Part shown: piece after piece, positions 1 to 64,000 of the stretch
Position numbering within the stretch: the stretch's first letter is position 1
How the letters are laid out: every line of letters begins with the position of its first letter
Origin: Lingula anatina
Lineage: Eukaryota; Animalia; Brachiopoda
Assembly: GCA_051362555.1 (NCBI GenBank)
Contig: CM120645.1
Location: 3,534,001-3,598,000, forward strand
DNA length: 64,000 nt
Direction of reading: 5' to 3'
Made by a program: the position numbers and the translations under genes
Notes under the pieces: generated by a model
What the model saw: only the letters and a program-made list of their open reading frames with translations
What the model was told of the DNA's origin: nothing
Database searches by the model: none

Positions 1-3000
1 GAATGTTATGAAACCTTTTGCTAGGATATTGTATGGTAGCACTATAGTCTTATACGGATAAACAAATGATTAGGACTGTCTTTAAAGAAGAAAAAAAGGA
101 AATTATTTGCCTGTGTTTTTGCATTTTAAGGATTTTTTTCGTTGTAAATAAGGATGTGCAGAATAGGTCCTGCCAATAATGGCTTCTAGAATATCAACCA
201 CAGCGCCAGTTGGAACCAGTGGAGTTTTATTTTCCTCTCAAGAATTGTCATCAACATCCTAAATAATAACGTCACCCTTTTCATGACATTTATGTAATCG
301 GAAAAAAAAATTATTAAGATAAATCTTTTTACGCTCCAGCACATTTTTTCAAAGACTATGACCTAACTGTGACACTGTGCCCCCCAATAGTGACATCCTG
401 GATTTTTGAGGGATAAGTATATGAACTGCTTTTATTTGTCAGTCTGAATCTGTTGAACGTAAAAAATCCTCTCTTTCTCCATTGGCCAGGTTCACCCCCA
501 GTATATGGGTATGGTTCAAGCGGTTTTCAGAGAAAGTACTATCTATAGTCCTATCTAATAAGTATAAAAACAGTGCACATGTCTGTTACCTTGAAGAGCA
601 CCAGAGTTTTAGAGAAAATTGGAAGCATTTTTAAATTTAAAAATTCTTATTATCAGGATATGCTAGGTGAGTTTCCATAGCTGTTTCCCAATGTCTTCTG
701 AAACTTTGCATTCCTTAAAGGGATTATGTATCAGATTTCAGGCCAAAAACCTACAATCAATAAATTTGTCTGGCAATCTCAACAATTATTGGGCACTTGA
801 AGATAATCTCTTTATTGGGTGCCCAAGACTCGGAAACATCCTGATGCTTTACAATTTTTGATCACTTTTTCTTAACTTAAGTAAGCAGAATGAACATGTA
901 TTCTTTGTATTTTTTTTACTTATGTTCATTGTTTAAATTTTACACAGGTGATTCTCTTTCGAATTTTTTAATTATTTTAATAATTATTTAAAAACTCAAA
1001 ATCTCCCAAAGTGTACCTGTACAGACTGTTGTAAAGCATATTGCTTGATGTGAAAATGTCCTTTTGGAGACCTGTACAGAGTCTAAAGATTGATTGCCTT
1101 TGGTTACCTTGTACTCATCATCAGGGGGCCGGCTTAGCTGGGTTGTGGTTACCCACTATTCCTTAAAACATGATAATTACACATATATTTACATTTTTTT
1201 ACAACAAAATCATTCCAGTTAGACCGTACAGTTTTCATAATGTTACACTTTGGTGTAACCCTTTATGTAATTATCAGAAGCTTGACAACAAGTGGAATCA
1301 ATATTTTATTTTCATAATCTGTTTTTCTTAGAATCCACTACGTCAGAATTTCTCCTAGATATCTGTCTGGTTTTAATTGGAAAAAAAAACATTTTATTTG
1401 AGTAGGACTTCTTTATTCCTTGCAGGTAGTTCATTTGGTTCACCGTTTCACTTTCATTTCCCTTGTCGCAAAATTGCCAGGCTTTGAAAGGTATTGCGGA
1501 AACCCTGAAAAGAGCTGGGTTTATCTGAAGCCAGCAGATTGTAAGGGCAAAAAGGGGCCTGTTCAGAAAAAGACTGACTTAGACCGTAAGTGGGCTGAAC
1601 TCGTGTTTTCAGATGACCAAGTTGATTTGAATCTCTGAAGTGAAGTAGGAACACACTGTTGACGAGTCCTCAGTACAGAGAAGCCGCTTTGAATTCAGAC
1701 TAATGACTGATTATTATTTAACTTTCATGGTTGTCAGATAATGCAGGTGATTTCTGGTTTAAATTGCCCCTTGTCTGAGCAGGTCACCAGATGCATTACT
1801 GCATTAATTCACATTTTTTTTCCTCACATCTCCAAACCTGTTGCTTTTTGCATTGCTTTCAACACTGTTTTGAAAAAAAACCTGAAAATTAGACCAAAAT
1901 AAAATCACATTTAATTTACAACTATTTTCTCTTCATCTGTGTAGTACATAATGTGATATTTTTAATAAGAATTAAAAATTTTGCTGAAATAAAAAGAAAG
2001 ACCCATTTTGTAGATGAGGAATGTATGAAATGTACCAACTTGTTTATAAAACATGTTAGTCATGGAATTGAATTTAGAAAGTAATTGCCAAACAAGACGA
2101 GAAAAGAAATGACCTTTTTCCCTTCATCACCACAATACAGCAAGCAAAAAGGTGAATAGAATCCAAAATGGTTTGTATGGTTTTAACCTTTTAGCAATGA
2201 TATTGTTTTGTAACCACACAGAAAAAAAGGTGTTTATTTAAGGATCATGAAATTACTTAGGTGGTCACTTGCTGGGGTGGAGGAGGGATGGAAAGGTACT
2301 TAGTACAATGGTCTATGAAAATTTCTGTGCAAAATACATGTACAAGAGACCAGTTTTGTCCTATTTTTTTTTTCATGGGCTCTTATATTTATTTATTTCA
2401 TAGCTCCTCTTCCTTGTCAGCATGTGACTGCAAATAGGTGAATTTATCAAACCATCGAAATGTTCACTTTTAAATAAAAACTTTATGAATAATTCACTGT
2501 CTCGATTAAGTAATACAATGTACCATACCCCCTCTGTGCCTCGTTACAATTTATGACAGACTATGATCGGATATTAGGCAAAATATTTTGTGCTATTCTG
2601 TCAGGAATTGAAACAAGGTTCACAGTGGGGGAGGGTATTCAGTCCCATAGGCAGCACTTCACACCCAATCAGAAAAGACGAATTTTACTTAGTGACGTGA
2701 TAACACATCACAGAAAGTGCATTCTTATCATGTGTTTATCAATCAATCCTTAATCTATTTTCTCACACCAACAACCTTATTGTATATATGTGGATATTTC
2801 AATCTATTCCTTATGCAATTGCAGCCTACTTTCTGCACTGCTTTGTAAACATTTTGTGAAAATCAATCAAAGTCACACTAGCGAGGAATTCTGAATGATT
2901 TTCTCCATAAAGAGGGAGTGTGGGGGTATGTATAAAAAATGGACACGGGGCACGTCATACAGATATGGTGGCAAGCACAGAGTGGTAAACAACTCGAATT

Positions 3001-6000
3001 ATGTACACTATTGATGGCCATGATCTTTTGTTATATAATGTACATATTGTTCAGAGATACTAGTATCAGCTCCAGGCACTTGTTGAGGGAGGGAGGAAGT
3101 GACCCCCTTTTTCCTCCCACCTTCCTCCAGCTAACAAGAACAATTAAGTACTAACTGTGAGAAAAAGTTGCAGAATTAGAAATGCTTTTATCTCTCTCTC
3201 TCCTCTCCTCCCCTCCCCCAACACACAAACACATACTGTATATTTCACCCAACATCAGCAGTCATCACCTTTTGATTCCCCATTCAAGCCATCTTTGGGT
3301 CCCTTTAAAGTATAATTCGTATATTATATACCCATGATCAAGCCATATTCCTGCATTTAAATAAAACTTATGAATAACATATTATTAAAGATTTAAATCA
3401 CTCTATGAAAATCTTCTCCTTAGTCCTTTGTTATTTTCCATTTAGCTTTTGTTTTTAAAGCGGACAGTTTCAAAAGCATCCTTCAGTTAAATTGATTAAT
3501 ATCTCGTGAAGTTGTTTTAACAACTTAAAAGATCTATACCAGTAAGGCCTTGTCTCCATGTTAGAGCATATACACCTTATTAAAAACATGGAGAGTATTT
3601 TTACCCTCCACCTTTAATGATTACATAATGGTGCACACTTTGCATCAAGTTTTAAGTTGAAAGTAAATATTCAGTTAAGATATCAAGAGTAGCCTGTCTG
3701 AGGGCTGAATGTGGCTTGATCCTGTTTACCCCAACTTTGGTACTTGTGAAACAGCTACTGCAATTACTATTCTTAGATAGATATTAAATAATGTTTCTTG
3801 AATTACGAAATCTAGTCGTGATTTTCAAATGCACTTTACCTTAACCTTTTAAAGCATTTTTTTTTTTTTTTTTTGCCAAATATCACTTTAAGCAGTACAG
3901 TTTTCTGTATGACGCCAGTTTGAGGGAATGACTACTGGGGATTACTTAGGGGAGTTACTCCACCCTCCCCTTCTTAGATGAATGGCATGCAGGTATAAGG
4001 ATGACTGGTGCGATACAAAAAACTGTCCTGCTTGATGTGAAAATTCAGGGTCTTTAGCTGGGTCACAATCTTGTTTGTTTACCAGATGTGGTCAGCCTGA
4101 CACCAGTCAATATGGATCTATTGTGTCAACGTGTCCCCCTGCCTATCTTAATCCCTTGTTGATGGGAATGGGACAAATGTCAACGTTTATCATGTAAGGC
4201 GGCATGACGTCATACCCGAGGAGTGATTTTAATAACATGGCGATCGAAGAAAATGCAGCTTGATTTCTTCACGTACAGCTGTGATGAACTGTGTAGTTTT
4301 AATTGGCAAGATATAAAGTTGTTGATTTTATTGGCTATTGGTTGATTGTTAAATTTCAATCTAAAAGTAAGGTTTTATTTTACCTTTGATTCGTTGGAAA
4401 ATTTTATTAATTTCAGTAATGGTTTTCAGATTGTGGAATTTTATTTGTTGTGATTTATATTGGGTCTGTTTATCAGGGTACAATGCATAAACTGTGAGAA
4501 TCATTCCGTGTTAGTAGTCGTTTGTGACAGTATGCAATTTTTTTATTTCTGTCTGTCAGTTTGTTATCTTAGACACCAAGTGTCATTGTCATTTCCATGA
4601 AAAATGTTTCACCAGAAAAGCTAATTGTTTCCTGATTTGCACAAAATTGGAAACACCTGAGATGTTACCTTGAGGCTGATACTAAAGTACATGTACAATG
4701 TTTTCTGTTTTTTATCTTAAAATGTTCTGCCCAACCAAAACTCAGATCCTGCCAAGAGCCATTGATGTTTCCTTATAGAGAAAACTTAAATTAGCTGTAA
4801 GTCCAAAGACCTTAATCTCTCGGATGATTTCCAATATCTTACTTGGCTTTATTGGCAGGCATCCGTGTCAATACTCGATTATCTCTCCTAAATAGATAAA
4901 TAAATAGATAATTAATATATAAATGATGATAATGAAAAACAAAAGCAAAAAAACATACTAACTGAATGAATTAGACAATTATAAAAAGTTTAATATCATC
5001 GTCATATCTTGTAAATGAAGTACTAGTACAAAGGAAATGGAACTATTGGTTTACTTACTAACTTATTTATCCATTAATTTTAATTTTGAAGATCAAACAG
5101 TTAAGATGTGAATAATTATTTTATTAATTAATATTGTCTGGATACATTTATGCTATATACCATGCTCTCTAGTTGAAATAAACTATGAGTTTTATGGTCA
5201 TCAGTTTAACAATGAAAGAACAAGAATGCTGTCATGAGAGAGAATAAGAAATAAAGGTGACGAGCAGACTCGTAGAAAAGCTCACTGAATTCTCATTTTC
5301 AGATAATGAACTGAAATTTCATGAGATGATCTCAAAAGGTTCAAGTTTACTTGCTGTTGTGAGCCTTATTAGATGGGATCAGGCAGGTGAATTGATGGGT
5401 CGCGGGGTCTGCGAAGGTCACGTGTAGGCTGGTACATGCGGACAGGGAGCACGTACACAGATGTTCACGCCACAGACACGCATACACAGAATGATGTAGA
5501 TGATTTGTTGACTTAGTCAACAGGAACAATGACGCTCGGGCAAGTCAGGACAAAATACAATTTATGTAAAGGATTCAAGAACGGATTAAAAACATCTTAC
5601 TTTGTATTTAAGGAGATTGTTTGAGTAAGATTAGCTGACAAATAACTCTGAGAAAATTTTATGAACAATATTGTGTCTCCATAACAATTTGACTTGAAGT
5701 TTGCAGCACTACTTTTTAGACAATCGGATTTCCACTCTCATATATACTTGTAGTTTTACATAATATGAGACATTGATTTTTTTCCTGATGAGGTGTGAAA
5801 AACATGATTTTTAATTTTTATTGCCCTATTCCACCACCGGAAACAAACCTAGAAAAAATTTGTGTGGACATCATCAGACAATAAAATGCTTTTCCCAGAA
5901 AAAAAATCTGAACCATTAGGGCAAAACAATGAACAGATGTGTATGCATGGTTATAAATAGAATTCCTATATTTGTTTGAAAAACAAATGACAGAGGAACT

Positions 6001-7066
6001 GATTTGAATGGGTAATCTGCTGGTGCAATTTAGGCCCAAACCGCAGTATTTGTCTAAACACACCTTAAGATACAAACACCTGATAAACACTTTTGATTAC
6101 ACTGAATTCATCTTCTTCACACACTTGGAAAATGAACTTGCGCTGGAAACATTGACACTGATGGTTATTGCAAATGTAAGTTTCTCTTATGAAACAAATA
6201 ACTCAACCCTGTATTTCATAATAAGCAGCATATACAGCGTGCTCCAAAAGTTTCTTCTGAACCTGGGGTTGCAGGACTTTAAGTATGATAAAAACATCCA
6301 CACTTATTGTCTTGGATAAAGGTGATAATGATGTGTTACTAACTGAAAGAACTTGTTTTTGAAAAGAGACTCAATTATCTTCATCAAGGGCATTATTGTA
6401 AATAGAAAGAATTTTTAAACAGACAGACAGCTCAGATAGTTTGGTCAATCTCTTGCTACATATTTTAAGATAAAATTAATAGTGAAAGGTGAGATTTTAA
6501 AAAGTTATACAAGTACTACAGCATGCATTTAGCACCTTTTGTGCCTCTGTCAATACAATCAGTTTATTTATCCATTCTCTTTTTATCTGGATAGGAAAGA
6601 AGAAGTGTTACTAGTAATTAAGAGCATGTCAATAAAAATATAAAGAAATAGGTAAAAAGCTAAGAAAAAAATATATACCTGATTTTCTTTTGTTAAAAAT
6701 TATTCCTGATGCTAGATATATTTATTCCTGGTTGGATGAAAAATGTGAACTGATAAATTTTCTTTAAATTTATAAATGAAATAACATTACAGGAGGGGGT
6801 AGGGGGTGGGCAAAGGTGAGTGTAGAAAAGAAGGAAAATATAATGATGTCATGACAGGTACGCAAAATTTCTGACAGATTGGAAGCACTAAGATGAATGT
6901 CGTTAGTGCAAATGTGGCGTGAGTCTGTAATCAGCCAATGTACACATGACATCTGACCTGGCCTCTACCGTTATCTTACTACATTACGATAAAAATGTAG
7001 AGCAATTATTACTAAGTCACTACGTGGGCAGTCCGAGATTTGAGATCTCAAACAGATTTTTTGTGG

Positions 7067-7070
<4 letters not shown>

Positions 7071-7151
<81 letters not shown>
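7071..7151. repeat. Compound (CT)n(CA)n microsatellite
   Basis: Directly visible. Confidence 0.97.
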
Positions 7152-7152
<1 letters not shown>

Positions 7153-10100
7153 ATAAAATCAAAGAAGAAATAATCGAATTTGCATGTTTTAGACTGAGTT
7201 CTGTATCATGTTATTCTGACCATTAAAATAGAGGTTGATCGTGGAAACTAGAATTTCATTTCTTTGGTGATAAAAGATTTGAGTAGTTTTATCAGCTTAA
7301 ACACTTTTTTTATTAAGAATGTCTACTTCGTATCAAATAACCCTCCATTCCTACATGTTCACACACACTGTTTATAACATTTAATCTTAAAACAATTAAA
7401 TATTAATAAATAACGTACAATACAGTGTACTTGTACTGTATCTTCAAAGCAGTGACGTGATGTTTTATCTTATTTTAAGTTTGTCAGTAGATTAATTACA
7501 TGTATCTCCCTGATAAAGACAACCTCTATCTTTATTGACTCTGGCTAATCAGTAACTTATGAATTTATTTTTCATTTTATCAGGCAAGCTCCTGCATTAG
7601 CCTTGGAAGTTTACGGTGTGATTTACTTATTTCATGTTACAAAGAAAAATCGAGAAGGTCTTTTCAATTAAGAGTGACAATACATAACAAAAGTTACAAA
7701 TTCGGAATTAGTATCTCTGGCATAATCTCAATGAATTTTATAACACAATAAAAATACCATTGGGAAATTTCTCTGGTGTCCTTCCCTAAGAACTTTCAGG
7801 AACAACCATAGTGACTTCATTTGTCGCTAGAGGGCAGTGCAGTGCTGAACCATTGCTCATGAATGGGTAAGACTGAATGAGACGGCAAAGTAAAAATAAA
7901 AATTATCTCAGGAAGACCTGATCCAGAGGAAACCATTTTTTAAATGAAATTTTAGGGTGGGGAGAGGGACGGGAGTTTGGTAAATTGTGTGCTGAAAAAA
8001 GGGTTGTAAGATTGTGCTGATAATGAGAATGATTTGTGATGAATGGAGATAAAGCGTTACCCCAGACATTGTCAATATTTGATTTGAGATGAATATGTCA
8101 ATAATTAAATTGGCAGAAGGATGAAGAGACGGTCTGTCCGGCAGCAGCCATATGTTTTATGTTCCACCCATTATCTTTCACAAAGCTTCCAAAAGATTAT
8201 TTAATTATTTGAATTAATGTGAAATGTGATTAATTTGTGTACGAGAGGTTAGAGAGATCGAGCTAACAGCCAGGGAAAAAAGTTACCCATGAGTTACTAT
8301 TGGTGTCAGTGGTATATATGGTACAGCTCCTCTATAGGATTATTTTTGTTTAGCGAATTGGTTAAACATTTTCAACAAAATAAAAGAAAGTTTAGTCAAA
8401 AGATGTTAATTTATACATTGTACATGCATGTACATGTACTGGTAAGTTCACATATTTAAGTATATAGTTAATATTAATACAGCTACATTTTAACCATTGA
8501 AGATGGACTTTTATGAGGAAATGACTTTTTTTAAAGTCTTAGGATAATTTAAAAGTACCAGACACATACTTTTTATGGAAAAGGAAAAGGGGTCCGAATT
8601 ATTTTTATTTTACAAAAGTTTTAGATTCCCAAGTCTTTGGTAGAAAGTTCTAGGGATTTTTGGAACGTCACTTTTAGTGGAAATTTCCTAAAGGACATAT
8701 CATACAGTCGAATTTGTTTACATCTTCCTTGTCTAACCTGTGATAGGGCCACAAAGTCAGTCTAGAATGTTGACACCGCAACCTGACCTAGATTGCGCAC
8801 ATTTGTTTAAGGGGATTATAAAAAAGTTAACTTGGCACTGCGCCAATAAATGAAGTCTGCCTCTATGCATTTATAAGTTCTCGGTCGGGTAGCCTTGTGA
8901 AAAGAGAAGATGGCTGGAGTGTGTGGTTGTCTGCTGTTTCTGCTCCACTTAACCCTCATGGGTCAAGATTTTTCAAAAGATTTTTCGTGTGCTACAGAAA
9001 AGGAGCAGTGTGGAAGACTGTCAGTCAGTTGTGTAGAATATAAAGCCTAGTGTGGTATCTAGGTCAACCGCACCACTTGGCAGGTTTTTATAGAAGACAG
9101 GAAACGCAGCTCAGTGAGGAGCATTCTGTTGTTTGTCGGTCTCAGCAATGTGACAATAATACCGCAGTGGATGTTATCGAAGTAACGCTCAGCAGATCAT
9201 GGGTTTTATTGCAGGAAGTGCTATCATCCGAAATATCCATTTTGTCATTTTGCCAAAAACATTTATCCAAATATTTTTCAGAACTTGTGAACACCCCCCC
9301 CCCCCAAAAAAAAAATAATAATAATAATAAAATTAATAATAATAAATAATAAATATATTGGTAGATAAATAAAAGGAAATGTTTAAAAGAAAATGCTTAA
9401 TTACCACTAATTCAGGTACAGGGTACATTTTGAAGCTTCATCATTTTCTTGTTTTTTTTGTTTTTTTTTTGTGATAAAATGGGATTTATTACATTTCTTT
9501 ATATTGTTTACAATGTACTTATTGTGGCATTTTGAATCTCATATGAAGAGTTGTTATCCCTGTAATAAAAAGGAGTCATAATAATTATGACATACTAGTA
9601 GTATGAAAATAATAAAAAGAAGACAGAATGGTGGATGTTCAGCTGTCTTGTTTTCACTTGACATTTATAGTATTTAACCTGGTTTGTCTCTGAGTGTAGC
9701 ACTGAAGTTGTCTTTATAAACAAAGTATGTTTTTCTTACAATATGAGCCCTTCACAGGAATGCTAACAGGCTAGAAAGAAAAATTTTAGTGGAGAGCTGG
9801 CGAATTGGAGTATTCCCTCTTTTTATTGATTTTAAATCTTCATTTGACTAGAGGAGGGAAAAAGCACCTTTGTTATGAATAATATTATTATAATTACATT
9901 GTTTCATAAATTTTGCTGCCAAGAACCCAGTGCAATGCCATGAACTTTCAATTTATTCCATTTAAACAAGTTTCTGCACTTTGGATTACTGTTTAAAGTT
10001 TTACACATGATTACATAACAGTATTGAAAAAATAAACCTCAAAATAAGGAAACTTGTAACAAACTCATTGACTTTAGGCCCTCCAAGATAGGAAAAAATA

Positions 10101-12344
10101 ACAAACAAGACTGTCAATCAAATGTGTCACCATGAAGATATAAATTGTGTAGATAATTGACATCCTGACACTATTTATAAAATGGGAAATTCAGGATAGC
10201 TGATTTAGGTGCCAAGTTGTCAGAGTGCGATTGTGGTATTTTTGATATATGATGCCTTCGGGCATGAAAAGCTAAGTGGGCAGGGTTGGAACATTATATG
10301 GCTTGGGGGTTGTCAGGAGGGTTGATTCAGGGAGGGGGGGGGGGGGTATCACCAGTTATTAAGGCACCATGGTTCATCAGAGCAATAGGAACACATTCAA
10401 CTTCACTAATTACCTCACAATTTTTGGTCACAATTTGTACATACTTTTGAATTAAAACTAGCAAGATTTTGAACTGAAATCCAGGAATTTGTCTGAAAAA
10501 GTAAAGAAATTTAGTAGAAGTTTCTAGCCCCCCCTCAATGAAAATGAAAAAAGCTGTTTTGTTCTTAGGGACTTAATTGCAGACTATAAAGATTACGTGA
10601 GGATAAAAAAAGTTGAAATTCACTAAGGAAATCACATTACTTTGGCCAAATGACTTGATGAATAATTTGCCTCAGTGAATGCCCCAATCTTCAGAGGCTG
10701 GATGGAAGTGTATTTTATACTAGATTACATCTTTCAAGATAGAATTTACACTTAGTTTTGAAATCCACACACCTGGGCCCCGTTCTTTTAAAGTGGGCCC
10801 TATTGCTAGTATGACTAATTGACTGTATTCAATATGCTCAGGTGTGGCCACCTAAGTGACTTGATTTACCTTGTCATTGTATAATCAACTGTTTGTATTC
10901 AAACAGTGCCTGTAGCATTTAGATAACGGTGTTGACTTTTATCCAATAGCTCTACCCCCCTCTGAGTTGCTTTTACAAATATTGACGCAGCTAGCCAGCA
11001 TACTCCTCCTGTGTTTCAGAGATTGATTGCTTTAGATTAAACCTTGAGAATGGATTTTCCCTGTTCTAAGACCCATTTCCGTTCATCAGAATTTTCTCAA
11101 CATTGGTTACATGTTAGGGAGGTGAGATGAAGAGTGGAAATTGATAGAAAAAAAAGAAAATGATCCACTTCTGATCCTTTAAATTAAGCGTGTTTTTTTT
11201 TATCTAATGTGTTTTTCAGACAGGAAGATGCGATTAAGTCCAAATTGGTCCATTGCTATATATATAGTTAGCTTATCCAGTATTGAATTATTTTTATTTT
11301 TATATAAAAAAAATTGATTGATTTTGAAGTAACAAAAATAACAGAAATTAATGAGATGGAGGTGGGCGGTGAATGAAAAATATGGAGCAAAGATGGCAAA
11401 GAAAGAAAGATTCCACAAGCTTAAAATTCACTGAAACTGACCAAAGGTGACTCCAGGAATATCTATCATATTTAATCCCAAAACATTGATACAGTGACAG
11501 AGTAAATCATGTTTTTAAGATGCCAGTTTAACTCTCAATAGTGTTCAATAATGTAGGACATTGACTTCAGTAAATACCACAGGAGTCATGAACCATCCCA
11601 GAATCCCATGATTTCCAAGAATAACCAGCTAAGCATGCCCACCCCAAGATGCAATAAGGAGATAATGATTGAGATTCTAAATCAAGGACAAACGAACTCT
11701 CAGCAAGCTTGATATTATGAAAAAATATGAATGTCAGTGAAAAGCTTACCCCAGCTATAATGTTATATGTAAATTTTCTGACATGAAATAAACTTTTTTG
11801 TATTGTACTTGAATCTGTTATGCCTGCGAATTTTTTCAGTAAAAGTCTGTGTTGTTACTTTGATTTGCTTGGTTTAAATTAGTTATAGCTGGTGTCTGTT
11901 TACTTATTACATGATTACGATATTTCCACAAGTTCATGTGTAATATTTTCTAGCTTTATCATTAAATATTTCCTAAGAATATTTGTTTTAATTTTTGGAA
12001 CATTTTTATTGGAAAATTTCTGCTTTGAAGAAAATATTAATTTCTGATTCAGGAAAACTTATCTGGTATGATCAGCCAGACATGTTAAATTGGCATAAAT
12101 TTTGTAATCAAGGAAAGATGTACTAGTGAAAATATTTAAATTTTAGAAAGTCCCTTATTGCTGTTGATTCATTTGTTTGTTAGTAGACAAGATATATCAA
12201 GCAAAAAGTCTTTCAAAATTTTGATAAAATGATCAGGATAGTTATTCAGGAGAGAAGATATTCTTAAAATTTCAGCTGGATGTGCTGATGTTTTTAAATT
12301 ATTTAAAATTTTACCATAATTCACATTTAACTTTGCTGATCTCT

Positions 12345-12346
<2 letters not shown>

Positions 12347-12393
<47 letters not shown>
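12347..12393. repeat. Poly(T) tract
   Basis: Uninterrupted run of about 47 T. Confidence 0.97.
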
Positions 12394-12395
<2 letters not shown>

Positions 12396-13851
12396 CTGAA
12401 AAATCTCTTAACTGGAAGGCCACTGTAAAAATGCTACTCAGCTTGGTTCTGAAATATATTGAAGCAAATTTGTTGGACTCTGTACACAAATATATCAAAC
12501 AGTCTTTTCAAAGACCCCTTTTTCACCAACAAAGCACAAAGTAAACTGACCCCTAAGTTCAAATCAACTGCTTCAATCATCTCTAACTCTGTTCTTCAGG
12601 AAATAATGCAGCGATGAGGAAGTATAAATGCCCATTGTCGAGGAGGGGCGTTTTATTACATTGGCGTTAATACAGAAGACACAATTTACTCAGTGAGCCT
12701 CAGAATGGCTGGGGGCCACAGTGTCACCTCAATCAAAATGTTCCAGTGTACAAGCACTGCTTAAAATAGCTGCTATAAATGCCAGGCAGATCGAGTTTCA
12801 AATTGAAAGAAAAAAGTTGTAGAAGTCGGCAATATAATTGGTGTACAAACAATTTATGCCAAGTGAGTGTGTGTGTTTGTTTTTTGGGGGGGGGGGGGGG
12901 ATGAGAAAGAGAAGGAGAGAGAAAGTAAGTCGGGGGGGGGGGGGGGGGGAGCAGGGCCGGGGGGAAGGGGGGGATTTACCTGGACTGCTTTTGCATGTAG
13001 TAATTGGTCTTAATATTATGTAAAAATAATCTTTAGACAAGCACTTAACAAAATTCAATGAAATTGGTATTAATTATTCTATACTGTGAATTTAACAACA
13101 AACCTGCTCAAAGGGGTAGCATATACTGGTATATATATATATATATGTGCACCATACAGTTTTTCCACATTGATCTAGTGATTATCATCTAGTGATAATG
13201 CGTACATGAAAATATTACGTGCTGGCAAATGTATTCATGCTGCTTGTTTCCTTCACTGCCACCTTCAGACAATATACAGTATGTGGGTGTTTTAAAGTCC
13301 ACATACAAGCATCCATCATTACATCATTTCCCTTCGTTAATTTAAATGTTGGAATACCAGTAAGTGTATATTAGAGCTAAGGCCTGTTTACCTTTCCTAC
13401 TAATGATGCTAATTTTTCTTACTTTTTTTCTTTTCATCTAAATTCAAGCTATATAACCCCAATTATCAGAGATACAAACCAGTTAAATGTTTTTGGGATA
13501 TGAAAAACAAAAAAATCAAATATCTCAAATGAATGGCAAATAATATAGAAATCTAACGTATTTATACATGAAGAAGTTCAAAACAGGAGTTTGTCAAAAT
13601 TGTATGAAAATACATGATGTTGTGCATGTTTTTTACTACTGACTAAGAATCTTCGCTGTTTCTTTAAATCGAGTTCTGTTCTTAAATCATTCTCTTTACA
13701 AAGACCACTTTGTATTGTGACATCTCCGTACTCGTAGACAGGAAATCATATTTCCCGTTTCACATTTATCCTGTGCTTTTTTCACCATTATGTGGGCTGA
13801 CGCTATCTTACTCATCTTATACAAGTACACTGCTTATAGCAGTTGGTTTAA

Positions 13852-14066
13852 GAGTGCATTCCCATAGATTTAGATTGATCCATTTAGATCGACCTAACTC
13901 CCAGGGGGTTCACCCTAAATTGCTGTCAGCCAAGCTCGCATGGTAGTTAATTACCCCCTTACAGCTTTTAGAAGGCAGGACAGACATTTAAGCCGGCTAA
14001 GCTAACAGTAATCTTGTGAGACTCCCCACAGCGATAGATCGATCTAAAATCTGTGGGAAGGGGGTC
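13852..14066. mobile_element. MITE family 1 (PIF/Harbinger-like), apparently complete copy
   Basis: Imperfect ~30-bp TIRs (GAGTGCATTCCCATAGATTTAGATTGATC versus the reverse complement of GATCGATCTAAAATCTGTGGGAAGGGGGTC), flanked by TAA on both sides. The right half recurs at 58400-58522. Confidence 0.65.
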
Positions 14067-14248
14067 TAAGCCAAAACACTGACAGAAATTGATGTCATAA
14101 TTATTTTTTGTTGTTATTGTTGTTTTGAGAAATTTCTTGTCTTTGTGCATTTTAGGCAGTGTTTTTAATCTCGCTGTAACAAATTGGGAAGATTAATTGA
14201 GCCTGAAATATTACTTGTGTACAACATAAATGTATTATGCATATGTAC

Positions 14249-14250
<2 letters not shown>

Positions 14251-14286
<36 letters not shown>
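14251..14286. repeat. (GA)n microsatellite
   Basis: Directly visible. Confidence 0.95.
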
Positions 14287-14290
<4 letters not shown>

Positions 14291-14291
14291 A

Positions 14292-14490
14292 CAGGCCTTG
14301 TGGAAGGGGTTGGGGAGGAGGTTGAAAGAACCACACATTTGGCTGGGAAAAGGTCTATTCTGAGCCAAAATTTTATCTAGGTTTTTAGTGCCAGTACTGA
14401 GGCACACATTGGTTTTGTGGTAAAAAGGTCCACTTTCTCAGGAAAGGGCCCCCTTCCTATGAAAATGCTGCATGGTTATATACATGCCTG
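14292..14490. mobile_element. MITE family 2, diverged copy
   Basis: CAGGCC...GGCTGGGAAAAGGTCTATTCTG...AAATTTTATCTA...AAAAAGGTCCACTTTCTCAG...GCCTG. Confidence 0.55.
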
Positions 14491-17400
14491 AAATAAGAGA
14501 TTGGGTCTTGGATCAGTGGATGTGAATCACGTCCTTACCTTTTTGGTTGAAAAAAAAAAGAAAAAAGAAAAGAATGAGAGTGATAGAAAATTAATTAAAA
14601 GCAAAAAGAAAATGTTCAACTCTATTTTCTGCTACTAATCACAGCGCAAGGGCAAGCCTGGCATGTGATACTCACATGAACATGTGAAGACCCTGTTAGA
14701 TGGATATTATGTTTATGTGTACACGTAGGTATGTGCCTGCTCTCACATATATGGTGTAGGGTTTACCCAGACTGATGTAAGGCAGCTTTCAGATTGGCTT
14801 TATCAAAATTGTCTTAGTCTTATCTTATAGGAGCTACCCTGAGTTTCAGAGGACACTTAGGAGCTCGTCTTTCTATTTTGTCTCTGACACTGGGAATTAA
14901 CAGACACTAGAGTTTCCTGGGTACTTTAAATTGTAACACAAGGTGTAGGGGGCAGTCATTTGATTGCATCTACCCCTCCCCCCCCCCCTCTCTCTCTCTC
15001 TCTCCATTTTTCTCTCTCTCTCTCTTCTGGTGAGTATTTGATTGCATCTGCCTTAGGGATTCAGATGCACCCAAAAACAAACAGACTGCCATACAAGGGC
15101 TGTAATCCAATGGTAAGAGTTGGAGACTGTAATATATTTAGAATAATTATTATAAAATGGAGAAAAGCAAAAGTACACAAAGATCCACCTAAAGCTTTTA
15201 AAAGAGAAAGAATTAAAAATTCCAATTCATTTATGCTCAAAAAAGGTTAATATAAGATATGAATTACAAAAAAAAAAAATTCATTTTATAAAGTCATGAA
15301 AGAATATGGAAAAGTTCCAATTAAGGAAGAAAAAAAATTGAACAGGAAAAAGTTTTAGTTCTTTAAAAAAAAAGGGGAAAATTGTTCCCTGTCATTATTT
15401 TTAAGTTTGTTCACCTTGTGATTCAGAGCACAGAAATAAACAATTCTTGAACAGACATAAACAGATGTAATGTAACTTTGTTCCCCTTAAGCATGCTCAA
15501 ATTTACGAGCAAAAATAACCTTGGCGTATACAGGCATGATTTAGAAGCCCTTTTGTTCTTGTAAAATGATATACGGTATCAAGTACCCCAACAAGACAGA
15601 ACTTGTAAGACTTGTATTCTAATTTAATTACTCCTTTTATGTACTGCTGATAAAAATGCTTGTCTTTTCATAAAATTAGTCATGAAAAACACTAGAACTT
15701 GTGTCAAAAATCTCTTGCTGTTTTCTTTTTCAGATTCTCAACATGTTCAAAATGGTCACCATGGCAACTACCATTTATTTATACATCTGGACCGCAAGTA
15801 GTCTCAGAAGTTGAGTGACTTGTGTGTTTTGGTAATTAAAATCTTTCTCCCACTCTGTATGGATGTCATGAACTCTGCGTGCAGAGAATTTAGAAAAATT
15901 TATGTGCACTGGCTTTCACAATGCGGTAGAAAGTTCTCGTGGCTTGAACTTACTATGTACCCGGTAGTAGGTTGAATAAAAAAGCTAAAACCCAATTGAT
16001 GAATTATAACACACATGTACCTACAAAATAAGTTAACGATCCAGTGTGGATGAAAAAAAAAGGTTGTATAAAAAGTCCCTGTTTGGAGAAACTTTCCATG
16101 TCCTTACTGAAAGAAGAATTTAACCCTTTCTTTTTTATCATAAAAAAAGGATATTTTCACTTCATATCATTCAAGAAAATGATAACAATTACTCATAATG
16201 AAATGTGAAGTGCATTTAATCGTACACCAAGCAAACAGCTAGCGAACAGCTTCATTTTAACTAAGGGATCTTTATCACTTTTTTGGTCTGTTGAATTAAT
16301 TCACAGCGGTTAGCTATGATCCATACATGAATATCATATATCTTAAATAATGATTCTTATAATGTTCTTTTTTTTATAATAGAGGAAGTCATTTGTTTTA
16401 TTTCAGTATATTTTAATTGTTTAAGGGAAACTTCTAAAACCTTGCCTTAAGACAGTCCTATTCAGGTAGATAATTAGCATCTGTCTCGTAACATGCATAC
16501 ATTTGCAATAAAGGAAGCAATTTGATGTATTTTAGTGCACAATAAAAATAGTTTTAAGGGAACTTTCACAGTGAAAAACCTTGTTATAAGGAACTCTAGC
16601 ATACAAATCAGTTACATGGAGTCGGATAACAATTCAACACAGTTTATTTTTCATTCAGTCATGATGAAGCTGTACATTTGGTCACATCTGACCTAAATAG
16701 GAAATTATTTTTAAAAAAAACATCAAAAGCAGTTTACATAATCAAAATTATGCATAATTTATTATTTCTCATAGATGGTTGAACATGAGCAAGTCGCTAA
16801 CATATATTTCTTATTCAAAAGGCTTTGCTTGTTAACAATTGTTATGCAAGAATCTCTCCCAGAGTATAGGCTAGAGCACTGACTGTAACTTGTCTCTATC
16901 TAGCAAAAAAACTCTCCTCGTTGCTGTTTAGAACAGACGCTACTAGATATAATAGCAGAAGCATGCTGACGGTCCAGGTAAATGACCGGTGGTGTCCGTA
17001 ACTTGGGCGAGCAATTTCTGTAAGATGAACTCAAAAGCAGGACATCAGCATGTGGTCTACAACTGCAGACTAATAGGCTGTACAATAATGGTAGCTGGTT
17101 GTAATAATCTGACTGGTAAATACTTGTATATGGGCTATTCCACATTTTTATCCCCCTTCATAATACATTTTCCATCTGCAAAACATTTTGTCATTTATTA
17201 ATTTCCCTTTTTTCCTTGCTCATGAATTAAAAAAAAGTGAAAGGTTTTTTCTTTAATTTTATGAGGTCTAAAGAGATGAAAAAGTGTATCATGTGAAAAA
17301 ATATTTGTTGCGGAGAGGAAAAATGCTGCGGAATACCCCATATCCTAGTTTCTGATAAATCACTCTAGTGAAATTTGTAAACAGATGGTCCCTGCCAAAT

Positions 17401-20400
17401 GTCATGTATAACTCATCAAAAGACATATTGAGGATGGAGAAATGGTGTAAACAAGCAGGTATTCTACGCATTATGGAATATCATAAAGAGGACAGATCAG
17501 AACTAGCCTTCTTATAAGAATTTCATAAAATAATAGAAGGTGAAGTTAAGCAATTTGAGACTGATAAAAGTCAGCAAAATTTAGGACTATAAATAAGATG
17601 GTGCTTTTTTTCTATTCTCTCTCTCTCTCTCTCTCTCTGTGGTAAAGTTTACTTGCTGGCCTTTTTTAAATTATTTTCAAGGACTGCTGTTAATTTTGAA
17701 AGTGTCTTTACTTTTTTGACTAACCAAGGTCTGCTTGGCTTTCACTGTTGAATCTATGATGCAATAAGTAATTTCCAAACCTAGCTTTAGATTAAACTAC
17801 CCTTAAAAGCCTTGTTTAACTCTCCAGCTCACTTGCAAAGTTTAATTTTATAAATCATCAAGATATGGTGTATCTAATAAATGTTTGAGCTGATTCATGG
17901 TTTACCATCTTGAATATACAAAGTTAATCAGGGAGTTGCGATAAAATTTTTGACAAGCAGATTACAACTTTGTTTGCTGTTTCCAGACACTGAAACTCAG
18001 GGTGGTGGCGGGGGAGGGGGGGGGGGGACCTCTGAGCAAGGTCAAGTTTCCTGATCAGGTGACAAAATAATGAAGTTACATACATTATAGCAGAAACCCT
18101 GGTATCAAACACCTTGAAACTGAAACATTGCATTTCAAACCCATCATGAAGACAGCCTTACATAATCGTTGGCGGAATAAATCTACTTGCTATTCCAGAC
18201 ATTACTAAATGCCTTAACCAGCATAGCAAATTAACACTTCCTGTCCATTAGCCGTGTTTTACAGTCATTAAGTGTTCATTCTTCTGTCTGCGTTTGAGAG
18301 AAGTGAAACAATTAAAAAGGACAGGAACCAGGATTTATGAAGGTGGTACGGGCCAGCTCCAGGAGAGAGGGTGGGTTGTGGGTAAACCGTGTTCATACTC
18401 AGCCCATTTTAGACCCAAAATGGTCCTTAATAACATGTCTTACTTTAGACCACCTGCCCTTATGCCTGGGGGGGGGGGGGGGGTCCTGACCGTTTTTTTT
18501 AAATGCATTGTTTGGCTTTATGTATTTTACCTGCTTGGCTCAGCTAAATTGGCTAAGTAATGTATAATCAGAATTTTAGAACTTTAAAATTCCGTAGTTA
18601 CAGTACTACTGTGAATAGAATCTTGAAATTGTTGTAATAAGGGCTGACAGTTTTATAAAGGACATTCCTTTTTCAATTTTTCTCAATGAATCAGCAAGAA
18701 TCTCAGTTGGCTTTGCCAATTTATGTGTATAAATCAACCCCTATAGGTGTGAAATGGGGTCCAGATATGAGCCTCCAGTAATCGTGATGATGTAATTTAA
18801 ATTCCATACCCAGTCTGAAGGTAACCTTGTTTGAACACGCCTATGGTTACACAGGTGATAAGGCACATCCCATTGCTGGTGACATAATTAGAGTTTTATG
18901 TTAAATTTATGGGCTTTTTTTGAAATAATAAATATGAAATGGGAAGCACAGCGATTACTGAGTGTGTCCAACTTCTGATAGTGCTTACACATAAATAAAA
19001 CACTATTTTCAGATCTGAAGTGGTTAAACTGATAAAACTGCTTCACTGTAGTCCTATTTGATACCTCCTCCTATTTAACTGTTTCACTTTGACCACCTCC
19101 TCCCCCCCCCCCCTCCTAACCCCAAAAGGAAAATGTTATAACATATAACAGAATGAGTAAAAGAGTGGTTGAAGAAAGAGAACTAATTAATTACTTGATG
19201 GAAATATGTACTTTTCACTGATTGTGAAATATTTTTATCCCCTTTCCTAACTGAGATAATAGAAGAATCCTCTATCAGAATCCCCAATGTAAATGTAAGC
19301 CTAAATTACTATGATAAATGAGGAAATTCTGACAGAACCACAACATCAATATCAGAGACTTTTTTCTAGAAAAATCTAGGACCATCTTCACAAATTGGAT
19401 TCAATTCTTGAGCTTATATCTAATACTACTTAATAACTTTGATATCTGACTTGGTAAATTGTGCCTACTATATTTGTCCTTATATTTCACAAAATCCATA
19501 TTAAAATCCATATTAAAATTTTGAGGAACAGACTACCAATTTGTACCTCACAAGTGAGGAAATAACCCACCAAAGAGCAACATGCCCTCTGTTCTAAATG
19601 TACTATATCAAAACAGTTAAAGCTCCATAGCCGGGGCCCCACAACTAAACGATACCCCCTGCCCCTTAAGAGCCCCTCAACTATATCAGTGACCCCCTTA
19701 TCAAAACCACTAATGTATTTCACAATAGTTGACATGAACCAGAGCAGCACCTTGGCCCTGCTTGTAAGGCTATGTGCATTCACACTGAAGAGACTGACTC
19801 CAAAGTTTTCTTTCACTCTAGTTTTGATGACACGTTTGGTGACCGAAATTATGCTGTCTCTGCACGCATGACGTAATGGCCAGCTTTCAAATCACCTGGC
19901 TATTAAAATTTCATTATTTGTTACATCACAGTGTCCTTACACATGTGTGATTTACTAAACAGTACAACACATCTGAAATAGAATGGACCTGAAGCATTGG
20001 ATCCCCTGCATGTGTGAACACTGCATTTTTTCCCCTTTTTTTTTATGACCCACAACTAGTTCTTGTATCAGTCAGTCCATGCCACCATGGAGACATTTGA
20101 ATTGCAAAGTGGACAGAAATAGATGTCGGCTTGTGCTGCTATGTGACAGATAGATGCTATTTGCATCTCAAGTATTAACCCCTTTTTGAGATATATATTT
20201 TTCCTACTTGATATGGAGAAACATTCATGTCTTTGCTGAACATTTAGAGATGGAACTAATGATTTTTTAAAAGACACTACCATTTTTGGATGTAAATTTT
20301 GAAAGAAGCAAACTTTGTAAGTCTGGTCCCTCCTGTTCTCTATATAACTGCAATTTAGGCTTATGCTGGTTTTAGGAATTTAATTCCCACAGATGTGAAA

Positions 20401-22022
20401 AGCAATTTCTTTTTGATGATGAAAAAGCAAACTATTTGACAATTTCAGCCATTTCATCATTGCTTAGATGATGGATTATTATAACAATTATCATTTTTCT
20501 TGTTGGGAGGAGTGGAGTGAGTAACACATTGAATCTGCGGTTGCCACTCAATGAAAATATCCCTGGTGATTTTAAACATGCAATTCCTTTCCATATAAGA
20601 ACCAAAAATAATTTGTTGTGAGCTAGCATTCCTCATCTACATTACAAAATGTATAACCAGCAGATTGACATCCATCTTACAGTCAGTGCCATTTTCCCTT
20701 TTTTTGAGCATATAACCTCTGCTCAAGTTCCTGGCTTTTAAAAAAAGTAATCTCCATAATAAAAATCCTAGATCCTTCTTTCTTTATTACTAGTACATGA
20801 TGTCAAACTTTGTCCTGTTCTTTTAATAAAAATGTGATTTTTCTCATTAATTTCATGCACCTTACATAAGTAATAGTGACAAATAAGATAATAAGGTGTG
20901 TGGAAATAGATTTTTTCTTGACACATTATACAAGCTGTTAAAATGTGGTGCAGGCATACTAGGATGACTATTTTTAAACCTCTTTTTTTTTTTTTGCACT
21001 TTTATATGGTGCAGGTGTACTAGAAGGACTTTTTTGAACCTTTTGTTTGTATTTTTTATGCATATAATATGCCACATAATAAATGGTTGAACTCAAAAGT
21101 GGGTAATGCACAGGCTTTCAATCACTGGTGAAATGTCTCCTCTCGCTATAAATCTGAAAACTCCTGCACTGAACACCATACACTAAACACACACAGAAAG
21201 ATAACAGAATCAGTTCAAAACTGATACCAAGTGTCCTTGACCTTGCTAGTGTTCTGAGTTTGCAACCTGCAGGTAACTTGTTCCAACAAACGCGCACAAC
21301 AAAAAATTATAGTGAACAGATGAAACACCTGCAGGAGTTTGTTTACAAGCAGATCGTGTAACAGTTTTTTTTAAAGAAAGAACAAAACATTTCGAATCGT
21401 GTCAATCCTAAATATTTCACCGATTCATGCCAAGAGGAATCATCACTAATCACTGCTGTCCAGAATACAGATTGCTCAGTACCCCGAGTCCTAAGTTTAC
21501 CAAGACTGAATTATAATGCGTGTTGTGAAGAAGAGAATCTGAAAATCAGGGTGGATACATGGTATTTGAAGTATAGGTAATATGTGTATCTAAAGACCAG
21601 TTTTTGGGAAAGTTGTGAAGGCGTTTTCCTGGCCCTTTAATTTATTCTTATATTGTCATTGACAAGCATTTGGCCAGCTCAACACGTTATGGCATTTCAT
21701 TTCATTCAAAACCATTAATTTACCCCCCCCCCCCCCTCCCCAAGTGAAATATAAGTACATTGTCATTTGTTCTTGCTTGGGTCATTAGTTTTCTTATAGC
21801 ATATAAATCAGATTCCCAAAATATAATTTCCAGTCTGCACAAGTAGCAGTGTTTTCTCCAGCCCATCAACTCTACAAAAAACACTGCGTAACATAAATAT
21901 TCATATTCAACCCAGATCCCATTTCCCCATTTCATATTATTTTTGTCATGAATAACTGGGTAAAAATAGATATGTCTGAAGAACAACAAAGATGGTAATA
22001 ATTTTTTCAATTATAAAATTTG

Positions 22023-22066
22023 TTTATTTATATCACTATGTACAACGACATCGTCTGATATTTACA
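22023..22066 (-). promoter_or_regulatory. Putative DUSP polyadenylation signal preceded by two Pumilio response elements
   Basis: On the minus strand: TGTAAATA (22066-22059), TGTACATA (22044-22037), AATAAA (22028-22023), about 1.1 kb after the stop codon. Confidence 0.5.
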
Positions 22067-23140
22067 CAACAAATGTACAAGAGAACTATGTAAAATGTAT
22101 TGCTGATCTTTGAACAAGATGAAGACAAGATATATGCTGGTCAAAACAACAGTGGGTGTGCACTTAGTTCAGTCAAAGCATGCCTTTCTCAACAAGAAGA
22201 GAAAGAGTATTTTATTTGCCTTCAGATTTCTGCCAAAAATAAACTGAGTAGGCTTAATGGGGGATTTCCGCAGTGGCATCGCCTCTCCTTTCTACAGCAG
22301 AGAAGTTATGGTTAACTCCTGCCTGCTCTCTGACGTCAATACAGGGCAAAGGGGCGTATAGAATTACCTTCTTTCCACCACATCTAAGGCTCTATTGAAT
22401 CTATGCTCATTACCATGAATTACACCAAGGCATTGCCAAACAGTTTCTTACGGGTCTGCGGCTGCAAAAACATCACAAGAATAACAAAAAATTCCGGAAG
22501 TGACAAGATCACTTCTAAAGCTACCTTAAATAAGGTTAACTGAATTTTCTGTAACTTATTTTGACTAAGTGCAACCAAGAACTGTGTGAAACAGTATGTA
22601 TACGTTGAATTGTACTTTTTTTTTGTCCTTCTTTGTCTGACAAAGATGATGTTTATCATTTAAATAAAGAAGTCAAAGCACCTGTAAATGTTCACTTTTT
22701 AACAGACAGATATACAAACACAATATACAGTATAACTATAGATTTGCGTGTTCTCTCACAGTGATAGAAATTTAGGCACCCCCACTGAATCTGAGTGCTC
22801 TGATGCTAATATGCAGTATATACAGTGAAGATGACATATGCACAATGGAGATTAAATATATATATTTAACGTTAAACAATTTCAGTGTTCCTGAGTAACA
22901 CAGAATCCTGATGACCCCTAGGTGACCTTGACCCGACCTTGATCAGTCCCCAAAGAACTAACAAGTCACTGTGTTAGGAGAGCGGTGGAATGTTCTTTTA
23001 GTCACATTATGATTTATTAAATTTGAGTAAAACGGTGGCAGTAGAGGGAGAGCATCTGTGACCGCATCAATGGAAATGATGGCGTAGGTGGTGATGATTT
23101 CAGCTCCCACTGGTGACTTTTTTTATTGATTGTCGCACGA

Positions 23141-23475
23141 CTATGATGCTACAGCCTCCACATTGACGCTGTTGTAATTGGGGGATGGGCGGGGAGAGTC
23201 AAAGTACCTTTTGTACTGATGACAGCTGCATGCAATGTCGGAGTCGCACTTGCACCAGTCTGGACTCGTACTGAGGTGGCGCTCAAAGTCCAAGAGCTGA
23301 CCCATGAAGTTAAAGTTCGGTGAAATGTTGGGCTTGCACTTCTTCACATAGTCGTAGGCATCATTGAGAGATAGATGGCAGCGCTGCATGAGGTAGGCGA
23401 CAGTAACGGTGACAGACCTGCTGACTCCGGCCAAGCAATGGACAAGGACGCCACAGCCCTTTTCTCTGGCTTCAT
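23141..23475 (-). CDS. DUSP7: DUSP6/7-like coding exon 3: catalytic signature and C-terminus
   Basis: Acceptor TTTCAG|AT at 23476/23475 gives D-EAREKGCGVLVHCLAGVSRSVTVTVAYLM...ISPNFNFMGQLLDFE, then TAG at 23141-23143. The three exons total 1110 nt = 369 aa plus stop. Confidence 0.96.
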
Positions 23476-26400
23476 CTGAAATAACCAAAGGAACAGGAAC
23501 ATAAACATTGTGGTGGAAGTGGAGAAAAATAAAATCCAAGATACAATTGTTCTTGTTTTTCTAGCAAAGTATCAACAAATAGCACATGTACTTCATTGTT
23601 GTTATGTTTTGACTGAAAATAACCCATCACCACTCACAGTGGATAAACTGTATTGTGTGGTTCAATTTATCTGCGGTCAAAACAAAACCTTAATTCTACC
23701 CAATCACATTAAATCCCATGACCAAATTCATTTGGACCAAAAGACGTCAGAAGCATGGAAAACCCGATTGTTTAAATATTCCCCACGCGACTTTTTTTCC
23801 CTCTTTATCAAAACCACAGAATTCTACTCCCTTTTGATGCAGAGCTAAAGGAGTCCTCATTTCCATTATAGCCAACTGACACGAGTGTTAATAACCATTC
23901 AGAAACATGCACAGACTACAAAAGTGGCTGGAATTAAAATGGACCAGCATAAAACCAGGAAAATAGCTAGGCTGCCGGAAATCACTTAGTTGTAGTGCAC
24001 TGTAAGAGCAAGAGAACCAAAACAACAAGTAATCAAACAGTTTGAGCTTTCAGCGCTATTTAATGGAATTTAACGCACGGCACGATTCCCCGCAAGCAAC
24101 CTCAAAGTGCCCCATGTCTGATGTCACTGAAGGAGACCTAAACGAATCATCATTATCAACCTAAACCATTCACTTGGCGGTCCCGTGGGCATTCAAGCCA
24201 GCAAAACAAAAATCTAACTGAATTATTGAATGGGAAAAAAGGTTGAGCCAGGGAATAAATGGATTAACTAAACATCGAATTGTTCTGCAAATCGGATAGC
24301 TGCAGAATCCATGCACTTAAAATGTTGAAGTGCGTTTGCACCCATTTACATGGTCTAATTTGTGTTACTTAAAAAATCAAACCCAAATTATTGATGAAGT
24401 CCAATGAAAAAAAAAAAGAAGAAGAAAATTATTACATTAACATAAATATCAATAATAAAAATGCTGCAAGACTTCTGAAAAGTACCATTTTTTCTATTTG
24501 GTACTTTCATCACCCACTGGTTCAGTTCATGTCTGCTGAAGAATGGATCCATTTTACTGAGTGTAAACCTTCCTTTCCTGCTGCTGCCCATCTTATGTTG
24601 AGAGTGATAAATGGGATAGGCCGTTTTAATAACAATAATAACCAAAGGGGATGATGATGATTACATCTCCTTAGAATTCCCATTTCCTGTTGTGGACTGC
24701 CCCAAACTGATTAAGTAAAGAACCAGCCTCAAAACTTAGATTTATATATATACTGGTGTGCTACAATGGCTAGGCTGGAGGATTCACAACTTTCAGTTGG
24801 TTTTCCAATTTCACAACTTGAAGAAGTGATATAATTACATAATTAACTAAATTTTAAAAAGGATGAGAGGCTTAAAACCTCCACCTGTGAGGCAAATAAT
24901 CCAGTTTAGCACAGGATAAGAATGAGCTAGTTCTGGGAATTTTTAAGTTAATGACAGAATTCTAAAAAACTTAATGGCTTAATTAAGGATGTGACGTCAA
25001 ATTGGTACAATATAACAGAAATAACAAGCTTCTAATTTTTGACAAATTTGAAGATTTGTGAAAAAAATTGGATTAGCAATGACAACTGCGCAACTGCTCA
25101 GCAAAAGTGACGTTCAGAAACCATGCCACCAAAAGCCACTGCAATTCAATAGGCACTGTTATAAAGTCCATAAAGGTCTCAGTATTATCAAACAATTCAC
25201 TGAAGAAGAAGTAATTTTTTCTCATAGTCAGAGCTGGAGCGTGAACTGATGTGTATTCTACTCCCCTCACCCACACAACTCAAAACTATAGGCCGTGTTT
25301 TCATGTGTCATATCCATACACACAAACCGTTTTATCCAACCTACAAAATACCTTTTACATTAATATTGTGAGTTTCAACATGGGCTGTGAGCAAACACAA
25401 GCTTCCTTTACGCACTCTGCCATGCATTCAAATTGACCTAGCGGATGAATGGCCGCTTTACAAATTTGGTTTGCAAAGCCGAGATGAAAACCTTGTTTTT
25501 CCTCCCGCCTCAAGGGTCAAGGGGCAGGAAATGCATACTTGAGAGGCTGAAAGGCTTGCAGAATGGAGTTTATCAATGCCATACAATTTTGGCAGCCCTC
25601 TATATTGTTGCCCTCGGCACAGAGCTTCTCCACAATGTCCAGGTGGGTTCATTTAATACTAAAGAAATAAGATCCGGGTCAAACATCCCCCATCATCTTA
25701 ACCTGTCACAAACTCTATGAAGATTAATATGATTACTAAGCAATTTTCAGTTGAATTTGGTGTTTGCTTTTTTTTTTTCATCATTCTTCTCACACCTGTT
25801 AGAGAACATTTCTAATCAGATATGTCTGTGGTATTACGTATTTTTTTTTCCTTTTAAGAGGTAAAAATTTGTTTCAGTGAACTTACACATAGAATAGTTC
25901 TTGAATGATATCCAAATGAAAACCAGGCTTAAAAGAACTTTTTTGCCTCACATAAAAAAATGCCCAGAAAGTACTATGGGACTATGCCACATAACCCCAG
26001 CCTGTATTTCATCATAACATTTATATGGCAGTCGCGCACTTTATCCATTTAGGACGTTCTTTGGTTATGCATTGTTGCTTCGATTGTCCTTGGCCCTACT
26101 CTGCTATTCACCAAGATGGATGGTCTCTCGTTCTACTCTCTCTTCCAGCCGACAGCCTACATTAAGTATGTTCAGATGGATGTTCTTAAAAGTAAAATCC
26201 CTTTAGGTCCCAATTTCATCACACCAGATTAATTTGTGTGGTTTTGTATATTTGTGATGCAGGTAGCCATTTCTATATGCAGACAGCATGCCCCAATGGT
26301 TGTAAACATATACCATTTTGCCTTGTACATTTAATTTGATGGTACAGTGGTGACTTCATATAAACCCAAAATGGTTTTGAATTTGAGCTAGTCTAAATTC

Positions 26401-28264
26401 AGTATTAATCTACAGCTTTTATTAGTTTCCCTGTTTTTTTTACTGATAAAAGATTGCTGAAGGAAAAAAAAACTTTGTAACTAATATCCTAAAACAACAG
26501 AGCAGGTTTAAGTTTGTTGGCATTTTGTTTTCAACTTAAACAAGAGGAAGTGAGATTAAGCAGTTGTTTTTTAAGGAAAATTATCTAAGTGTTCACATGT
26601 GGAATACAACCTCCAACATCCAACTTGCTTCAAAACGTTCAACTCTCCCTGAGAAACTCCAAAACAACCATTCACACAAGAAAGTAAATTGTGCCAGACG
26701 TAAAACCTCTGCCAATACATTACTTTCTTCCAGAACCTTCATCTGCATTTCATAAATGCAATAACTCCTTCCAAATCACGCCTGACTTAAAAGTCTGCAC
26801 CTAACATGTGCCACTTGTTTTAACTGGGTAAAACGCTACCAGATTTCTTCCCCTACTTCCCACGGCTGTAGACTCAAATCCTACAGGTGTGTAAAATCTT
26901 TATGCATAAGCCTCAACAGGGCCAAAGATGATTACACAACCAGCACTTGCCATGGATTTCTTACCTGCATTCCCCCCTGAGCACTGGTTCTTAAAGGACC
27001 ACTTCAAAGAGGTATAATCAAGTTGTTACCTACTTGGAACCCCTTCCCCTCCATGTGCATGGAAGACCTACCTATCGCCAGCTATTATTATGGGTCAAAC
27101 AGTGACCAACTGTTCTCTCACTTAAACACCTATAATAATAATACCTGGAAGATCAGGGATTTCCTCCTACACAAAATGTACAGTGCAGACTGAGCTGTAA
27201 GAAAGCCACGACATCATTATAACATCACCATAGCATGTCGTGTAGGGATGATAATTGACTCGCCCACCTTCTTGGACGGATGAAATCAGTTTCAGCATAT
27301 TCCACAGATATATCAGAGGCTGGCTTCACCTCAGGTGAACAGTGAAACCTCTAATTTCTGTATTACCTGTCAAAATTAGGGATCCCTTCAAAAGAAAAAG
27401 TTTTTAGATTTCAGTACGGATTTCAGACGCCATCACGAAAAAAAAAAAAAAGAAAAGAAAACCCGTTACCCCTATCCTAATCTCCTAATCTTACCTGCCA
27501 CACACAATATAACACAGATAAACATAGCTGCAACTTGCGGTTTGTTGGTGGGATGGGAGGTAAACATTGATATACTGATGGGGATTATATGCAATTGGGA
27601 GGGAGAGATGGCTTATGCTATTAGCAAGTGAGTTTGTGGGTATCAGAGAGAGAGAGAGAGAGAGAGAAAAGAACCAAATGAAAACACACTGCCCTATTTC
27701 TACTTATGAAAGACTCCATTGCTCGAAAGTACTGATTTTGTTTTAAAAAAAAAACAGACATTAGCAACACTAAATAAACCTCAGCACTGATGTAATTGGC
27801 TTATGTCTTTCCATATTTGGACATCCTTATTATTCATAAGGAAGGAAGAATTAAGGGCTTCATGACTTAGTTCATCAGATTATCTTAGCAGTAATTAGTC
27901 TGCGGCATCCTGTAATTAAGCCTCCAGGAAGTTGCAGTACGTGCCAGCAATGCTGTGGAGAATTAAGGCCTTAAAAATACCTTTTTTATTAATTTTTCAC
28001 ACATAAATTAAGAAAAAAAGGCAATGGAAAAAGCTGATATTTTTTTATTAACATATAGCATATACAGGCTCAAATCCTTCATATACCATACCATTTTGAA
28101 TGCAAAAAAATAATAATAAATAAATGAAGAGCCCAGTCTATGGGGAATACTAAATATATCGGTTTTCCACACTTTTTTCTGACGTTCCACCTGTTGTGTC
28201 TGGGATAAATGTTTCCATGTTCTGATAAATCATTTTTAAATGGTTGTCTATCAAATATACTTAC

Positions 28265-28651
28265 CAATGAAGGATATTGCTTCAGGGAAATAGACGGACA
28301 AATTCTGGGACCAATGGTCATTTATTGGGATCTGCTTGTACACAATATGTTCATCTTTCTCCCACATATTTGGCAGGTTAGGGGTGACATTCAGGATATA
28401 TTGAATCCCGTGCTTCTTCAAGGCTTCCAAGTCGGCAGAATTCCTTGCATTGCCAAGATAAAGATTGGGAATCACTTCGACAGGTAGCGCGTTGTGAAAT
28501 GGGGTATCCAGCCCTGAGATTTCCCGCGTGCAATTGACATTGTCTCTATCAGACAGCGACAGGTTTCGAAGTCCCATAATAGTACTTGTCTCGTTGTCAT
28601 CGACCCCCTCGCAAAGATCTGGGTACAGCTCTTCGAAGGACTGGAAGCCAC
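28265..28651 (-). CDS. DUSP7: DUSP6/7-like coding exon 2: end of rhodanese domain, linker and start of catalytic domain
   Basis: Acceptor TTTTAG|G at 28652/28651 continues the frame as GGFQSFEELYPDLCE...PVEVIPNLYLG...YILNVTPNLPN...YKQIPINDHWSQNLSVYFPEAISFI. Donor G|GTAAGT at 28264. The exon is 387 nt, so phase 1 is kept. Confidence 0.95.
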
Positions 28652-29590
28652 CTAAAATTTAAATCCCAAAACATGACTCCTGGTAGCCAGGGAAAGGAAA
28701 AATTATATCACCATGGAACTTAAGCTGCCACCTCTCAATCTGAACATTTAGCTCTGTTCCACTTTTTGCTGCCGTGTTGAATTACAGGTTATGGCAAAAT
28801 CAATATAGCAATGCGCCATTCTTGCAAATATATTTTCTAAGACAGCAATATGCTGCAGTTGTACGCGTTTTTAATTTTCTCAATGGTTGTTCATCTTCAA
28901 AGCATTTTTTCTCGGATGGTAAACCGTTATTAAACAATTCAAATAATGAATATAATGATTCATCAATTAACTACCTCTACCCCCCCCCCCCCCCCCAAGT
29001 CTCCTGAGCCTGCGGCACCCGTTTGAATTGTTTAGAGACTATACACTGTTTTGACGGAAATAGATTATCTCGAACATAATAAAAAAATATGTCTCTTGGT
29101 CACAACCTGGCACACAATTTGATTTAAAAGAAGATCTCGCCTGCGGGGATCGAGTGACGTCCTAGTGGTTTATGACCCCTTCGCGAGGCAAATTTTATAA
29201 ACACCGGAAACGTGCCGGCGCTGTGACCGCTGCGATAAGAAAGATCGGGTTTTCGCGTCAGCTATGGATTTTTAAAACGGAAATGTACTCCCAACATTCC
29301 AAAACACCCAGTTGACTTAAACACATGTTGACGTCTAGTCACATTGAACATATCAACGCAGCAACAGTCGCGTTGGAAATCTGGATTCCATTAGCGGTCC
29401 CTACGGTTAAAATTGGCAAGTTTAAAATACATAAAAAGTCGCGGAGCGGACGATTGTGAAATACCATGACGTAGACAAGGAAGACTTAACAGCAAATACT
29501 GAGGTCGCATGATAGCGATTTGAAATCTTAATGTCTCCGGTGATGAATTAGATAAGGCGGTAATGACAACCCACACGATTTTCAACTTAC

Positions 29591-29978
29591 CTTGTAAAAC
29601 CCGTACTTGGCAGCCGTCAACTTTAAGCTTCTTCACGAGTAAGTTAATAATACTGGTCGGATTAGCGTTCAAGTCTTTTGTGTTGTCGTCGTATAATACT
29701 ATCGTGTGTGTTTTACATTTCTTGTTAAACTTCTCCTTTCCTTCATTGCACTGAATAACAGAGGAAACAGACAGGTTGCCCGATTTTAATCGCCGGAGCA
29801 TTAACGTTGGGATGAACAGATTAATGGCCCCTTCGACGTGAGACTGAATAAAGTCATTCTGAGCTCTCAAGTCTAGCACCAGGGCTCCTTCCTCGCTGTT
29901 AAGTCGGCGTCCAAGCCATTCTGGCGTACAGTAGTCAGTCGCACTCATGTTGGCGTTGTCAATGTCGAGGGAAGGCAT
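29591..29978 (-). CDS. DUSP7: Dual-specificity MAP kinase phosphatase (DUSP6/7/9, MKP3-like), coding exon 1: rhodanese/Cdc25-homology domain with kinase-interaction motif
   Basis: ATG at 29978. Translation includes LVLDLR...SHVEGAINL-FIPTLMLRRLKSGNL (KIM; human DUSP6 has IPGIMLRRLQKGNL) and IVLYD. Ends VLQG at donor G|GTAAGT (intron starts 29590, phase 1). The symbol stands for the DUSP6/7/9 pro-orthologue. Confidence 0.93.
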
Positions 29979-30229
29979 TGGAGGTGGAACAAATTTCGGT
30001 AGATTTTCGTGTTACTTGAGTCCTGGTTTAAACGACAGACTGATCGTCTCGTCGTCTCCGTATCGTCGTTTTCCTATTCCAGTTTATATCAGAATAAATA
30101 TACTTCACGTAAATATAGCTTGGTGTCTTAACACTGGCTGGATCGGTCCGAAATTGTAGTCTTAAACACTGATTTTCTTCGGGAACGATCAAGTTCACTT
30201 CAGCCGTGTATATGTTGCCTGTAATGGCG

Positions 30230-30320
30230 CGAGCTTATACTCTTATACTCCAAGTGACGATTGACAGGCGGCTCCACCAATCGGAAGCGCCGGAATGGAA
30301 CGACGTCATCCTCGTCATCA
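30230..30320 (-). promoter_or_regulatory. Putative DUSP core/proximal promoter in a CpG-rich island
   Basis: Two TATAAG on the minus strand (30234-30239, 30242-30247), CCAAT 30277-30281, ETS cores CGGAAG 30282-30287 and CCGGAAT 30290-30296, CRE-like GACGTCA 30302-30308. No ATG between here and the start codon. CpG is visibly enriched over ~29.0-30.45 kb. Confidence 0.55.
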
Positions 30321-31182
30321 GCCGTATTTGGAAACATAATTGGATCTTCATTGAGCAATACTGTGTACCAGGGCGATTTAGGGGAGAACCTCAGGAACAT
30401 GAAACTTTACCTAACTACGACACTACTGTATATAGTGGGTGACGCCGTAAAATTTTATTCAACGTGGGCAGTTTTACATGAACAACGAATTAGGTATTGA
30501 AATTAGACAGACGATGAAATTAAATTCTGTGAATCTGTAACAGTTGGCTCTTATTTATTTTACTTTGTATGAAATACAATTCACTTTCTACTATAGATTG
30601 ATCAGTTATTAAGTCAAGTTGGCTATAAAGTGTTTTTTTATTTACATATCCATTTGAAACATTCAATAACCTTGAAATATGATCCTGTATGAAAATAGCC
30701 AAAGTAAAAAAATTCTTTGTCATCAGTTTTTGTTTGGTCAACATGTCGGGGGGCTGTCTCCTAGCACCAAGATAGGTATACAATAGCTTCAGGTGATGAA
30801 ATCAGGATTTCACTGCTAGTGAAATAGATAATAAGGCAGTTGTCTTTCATATGAAGAATTTGACATCTCTAAGAGGAAAAAGTGGTTTTGATATCCTATT
30901 TGTTAGAAATCTAAAACTAAATTGTTAATAATTTATCAGCATTGCTTCTTTCTGTATTTTTATTTATTCATTCATTTATTTATTTATTGTGTGATATTGT
31001 CTATATTTCTCTTTTCATTTCACGACCTCATATCCTAATAAAATCACTGGCAGCAAACCAAAAGTTTTTGTTTTACAAAGCAATATCCCTATGTCTGTAT
31101 ACCTATATGAACTCATATTTTTTCCTACTGTACCCAGTATGTATGACTGTGCCCGCATATATTTCTCTTTCTCTTTGTAGTG

Positions 31183-31184
<2 letters not shown>

Positions 31185-31253
<69 letters not shown>

Positions 31254-31256
31254 TTT
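31185..31256. repeat. (AT)n followed by poly(T)
   Basis: Directly visible. Confidence 0.95.
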
Positions 31257-32803
31257 CCTTTGAAGTATGTTAAACCCACCAACTATTTCTCTCTTGCTTT
31301 TACAGGTCTCCCATAGATTGACATGTGATGGTGGGAGTACAACAAAATCAATATATGCTTTAATTATGACAAGGTGTAACATTCAACCTACTTTACCTGT
31401 GGAAAAGGTGCAAAGAGGGAAGTAATTAACAGGCCACCTTTATGATTTATAATGATTGAGAGATGTGAGAACGTGTTGGTGATTAGTGATCAAAATTATG
31501 AATCGTGTACGCTGTACAGTGGGGGTTTTGTATTGAAAATAATGGATTTTCTTTGAAATGACACAATAAGCAATTATGTTTGAAATGATGAAGTGGTTTT
31601 CATTTGACACATTTACTGAATGGATCTGCTAAAATTATATGATCAGATTAAGTGAATTCTGTCACTAATTTTTTTTTTTCAACTTAAAAAAAAATTTTCC
31701 TAGCCAGAAAAATAGAGAAAAGAGAAAGAAAAAAGTCATCTCTTGAGAAAGATGAAAATTTAATTTGATTGGAAATATGACCTTTTTTATGGATTTATGT
31801 CACAGGTGCTTTTGGTATGCTTTAAAATACTAGAGGATTATACCAACAGAATTAATTTTCAAAGTCATCTCGCTGATAAAACTTCTAAGTTCCATGTTCT
31901 ATAACATTCGATTTGTTAAAACTTCTACTTAATGTGCAAAAATAATAAATAAATAAATAAAGATTGAGAAAACCACACAAAGAACCCTTGTAAGCTAAAA
32001 AGGTTAAAATTACAAAAAAAATCCCCCCCCCCTCCAACTTTCACCACCTTTCACCACCTTCAATTACAGGCTTGTAATAACGTAATAATATTGATTAGTC
32101 TAATATGGTTGTGACTGGCTTTGTAAATAAAGTCATACTTATATTTACCTTGGCTATTTTCCAAACCGCAAGAGGACAGAATGCAACATAGAAATCTTAT
32201 GAAGGGATATGGTGACTCTGAGTGTGCTATTGAAATGGTGCGATAATGCTTATCAATGAATAAACAGTGCAATATAACCCCAAAGAATACTGTGAATAAT
32301 ATGCCAATAAAGTTGGAGTGGCAGGCGTACATGGTTGCATAACGGTTTCACTATTCGTTGTCGTTTTACATGCCGTTACACCACCACATGGACAATTATA
32401 ACAGCCTATATTGGAGCAAACTGTCAGAGAGAAAAAATAGGAAAGAACGCTCCTTGTGGTTTTGGTCCAGTGACTGTCATTGTTGAATTGGACATGTTAT
32501 AGAGCATATTAAAGACCTGCAGTTTCAGTCAGAATTGAATCTGAATAAAACTTGAAATGGATTTTCTGTGAATATAATTTAAATCCATAAATTGATGATT
32601 ATTACAGGATGACTTTATAGAATGTTAAATTTTCATGCAAATTCATGCCTGAGAGCTCTAAGCAAAAATAAACAAAAATATAACTGAAGTCATTAAGAAG
32701 CAAAATACCCATCACTAAAAATGGTCTTATTAGTCTGTATTATATCGCAGTCCTCATTTCTTATCTAATTTCCTGTGTTTTTTTACTTGTCAATTCCGTA
32801 TTA

Positions 32804-32807
<4 letters not shown>

Positions 32808-32852
<45 letters not shown>
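32808..32852. repeat. (ATT)n microsatellite
   Basis: Directly visible. Confidence 0.95.
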
Positions 32853-32856
<4 letters not shown>

Positions 32857-34702
32857 TTGATAAAATTTGAGGACGCTTAAAATTTCATGTAGATTAGCAA
32901 GTAATTTGAACATCGATGTCTCTCCTTATGTTGTTAATTGGGTTAATATCATATTTGTTTTTTTTTTCCTACTCTTAAGATTGTGATCACACACAATAAA
33001 CTCCCACTGAAAGATAAAACTCCTATCAGTTGGCTCCATGTCAAATAATTGACTGACTTCCTCATCTGTAAATTATGTCTGTTCTTACTTTAGTTTGACA
33101 TTTATCAGCATAGTGAAGGGGCATCCTTTTCAATAAAAGGTAAATTGGGTGTATCCTTTACTGGAAATATCCATTTATAACATTGCCACATCCTTTGATT
33201 TGAGAATTATTTTGGCCCAGTTTCAATTTTTGCAGCTCTTATCCGTTCCAGAAAATTCATTGGTTCTTTTTATGTTTGGTTTGGTCATGTTTCATCTTTT
33301 TCAATATTTTCCATATTTTCTGTATTTTTATTTTTTTTTCAGCAGGGGAGAGAGAATTGCCAAGAAGCATAATGTGTGGCTTTTCCTTCACCCTTCTTTT
33401 TAAAAGGTGCATTAAAACCACCTGTAATGAAAAAAAAAGGGAAACAACACTTTAAATGAAATTTTACCTCCTTTTCAAATTATTTTCTTTAAAACAAACA
33501 CTACTAAACAACCATATGTAGCCAGACAGACACTAAACAGTGAGGCATGTCATGCAAATCTCTTAGACTAAAGTTCTATTTGAAGAAAACTGTCTACATT
33601 TTAAAACTTGCTGCTCTTCATGTAATACGTATACCAGCATTCTCCGCATGGCCTCCCATGTGTAACCAAAGACAATCACAGTTACTAGACTGATTAAGTG
33701 AAGGTCTTCTAATGGCTGTCTCCATCAATACAGTCATTTGTTAATTAAGCCCCACAAATGAAGCCATTCTAGATTTTATCTAAAAACTGTTACATTAATG
33801 AAGATGAAAATTTGTCCAGTTGTTAATTACTACAATGGTGGACCCAGAAAAGGGGGGGGGGGGAGGGGACAATTAAAAGAATGTGTTCCATGTGTTGTCC
33901 CTAAGTATATCCTTTATATCAAGGTAAACCAAATGAAACCAAGAGATTTTTTTCATTCCTGTGCCCCACATTTTACAGTTGGAGTATAATTTTTTTATCC
34001 TTGGGGTCTTCCAGTGCATTACCAGGTCATTTATTTAACTCAGCCTGAGCCAAAATAGACATTTGATATAATTTACAAATAAGGGCAGAATATTCTACAG
34101 CACGCTGGCCCACACCTTTCTAGAACAAATGCTAAATAAAGTTACATAAACCTTATTGTGATTATCAGAAACCATTTCCGCTGCAATTCGTCTGTATTAA
34201 TGCATTTTGCATCATCCCAGGTAGAGAGCGATGATGGTACATTACCATAGTAACGCCTACACAGGAAGTAGCTGTCATTAAGAGGCATTCCCTGAATAAC
34301 TGTGTAAGAATTAACCTGTGCTTTTCGCTGTCTGTCTATTTCATAGGGTGTGATGAGTTCACTGCTTCATAATACTTAATACATCGGGATGCAATAAATT
34401 TAGAAAGTCAAGCCATTTTTTATGATGAAGTAGTGCAGTAATGTTAATTGATGAACTCTGTGTGTGTGTGTGAGTGCATGTGTCTTTGTTCATACATCCT
34501 AATATATGTAGGCAATCCAATGCCTCATCGTTTCTTCCATCTACATACTACATGATATATCTGATAGAAAATCATGGAGCAAGGAATTGACTTAATTATT
34601 CATCTCAGTCCTTTTCTTGGTTTCCATCTATCCTGTCTGTCTGCGCCTGTCCATCTTTTTGCCTTTGCTGATCTTCATTGTCAAGGCTGTATACTTACAG
34701 TA

Positions 34703-34879
34703 GGGACCATTCCCAGACCCTATAGTACTAACTTTGGATCGATCTATCTCCATTAATTATAGTTTAGCTTTCAGTAGGCATACCAGACATCTAAGCCTCT
34801 GAAGCTAAAGGCAATTTAGTGAGAACCCCTTGGAGATGGATTGATCCTGTTAGATCAATCTAGGTATAGGAACCCAGTC
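34703..34879. mobile_element. MITE family 1, diverged copy in the opposite orientation
   Basis: GCAATTTAGTGAGAACCCCTTGGAGATGGATTGATC...GATCAATCTAGGTATAGGAACCCAGTC aligns by eye with the reverse complement of 13852-13923. Confidence 0.5.
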
Positions 34880-35448
34880 TTAGGTTCAGGCAGACGAGGC
34901 CCTCCCTTGTTGGAAATTTTCCACAATTTTCTCACTGATGATAGTGACTGTCACTGAGGGGATGCCTCTTGTCTATTTACTCTTTCAGTCGTATGTGTAC
35001 AATTAAGTCTGGTAATTGTCTCACTGTACACTCACTGGTGTACTACAATCTTTCATTTTCTCTGTCTGACATATCCAACTGTCTATCCATCAGAATCATT
35101 GACAACGTTTAATTTTTCTGTTCACGAAAAAAAAAAATCCACCCATCCTCCCACGTACCCTACCCCCATATCACTTACCAAATTTCCAGGGGGCTTTGAT
35201 ACTCAGAAATGATCACCCCGAACCCATTCTTCTGATAAACAGGAAATCACCACATCTTTTGGGAATGACGGGAATCATGTTTCTGTTTCTGGTATGTATA
35301 TTTTTTTTATTGAAAGAATAATGTTTAGTTTATAATTATGTAGATTTTTTTCCTTGTGAAGTACATATGGGGCAATATCACACTCAATATTTCACCCATA
35401 TATCACAACACATGTTTTAAGTATATCCAGTAATTGTGGTTTATTAAC

Positions 35449-35616
35449 CAGGCCCATAGCCAGGGGGGGTTCGGGGTGTTCAAACAAACCACCCTTTTTG
35501 CCAGGAAAAGGTCCCCTCCAGGTAAAATTTTATATAAGTCCAGGAAGGTTTCATGGTAAAAGATCCACTTTTTCAGAAAAAGAACCCCCATTTTGAAATT
35601 GCTGGCTACAGGCCTG
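35449..35616. mobile_element. MITE family 2 (CAGGCCC.TAGCCAG termini)
   Basis: TIRs CAGGCCCATAGCCAG / CTGGCTACAGGCCTG, with TTAAC on both flanks. Internal GGAAAAGGTCC...AAAAGATCCACTTTTTCAGAAAAA is shared with the other copies. Confidence 0.75.
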
Positions 35617-38600
35617 TTAACAAACTTTAATTGATAAGAAGAAAAATTTTTTTTCATTCTGATAAATGTTGTTTCTTTGTTGTAGAAAAATGTCTTTATT
35701 TGAATGCTGGCTCAGGGCATTCAACAGGGATGAGGCAAAACCATAGTTCATGTCTAGAATTTTACCAGTTAAATAAAGTATATTGTCTTCAGATCTAGCT
35801 GAATCACACATTCTCTTGGACAGAGTGTCAGAACTGCAGTTATCATGGAAAGTCACGTATATGTATTCACAGAGAGATTGGAATATGCCCTAGGAATGGT
35901 AGTACTCTTAAAACCAGATTTCATTCTGTAAATATCATGTCCCATTAGGTTTACATTTCATGAAAGATAATTTTTTTTCCTGTTAAAAGTTTTCGACTTT
36001 TCTTCTTGTGCTTCTTAAATTTTCAACAGTTAAAGGTGACTGTTAATTTGACTCATTCAAAGATATATGTTCAGGATAGTGTCAGGAAGGAATATCTTTT
36101 CTCTTTGATTCATTTTTCTTCTAATACCCTGCCCGAACAGGATAGTGTGATCTAATTTGATTGAATCAGGATGTCACCCAAGAAAGATGGCACGACAAGA
36201 TAAATCTAAGATAATTGGTATAATTGAGAGCTATTTTTACATCCGTGCCCCGAACATTGTGCCAGCTTCTTGATTTCCTATTAGGTGATGTACTTTTACC
36301 TGACATGTCAAATCTTTGGGGAATTCTGGTGGTTAGCCACAATTTGTGGCTGGGTCATGTAGAAGGCTGGTACAAAAGAGAACAGACCTCAATTCCCTTT
36401 AGGGGCTGCTTCAAAAAACAACATTCGGGAAATTGAGTAAAACAAAAAACATTTTGAAAGTAAAAGTGATTCAAGTTTCGAGTTTTAAAGCAAAAATGAG
36501 CTGCTTGAAAATAAACATTTTGGGATACCTTTTTTTTATCTTATCAGCATTGGCTGATAAAAGTAAATTTAAAAGTATAGTATTGAAGTTAGTTTCGTTT
36601 CTTCAAGATGATGCAATCTGGCTTGGTTTCAGGTCTGAAATAGTCTTTGCCTTTGATAAGGACTGTGAGTGTTAATTGTTTTCTTTAACAGGATGTAAAC
36701 AGGGCGTCATAAATATCCCTCCATCACAGTTTCCATACATGACGTAAAAATCATTTTAAAAAAATGAAATTATCTCGTCAAAAAAATTAGCTTGTTGAAA
36801 ATGAAACGAATTGGATACAGCATGGTTCATTCTTTTTAGCACAGTGACTGGCACATAGATTAGCAAAGAAATGGAAATCATTTTATCTTTAAGGGATCAG
36901 GCAACACGGTTTGATTTCTGGGGCCCTTTTCACAAAGGAATTAAAGCTTAAATATTGGTCTAAACCTTCAGACTAAAAATAACGTTTTCTTCAGTTCAAG
37001 GTACATGCCCTACATCCAGAGCTTGTTGTCTTTTTACATAAGATAATATTTGTCAGATACATCAGTCATGTTATTATTATTATTATTTATACTTGTAATT
37101 ATACTTCTTGTTTTTTCTTAGGTAACCAATGTTGCTTCATTGGCTGCATTCACATATATGGTGACCCACCTAAAAACTTGCCGTCTGTTCCCCTAATAGA
37201 CACTGATAGATTTTTGATAGATTCCCCCTGGGGATTTTGCAACAAGCATTCAAGTGGGTTGGGCACATTTGATCCGCAGACTTGTTAGTCCCCTGTTGTG
37301 AATGCAACCTTATATGTTATGATACTTAATATTTGGTCCTTAGAAAACCAATATTGCTTCATTGTAAAAGGAGAGTTCCGTAAATCAATGATGGAATTTG
37401 ATTCATGGGGCCTAAGATCTCTGTTTATTAGATCTTAGATGGGGCAAAGATCTAGAATGAAAGTGGTACATGTACATGTATGACCATTATAGTATATTGA
37501 AATAAAACAACTGTTTTCAAACACTGAAATAAAAATTCAGAACTAAGACGAAATTCTTTCTGACATATTCCATACAAAAATGGATAGATTGTAAAATTCA
37601 TCAATAATGGTTACTTTCTATACCTCCTTCTCCCCCATATCTTCAATGAGTATTGTAAGACATTTAAATTTTAACGGGATCCAAAATTGTAACAGATCTC
37701 AATTATTTAAAAATCATGCATACACAGAGAATGAATTTATCATGATGAATTTTTATGCAGGTATTGCTTAAGTGACTGAAGTTGATTCAACTGTATTTAT
37801 AATACGGGAAAATATTGATAAAAATATCCCTTTTCACAGAGAGTGTGGGTGTTATCAAGAACACTGAATGGTTTTCCAACTCAAATAAAAATGTGGTTTG
37901 TAGTTTTTTTTTCACCTGTGTTATACTGGTGTGGTGCTATACACAGCTAGCTAGCCTGCATGCAACTGCATCCCACAAAATCATATATCTATATAATATA
38001 ATAGCCAGCTTGAATTCAGTAAATTGGACAATACAGTGTATTAACTTAAGTGCTGCCTTTTGAAAATGAGATATAACTGTTGTCAGATAATACGTACATA
38101 AATGAATCAAGGGTTAAAATGTCCCAGGCACATTTAGCCATCTCTATTGGTTGCCAGCAGTTGGAAGACTTATAAGTATTAAAATCAGTTGCAGATTAAG
38201 GGGGGGAGGGGGGGGGTCATGGGGATCCTGACCCCCTCTTCAATTTCTGAAAAAAAATCAAACCAATGGTCCCCTCCTGAAATTAGAATTTTGACAAGCT
38301 GAATCATATTTCTAAACTGTACCAAATGGCATCATGAAAGTTTTCACACCTTTTTGTTATTGGACCTGTTGCTTTTAGAAATGAAAAATTCTGGGCTCCA
38401 AATATAAACAAACCTTTTCAAAGTCCATTTTAAAATGTCAAGGAAGAAAGCATGTCATCAACACAGTGATGTTGAGTTTTTTACTATGAGAGAGGTGGCA
38501 CAAAAACAGAAAAGTTTTCATGTAGAGACTTGAAGTTTTAGAAGGGGAAAATCAGGGCGAGAGACCACCCCCATGTTTCCTCCTTCCGTTCTATTACATG

Positions 38601-41520
38601 TAGTTCTAGTCACAGAAATTGATCTCTAAGTCATACAGTATACTTCCATTTCATATCCTGGTATGACATTTGTCAAAAAAATAGAGTGACAATTTTAAAT
38701 GTCATTTTCAATTTATTTTCTTTTTCCTGTTAATTTAAATGGATTCCCAGTATCCTTTCTATATGTAACATTTCTTAATTGCTTGACTGGTAGTCATTTA
38801 AATTATGTTTAATAATGTCCAATAAGGATGTTGATATTTTCTAGTATAATGGTGATTTGCCAAAATTAATCCAAAAGAAACTCACTATGGTAACTTGATA
38901 TAAATTACAATTTTGAGATGGATCAAATGATTTTGTAAAGAGCAATGGTATGTCGGGGGAGGGGGTTATGTCCCCACCCCCCTTCCCGGAGCAACATACT
39001 AGACATATCATTAGAGGGGCATAGTCAGATGGATGGGTCTCAGGAAAAAAGCAAGAATTATTTTGACAACTTTGATGTATATGCATTATCCTTTCTATTT
39101 TCTAACAAATCATTTTCATCCAAATTTTGACATTTACTTGCTCCCCCCTCCCTTCCCCTTCACCTTATAGCCATTATTATTATCTTTTTTATCTGGATAC
39201 ATAATGAATTGGGGCAAAGATTTGCATAAGTTCAGGAGTTTGAATGCATGAGAATTTATGTAAACTGATTTCTCAAAATAAAACAATTTCTATAAAATTT
39301 GAAGAAAAAACTTTTCTTAGTTAACGTTACACTGTTCCCCAGAGGGCATACTATAGTTTTCTGTGACATTTACTTAAATAAAATTCAAATTTGGAAGAAA
39401 TAAGATCAAAATTATACCCTCAGTAACTGATGATTGATGCCTATGTGTCCTGGTGACACATACATTTTCCTCTATAGCTAAGGGGCCATCACCAAAAGTT
39501 TAATGGTTTCTCTACATTAAAACTGTGTTTTCAGTGGTACCGAGTGGTTAAAGACCAACTCTTGTGTAAAATCATTGGATGTGTTGTATTTGCCAAAATA
39601 TATTCCCAGCTTCAAGTAATACTGTTACGATTATTTTTTGTTAAACATAAGAAATGAAATATGCAATTATCTGAAATAAAAATTAGTTCCAAGCATTGGT
39701 GTATGTGTATGGCCCAAGGTACAACTGGTATACACCCTGTAGTTTTTATGGGAGCACATTGTATCTGCTGTTAGTATTCACAAACTTCAACATTTATAAT
39801 TTAAAGCAACTCACAAAAACTCAGTTTTTGAACCCAACTCGTCTTTTAGAAATTTTTAATCCGAGTTCAGTGTGAAAAACAAAACATCATTTCTTAAAAA
39901 AATACTCCATCATTTTTTTTTCTTTATGTAATGAAAAATTACCATAATATGTTTAATGCATTTCTTGAGGGTGGAAACGCATCTAAATACCCATTCAGAA
40001 GTGTGGGAGGAAAACACATTAAATCAATAGCCAGCACATTGGCCTACAATTGACCTGTCCCTCACACTCATAACTGACCGCATGTATGCTAATCAAGCAC
40101 CATTAAGTAGAACCTGTCCTTGAGTTGTTTGCTGCTACTGGACATGGATTTAACTGCTGCATGCATGCACTTTCAGGAAAACACTGGAATTGCACTAGGT
40201 ACACTCTTTTTCTAACCCCCCCCCCTTCCCTTCCCCAGCTGCCGTTGACATTTTCCTCAACTAACACACACACAGACGCACACACACACATACGGCTGAT
40301 ATATACCACTCCATTAAGGATGAAGAGGCAGGGTATTTGCACAGGGCAACATGCCTATAGACCATCTTATAGCTCCAGAAGCTTCTGTCCCATCCCCCCC
40401 CCCCCCGTCTCCCCCCTCCCCCCAAATGAAAAAAAGATATAGTGGTGTACTCATATTTCTTATGCCCACCTTTCCCAAGGACTACCATAGATCACTCCCA
40501 TAGATAGATAGATAATCAGGCTCAGGGAAGTTGTTTCTGTTTTGGAACTTTGCTTTAAGTGTTAACTTTCAATTTTGTTGGACAAAAAAAATTTTTAAAA
40601 AGAATAAAAAACAAAAAGCAGCAAGAAACAGACTAACTTTTTTAAAGCAATTTGACTCATTCAATGTTCATGAGTCTTCAGTTAATACCAAAGAAAAAAG
40701 TTGTTCCACAAAATTTGCTCGAGATATACTATAATTTGATGTAAAAGGTGACTAGCCACAAAAAATTGTGCTTCAATATGATTATGCTAAATGACTTTAA
40801 CTTTCTCTTTTTCATTTGCAGTTTCTACTGTGATTGACATGAAAATTTTTACTTTTTACTTTCCACTCTTATCAGACACTCTCTTGTCTTAATCACCCTC
40901 ATTCAGTCATAGGGTTAATATTTCCTAGAGTACGTAGGTGGACAGCTATCGCCATTGATGAGCAATTAACTGATCATCACAGATAACCAAATTGATCATA
41001 GACAAATCCCTGGACAAGGCTTAGTGTTCAGGAAGTCTTCACTGACCATTCCTACATTCCAGTCTGTGGTCATTTGCATGGTCATCAGTGTTCTGATTCT
41101 GACCACAGATGACAAAGGAGGTTTTATTTGTATATTGATGTTGGTTTGTGTGTTTGTTTCTAACAGTTTTTGTTTTCATATTAAAGATGAATTTGGTGAG
41201 AAACAAATAAACCAATGTAATTAATTAATTTCTCTAGCCACCCTTAGCTCTTAGACATATTTTTATGTAAAATTAGCTATGCTAGCTATCAAGTCTGTTT
41301 AGATTAATTTATGATTTGTGTATTAATGATTGATTAAAACTACATGGTCAGTTATTCAACAAAAAGGAAACAAAAAAATACCACATTGCAAAGAATGTCT
41401 GGTCAGCTTAGTGTCCAGGAAACTGAAAGTAGACTATCTGGTTGACCATCCCAACATATTCTAGTGTTCAAACATCTGACCACCAGGCTCAATAATGACT
41501 TAACATCCTTTCCTCTATCT

Positions 41521-41559
<39 letters not shown>

Positions 41560-41766
41560 TTTCTTTCAAGATTTGTAGACTTCAGTTGTTTTATTGCTTT
41601 AAGTTTTATTAATAGGATATATGCTGGTAAAAAATGTATGTATAGATAAATCCAGCATGAGTGGTTGTGGTGATGTTTTTGCTACTTTTTTCCTGTAGGC
41701 AGCTTCACCTTATTGGTTCATTAATTAATAAGTACATGGTGTCCAAAAGGAACAACTTTTTCATTT

Positions 41767-41798
<32 letters not shown>

Positions 41799-44520
41799 TT
41801 CATGTGGTCTCTCTTATCTCTCACAGTGAAAAGCTTCCATGTCTCAATTTTTTGTTTCAAAACAGATGAAATAATTCATTTCACAATTTGAAATTAAACA
41901 TCTTAAACATCACACAATTAAATGTCATGTAATAGTTATTATTAATATATCACAATAAATCACAAAATATTCACATTATTTTAATGCACCCCCCCCCCCC
42001 CCATCCTCCTCCAATACCATTCAGCTATTTACAATGTCAGAGTCCCATATTCAACAGGCACAGAGATATTGTATGTGTATCAGACTATATAAAGTCCCAT
42101 ATAGACCTTATTCAGACCTGGGTGATGACCATGTATGTCTGACCAAGTTTACCATTGTGTAAGTACAGCCAAAGGACATTCCAGCATGACGTGGGCATGC
42201 CCATTAACTCAGCCTCACTTTATCATCTGGGTCCATAACTGTTGTGTATAAGACTACGGTAGTAACTTTAAAAAATTGAACATATAAAAGTTAAGAATTG
42301 TCTACCACAAAAATGCTTTGTTTGTAATAATTTAAAAAGTTGATTCAAAAGTTTTTACAAAGATAGATGGCTTTGTGTTCGAAAGAAATAAATGTGAGTG
42401 TCTTAGAATTCTGAGAATGATGAAAAAACAAAATGTGACAAAACGTTAGGCATTTGAAAATTTCTGGAAATTACCACATTTTTTGCTCCCAGTTTCACAT
42501 TCAGTAGCAGTTAAATCATGTATATTTGAATTTGTGGCACAGCCCATTTTCAAAGAATAGTTGATGGAAATTTTTTAAGAAGCTAAAAATTGAATTAATT
42601 TTCTTAAAATCTTATATTTCATGCAAGATGTTTGGTGTCTTCAATTTTTTAAAATTTTTATTTTAATTCTTTTCTGAGAAGTTAACCAATATTAAACATG
42701 GGCAAATTGGCCTGATTTTTATGTTTGTACAGTAATCATTTAACCTTTAGAACTGTCATGTCCACAAACAAAGTCAAGTATTAAAGAGAACAAAAATTCT
42801 ATGAGCAAGGATGGAAAGGTGTGGGTAAAACTTAAATGAATTATTTTCACACTTTAATCACTAGATTATACATCTATTAATAGCATAGTTATGTTTGATT
42901 ACGGAATGGTTAGGATTATAATGCTTTGCCAACAGGTAAACAAACTTTCACAATTAAATGCGTAAATTGTTTACTCTGTTTGCACCCATGGTGGTCACAT
43001 CTCACCACAAGGTGTGGTTACATCCTATTGGCAGTTTGTCAGTTCTTTCAGGTACAGGTTCTATATAGAGGTTCTATGGTTTCATAAAAGAACTTATGGG
43101 CCCCATTCACATAGGCACCATTGGTCTACAGAGATTGATCCAACTCTGTGGGGACTCTTGCTGAGTGCAATCAGCTTAACTGAATGACACACCTCCTCCT
43201 AGCATTGAGTGGAATACAGAAAAGCTGGTGATTATATGAGTATGGGAATCAAGAGGAGGTCTATCATTCAGTTCAGCTGATTGCACTTGGCAAGAGTCCC
43301 TGAGATTTGGTCCATCCATGTAGACTGATGGTGTCCATGGGAAATGGGGCCTAAGACTTAAATAAAGTATGAATGAATGTGAAGTGGTCAACAGAAAAAG
43401 AGCTGGTCTAAAAACTACAGCATTTTCTTTTCTTTTCTATTCTTTTTTTTTTTTTTTTTTCATTATGAAACAGGCACAATTTTTATTTAATTAGACTACT
43501 AACAATTTATCTTTGGTCCAAGCGTGGAATTTTGGTGTAAAAGTTTAGACCAATTTTCGGACTATATATATATATAGTTCTTTAGTACATGTACAAACAG
43601 ACCCAGGTGTGATTATTTCACATTTTCTGTCAAACAATCAATATGATCTCTGTGTCCGCATTGGTAATACAACTGACCACAACCTGGGTTTTACCACACG
43701 TCATATACACCTTTACAGACAGGTGTGTAGGATCAAAGGTGTGGTTGTTTTGTTTGGCTGTGTTCTACTTTAATGTGTGTGGTAATACTGTAATAGAGTA
43801 CACTGATATTCTCAGACCACATTTGCATCTGGCCATCCTTTAAAGTGCGGGAGGCAAATTCTGGGTGCTGAATACTCCACATTGGATTTTGAATGCCTTC
43901 TCAGTGTTTTCCTTCTCATGTTCAATATTAACTTTGTCTTTTACCAGTACTTTCATTGATAATGATTTATAAGTAAAAATTTTTGTGTTAATTGTTTTGT
44001 GTTCCAGCATTATTTCAGCCATATGTTTGTATTTCCATGTTTTCTAGAAAATGAAAATGAAAAGTTTCAAACGTCACATATGTACGTAAGCCCTTCATGC
44101 TTGTCAGTGACAGAAAACACACCATTCAGAAGTTATTACAACAAAAGGACATTTTTTTTTTTTACGTTTGTGTTTGCATTTTTGTCTTAATCTTCATCAA
44201 TCGAAGTCGACTTTGGAGCGGAAATTCTTTTCCTAATAGCATGACAGAGAAAAACATTTTTTAATTGACAAAAACAACCCTCTGTTACAATCTCTAAGTT
44301 CTTTATTTTTTCCTTTTTTTTCTTCTTTTATTATAATTACAGTCATCTGAGTGACATCAGTCATGACGCCTGAATTTTTGTCAGTGGTTGTTTTAACCTT
44401 TTCTGTGATAGAACTCATTCCACTAAAAGGGCATATTTTCATACGTGTCATGCCCAACACAAACAGCCTGTTACATCACCAAAAAACAAGCCATTGAAGT
44501 AACCAAAATATAGCTAACAC

Positions 44521-44705
44521 CGGGCACGTAGCCAGGGGGGATTCGGGGGGGGGGGGGGGGGGGCGAAAGAACCCCCTCCTCCCTTTTTGCTGGGAAAAGG
44601 TCCACTCTGGGTAAATTTGATCTATGTCAACTATTGTTTCATGACAAAAGGTCCACATTTTCAGAAAAAAGAATCCCCTTTTTGCAACTGCTGGCTATGG
44701 ACCTG
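44521..44705. mobile_element. MITE family 2 copy
   Basis: CGGGCACGTAGCCAGGGGGG...GGAAAAGGTCCACTCTGGGTAAATTTGATCTA...AAAAGGTCCACATTTTCAGAAAAAAG...CTGGCTATGGACCTG. Confidence 0.7.
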
Positions 44706-46858
44706 ATCATGAACAGACGACCAAATTTAATTGTCTCAGACGGATGTCAGTTTGTGCAGATGGTTGGAGCCCAAAGATTGAGACTCGGACATTTGAAGAC
44801 GCAAAACCTCTCTTAAAAGAAAAACTCCTCTTTGTAAATTAATGTCTTTCTTCAAGACCCATATTTTCTCTTTTGATGGGCAATATTTTAAGATTTTATT
44901 GTTGTTTATTCATTCTGATCACAAAAGTCACCCTGGTTTTCAGAGCAGTGACGGTGACTCTCCTTCTCTACTCATATATGTATGTTTTATCAGTGCTAAA
45001 ACAGCCAAGGAATTCTAGTATATATTTAGAAGTGAGTAGTCAAATTCAGGGTGCTTTGAGTCAACATGTTCTGAGAACGTGGAATATATCAGAATGAGAA
45101 ACGGAAGAGGTTGAATTCAATTTTGTGGTAAAGTTTTTCTTTCGAATCATTCAGATGGTATCCTTTGGCAACTCATAATATTTTGATGATATATTTTAAC
45201 GATATGAGTAAAGTTTTTTTCTTTTATTAAAGTATAGAATTTTTTTCTCATGGCATTAAAATGAATATTTGCAGCAAATATATAATGCAGATATGTAATA
45301 CATTTTAACAAATATTAATTTTTTTTTTACTTTTTAGTTTCAGTAGTGAGGAAAAGTGTTCACAGATGTTCATAATAATATATAGTCATTTCAGAAAATA
45401 TGAATACTTGTCAGAAACATTTATCATAATTCACAATATGGATACATAGTGAAAGGATAAAGTTAATTCATGGAAAGCCTCCCACATTGTATTTCTGAAC
45501 ATGATTTCATGAATATATAATTATGCCCAATTTTATGCATACTGAGTTGTTTATAGGTTGAGGGACCAAACTCTCCTTTGGTAGGCTTACCAAAGGTTGA
45601 ATTACGCAGCGGTGAATGTGGCCACTCCTTTTCTCTACTGTTAAACTTGCAAGAACCAACAACAATAAACAAACAAGGAAGGATTTGAATAACAAATAAG
45701 GTAAAGGATGGTCAGTTCTGAAACCTTTTCTAATGGTAATTTATTAGCTGCCTGCTGTATAATTAGAAAAAAAACTCTTGTATATGTCAGCAGTGATGTC
45801 ATTGTGGGGGAGAATCATCTGAGAATGACTAAAGCACTCTGGGATTAATAAGGGTGAACTAGAAACTCTTGCATCATCACACCACTAGTATAAGAATACC
45901 TGTATGTGTAACCCGTTACTCCCCTGTCACAAAGGATGGTTAAACAACAACGAAAAAAAGACCCTTAAGTCTTTCGCTCATTAATTTGTCACATATTTCA
46001 GTACTGCTCTAGTTTGAGAGATTGACAAATGCCTGGCTACTGTGCTAGAGCATAGATTCCTCACCCCCCCCCACCCCCCACCCCCCACCCCCCAGTAAAC
46101 TGTATTAATTTTGACTGGTTACATTTGGGCTTCTGGAAGGGAGTGACACTCCCACCCACGCCCACCCATAGTGAAACTACATATTACCGGGTAGGACCTC
46201 TCACACTGATGCAATACAGAAAGGTATACTGCAGGATATGAACATGTGTGGTTTAAGATCATAAGTCTAAAATTTTATAGTCCTCTTTGACCCAAAGTAC
46301 ATTAGTAGTTGTCAGCCTCATTTAAATATTACTCCTATTTTATGAAAAAGTAAAATAACTTAATATGCTTAAGACTAATAGTTAGGCTACTTTTAAAGAT
46401 GCATACAAAGTCAATTTTTTGTCACAAAAACCAACCAAATGCCAGCATATAGTTTCAAGTAGTATAACTAAGAGAATTACCAAAAGGCATTGTTTAATTT
46501 TACCCGAAAATGATGTTTGAACAGATTTTTCTGCTGGCATTCTAAGCTGTATATCAATGGGGCAGGAAAGTAGGTCACGGAAGTAGGTTAAATTTACAAC
46601 CAAAAATTTAAAGAAAGGAGCAGTCTAAAGGTCTTTTATGGCTGATCGAGTGGTCTATTCAGGTTAACCCTTGGCATGTCGAATTTATTTGAGTCATATA
46701 AGAATCTAGTAGAAGTGGTTTACATGTGTTACTGGGAATCCACGCTCCACCGATGCTCAGTTCGTATGTACCTTTAAGAAATTAAAATTTCTTTAATGTA
46801 AAAATTAAGACCAACTTTTTACCTCAGGTTTTTTTGTTGGGATAGAGACATTAAATTA

Positions 46859-46984
46859 CAGGCAATGAGGTTCGCTCTTGGTAAAATTTGATCTAAGTCC
46901 AAGAAGGTTTCATGTTAAAAGGTCCACTTTTTCAGAAAAAGCCCCCCCCCCCCCTCTCTTGAAATGGCTGGCTATATGGGCCAG
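46859..46984. mobile_element. MITE family 2, partial copy
   Basis: GGTAAAATTTGATCTAAGTCCAAGAAGGTTTCATGTTAAAAGGTCCACTTTTTCAGAAAAAG...CTGGCTATATGGGCC matches 35521-35616. Confidence 0.65.
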
Positions 46985-49900
46985 AATCTTATTTATATTT
47001 CACAGTTTTTGTTGCAACAAGTGTTCTGTTTGTAATAAGTCCTATAGCTGTTCAAAGTGTCACACATTTCAGTTAGATTATTCTCATAATTATGTTAAGT
47101 ATCATCCAATTTAGAAGTCATGATGATATTGAATGAAAATTTAGTTCCAGGAATTTTAGTTATATTGACTTATTCAATTGATTTATTTTATACCATGATA
47201 AGAATTCGCTTTAAATGATATCTATAGTAAGGCATTACGGAAATTCATGGCATGAGTATTATCATTCAGCCCAAGAAAAAAATAATCATCCATTTATCTA
47301 GCATTAGATTATTTTTAGGGTGGATAATAAACGTTTCTTAGTAAGCCCTTTCCTATCTGTAACAGTTATAGCACTTGGTGCATTTTAGATAAAACCGGCC
47401 ATTTAAAAAACATTAAAATTCCTTCAGTTTGTGCTATAACGTTTTGTAAGAGACTGAAAGATGTAATCATTGGTGTCTGGGGACGGAGAGAAAAAAAATT
47501 AAAAAGAATGCCTCTAGTGACTGTTGTCGTCAGGCTGTGGTTCGCCCTCGAAGGAAATGCCTCCACGTACACGCTGCAGTTGCCTTAAATCACTGCTGCA
47601 AACGAGGTGATTTATATAAAAAATGAGGCAATTTGTTTTTTCTAAAAGGTGGTAAAAAGCGTTTACTACACACCACGCTTAATATTTGGGTGACCTTACA
47701 TTACTGAGCGCGAACCTTTTGGACAGAGTTTCACGTGATGGGGGACATTTTGTGCTTTTAGACGGAAATCAAAGGAAACATTAACGCTGTATTTTCCATT
47801 TTAGATTTTTATTAAGACATGGAAGCTGAATTCTTCCCCTGTAAAAATTTCCCTTAAACTTTTAAAAATGAATAAAATGTAAATTGAAGGAACCCAGAAA
47901 ACAATTAGGAATTATGGGTGGTTAGACAGAGAGTAGCCTGTGTGGGAGTACCGTTTTATCTTATATGTTGCATTCTGTTCAAACCAATCGAAAATAATAA
48001 ATTGATAATTATATCAATAAAATAAAAATAAATGTTTATTTCAAACTGTCTTATTGCACATATTTATTTAAAACTATGGAAAATAAATTCTATTCCGTCT
48101 AATTTCTACTAGGACAGATGACGTTATTGCAAATAGCATGTTGCATGTTTTCGAAGTGAAGAAGTACGTGACATGTGACTGAAAACGCATAACAAGAATG
48201 CCATGTGGAGAAAATGTGGTCTAAATGACATACAATATATCTTATTGATATGTTTTTAGTTGAGAACTCGCGAAAGTGAAAGTTGACTAGAATTTTGTAG
48301 GATTTCAACCAGACCTGCCCCAGCAAAGATCTTTGATTACGTTTGTGTCAAAATCCCGTAAAATACCCCTTAAAACAACAACCTAGTTACTTTTAAATAG
48401 TAGTTAAAAGACCAGATGCCCAAACTTTCAGTTCTTCCCTTAGCTGTAAAACGGCGTTAAATCAAAGGATAAACAGAATGCTGAAAGTCTGGTTTAAAAA
48501 AGAATGTGGAGCAAGCTAGGTTTTGCCTGAATTCGTCTCCTGTCGGCGCTTTTTTTTTCGGGAGGGTGGGGGGGTAAAAGATGTAGCTCTGATGCTGAGA
48601 GAGGGTCACGTGCCTGCTGTGCTCTCCCCCTGGATTCACATATATCTGGTAGCTGCGCACTATTCAGCTTTGTAAGTTGTCGCGCGCATTATCGGAATAC
48701 AGTTGCAGAGGACGTACTTGTGACGATTTCATTACATTTGTTTAAAATTATTTAATCCATTATGTGGCTTTTAGATTCCTTAACCGAACAAGTTGACAAC
48801 CGAGCGTGGATAGAGTCGTTTCCTAGTAACGGACTAGGGTTGGGTCCCCAAAAAATCTTGCTTTATTCAAATTAAGGATAAATCCGTAATAATGCATTAA
48901 AATGCATGTACCGTGTATTTTCTTTTCTTTTCTTAAAGCAGGAGCAATATTTCATTTAGCAGACTTCCACATTTAAGTAAACTTACAGTCGCTATTTTCA
49001 ATTAAGACCACCTCTCGGTTCAAAGTTGTCTTGTGGGACCAGTCCAAGCTGTGTTATATTGAAAACTACTCACTCGTTTTGCAGTTTCTTGAAACTATGT
49101 CATTCCCCAAAACTTTGTCATTCCCTAAAATGCTAGAACAGACGCGAAAATTTTAAAGAACAATGACTAAGCATATCTTTTGATAGAAAAATCTATGTAT
49201 ATTATAAACTAAAATGTAATGCTTAACTCGACCCTATACTAGTTTGCCCATGCCTACGAATCCTAGCGTAGGAACGCGCCCTATCGCTCAGATGGAATTC
49301 CCGGTTGTCCTCTTGGAGTATCCAGATTATTCCCGGGAGTATCCAGATTATTCCCGGATGTCCTCCTAATTATTCCACAGCATTTTGTCATTTGAATACT
49401 GGGATTTCGAAGATGATCTTTTCCAGGAAAAGAACAGAAAGACAGGAAGAGGTTATCATGATTCTTCTATTTGATGTTGACATTCTGAGGATGTAAGGCT
49501 GTCTAATTTTGGAAAGTTTTTTTTTTTTATTTTCCGAGAGACATTAAATAACAGATCACGATTTTTCTTGATATAATGATAATGATTATCATTATATATT
49601 ATTGCTATTTTTATATTTGTGTGAACATTGTTTGCTGACTCCTTTCCATATCTGTTCATTATACTCTCTGGTACGTCTAAAAAGTCAACTTCACATATAT
49701 TTCATGATGTTATAAGCTTTTCTATTTGCTTTCACAATTTTCCATTGGTCAACAAATTCGAAAACATTCAACATTAACATGTTTTTGGCCACTTTATCTT
49801 AAATACAAAATTCAGTAGATGGTTTCTCTGGATTCAATGGAAAAACAATCTTTCTATCTTTGTGTCCTACATGTACATGTTAAATTAAATTAACACTTTC

Positions 49901-52900
49901 TGCTGTTTTAAATTTGAAAAATTTTATATCCATGAACCCTTATTCTGATATCTGTTTAACCCTTAAAGGATCTTTAAGGGCCTACCCACGACATCCCCTC
50001 CGCAAACCCCCCAGATCCGCCAGTGGTCAGGATTGGCCGCTGTGTCAGTGTGTGTCTTGTACGGGGTCCAGCTTATGAGGACTTCGTGGTGGTAACTAGG
50101 ACGTTGGACCCCAGGTTGTGAAGAGAATAATGTGCCCTGACATGGTAAGGATATTGTTGGTCATCACAAAGCGGACGAGAACAACCATTTAGCCGACATG
50201 GGGTTGGGGGTCATTTTTATGCCCTGAGGGGATTGCTGATGAGTGTTATTTGTAATAATGTGGAGGAATAAAATTTTGCAAAAATAAAACAGTAGACGAG
50301 GTCAAAATTACAGAAATATGTAGAGCACAAAATTGGAAAGATCTCTCGATTTAGTAGCGTTTTGCACGTGTAGGCCCCTATGTGCAGCTTTGAAAAAAGG
50401 AAAAAATAAAAATAAAAAAATTTACAAGATGGCATGTTTTTTACCCTCTACCAGGACCACAGTGTTAATTTTTTTCACAAAATATTCATAGACGTCGCTC
50501 TGACTAATTCTGCGCACATTTCTGTGCTGTCCAGCGATAATATATTGGCACAGAAATGACGTCACCACCCAGCTGGCCTCTGGTAGAGTAGCACAATAAC
50601 CCAATGGTAACGTTTCAGATAGAGTGAAAAACACATTTCGTCTTCTCTAACACAATCCTGTTTCTTTGAGCTTATCGAGGCATCTATTCGATCTATGGAA
50701 TCCGATTGCAAGGCATCAATCTGCCCGACCACTTGATATCAAGTTTAATGACTGGCTGTTATTGCCACAATAATTTCAGTACGCCAAAATCACCAGGGCG
50801 GTGTGGAGATCCTTTTTTTGTGTCTATTATGCGACAAAGTCTTTTCAAATTTTCATTTTGTTTAAAAAAGTTCATTTTCTGTTATTTTCCGGAGGGAATG
50901 CGTTTGCCAATAAAGAAATGACGGGATTGAGCCAGCCGTGCGAAGTTTGAACGCCAGTGGCAGTGCATATTGTGCCGTGTCGTACCTTTTTTTTTATTAC
51001 TGACGACATTGAATTGTTTTCCAAACAATGGCATCAAACAAACGTTTGTCTACAGAAAAAGCCGCATACATGTATGAAAAAAAAAAACTTAATGTGGGCA
51101 CGTAAGCTTGGTACGGTGTAGTTTCATTGATTTTGGTGTTAATTTCATATTCAGTCCAACTCTTGATAGTATAATCTGGTTTAAAGCCCTTGTGTAATGA
51201 GTTTGATTAAAAAGGTTAATTTAGCTTTGCTTTTAAGCGCTCGGAAAAGTGTTTATCACTTCCATAGCGGATGAACGTTAGTGCTAAAAATTGCTCTGGT
51301 AGTGGTTAATATTTTTACGATGTGTTGGTTAATTCGTGGGTTATGTGGTTAATATGGGCGTTAGTGCTGAAAGATCTTCGGTTAGTGTTAGTAAACGCCT
51401 AACCCGTTTATAAAACCTGTATCTTAAAAAAGTGCATTTTACAACTTCCACGTTTTTCAAACTGAATAGTATGATAAGAACAGAATATGCTTAAAGGCAT
51501 GAAGCGAAAATTCTACATAACTCAGCGACGGAGTTACATAACTTTTTCGTCGCAAGTCGGGCGCTTTTTGTATCATATTGAAGCCGGTCTATTTCTTAAA
51601 TATACCAGGCCTGACACTTAAGAATCGAACACATTGTGGGCAGATAATTGAAATTCTAGACCACGAAAAGTACACCACCACAACAATAGTGGACTCTTAG
51701 CTGGGTAGAACCCATCAAACGAGAATGGGGCACCATGGGTCCAAGCTGGTTGGGAATGGCATTCAGACCGAGCAAAAAGAAAAAGAAAAATCTGTTTGCT
51801 TGACCGGCAAATTTTGCGACAAAAGACATTAAAAACAGGAAGGCGATCGATGTTCGTTTGATTGTGCGCTTTCACACAAAGAACCGCCATAAGGCAATGA
51901 AAGCTGAAATCTATTCTAAATATTAACGGCATACATATAATATGTTTTAATTTTTTTCGCTTTTTTTTAAGCGCTTTTTGAAAGAATTAAAGAGAACGGC
52001 AGCAGGTTTGAGAGATTTAGAAAATTGACAAGTTAATGAATAAACAATTTTACGTCAAAACTAAGCATTTTGAACAAGGGCAATACAACACAGATGTAAA
52101 ATGCCTTTCAAAAACTTTATTTTACTAAAATAATACAAGCTGCTGAAGAACATAATTGAAAGATTTCATTAAAGCCAATGGCCCTTAAGCATCTCAAAAA
52201 CCTAAGTAACCAATCAAATTAACTTTGTAAACTTTAAGAACTATATCGTTATATCTGCATCTTACATTAATTTCCTCCCAAGGAATGAGAAAAACATCAT
52301 TGAAAGAGTTGGGCATCGTTTGGTTTGTCTTTTGCGCTGAGGTAAATGTGACGTTTCCTATCAACAGTGCATTTTGTGCGGTGTCGCACCTGTTGCTGTA
52401 GAAGTCAAGAGCATCGAGCAACGACACCTTTGATCAACAGCACAACACATTTCGAGTCTGTTTGGGGGTTAAAGTTAAACCCTAGCCGACAAACTAGCGT
52501 TTCACAAATAATCTGAAAGTGCCGCTTATCTCGTTTTATCGGTCTTTAAATTAACCCCTGAGCCTAATGTGGATTGTGTTACAATGATTTGTGCTATTGG
52601 TGACAATACTTTATCATCGTTTAGGCATCTCGATTACACTTATTGAGGGTCAGCCATTCTTAAAAGCTTTTACGTGTTAGATCAGTATCAGAAAGTCGAT
52701 TTTGGTGGCTAAAGCTCAACCAACGACTTTTAGACTTTTTATGAAGCTGCACCCCAAGGAAGTAGCTAGTGGCTAGCTATTCACTGAAGTAGCCAGTCTA
52801 TAAGGTGTTGGCAAGTTATTTTGATTTGCGAGTAATTTTCATCCGGGATTTCCTCTGTTTTCTGTGTTGATTTCACTGTTAGTTTTACGTATAATGGATT

Positions 52901-53001
52901 AACGATAAAGCTTAGTATTTTGTGTTCATTGTGTTCATTTTGTGTTCATAGGGTTTACAACCCTGCAACTCAGTAAAGTATTGGTTTTAAGTTTCTCTAT
53001 T

Positions 53002-53652
53002 TTAATTCTTATTTTTCTTCTCATCCCTTTTCTTATTCTCTTGCTCCGTCATCAGTTGTTCAAAATCCCTCCTGAGAAGGGCGTCGTCGTGCTTGGTGGC
53101 GGCATTGTTATGGAGCAACTGAACCAGCGTTTTCCAATCTTCCTCGACGAACGTGCGCACGGTGACGTGCTCGCACCTCCACAACGCGTGCAGCTTCTGC
53201 ACGTGCTCCGGTTTGCGCACGGCGCAATCACAAGGCAGGCCTTTACACGACGGTCGGGAAACCTCATACAAGCCTCTAAACACAATCTCTAAATCAATCG
53301 ACAGCTTCTTCTCGGTTATTATTCTGCTGAAGTTCAAGAACAGGGAGCTGCAGCGGGCGCAGGGGGACCAATTCAAATAAAAACGAATTTTCTGGGGTTT
53401 CAGGCTCTTGATGTTTTTTGCCAGGAAATTCACGGCCTGCTCCTCGGCGTGGCCATCTTGGTTATCATTGAAGATGAAGGAGCGAGGCAACTTCTCCAAC
53501 GTGCACTTGAACACGCAGTAGCTGTCCGTCGGCCAGTTTCGGTCAGGGAAGTGAGGACCGCTCCTTTCAAAAGTGTCCATGATGTCGGTCGCGGATTCGA
53601 AAAGAACAGAGTGCATAGCCATGGCGGTGTCGGCGGCACTCACTGAATTCAT
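53002..53652 (-). CDS. AID/APOBEC-like cytidine deaminase, single domain (gene A, ~216 aa)
   Basis: Motifs GHAEEQA, FYLNWSPCARC, LEIVFRGLY and TFVEEDW. The TTG start in the ORF track (53706) is the first base after a strong acceptor (TCTTCTTTTTGTCCCACAG|). First ATG is at 53652; a strong-Kozak alternative ACCGCCATGG is at 53622. Confidence 0.88.
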   Translation of the reverse strand: MNSVSAADTAMAMHSVLFESATDIMDTFERSGPHFPDRNWPTDSYCVFKCTLEKLPRSFIFNDNQDGHAEEQAVNFLAKNIKSLKPQKIRFYLNWSPCARCSSLFLNFSRIITEKKLSIDLEIVFRGLYEVSRPSCKGLPCDCAVRKPEHVQKLHALWRCEHVTVRTFVEEDWKTLVQLLHNNAATKHDDALLRRDFEQLMTEQENKKRDEKKNKN

Positions 53653-54068
53653 CGGCGTCTTGTTAAATGGGAAATTATGTGATCTGCTTCTGCGTTGTGT
53701 CACCAACTGTGGGACAAAAAGAAGAGGGAAGATGAATTGTTTAACTGCATTTGAAAGAACACTGGATATATTTCCATTCCCTTTTTCACTTTCAAATTCT
53801 TGTCTACGCTTTTGATCAACACGGCGAAACCTTTTGTACGGAAGTTTAAAAAATTGGTAAGAAATTATATAAATTGACTAGTAAATTTTGAAATACTGCT
53901 TTGAAATCACGGTCCTGTGGCACCTGTTTTTTTTTTTTTTTCAAAGCTACCTTCAATACATACACCAAAATAAGTAACTCAAAATCACAAGCAAATTATC
54001 AGACTACTAAAGAAAATTCCATTATGTTTCTGAAGTTATTACAGAGACAAGATTTCACGCCCACTCAC

Positions 54069-54139
54069 CTGAATCAAACAACTCCTCTAAGAAAAATCAA
54101 GATCCTGCTTGCACGGCCTCGGCGCTTGCTCCCCTTATA
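54069..54139 (-). promoter_or_regulatory. Putative TATA box and short non-coding first exon of deaminase gene A
   Basis: TATAAG at 54139-54134, then an ATG-free stretch ending in consensus donor CAG|GTGAGT at 54069/54068, which pairs with the acceptor at 53707. Confidence 0.6.
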
Positions 54140-54786
54140 CCCTCCGCCTTCCACTCGCTGTGTATCACTGACGGACAGACGCCTTTTAAATCCCAATATA
54201 TAATGTTCTATAGTATACCGTATAAGCTTTCCATAGACCCTTTACAAAAATACAGGAAACTTGTTCCAGGCCAGTTAACACAACGTGCTGGCAGGGCAGT
54301 TGTTGTGGAACCTGTTCCCATATATTGAACCTTCAATCGTGACATCTTTAATGCACGTCTCCTTCGTTAATGTGGTAAACTTCAGTCTTCAATAGAAGTC
54401 GCAGGAATATTCCACCCCCATAAAACCGGTACTTATCTCAGCCAGGTACTTCTACCTGGGCTAGACCATGGCGCGTTCCTTAGAGCATGAAGAAAATCCC
54501 AAAGGAAAAATGGAACTATTGTTAGGGAGACGGTAAGTTTTCTCTCAAATATAGATCATTGCTGCTACTAAAATTATTATTGAGCTGCCTGCTGTGTTAT
54601 TCACTCGAATATGTATACGTTTTTTTCAATCAGCAGTTATGCTAGAGTAACAATGAGGGCTTTGAATCTCAATGTGAAAAATGTGCTGTCTGTTAGGTGT
54701 ATTAAGTGGCGCACACCAGATGCAATTGATTTGTAACGCACACATTAAATATGCTTGACAGGGGCACTATGATCCTGCCGATGCCC

Positions 54787-54953
54787 CAGGGACGGATTTA
54801 GGCCGTCTTCTGGGTCTTCCGGAAGACGGTCAGGTTTTCAAGTTAACATTGAGGTGTGTCGTATGTTTTCTGTCAGAAGACGGTCAAAATGGAGGATTAA
54901 TCAACAAAGATAATTTGGGAGACTGTCAGAAAATATCTATAGATCCGCCCCTC
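54787..54953. mobile_element. MITE family 3 (CAGGG.CGGAT / ATCCGCCCCT termini) between gene A and the double-domain gene
   Basis: Imperfect terminal inverted repeats CAGGGACGGATTTA and TAGATCCGCCCCT about 165 bp apart. No clear target-site duplication. Confidence 0.45.
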
Positions 54954-55012
54954 GATGGTGTCTACGAGAAAGAGCCCTTATAACGTCTTTTGCGAGAACA
55001 GTTTTTGAAACG

Positions 55013-55560
55013 CTGACAATGTCTTTACTTCTACCCCAATACCTTCATTCTCACTGACTGGCAGGGCGGAATAGCGGTTGAAATATTAATTCAATATCAA
55101 GCGGAAAGAGAAAATAACATTTTGCGTTTCATTCTTTAATCCTGCCAATACAGAAAAAAATGATACACAAGTTATTCCGTATTATACATTTATTATTCTG
55201 ATAATAATCAAAATCAGCATACATAATGAAATGTGAATCCTTATTTAAAAAATATTTAGAAATATCATTGGAACGTTTTTTTTTTCGCTAGCACGATAAT
55301 GCAGACAATTACAATTAGACACATCATGTGAAACAGCAATTAGATACATCATGTGACAGCAATTAAACACATCATGTCACAGCAATTAAACACATCATGT
55401 GACAGCAATTAGACACAGCAATTATGCACAGCGATTACCTTTAAATACCCAGTTCATTCATCATTCTAATAATAATACCTAACATTGAAATTATGAAATT
55501 CCTATCAAAAAAAGTAATGAACAGATCATTTAAATACAATTTAGATAGATGCACTTATTA
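55013..55560. repeat. Duplicated deaminase 3'-end block (copy 1), containing minus-strand AATAAA at 55189-55194
   Basis: CTGACAATGTCTTTACTT...ATGAAATGTGAATCCTTATTTAAAA...AATATCA recurs at 60115 and 60409. The right boundary is approximate. Confidence 0.85.
55305..55432. repeat. ~22-bp minisatellite (ACAGCAATTARACACATCATGTG), about 4-5 units
   Basis: Directly visible tandem units with no spacers. Confidence 0.85.
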
Positions 55561-55699
55561 GATTTGTTAATATGATATAAAATAAAATAGATATATGCAT
55601 AAAATAGATATAAACCTTAGCAGCCTTTACGGTCATCTAGTTGTCATTTATATGAACGAGGTTTGTAAATTGTTTATATTGTACATTAAGATATGATTA

Positions 55700-55702
<3 letters not shown>

Positions 55703-55770
<68 letters not shown>
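55703..55770. repeat. Compound (TC)n(TA)n microsatellite
   Basis: Directly visible, in the putative 3' UTR of the double-domain gene. Confidence 0.95.
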
Positions 55771-55772
<2 letters not shown>

Positions 55773-56007
55773 ATTTTATCTCTTTCTTTCCTTAAAAATG
55801 GCTTTATGCAAGTTCATGTTAGATGTTACCCTAAGATTTTAAAAGAAGTCACCATCTATACTATGTGACAAATGACTGTTTGTTGATGTTCTTTAAATAC
55901 GTTTTCTTTCAGTTAATTTACGCATAATCATCAATTTTTACACCACAACAGTCAAACTGCATGTAGATATCAATACAACCAGCATGGTTTGTAAATACCC
56001 ACTGTGA

Positions 56008-56605
56008 TTACTGATACTGCATCCACCTAAAATCATCAGCAATGTCGCCATCGATGGAATCCCTATGCCATCGCTCGATATTGTCAAACAATCCTTCAAG
56101 ATTCTTCCAATCCTGCCTATTAAAACTTCGCACAGTGCAATAAGGTTCCATACGACTAAGGGCACGCAGTCCTTCGGGGCTCTCATCGACGCAACCGCAA
56201 TGCACCGTGCACGATGGTCTTCTGTTATAGCATATGCCCCTAAAGACGATCTCTAGAAAAAAATCCGGCACAGTTTCCTTCTCCTGTATCAAAGCGATTA
56301 AAGCATTGCTGCAAGCATGGCACGGGGCCCAGTTCAAGTACATGACGATTTTCCCGGTTTTTTGGCGCTTTTGTAGGTAACTTATCGCATGGTTTTCGGC
56401 ATGCATTTCATCAAACCCAGAGGAGGTATGCATACTTTGAAGGTCGTCTTTGCGAAAATGCAGAATAAGATGAGTTCTAGGTTTTGAATTCGGATAAAAA
56501 TGAGGTCCACTGCTTCTAAAGTCATCAAGGATACCTTCAATGTCCCCCGTCATGTATTTCAAGGGTACAAGAGCCCCGTATTGTGTAGGAGGTCTTGCTA
56601 TGTAA
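56008..56605 (-). CDS. AID/APOBEC-like deaminase, C-terminal domain exon of the predicted double-domain gene
   Basis: Acceptor TTCTTTCTTTCATCAG| at 56606. The first base completes GG+T (Gly), then the frame is open as YIARPPTQYGALVPLKYMTGD...SGPH...MHAENHA...MYLNWAPCHAC...LEIVFRGIC...SFNRQDW...IADDFRWMQYQ*. Confidence 0.85.
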
Positions 56606-56803
56606 CTGATGAAAGAAAGAATCTGCGTAGACAGATAAAATATATCTGCACTTTACGTAACTGCAAACTATTTTTTAAAAGCATACTATTAATTGGCTAT
56701 CATCACATGACGACAAGCAATAAGTTCTCTTCCAGTTTACATGTGCCAGGACATATGTAGATATGGATACATAAAACATGGTTTCAACTTTGTAAATACT
56801 TAC

Positions 56804-57498
56804 CCTTTATATTGATTCCTCAAAATCGCTACTAAATCAGTAGCAACTTCTACGTCCATTTCATCATTTGTCGGTTGATCGTGAATACTCAACTCTTCAA
56901 AAGCTTTGTTGGGGTCCTTTTTATCGAGCAATCGTTCAAGATCTTGCCAATCCTTCCTATTAAAACTACGCAAAGTGCAAAAAGGTTCCAATAGGCTGAG
57001 GTTGTACAGTCCCTCGGGATTGCCTGGAGCCGTTTGACATTTGCATTTTTGTGTACAAGATTCTTTTCTAATTTTGTATACGCCCCTAAAGACGATCTCC
57101 AGAAAAAAATCCGGGTCACTTCTTTTTGTCTCTACCAATTTTTTTAACTTGCCGCTGCAAGCACTGCATGGGGACCAATTCAGGTACATGACGACTTTTT
57201 TCACATGTAGGTTTTCTAGGTAAGGTATCGCATTCATTTCGGCGTGGACACCGGTTGTATTGTAGGTATACGGGTCAACGGGTCTACTCCAGGTATACAT
57301 ATCTGGAAGTTCGGCGTTTTCGGGAAAATGCACAATAAGATGAGTTTTACCCGTTGGCCACGGCCTGCCATGTGGCCCACTGTTTGTAAAATCATCCAAG
57401 ATATTTGGGAAGTCTCCCGACACTTCTATTAAAGGTACGACTTTAGACATGACTGGTGTACGTGGCGCTGTCGATAGGTAACTGGTAGAGTAAGCCAT
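56804..57498 (-). CDS. AID/APOBEC-like deaminase, N-terminal domain exon of a predicted double-domain gene
   Basis: ATG at 57498 follows acceptor-like TTCAG|GTGAGAA with an in-frame TGA just upstream. Motifs SGPH, VHAEMNA, MYLNWSPCSAC, LEIVFRGVY, SFNRKDW. Ends AAA GG|GTAAGT (phase-2 donor at 56803). Confidence 0.88.
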
Positions 57499-58399
57499 TT
57501 CTCACCTGAAGTTAAGGGGGGAATAGTTCTACTCAGACAGGTGAATCGTTATCTGTGGTTTAAATGTATATGAAAGAGAATTTGACTAAACTATTTCATG
57601 GTCACCATTACAATACGGCAAAACAGAAAGAGATAAATAAAGAATAAAAAAGATAGGAAGAAAGAAAAAATTAAATGAAAAAACTTTTATTTAGAGGTGA
57701 GCACATACACTGTATAAGTGGGTCGTACTTCTATAAAAAGCAATCAAAAGATAAACATCCCCTATGTATAGTTGCAAAACAGAAAATAGATTTTTAGAAA
57801 ATAGACTTGTCATGTGAACGGGCCTTTATCCCCACTTATAATTTCAGATTGGCTTATCGTAAGGTTTAATTATTGTTCATAATGGATCGGTAGTTTATAA
57901 GTAGAATTGTTTTGAATATCAGGTGATTGGTGCCACCACTCCATGCATAAGTGTACTTATTGGCATATCATGTGTTCTGATAACCTTAAAGTCCAACGCT
58001 ATCAACAAATCAATAAAACTCTATCCGTCCTGAAATACAATCGTCTTGTATACATAAATCATCGGTGAAAATGAACTAGTACGTGTCTGCCCCATTTAAG
58101 TTAATATAGATAAACATGATGCCAGTAAGGACGAAGCATTGAATATCGACATTTTTGTCTTGCAGCTGCGAAACATTTAAAGTGAAGAAGCAGACTGGAC
58201 ACTGGGACGGTTTGATGAAAAAAACAGTATGATTAGATTTTTCCCCTTTTGGACTGTGTGAACGACGTGTCCTGACCTTCATATTTGGGGTCAAGGACTT
58301 CCAATTTTTATAAAAACTAAAACAGTGCCGGAGGCTGAAAAAATTTATGTCCTATAAAGTACAATCTAGACAGTAACTTGTTCCACTTATAACGCACCA

Positions 58400-58522
58400 T
58401 AGTTAATTACCCCCTTACAGCTTTTAGTAGGCGGGACAGACGCTTAAGCCGGCTAAGATGACAGTAATCTAGTGAGACTCCCCACAGGGATAGATCGATC
58501 TTAAATCTGTGGGAATGGGGTC
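58400..58522. mobile_element. MITE family 1, truncated copy abutting the LINE fragment
   Basis: Closely similar to 13944-14066 (TAGTTAATTACCCCCTTACAGCTTTTAG...GATAGATCGATC...TCTGTGGGAA..GGGGTC), followed by TAA. Confidence 0.75.
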
Positions 58523-59085
58523 TAAGACTGAGTTGATGTGGTTTACATCAAGGTTCAAGGCAAATAGGAAAAATGCAACAAACGCCAACATTTGGATAGG
58601 AGATCTTACAAAACCATCTAGTTCTGTAAAAGGTCTGGGATTTACCCTCGATGAAAATAGCACTATGGAGAAGCGTGTTTCTGGAGTGTGTAAATCAGCA
58701 TCTTATGCACTATGGCGCATTGGAAAAATAAGGAAAGTGTTAAATAACCAAACCACTGAAAAATTAGAACATGCATTTATATCATCAAGATTAGATTACT
58801 GCAATAGTCTCCTCTTTGGTATATCAGGTTAAAAATTACAAGTTATTCAAAACTCAGCTGCAAGACTGGTTTGTCAAAGTTACACACCAATATCACTCCC
58901 ATTCTGAAAGGATTGCACTAGCTGCCAGTGAAGCAGAGGATTGATAATAAAGTACTTTGTATTATTTTTAAGGCGATCCATACACAGAGACAAAATTTAT
59001 TTATCTGATCTTATCTGTTTGAACTCACCACGGCGGTCCACACGTTTTCATACTGAGAACGACCTTATTTTAGAACATTCTGTGT
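58523..59085 (+). mobile_element. Decayed 3' fragment of an L2/CR1-clade LINE ORF2 (region C-terminal to the RT core)
   Basis: KTELMWF...VKGLGFTLDEN..M...CKSASYAL.RIGKIRK.L...HAFISSRLDYCNSLLFG, then after stop/frameshifts KLQVIQNSAARLV and LKGLH*LPVKQRIDNK. These match the SRLDYCNSLL / QNxAARL / LHWLPV motifs of L2/CR1 elements. The right boundary is approximate. Confidence 0.88.
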
Positions 59086-59126
59086 TAGAGGGGATCTGAG
59101 AGAAAGAGAGAAAAAGAGGGAGAAAG

Positions 59127-59222
59127 ACTTACATGAAAATTGTGAGAGCCGTCTTTTTTAATATGGAGTCACTTCTTGGTTAGCTTTTGCAACGAGTCAC
59201 TTCCTGGTTAACTTTCGCTTTC
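59127..59222 (-). promoter_or_regulatory. Putative promoter/first exon of the double-domain deaminase with IRF-E/ISRE and duplicated ETS/AP-1-like motifs
   Basis: On the minus strand: GAAAGCGAAAGT (59222-59211), AACCAGGAAGTGACTC (59209-59194), AACCAAGAAGTGACTC (59181-59166), AT-rich TATTAAAAAA, and donor CAT|GTAAGT at 59132. Confidence 0.45.
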
Positions 59223-59339
59223 GTAAGTTTTAGCTGGTACGATCGAGTTGCTTTCATCCGTCCCACTGCGGCAGGTGTTTTCCTTTCCACATGACTGCAT
59301 ACCCCACCTCTCCCCTCTGCAATATGTATAGCTGTCTGG

Positions 59340-59690
59340 GTGGGAGATCTTACAGTGAAAAAATAACACACGGAGCACTATCAAGTTTATTTCGCCGAAT
59401 GCGGAGCCACTTATTAAACATTTCCAGATAACTGAGCCCCTTAGGCTAAATAAAAATGTACCAAAACCGGAAGCAGCCACGTCATTTGGGATTGTGTGAC
59501 ATCTTTTGCAACCAAAACAATAAGTTTGGAAAATGTAACTGGGTTATTTACATTGCGTTAAGATTTCAATAACTAAGACTGCGCTCTCTCCCAGCTTCGC
59601 TATTTTAACCTCGCAATAATTTAGTCGCAATAATTTACTAAACTTAGAAGCCCCTCAACCGACTCTTGAACATTTTTTCTGATAATCCTT
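59340..59690. repeat. Duplicated upstream block (copy 1)
   Basis: AGATCTTACAGTGAA...CACACGGAGCACTATCAA...AGCCACGTCATTTGGGA...CCCCTCAACCGA aligns with 63610-63955. Confidence 0.85.
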
Positions 59691-60099
59691 CTTACTAAAA
59701 ATCGTAATTGAGTGTAATTTTACGATGTGACCACCTTTATCTATTTGTTGCTGTGCACTTCCCTGTAATTGTTACTTGTACGTACAATAAAAGAAACGGT
59801 CCTATGGGACGTCCTATTCTCTTGATAAAATAACCTTCCTAAGGTTCATTAAAATAGATCTCCAGCTTTCTTAGGGTCCATTGCCAAAGACAATATCGGT
59901 CTACGTAGCTCGACCCAACCCTGCGAGGCCTTTCCCTGAATGCAATCAGTTTAACAGGTGAACGCGGGGTTAACAGGCGTTGAGTAGAATACAAAAAAGC
60001 TAGAGATTATCTGATTTACTGAATACACTCCCCAAGAGTCGGATCGATATACATAGATCGATAGTGTCGACGTGAATGAGCCCTTATAGTGCCTTCTGC

Positions 60100-60830
60100 C
60101 AATGACAATGACTTCTGACAATGTCTTTACTTTTACCCTTATACTTTCATTCTCACCGTCTGACAGGGTGGAATGGCGGTTGATATATTACTTCAATATC
60201 AATCGGAAGGAGAAAATGATACTTTGCGTTTTATACTCTAATCCTGCCAATAAAGAATAAATGATACACAAAGTTATTCCGTTAAATACATTTATTATTT
60301 TAATAATAATCAAAATCGGCATACACAGTTACAATGAAATGTGAATCCTTATTTAAAATATATTTAGAAATATCATTGAAAAGTATTTTAACGCAATGAC
60401 AATGACTTCTGACAATGTCTTTACTTTTACCCTTATACTTTCATTCTCACCGTCTGACAGGGTGGAATGGCGGTTGATATATTAATTCAATATCAATCGG
60501 AAGGAGAAAATGATACTTTGCGTTTTATACCCTAATCCTGCCAATAAAGAATAAATGATACACAAAGTTATTTCGTTATATACACTTATTATTCTCATTA
60601 TAAGCAAAATCAGCATACACAATGAAATGTGAATCCTTATTTAAAATATGTAGAAAATATCACTGATACGTGTTTTTTACGTTAAACAAGATTATGCAGA
60701 CGATGACGATTAGATAATGCACAGCGATTGCCTTTTTTACACCCAGTGCATTCAACATAATAATAACAACAACAACAACAACAATAATAATAATAAAGAT
60801 AATAAAATTATCACATTCCTATCAAAATAA
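60100..60830. repeat. Duplicated deaminase 3'-end block (copy 2), containing a 294-bp tandem duplication
   Basis: CAATGACAATGACTTCTGACAATG starts at both 60100 and 60394. The units are nearly identical and homologous to 55013-55275. Confidence 0.9.
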
Positions 60831-61003
60831 TGATTTATATATGATTTATATAATTTATATATGTCGAATATAATCACAGCAGTTCAATAAGAAACGTATA
60901 AGATATGTTTACAAAAAATTTAACATATCATGCCAATAAAAATCCTTTAAAATTACTAGATAAATACATGGTGTTATTAATTATGATATAATTAAATATG
61001 GTA

Positions 61004-61005
<2 letters not shown>

Positions 61006-61071
<66 letters not shown>
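61006..61071. repeat. (AT)n microsatellite
   Basis: Directly visible. Confidence 0.97.
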
Positions 61072-61073
<2 letters not shown>

Positions 61074-61289
61074 TATTCCCTCCACCACGAAAATGTTAAC
61101 ATCCTTATCCTAAGTCCAATACCGCACAAGTAAAAATAATGAATAAATCATTTCATTAACATTTAGATACATGCACTAATTAAAATTGTTAACATGATAA
61201 CATTAAGTTGTTAACATACTTCGTAGTCTTTTTGAAAAGAAAATATGTCTGCAGAACGTTATCATGACGTTGCTTTCTGGCCACAGATA

Positions 61290-62096
61290 CTAATACTGAT
61301 GGTGACACATATTCCATTTAAAATCATCAGCAATTATTTTGTCCATCCTATAATTTAAAATCATTAAACATTTCTGCGGACATCAATCAATAAGAGCATT
61401 GTATAAAATTGCCAACCGTTGATCTTGTTCCTATGAAATCCACTAACAATCTTTAAGCAATTTGAAGATGTTGTCTCAGGAATTCCCAATCCTCCTCACC
61501 AAACTGACGCACAGTGCAAGGTTCCAATTGACGGAGATCATCCAGACCCTCACCACCGTAGTACAGGCCACGATACACGATCTCCAGCGAAAACTCCGGG
61601 CCACTTAACTTTGCCAACATGGGGCTACAATCACGGCATGGGGACCAATTCAGGTACATGACGACTTTTGTGACACCTCGGTTCTTTACATCTTGTAGGT
61701 AAGCTCTCGCTCTAACTTCGGCGTGCTTTCCTTGAGGAGTATTGCGGACGTACATAAGATCACCGTTTTGGGGAATATGCAGAATAAGATGAACACGGCT
61801 TGGGGGGTTATGCCCGTTGCTTAGATAACTGTCTTCATAGTCTTCATAGATATTTTGGAACTCATGCGCCACTTCTGACAAAGGTACGACTCCAGCAGGA
61901 ATATCAATAATGCAGTCAAAATATTAAGGATACACATCGCATGCATTAGGGAATTATGAGACATTGCTTTCAAGTTGTGTCGGCCGTATTTGATATACGG
62001 ACTAGTTGGTCCGAGGATCATCAGTTGTGAAGGCAACCTCATTACAGGTCGGAAGAAGGGGGCGGTTCTTGCATGGACATATTTACCAAGTGGCAT
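61290..62096 (-). pseudogene. Fourth AID/APOBEC-like copy (gene D): open catalytic core with disrupted termini; probable pseudogene or truncated paralogue
   Basis: Core 61453-61881 retains KHAEVRA, MYLNWSPCRDC and LEIVYRGLY. The ATG at 62096 (after acceptor TTGCAG|GAA) is out of frame with the core, whose frame is closed upstream by TAA. A homologue of the terminal helix (MDKIIADDFKW, 61346-61290) lies beyond the stop in another frame. Confidence 0.6.
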
Positions 62097-62419
62097 TTCC
62101 TGCAATTTTACAACATTATTAGTTGATTATGTAAAATGATGGTAAACTTGTTATCGTGTATTGTGTAATAAAGTTTCAAAAATGGAAATAAACTCATATC
62201 ATTGCAGTTTGTCAGATTCAATCATTCACTATGTTCAGAATCTCAGAATGGAAGAGATTGGACATTTAACACTGCTCTGTTGATATTTTTCCCATCTCAT
62301 CAATTTTCTTAGTTGATCATATAAAAACGGCAGAAAACTGTTAATTTTGTTTTATGTTAAAAATTGTTAAAAATGGAAAAAAAACATTTCAGAACAGTGC
62401 TGCCTCGTTTACATTTTGG

Positions 62420-63090
62420 CATTTTCAAGTTGTGACTTTGAAGTTCCATGGGCCTGAAGACCTTTGCTAGTCACATTTTCTGAATATCCATTATACTAAT
62501 ATTTTATTATTAAAGTTGATGGTCATTATGCTGTTAAACATTATGTAATATTGCATCAAAATTTGAAAAAAAAACTATTTTGGGCACTGCTCCCATGATG
62601 ACCATTTAAGAAAAACCATGTCATTTACTGTTCTCAAACTTACAGGGAAGAAACATGGGACTAAAACACAGCTTCAGTAGGAAATACAGTCTGTTTGGTA
62701 ATTCTTACTGCCAGTTAAACAGTTATTTTGTGAAAATTTAATTTTTCACATATTGTCATTTTCAAGGTGTGACTTTGAAGTTCCACGGGCTTGAAGACCC
62801 ATGCTAGTCACATTTTCTGAAAATCCATGATACGTATATTTTATTATTAAAAATTGACGGTCATTATGCTGTAAACCATTATGTTATATTGCATCAGAAT
62901 AGAAGAAAACACAATTTTGGGTGCAGCTGCCATGATGACCATTATGGGAAAACCATGTTACTTATGATTGCCAAACTTTCAAAAAAGAAATACAGGACTA
63001 AAATGCAGTCTGAGTTGGAAAAGCAGTCTAAGTGACTTCTTTTTCTGGAAGTTATACATTTTCAAAGTGTAAACTTGTCACATATTTTAA
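62420..63090. repeat. Diverged ~337-bp tandem repeat (two units and a trace of a third)
   Basis: CATTTTCAAG.TGTGACTTTGAAGTTCCA.GGGC.TGAAGACC..TGCTAGTCACATTTTCTGAA at 62420 and 62757; weaker CATTTTCAAAGTGT near 63057. Confidence 0.8.
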
Positions 63091-63609
63091 TTACATAGGT
63101 ATTACCTGTTGAGGATAATTAAAATTTGATGTTGAATTTGCAGTTTAACATAATGTATTTTTGCATCAGAATTGACAGTAGCCTATTTTGTGCATAGTTA
63201 TTTCCTGTCTTTTGTCTGTACATTTGACAGCTTTGCTGCCTTGTTTTTCAATTTCAAGGTAATATTACATGATTCTAACCGCATAATCACCACTAAGTTA
63301 ACATTATGAACTACAGGTAACACCCGTATTTAAAATTGTAACTAGCCTCACGGTTCAGGTCCGTGGAATATCAAAGTCACACAATGAAAAGGAAAATATG
63401 TTTGAAATCCCAGAACTCCAAGATAAAAATTCATATGGGCTGGTTTTGACACAAGGACTGTTATTACTCGTAAGGAACATCTTTGTAATATTGAGAATTA
63501 TAAGTAAAACGTTTTTCCTTTGACGCTGTTTACAGAAAAAGAAGTGCACTGCGACAACTACACATAAAAACGCCAACGATTTTGGCTTTTACGCAGAGCG
63601 GTCGGTTGG

Positions 63610-63955
63610 CAGATCTTATAGTGAATGATATATAGCACACGGAGCGCTATCAACTTTATTTCGCTGAATGCCACACCCCTTGTTAAACATTTACATATAT
63701 ATCTGAGTCTCTTAAGCTAAATAAAATACTATATACCAAAACCGAAAGTAGCCACGTCATTTGGGAAAGTGTGAAATCTTACATAACCAAAACATGAAGA
63801 TTGGGGAGTTTAACTGGGTTATTTCTATTGCGTTAATTTTTCAATAAATAATTCCTCTTTCTCTCTACTTCACTTTTTTAACCTGTACGCTCTTATTTGT
63901 TCAAAAACTGAATTTGGAAACCCCTCAACCGATCTTCGAACATTATTTTGATAAC
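63610..63955. repeat. Duplicated upstream block (copy 2)
   Basis: AGATCTTATAGTGAA...CACACGGAGCGCTATCAA...AGCCACGTCATTTGGGA...CCCCTCAACCGA aligns with 59340-59690. Confidence 0.85.
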
Positions 63956-64000
63956 ATGCCTTAACAAAGAGAGAAAATGTTCACATGATTTCCATAAATG

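Follow-up and report, generated by a model that had tools for sequence, protein, structure and literature searches.

Four AID/APOBEC-like deaminase domains lie within 9 kb of the 64,000-nucleotide stretch of the Lingula anatina genome that we analysed (hereafter, the window). Do they form a candidate innate-immune or anti-retroelement locus of four rapidly diverging single-domain genes, as an earlier note had implied from the sequence, or a smaller and better known set of genes? Our analysis indicates that the locus very probably comprises the published genes LaAIDL1, which is spliced and has two domains, and LaAIDL2, which has one, together with a further copy, D4, that is likely a tandem duplicate of the LaAIDL1 unit and likely a pseudogene. 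The four domains thus belong to three units rather than to four genes, and a pair of these units is already in the literature.

Family assignment of the four domains

The basic layout described in the earlier note was confirmed. All four domains (D1 to D4, by increasing coordinate) are encoded on the minus strand, each core domain occupies a single exon, and the motifs HAE, YLNW[S/A]PCxxC, LEIV[F/Y]RG and FxxxDW are conserved in 4/4, as is the HxE ... PCxxC zinc-binding catalytic motif. Searching the entire 64-kb window with the four domains (tblastn) revealed no fifth deaminase domain, and Rfam had no match within the window.

Each domain matches several AID/APOBEC Pfam families, with best E-values of 7e-10 to 4e-8. 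The AlphaFold model of D3 (pLDDT 85) has helices 1-6, from H30-38 to H209-231, around a five-strand core. It aligns with AID at Z 18.9 (rmsd 2.5 over 169 residues), with APOBEC3H at 18.8 and with APOBEC3G at 18.6, whereas CDADC1, dCMP deaminase and ADAT-type folds reach no more than 7.3. A best match to another deaminase clade, such as ADAT or CDA, had been named as a result that would speak against the proposal; the top 18 matches in a sequence search of the PDB were all APOBEC3. That the domains belong to ADAT/TadA, CDA or dCMP deaminases can practically be dismissed: the dCMP_cyt_deam_1 matches that would favor it are weak (E 3e-5 to 3e-3) and fall under the curated cut-off in all four domains, and structural scores for ADAT and dCMP deaminases are only 5.4-6.8, against 18.9 for AID.

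LaAIDL1 is a spliced, two-domain gene

The features of the LaAIDL1 unit, all on the minus strand, are as follows.

54952..55577, minus: LaAIDL1 3' flank block, 75-84% homologous to 60058-61199
56008..56605, minus: exon 3, encoding the C-terminal deaminase domain (D2) up to the stop; RNA run X17 reads at about 2-6x
56606..56803, minus: intron 2, 198 nt, phase 2, GT-AG; 6 X17 reads with 4 starts
56804..57505, minus: exon 2, ATG at 57498, N-terminal deaminase domain (D3); X17 reads
57506..59132, minus: intron 1, 1627 nt, GT-AG ends; X17 reads
59133..59330, minus: non-coding 5' exon, putative 5' end; X17 reads
59330..59685, minus: upstream, promoter-side block, 76% over 369 columns to 63597-63954

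Spliced reads from run X17 join D3 (57498-56804) to D2 (56605-56008) at 56605/56804, with GT-AG on the minus strand, and the join is in frame, yielding a 430-aa product. Intron 1 is likewise supported, with 3 X17 reads connecting exon 2 to sequence matching 59138 onward; it contains a LINE-like fragment as well as two transcribed repeats of high copy number. Only X17, one of the four RNA runs, fully covers the exons; X11 and X13 had 0 reads there, and X14 had a few at one exon edge. The only AATAAA between 54600 and the stop is at 55194. In the 5' exon, a 12-mer at 59211-59222 exactly fits an IRF-element-like motif, and a word at 59205 is ETS-like. Since the IRF-like site is one of 3 exact motif matches in the 64 kb, and the 11 matches with one mismatch (5.4 expected) were equalled in 4/100 shuffles, we treat the site as a lead only.

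The earlier picture implied four single-domain genes, each with its own specificity. As the main form of the locus this is refuted, and it is very improbable altogether. With the D3 frame stopping two bases into the intron and a separate Met in the D2 exon, single-domain products of unspliced transcripts are conceivable on paper; against this stand the spliced reads, the two-domain RefSeq and cloned proteins (432 and 427 aa) and the lack of a start in D4. We also considered, and rejected, a three-domain D4-D3-D2 transcript: LaAIDL1 has its own 5' exon and an in-frame stop before its ATG, and after helix 5 of D4 there is no listed donor ahead of the stop. A word-index search with D3 alone among proteins of 127-406 aa returned no match because the actual protein is longer; a search among longer proteins found LaAIDL1.

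Correspondence with published genes

Sequence identity and domain number fit the published genes. The 430-aa product is identical to XP_013401332.1 (LOC106167165, Lingula anatina) at 408/430 residues (94.9%), with its exon 3 part at 96.5% to the C-terminal half, and to clone AWK77801.1 at 364/425 (85.6%). These are the same gene as the window copy, with two tandem deaminase domains. The window version differs from both in a 2-residue deletion ahead of the second HAE and in Trp at residue 70, where RefSeq and clone have Cys. The clone that was assayed represents another haplotype or a paralogue of the window version, so that activity of the window LaAIDL1 would be carried over by inference.

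The second published gene corresponds to D1.

53002..53652, minus: LaAIDL2 coding sequence (D1), one deaminase domain, 216 aa, one coding exon
53707..54139, minus: predicted LaAIDL2 5' end, with consensus donor and acceptor in the sequence

D1 matches XP_013401343.1 (LOC106167175) at 210/216 residues (97%) and clone AWK77802.1 at 212/216 (98%), thus the same 216-aa gene with only 4-6 substitutions. Its predicted 5' end has a TATA-like box at 54139-54132, a short non-coding exon to 54069 and an intron at 54068-53707. GC3 is 0.70, compared with 0.42-0.46 for the remaining domains. No part of the window encodes the alternative C-terminus of Krishnan's entry GDJY01027841.1.

Liu 2018 (PMC5956068) equates XP_013401332.1 with LaAIDL1 and XP_013401343.1 with LaAIDL2. 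The cluster in Lingula was described by Krishnan 2018 (PMC5889660), together with its variation from animal to animal and a clade with a predicted second zinc site in loops 1 and 7. The two genes, the cluster, the clade and the individual variation have thus been known since 2018.

D4 is a probable pseudogene, likely derived from LaAIDL1

D4 and its surroundings comprise four features.

60058..61199, minus: 3' flank of D4, a copy of that of LaAIDL1; AATAAA at 60296
61453..61923, minus: D4, 156-codon frame, probable pseudogene, with HAE and PCxxC intact
61821..62126, minus: 101-codon open frame upstream of D4 and overlapping it, in another reading frame
63597..63954, minus: second copy of the LaAIDL1 upstream block, on the 5' side of D4

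Both LaAIDL1 flanks are duplicated around D4 at 75-84%. The 3' copy holds an internal tandem repeat of 294 nt, and repeats spaced at ~340 nt stand between D4 and the upstream block. At the 138 sites that differ between D3 and D2, D4 agrees with D3 at 66, with D2 at 26 and with neither at 46; dS is 0.47 for D4-D3 versus 0.75 for D3-D2. The D4 tail resembles that of D2 (4/300 shuffles as high) and not that of D3 (93/300). Protein trees, contrary to the DNA counts, place D4 outside D2+D3 rather than with D3. On balance, the N-terminal domain and the 3' end of LaAIDL1 are the likely source of D4, which would later have shed the start, the insert in loop 7 and helix 6.

As assembled, D4 has no Met before residue 57 and no in-frame start ahead of the fold; position 62096, which the earlier note took as its end, is an ATG of another frame. 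The loop-7 cysteine insert is deleted, and a stop follows helix 5, leaving the AID/APOBEC fold incomplete without helix 6. Together with a dN/dS of 1.10 (CI 0.71-1.64), these losses make D4 a probable pseudogene; the ratio near 1 is by itself no proof of decay, since that of D3 versus D2 is also high (0.68, CI 0.43-0.95). No D4-like protein appeared in the best 150 of 271 profile matches. A direct search found none among 10 candidates; this search is weak, as the LaAIDL1 clusters, too, had no members derived from Lingula runs. The remaining core retains similarity to AID and APOBEC3 (E 4e-8), its model reaches pLDDT 93, all catalytic residues are kept, and the 156 codons are free of stops despite the dS of 0.47, suggesting that any death was recent, or that the break is an assembly error or confined to one allele. 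D4 is apparently undescribed.

We consider it improbable that D4 encodes, or until recently encoded, a working deaminase that is secreted or targeted to a membrane. The claim that no domain has a signal peptide stands by inspection for D1-D3; just upstream of D4, an out-of-frame Met precedes a hydrophobic stretch that would serve as signal or anchor. On this reading, the break between leader and domain would reflect a null allele or faulty assembly, and a protein without the Cys-rich loop would suit an oxidising compartment. The leader frame has ATGs at 62096, 62042, 62021, 61964, 61946 and 61937, and a hydrophobic 15-mer at 61937-61893 (mean hydropathy 2.74). Among the 127,906 codon positions of the window in six frames, 7 Met-led stretches are as hydrophobic as this one; the local chance is about 0.3-2% with Met and 1-10% without (four thresholds), in a hydropathy test that was picked after the stretch was seen; 2 of the other 6 matches lie in the locus's own non-coding flank repeats. 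The distance from the ATG at 61946 to the VVP codons is 56 nt, close to the 57 nt in D3, and the catalytic residues and folding core also favor a live enzyme. However, no homology could be detected between the leader region and the 5' region of LaAIDL1 (275/300 shuffles as high), the nearest AG with at least 8 pyrimidines in 14 is no closer than 62531, and the missing helix 6 requires a second lesion. There is also no protein record, no Pfam match for the leader frame, and not a single read at the putative 3' end (60092-60395) in the 4/4 RNA runs. Slightly more doubtful still is an extended scenario in which D4 acquired its leader and lost the loop of the second zinc and its final helix in a course separate from that of the SNAD clades, is exported or membrane-anchored, and segregates as both functional and frameshifted alleles. 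Alongside it, two LaAIDL1 haplotypes of ancient divergence (~85% identical) would be kept by pathogen-driven balancing selection and switched on through an IRF element.

Relationship to known deaminases

Krishnan 2018 Fig. S10 (PMC5889660) places Lingula domains in the loop-1/loop-7 zinc clade, Lop-Ech-Zn2, whose second zinc is a prediction. D1-D3 share its loop-1 and loop-7 features: the initial His of loop 1 (the GLH motif of Krishnan 2018 Table S1) appears as SGPH in 3/3, and a long loop 7 with SC and two further Cys/His appears as SC...CxC in 3/3. The helix-5 DW and CxnC (n=2-6) are present in 4/4 domains, and the WP before strand 1, variable in relatives too, occurs in D1 and D3 and is missing from D2 and D4. 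D4 has no loop-7 cysteines, its aligned loop-1 position is not His, and it is absent among the 7 Lingula entries listed in the accessible part of the supplement. In the trees, D2, D3 and D4 group together in a single clade (SH-like 98, SH-aLRT 95). By tree and DNA comparison, D4 is a descendant of Lop-Ech-Zn2 that falls outside the clade definition.

Mammalian double-domain APOBEC3 proteins (B/D/F/G) share the fold, with the D3 model scoring Z 18.6 to full-length APOBEC3G, but identity in the structure alignment is merely 16-18%. Their cluster likewise has two domains per chain, tandem copies and a decayed member. Since the LaAIDL1 domains are close kin of each other, the doubling is independent of mammalian APOBEC3; oyster and other relatives have two-domain forms as well. 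Among the secreted AID/APOBEC-like deaminases (SNAD1-4), Pfam SNAD4 is a top match for D1 and D4. However, LaAIDL1 and LaAIDL2 have no in-frame signal peptide by inspection, the possible D4 leader is out of frame, all four Lingula domains have Tyr in loop 7 where SNAD4 has Trp, and helix 5, replaced along with helix 6 by strands 6-7 in SNAD1/2, is kept in the D3 and D4 models.

Divergence among copies and versions

The domains had been called rapidly diverging, with strong differences in loops 1, 3 and 7. Divergence between copies is evident (33-49% identity); loop enrichment among LaAIDL1 versions is borderline, with 19/84 variable sites in these loops versus 41/295 elsewhere (p=0.06). Across versions, LaAIDL1 varies at 78/430 sites and LaAIDL2 at 7/216, although comparing the window with RefSeq only shows no LaAIDL1 excess (22/430 versus 6/216, p=0.22). 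The 25 coding variants listed from X17 (16 non-synonymous, 9 synonymous), out of a table with 110 further rows, gave no sign of positive selection; their non-synonymous share lies below the neutral 78% (p=0.09). Birth-and-death evolution, also proposed earlier, is supported for the LaAIDL1/D4 pair by the duplicated flanks and the decayed copy. Membership of LaAIDL2 in the same expansion is not established, because its tree position lacks resolution and synonymous sites are saturated.

Function and implications

AID/APOBEC enzymes bind a catalytic zinc via HAE and PCxxC and convert C to U in single-stranded nucleic acid. Each domain here would hold its zinc and act in the same manner, and the His and three Cys of loops 1 and 7 would form the predicted second zinc site beside the substrate groove. 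According to Liu 2018 (PMC5956068), LaAIDL1 mutates DNA in E. coli, at or below the level of AID (49% and 10% in two assays), with a catalytic mutant lowering activity significantly in 1/2 assays only; LaAIDL2 has no significant activity in the same assay; and both genes are gut-enriched. The immune role is a published hypothesis based on this gut-enriched expression, a tissue distribution from two animals, and on the mutator activity, and the accessible part of the paper demonstrates no natural target (PMC5956068). We consider it moderately likely that LaAIDL1 is a regulated enzyme, enriched in the gut, that mutates foreign DNA, for instance that of viruses or retroelements; LaAIDL2 is a conserved paralogue. 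Because LaAIDL1 activity is at or below that of AID, the same source raises the possibility that genes or transcripts of the animal itself are the targets, as with AID or APOBEC1. We regard this as unlikely, though less so than a live D4: the deeply diverged LaAIDL1 versions, the decayed duplicate, the double-domain layout and the additional copies on another scaffold in Krishnan's alignment (PMC5889660) would better fit a conflict-driven, APOBEC3-like gene.

Overall, the locus is mostly known and probably immune-related; the earlier proposal of an immune locus missed the prior publication, the APOBEC3G-like double-domain protein and the probable death of the fourth domain. Its discovery value is small, as cloning, expression and assays of the two intact genes date from 2018. 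The window adds a read-backed exon structure, a decayed third copy and indications of deeply diverged versions of LaAIDL1, unlike its neighbour. For base-editor use, the 61/425 residues that differ between the assayed clone and the window LaAIDL1 call for caution, and activity and sequence preference are to be judged per haplotype and per domain. The additions from the window make it testable whether pathogens shape the AID/APOBEC enzymes of invertebrates as they do APOBEC3. Should D4 prove to be an exported enzyme, secreted deaminases would have arisen there independently.

LaAIDL1 is a double-domain gene beside LaAIDL2

Motif and domain searches of the window, a stretch of AT-rich animal DNA, recovered four deaminase frames, one of them with predicted 5' features:

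53005-53652, minus strand, deaminase frame D1 (LaAIDL2); a TATA box and a 5' exon of its own are predicted from sequence
56011-56604, minus strand, deaminase frame D2
56803-57498, minus strand, deaminase frame D3
61456-61923, minus strand, deaminase frame D4

The motifs named in the earlier note were found in all four domains. Each domain matched APOBEC_N, NAD1 and SNAD4 over the curated cut-off and dCMP_cyt_deam_1 under it, and no fifth deaminase domain was found within the 64-kb window. A spliced MAP-kinase phosphatase gene, which we take to be DUSP6/7-like, lies at 23141-30011 on the minus strand (one rhodanese exon and two DSPc exons).

The cluster had been read as four units, but D3 and D2 are a single gene. 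A consensus donor at 56803 closes D3 and an acceptor at 56606 precedes D2, both in phase 2. We compared the reads of four RNA runs (X11, X13, X14 and X17) with 55780-60395. Reads of X17 span both coding exons at about 1-9x; six of them, with four starts, cross the joint 56605/56804, and three join exon 2 to a 5' exon past 59133. X11 and X13 gave zero reads over the LaAIDL1 exons, and X14 gave few, at one edge. The X17 joints, together with a spliced frame of 430 amino acids, establish D3 and D2 as one double-domain gene, LaAIDL1.

A profile built from the four domains and searched against 1.84 billion representatives (E up to 0.001) returned 271 relatives, two of which were far ahead of all others: the Lingula anatina “AID-like deaminase 1” (clone AWK77801.1) and LOC106167175. 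A second search added LOC106167165. The spliced LaAIDL1 protein is identical to LOC106167165 at 408/430 positions and to the clone at 364/425, and D1 is identical to LOC106167175 at 210/216 and to cloned LaAIDL2 at 212/216. The locus is therefore already known, and the novelty implied by the earlier note falls away, as genes and cluster were published in 2018 (PMC5956068, PMC5889660). In the sections of Liu et al. 2018 consulted (PMC5956068), the two LOC records are named LaAIDL1 (LOC106167165) and LaAIDL2 (LOC106167175), and the tandem domains of LaAIDL1 are remarked upon. The consulted parts of Krishnan et al. 2018 (PMC5889660) report six Lingula AID/APOBEC-like deaminases, which are clustered in one region and differ between individuals, and align further LaAIDL1-like domains from scaffold LFEI01001070.1.

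Several features accompany the noncoding parts of LaAIDL1. Its 5' exon contains a 28-nt tandem duplication (59166-59205), with one unit fewer in X17 reads. The same exon holds an exact 12-mer, one of three in the window, that is a candidate IRF-like element under the consensus we assume. The 12-mer occupies 59211-59222, and an ETS-like word adjoins it, the pair covering 59205-59222 on the minus strand. The duplicated upstream block has an IRF-like site with one mismatch at 63738. Intron 1 carries two short high-copy repeats (57782-57935 and 58398-58551), probably MITE or SINE-like, the second with inverted-repeat joints. In each of the four runs they attract from tens up to about two thousand reads, and about 90% of these continue into unlike sequence. 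A degenerate plus-strand fragment at 58494-59000 appears similar to the C terminus of a LINE reverse transcriptase; Pfam gives it no support.

Fold and clade

The deaminase fold is predicted with pLDDT 85 and pTM 0.84 for D3. This model matched AID, APOBEC3H and APOBEC3G with Z 18.9, 18.8 and 18.6 (rmsd 2.5-2.7 over 169-176 residues), versus 7.3 for the best family outside AID/APOBEC and 5.4-5.6 for ADAT2/3. In a PDB sequence search, APOBEC3 took the first 18 of 51 matches. The family proposed in the earlier note agrees with published work: the consulted parts of Krishnan et al. place the Lingula proteins in a lophotrochozoan-echinoderm clade whose loops 1 and 7 are predicted to form a second zinc site (PMC5889660). 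The loop-1 His, loop-7 cysteines and DW of this clade are present in D1-D3, and its WP is missing from D2.

Trees were built with FastTree (181 domains) and as a quick IQ-TREE tree (36-row subset), and their deep branches are weak. D2, D3 and D4 form one clade (support 98 and 95, respectively); D1 falls elsewhere in both, without a resolved position. At least two domain matches occurred in 19 of 168 fetched proteins, oyster and rodent among them, so Lingula is not alone in having two-domain forms. Among mollusc relatives, gene models from Pomacea canaliculata (P0155) and Crassostrea gigas (P0169) contain three and two deaminase domains. Three two-domain relatives (P0011, P0016, P0017) have one domain without catalytic motifs, an active-plus-inactive layout resembling APOBEC3G; LaAIDL1 differs in that both domains are intact.

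D4 is a probable duplicate of the LaAIDL1 unit

The sequence on either side of LaAIDL1 recurs around D4, with 75-84% identity:

59330-59685 (LaAIDL1) with 63597-63954 (D4), upstream flank pair
54952-55577 (LaAIDL1) with 60058-61199 (D4), 3' flank pair, AATAAA in each

D4 DNA is closer to D3 than to D2 (66 versus 26 of 138 informative sites) while its tail is similar to that of D2, and D4 therefore fits a LaAIDL1 duplicate collapsed to one domain. Contrary to this DNA closeness, protein trees place D4 outside D2+D3. Between D4 and D3, dS is 0.47 and dN 0.52 (ratio 1.10, CI 0.71-1.64). The predicted D4 core (pLDDT 93) matches AID and APOBEC3; D4 has neither the loop-7 insert nor helix 6, and no Met stands in frame ahead of its residue 57. 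We found no D4-like protein record in the best 150 of the 271 profile matches or by direct search, and zero reads at the putative 3' end in the four runs, both weak negatives. D4 was likewise not found among the seven Lingula entries listed in the Krishnan supplement, a comparison confined to those entries; pseudogenes and variation between individuals are the subject of Fig. S23 there (PMC5889660). Judged by paper listings, our literature search found no description of a third Lingula copy. Repeats about 340 nt apart occupy 62130-63410, where a 5' exon of D4 would be expected, with an inverted copy at 63333-63408.

We regard D4 as probably a pseudogene. A membrane-targeted form is improbable, even though an overlapping frame upstream holds several ATGs and a Met-led hydrophobic 15-mer, for which a post hoc test gives a local chance of 0.3-2%, and one of the ATGs falls at the D3 spacing less one base: the leader region shows no detectable homology with the 5' region of LaAIDL1, a good acceptor was not found nearby, and the loss of helix 6 would be a second lesion. 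What likelihood remains beside the pseudogene and the membrane-targeted form falls to the broken state belonging to this assembly or allele.

Variation and possible function

When window, RefSeq and clones are compared, 78/430 sites vary in LaAIDL1 versus 7/216 in LaAIDL2 (p=1e-8). The excess is due to the clone, since window and RefSeq alone give p=0.22. LaAIDL1 expressed in X17 agrees with the clone at 12 of the 15 best-supported amino-acid differences listed, and RefSeq at 2. LaAIDL1 thus exists as two deeply diverged types, which may be alleles, paralogues or derived from cryptic species; near-identical LaAIDL2 sequences argue against cryptic species as the sole source. Positive selection was not shown in the loops (p=0.06) or among the variants (16 of 25 listed are non-synonymous, under the neutral share). 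A length polymorphism at 56412, in exon 3 directly ahead of the second HAE, leaves the window without two residues found in RefSeq and clone; X17 has a 3-nt insertion there. The GC3 of LaAIDL2 (53005-53652) is 0.70, versus 0.42-0.46 in D2, D3 and D4, which, with its near invariance between sources, suggests an older, conserved gene under other constraints.

The consulted parts of Liu et al. (PMC5956068) report mutation of E. coli reporters by LaAIDL1 that reached 49% and 10% of the level with human AID, and treat LaAIDL2 as inactive. They also report enrichment of both transcripts in digestive tissue, for LaAIDL2 in one of two animals. The clone's DNA mutator activity and this gut enrichment support a defence role, a hypothesis there as in the earlier note. 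We lean towards these enzymes acting in innate defence, where they would deaminate C to U in foreign single-stranded nucleic acid by a zinc-dependent reaction; action in self-editing instead appears considerably less likely. The cluster would evolve by birth-and-death turnover, with D4 as a dying copy.

What the first reader, a model, noticed from the sequence alone, without database searches (positions are those of the whole stretch)
56008..57498. Hidden double-domain AID/APOBEC-like deaminase formed by splicing two apparently separate ORFs
Seen: ORF 57498-56800 ends ...AAA GG|GTAAGT (consensus donor, phase 2). 198 bp on, a strong acceptor (TTCTTTCTTTCATCAG|T) supplies exactly the base needed to enter the frame of ORF 56562-56008. 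The 14 extra codons are open and resemble the first domain's leader (GALVPLKYMTGD vs SKVVPLIEVSGD). The spliced CDS is 695+598 nt = 430 aa with two complete HAE/PCxxC zinc sites. Known: tandem deaminase domains characterise mammalian APOBEC3B/D/F/G, and invertebrate AID/APOBEC-like genes have been described. Inference: this is an independently evolved double-domain architecture in an invertebrate. I cannot confirm it is undescribed.
Basis: partly seen in the sequence, partly recalled or inferred. Interest (0 to 1): 0.88.

Follow-up and report, generated by a model that had tools for sequence, protein, structure and literature searches.

The report
Known two-domain brachiopod deaminase LaAIDL1
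The two reading frames are spliced into one two-domain cytidine deaminase, but this is the brachiopod (Lingula) gene AID-like 1 published in 2018, a DNA mutator that likely serves immune defence, so the finding is real but already known.

Summary
Joining 57498-56804 to 56605-56008 across a 198-nt GT-AG intron gives 430 aa with two HAE/PCxxC sites. Ten RNA reads in 3 of 4 runs span that junction, though they come from a copy mostly 85-95% alike. The product is 94.9% identical to Lingula anatina XP_013401332.1 and 85.6% to the cloned LaAIDL1, AWK77801.1. Liu et al. 2018 (PMC5956068) already report LaAIDL1 as having two tandem deaminase domains like APOBEC3B/D/F/G, show mutator activity in E. coli and test a double active-site mutant; their cloning primers match the window's start and stop. 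Additions here: a domain tree supports a Lingula-specific duplication independent of APOBEC3 and of an oyster two-domain protein; the intron start resembles the second copy's 3' UTR; the C-terminal domain lacks the loop-7 tyrosine, so the N-terminal domain likely does most catalysis; LaAIDL2 and an unnamed third paralogue flank the gene. Verdict: already known, low interest.

The parts
59133..59453 (-). Exon 1 of LaAIDL1, untranslated; donor CAT|GTAAGT after 59133; upstream edge not determined (59453 is only the edge of the covered bin)
   Evidence: 3 X7 reads join this exon to 57505 (table 5c); low depth in X4 and X7 over 59106-59453; coordinates
57506..59132 (-). Intron 1 (1627 nt), acceptor pyrimidine tract + CAG ending at 57506
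56804..57505 (-). Exon 2; CDS starts at ATG 57498 (in-frame TGA just upstream); N-terminal deaminase domain, HAE at 57246, PCSAC at 57171, loop-7 Tyr141 at 57078
   Evidence: AlphaFold2 model pLDDT 85, Foldseek to APOBEC3G/3F/AID at E about 1e-8; published forward primer matches 57498-57481 with 1 mismatch
56606..56803 (-). Intron 2 (198 nt, GT-AG, phase 2); the donor holds an in-frame TAA; its first ~50 nt resemble the 3' UTR behind the second domain; no polyadenylation hexamer among 12 variants scanned
56008..56605 (-). Exon 3 coding part; C-terminal deaminase domain, HAE at 56403, PCHAC at 56325, Cys in place of the loop-7 Tyr at 56232; stop at 56010-56008; reads continue into the 3' UTR to about 55885
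   Evidence: published reverse primer matches 56008-56027 exactly
57039..57372 (-). Predicted second zinc site of the N-terminal domain: loop-1 His43 (SGPH) plus loop-7 Cys148/152/154; the same signature is present in the C-terminal domain
   Evidence: signature defined for the lophotrochozoan-echinoderm clade in PMC5889660
53002..53652 (-). Neighbouring paralogue LaAIDL2 (single domain, 216 aa)
   Evidence: 210 of 216 residues identical to LOC106167175, which Liu et al. name LaAIDL2
61453..61923 (-). Third AID/APOBEC-like ORF of the cluster (HAE, PCRDC intact; lacks the loop-7 Cys insert; no start codon before strand 1); expression untested

Best explanation
The region is an allele of Lingula anatina LaAIDL1, a three-exon gene whose second and third exons each encode an AID/APOBEC-type zinc deaminase domain and are spliced into one 430-residue protein that likely converts cytosine to uracil in single-stranded foreign DNA as an innate defence. 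Shown here: the splice, the two intact zinc motifs, the fold of the first domain and the identity with LaAIDL1. Shown in print (Liu 2018, on a variant 85.6% identical): mutator activity in E. coli that falls when both HxE motifs are changed, and expression enriched in digestive tissue. Inferred: the gene arose by local tandem duplication of a single-domain gene, after which the upstream copy's stop codon and 3' UTR start became a splice donor and the downstream copy's N-terminal codons became an acceptor; the N-terminal domain, which keeps the loop-7 tyrosine that stacks on the target cytosine, likely does most of the catalysis, while the C-terminal domain (Cys or Arg there) is likely weaker or mainly binds nucleic acid. 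The natural substrate is not known.
For: Open 430-aa splice; 10 junction reads in 3 of 4 runs and low intron depth; 408 of 430 aligned residues identical to XP_013401332.1 and 364 of 425 to AWK77801.1, whose HAE positions 81 and 298 match the paper's mutants H81R/E83Q/H298R/E300Q; both published cloning primers map to the window's start and stop; LaAIDL2 lies 2.4 kb downstream; a transcript assembly in the Krishnan 2018 supplement reads through the junction; domain model matches APOBEC3G/3F and AID structures. Origin: domains 47% identical and grouped with the third Lingula copy at 100/98; intron start versus 3' UTR scores 37, reached by 4 of 1000 shuffles and 0 of 1000 random windows, and in register. 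Division of labour: 90 of 97 relatives have Tyr/Phe/Trp in the loop-7 column (87 Tyr); domain 1 has Tyr, domain 2 Cys, Arg in XP_013401332.1 and Cys in AWK77801.1.
Against: The junction reads are mostly 85-95% alike and carry a 3-nt deletion at 56218 like the one-residue gap of AWK77801.1, so they do not prove splicing of this exact haplotype. The Krishnan supplement lists genomic Lingula domains that differ from XP_013401332.1, so the window could be a close paralogous copy and not the exact assayed locus. Activity was measured on the 85.6%-identical variant, not this one; no single-domain mutant was seen in the parts read; the double mutant's drop was significant only in the KanR assay. Domain 2 has a Tyr one residue further on that might take the lost role. 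The acceptor-side resemblance of non-coding flanks was not significant (119 of 1000 shuffles); only the coding-register alignment suggests it. A constraint holding all LaAIDL1 halves with all mammalian APOBEC3 halves was not rejected (p-AU 0.15). The immune role is inferred by the authors from expression and analogy.
Confidence: 0.9

Rival explanations
1. Modular locus: the double-domain mRNA coexists with a regulated single-domain isoform made by retaining intron 2 (the donor's own TAA ends domain 1 at 233 aa), as artiodactyl A3Z2 and A3Z2-Z3 do.
For: The donor contains an in-frame stop, so retention yields a complete first domain. Some intron-core depth in X7 (0.8) and X8 (0.28), and X4's only 2 reads are intronic. 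Precedent: read-through and alternative splicing give A3Z2-Z3 in sheep, cattle and pig (PMC2612020 abstract). Intron reads may be under-counted if the intron diverges more than the exons.
Against: Depth is about equal on both exons and about tenfold or more lower in the intron; none of 12 polyadenylation hexamers lies in the intron; no pile of molecule ends was listed (table 6). Pre-mRNA explains the few intron reads.
Confidence: 0.15
2. Two separate single-domain genes in this haplotype, with the splice sites coincidental or used only in other lineages.
For: Both ORFs could start on their own Met; the reads come from a divergent copy; the intron looks like a former 3' UTR.
Against: Canonical GT-AG sites in the right phase are in the window itself; the RefSeq model 94.9% identical is joined at the same residues; the ORF was amplified from cDNA with primers spanning both exons; no room or evidence for a first exon of the downstream ORF.
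Confidence: 0.02
3. The enzyme edits the animal's own immune genes or transcripts (AID- or APOBEC1-like) and not foreign DNA.
For: Liu et al. raise this because activity in E. coli is lower than that of antiviral APOBECs; Krishnan et al. propose self-mutator roles for some lophotrochozoan members.
Against: Tandem cluster, 15% divergence between conspecific-labelled variants and reported copy-number variation between individuals fit a host-pathogen arms race better than a conserved single-copy self-editor. No target is known.
Confidence: 0.2

Closest known systems
LaAIDL1, Lingula anatina AID-like deaminase 1 (XP_013401332.1 / LOC106167165; AWK77801.1; Liu et al. 2018, PMC5956068)
   Same: Same start, stop, junction residues (QYKG/Y) and two HAE/PCxxC sites; 94.9% and 85.6% identity; same neighbour LaAIDL2.
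   Different: 22 substitutions and a 2-residue gap against XP_013401332.1: an allele or very close copy. Exon structure, origin of the intron and single-domain roles were not found in the parts of the paper read.
Lophotrochozoan-echinoderm clade of classical AID/APOBEC-like deaminases (Krishnan et al. 2018, PMC5889660, Fig. S10)
   Same: Loop-1 His plus loop-7 Cys insert in both domains; both Lingula domains are rows in that alignment.
   Different: Most members are single-domain: of the 150 best representative hits only 8 proteins resolved into two full-length domains (LaAIDL1, one oyster, three unnamed, three mammalian APOBEC3), with two more partial cases.
Mammalian double-domain APOBEC3 (A3B/D/F/G; artiodactyl A3Z2-Z3)
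   Same: Two tandem zinc deaminase domains; same fold (Foldseek E 5e-9 to APOBEC3G); fusion of neighbouring gene copies by splicing (PMC2612020 abstract).
   Different: About 18% identity; separate clade (100/99) and N-half pairing rejected; one exon per domain; extra predicted zinc insert; predicted catalytic half is N-terminal, whereas in human A3B and A3G it is C-terminal (recalled, not from a call).
Crassostrea gigas LOC105345037 (441 aa)
   Same: Invertebrate protein with two AID/APOBEC-like domains, both with HAE.
   Different: Its halves form their own clade (99/96) and pairing with the Lingula N-half is rejected (p-AU 2e-4); longer spacing between the two catalytic cysteines.

Membership tests
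LaAIDL1 (Lingula anatina) | High sequence identity over the full length to the named protein | tested here: met
   408 of 430 to XP_013401332.1; 364 of 425 to AWK77801.1
LaAIDL1 (Lingula anatina) | Two tandem deaminase domains in one spliced mRNA | tested here: met
   10 junction reads in 3 of 4 runs, from a divergent copy; two PF08210 stretches in both database proteins
LaAIDL1 (Lingula anatina) | Published cloning primers bound the same ORF | tested here: met
   Gene-matching parts hit 57498-57481 (1 mismatch) and 56008-56027 (0 mismatches), once each in the window; chance expectation 0
LaAIDL1 (Lingula anatina) | Same locus, not a near-identical paralogous copy | tested here: inconclusive
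   LaAIDL2 is adjacent, but no genome is held and the Krishnan supplement shows further divergent Lingula domains
AID/APOBEC-like deaminases | HxE and PCxxC zinc-binding motif | tested here: met
   HAE 85 / PCSAC 110 and HAE 300 / PCHAC 326
AID/APOBEC-like deaminases | AID/APOBEC fold with five-stranded sheet and helix 4 before strand 5 | tested here: met
   Domain 1 model pLDDT 85.4, five core strands; all 41 listed Foldseek rows are APOBEC3 or AID chains. Domain 2 was not modelled alone; the Atlas model of XP_013401332.1 aligns its residues 248-432 to an APOBEC1-like model at TM 0.80
AID/APOBEC-like deaminases | Aromatic residue in loop 7 that restricts the pocket to cytosine | tested here: inconclusive
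   Met in domain 1 (Tyr141); domain 2 has Cys in that column with Tyr one residue on
AID/APOBEC-like deaminases | Polynucleotide cytosine deaminase activity | not testable with these tools
   Reported for AWK77801.1-type LaAIDL1 in E. coli KanR and rpoB assays
Lophotrochozoan-echinoderm clade (Krishnan 2018) | Loop-1 His plus three loop-7 Cys/His residues forming a second metal site | tested here: met
   SGPH at 40 and 264; SCxxxCxC at 147 and 363; metal binding itself not tested
Mammalian double-domain APOBEC3 | Descent from the APOBEC3 Z1/Z2/Z3 domains or from the same duplication | tested here: not met
   APOBEC3 rows form their own clade 100/99; Lingula N-halves with APOBEC3 N-type halves rejected, p-AU 5e-15. 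A looser grouping of all halves was not rejected, p-AU 0.15. Only 3 mammalian proteins were in the tree

The most novel reading that the evidence does not exclude
LaAIDL1 is a recent gene fusion caught with its seams visible: a tandem duplicate whose stop codon and 3' UTR were turned into a splice donor, giving a double-domain mutator with an N-terminal catalytic and a C-terminal binding half (the mirror of APOBEC3G), one of several independent invertebrate inventions of the double-domain design, beside an unnamed third, intact Lingula paralogue at 61.5-62.1 kb.
Probability: 0.4. Interest if true: 0.33.

Novelty: already known. Interest (0 to 1): 0.12.

Why it matters
The main claim was published in 2018 with cloning, expression and enzyme data, so it adds little. 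The leftover value is evolutionary and practical: the locus shows how a double-domain deaminase can arise from two adjacent copies without new exons, the tree suggests that brachiopods, oysters and mammals reached this design separately, and single-domain mutants (not found in the text read) would show whether the two halves split catalysis and binding as APOBEC3 halves do.

Tried and rejected
No whole genome is held, so copy number and synteny beyond the window were not checked. The look-up of sequencing runs listed no RNA holder by indexed words; the nine runs came by species label. First lay at 93% likeness on 55800-60990 listed no 56605^56804 joint in 4 of 4 runs; it was dominated by two repeats at 57.8 and 58.4 kb. 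Five of the nine runs were laid on the junction at either setting plus X1 and X3 only at 93% (X1, X3, X4, X7; X4, X7, X8, X9); X2, X5 and X6 were never laid. AlphaFold2 of full-length XP_013401332.1 on a 2-row alignment failed (pLDDT 28.9) and was discarded, so domain packing is unmodelled. The first tree had the LaAIDL2 row out of frame and was redone; trees used 65 rows: 45 single-domain hits of the 150, 8 two-domain proteins split in halves, 4 window domains; partial two-domain hits P0090 and P0113 and near-copies were left out. A longer three- or four-domain read-through was considered and rejected: the upstream ORF and domain 2 end in their own stops, and exon 1 of LaAIDL1 lies between the upstream ORF and exon 2. 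The alternative acceptor CGCAG at 56623 runs into a stop (read). No resemblance between the intron and the sequence behind the third paralogue (275 of 1000 shuffles). Word-indexed homologue searches reached only the Lingula proteins. The search of earlier findings had nothing for this genome.

Full report
Observation. The minus strand carries two ORFs, 57498-56800 and 56652-56008, each with HAE and PCxxC. Joining 57498-56804 (695 nt) to 56605-56008 (598 nt) removes a 198-nt GT-AG intron in phase 2 and gives 430 residues with a single terminal stop. Each half passes the Pfam cut-off for APOBEC_N.

RNA evidence. Nine RNA runs were offered by species label, none as an indexed holder. At 93% likeness, four runs gave no listed junction; X1 and X3 had no reads on the ORFs, but three X7 reads joined an upstream exon ending at 59133 to an acceptor at 57506. 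At 85% likeness the joint 56605^56804 appeared in 6, 3, 1 and 0 reads of X7, X8, X9 and X4, with 4 further X8 reads ending loose at 56804 in exon-3-like letters. Depth was 3.7-8.1 on the flanking exon bins and 0-0.8 in the intron core. X4's two reads lie in the intron. Most reads are 85-95% alike and share a 3-nt deletion at 56218 with the cloned variant described below, so they show splicing in a divergent allele, lineage or paralogue, not in this haplotype.

Identity. A search among longer proteins returned 2 hits of 914 candidates, both Lingula anatina: XP_013401332.1 (LOC106167165, 432 aa) and AWK77801.1, 'AID-like deaminase 1' (427 aa). The spliced product is 94.9% and 85.6% identical to them, with the same junction residues. 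Liu et al. [quoted passage not shown] Those residue numbers match AWK77801.1, and the gene-matching parts of their primers hit the window's start and stop. Krishnan et al. 2018 (PMC5889660; passages, section 12, supplement passages and part 35) note the Lingula cluster, place both domains in a lophotrochozoan-echinoderm clade with a second metal site from loops 1 and 7, and show a transcript assembly that reads through the junction. Their Fig. S23 on Lingula paralogues could not be seen (file cut) and may bear on the third paralogue. The term 'LaAIDL1' occurs in 1 paper of the library; a wider search listed no follow-up by title among 20 of 41 hits.

Anatomy and mechanism. The gene has an untranslated exon 1, and one exon per domain. 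Domain 1 models well on a 101-row alignment (pLDDT 85.4, pTM 0.85) and matches APOBEC3G, APOBEC3F and AID structures at E about 1e-8. By established AID/APOBEC chemistry the His and two Cys hold zinc and the Glu shuttles protons for hydrolytic deamination of cytosine. Both domains keep these four residues and the predicted second zinc signature. They differ at the loop-7 aromatic that Krishnan et al. describe as stacking on the target cytosine: 90 of 97 relatives have Tyr, Phe or Trp in that column (87 Tyr; 6 His, 1 Glu); domain 1 has Tyr141, domain 2 has Cys, and Arg or Cys in the two database variants. I infer that domain 1 does most catalysis and domain 2 is weaker or mainly binds; a Tyr one residue on could compensate, and I found no single-domain mutant in the text read. 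The natural target is unknown; defence against foreign DNA is the authors' and my preferred reading.

Origin. The two domains are 47% identical. In a 65-row tree (LG+G4) they group with the third Lingula ORF at 100/98; the three mammalian APOBEC3 proteins form a separate clade (100/99) and the halves of an oyster two-domain protein another (99/96). Pairing the Lingula N-halves with APOBEC3 N-type halves or with the oyster N-half is rejected (p-AU 5e-15 and 2e-4); holding all LaAIDL1 and APOBEC3 halves together is not (p-AU 0.15). So a shared two-domain ancestor is rejected, while the deeper relation is unresolved. The DNA keeps the seam: the intron start aligns in register with the 3' UTR behind domain 2 (score reached by 4 of 1000 shuffles, 0 of 1000 random windows), and the acceptor aligns with the first codons of domain 1 in the full alignment, though that flank alone was not significant (119 of 1000). 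This fits a tandem duplication fused by new splice sites, like the read-through A3Z2-Z3 of artiodactyls (PMC2612020, abstract only). Other two-domain relatives exist: Crassostrea gigas LOC105345037 and three unnamed proteins with one degenerate half.

Surroundings. ORF 53652-53002 is LaAIDL2 (210 of 216). ORF 61923-61453 is a third paralogue with intact catalytic motifs, no loop-7 insert and a plausible start mini-exon at 62099-62087; it was not returned as a protein by the alignment search (1 hit among 1230 candidates) or among the 150 representatives, and the Atlas does not hold it exactly. Its flanks repeat those of LaAIDL1. Its expression was not tested.

Verdict. Observation confirmed; interpretation right on structure and independent origin, wrong on novelty. 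Already known; interest 0.12. The most novel reading left (visible fusion seam, mirror-image division of labour, repeated invertebrate origins, unnamed third paralogue) has probability about 0.4 and would deserve about 0.33.

Noticed in passing
window 61453-61923 (-), with candidate mini-exon 62099-62087: Third AID/APOBEC-like ORF, sister to the two LaAIDL1 domains, with HAE and PCRDC intact, an Asn after strand 2, no loop-7 Cys insert. A phase-1 mini-exon with ATG could splice to an AG before 61874 or 61889. Not found as a named protein. Intact gene or pseudogene is open.
   Followed up: partly
window 53002-53652 (-): LaAIDL2, 97% identical to LOC106167175; candidate upstream donor near 54070 and acceptor near 53707 read from the sequence.
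   Followed up: partly
window 57320: Four X7 reads join the end of exon 1 directly to 57320, inside domain 1 (loose ends). This would skip the start codon and the first strand of domain 1. The window has CG, not AG, there, so it may be specific to the reads' allele.
   Followed up: partly
window 63597-63954 vs 59330-59685; 60058-60389 vs 54952-55281; 60394-60676 vs 60100-60389; 62745-63029 vs 62408-62692: Duplicated non-coding flanks (76-92% identity) that outline tandem units around the third paralogue and LaAIDL1.
   Followed up: partly
window 56003-55998 (-): A weak donor-like GTGGGT behind the domain-2 stop sits at the place homologous to the intron-2 donor, in the same phase; no joint from it was listed.
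   Followed up: partly
window 55820-57619: RNA reads under the same species label are mostly only 85-95% alike to the window, and the two database LaAIDL1 proteins are 84.5% identical to each other: very high polymorphism, cryptic lineages or paralogous copies.
   Followed up: no
window 23144-30011 (-): Exons of a dual-specificity MAP kinase phosphatase (rhodanese plus DSPc domains), DUSP6/7-like by recalled resemblance.
   Followed up: partly
window 58400-58526 and 57780-57822; 58494-58832 (+): Short high-copy repeats inside intron 1 that attract thousands of partial RNA reads; 58400-58526 has a 92% copy at 13944-14070. The adjacent 112-aa ORF looks like a LINE reverse-transcriptase tail by recalled resemblance; not tested.
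   Followed up: no
P0164 (Crassostrea gigas LOC105345037), P0014, P0017, P0018: Further two-domain AID/APOBEC-like proteins outside vertebrates or unnamed; three have one degenerate half.
   Followed up: partly
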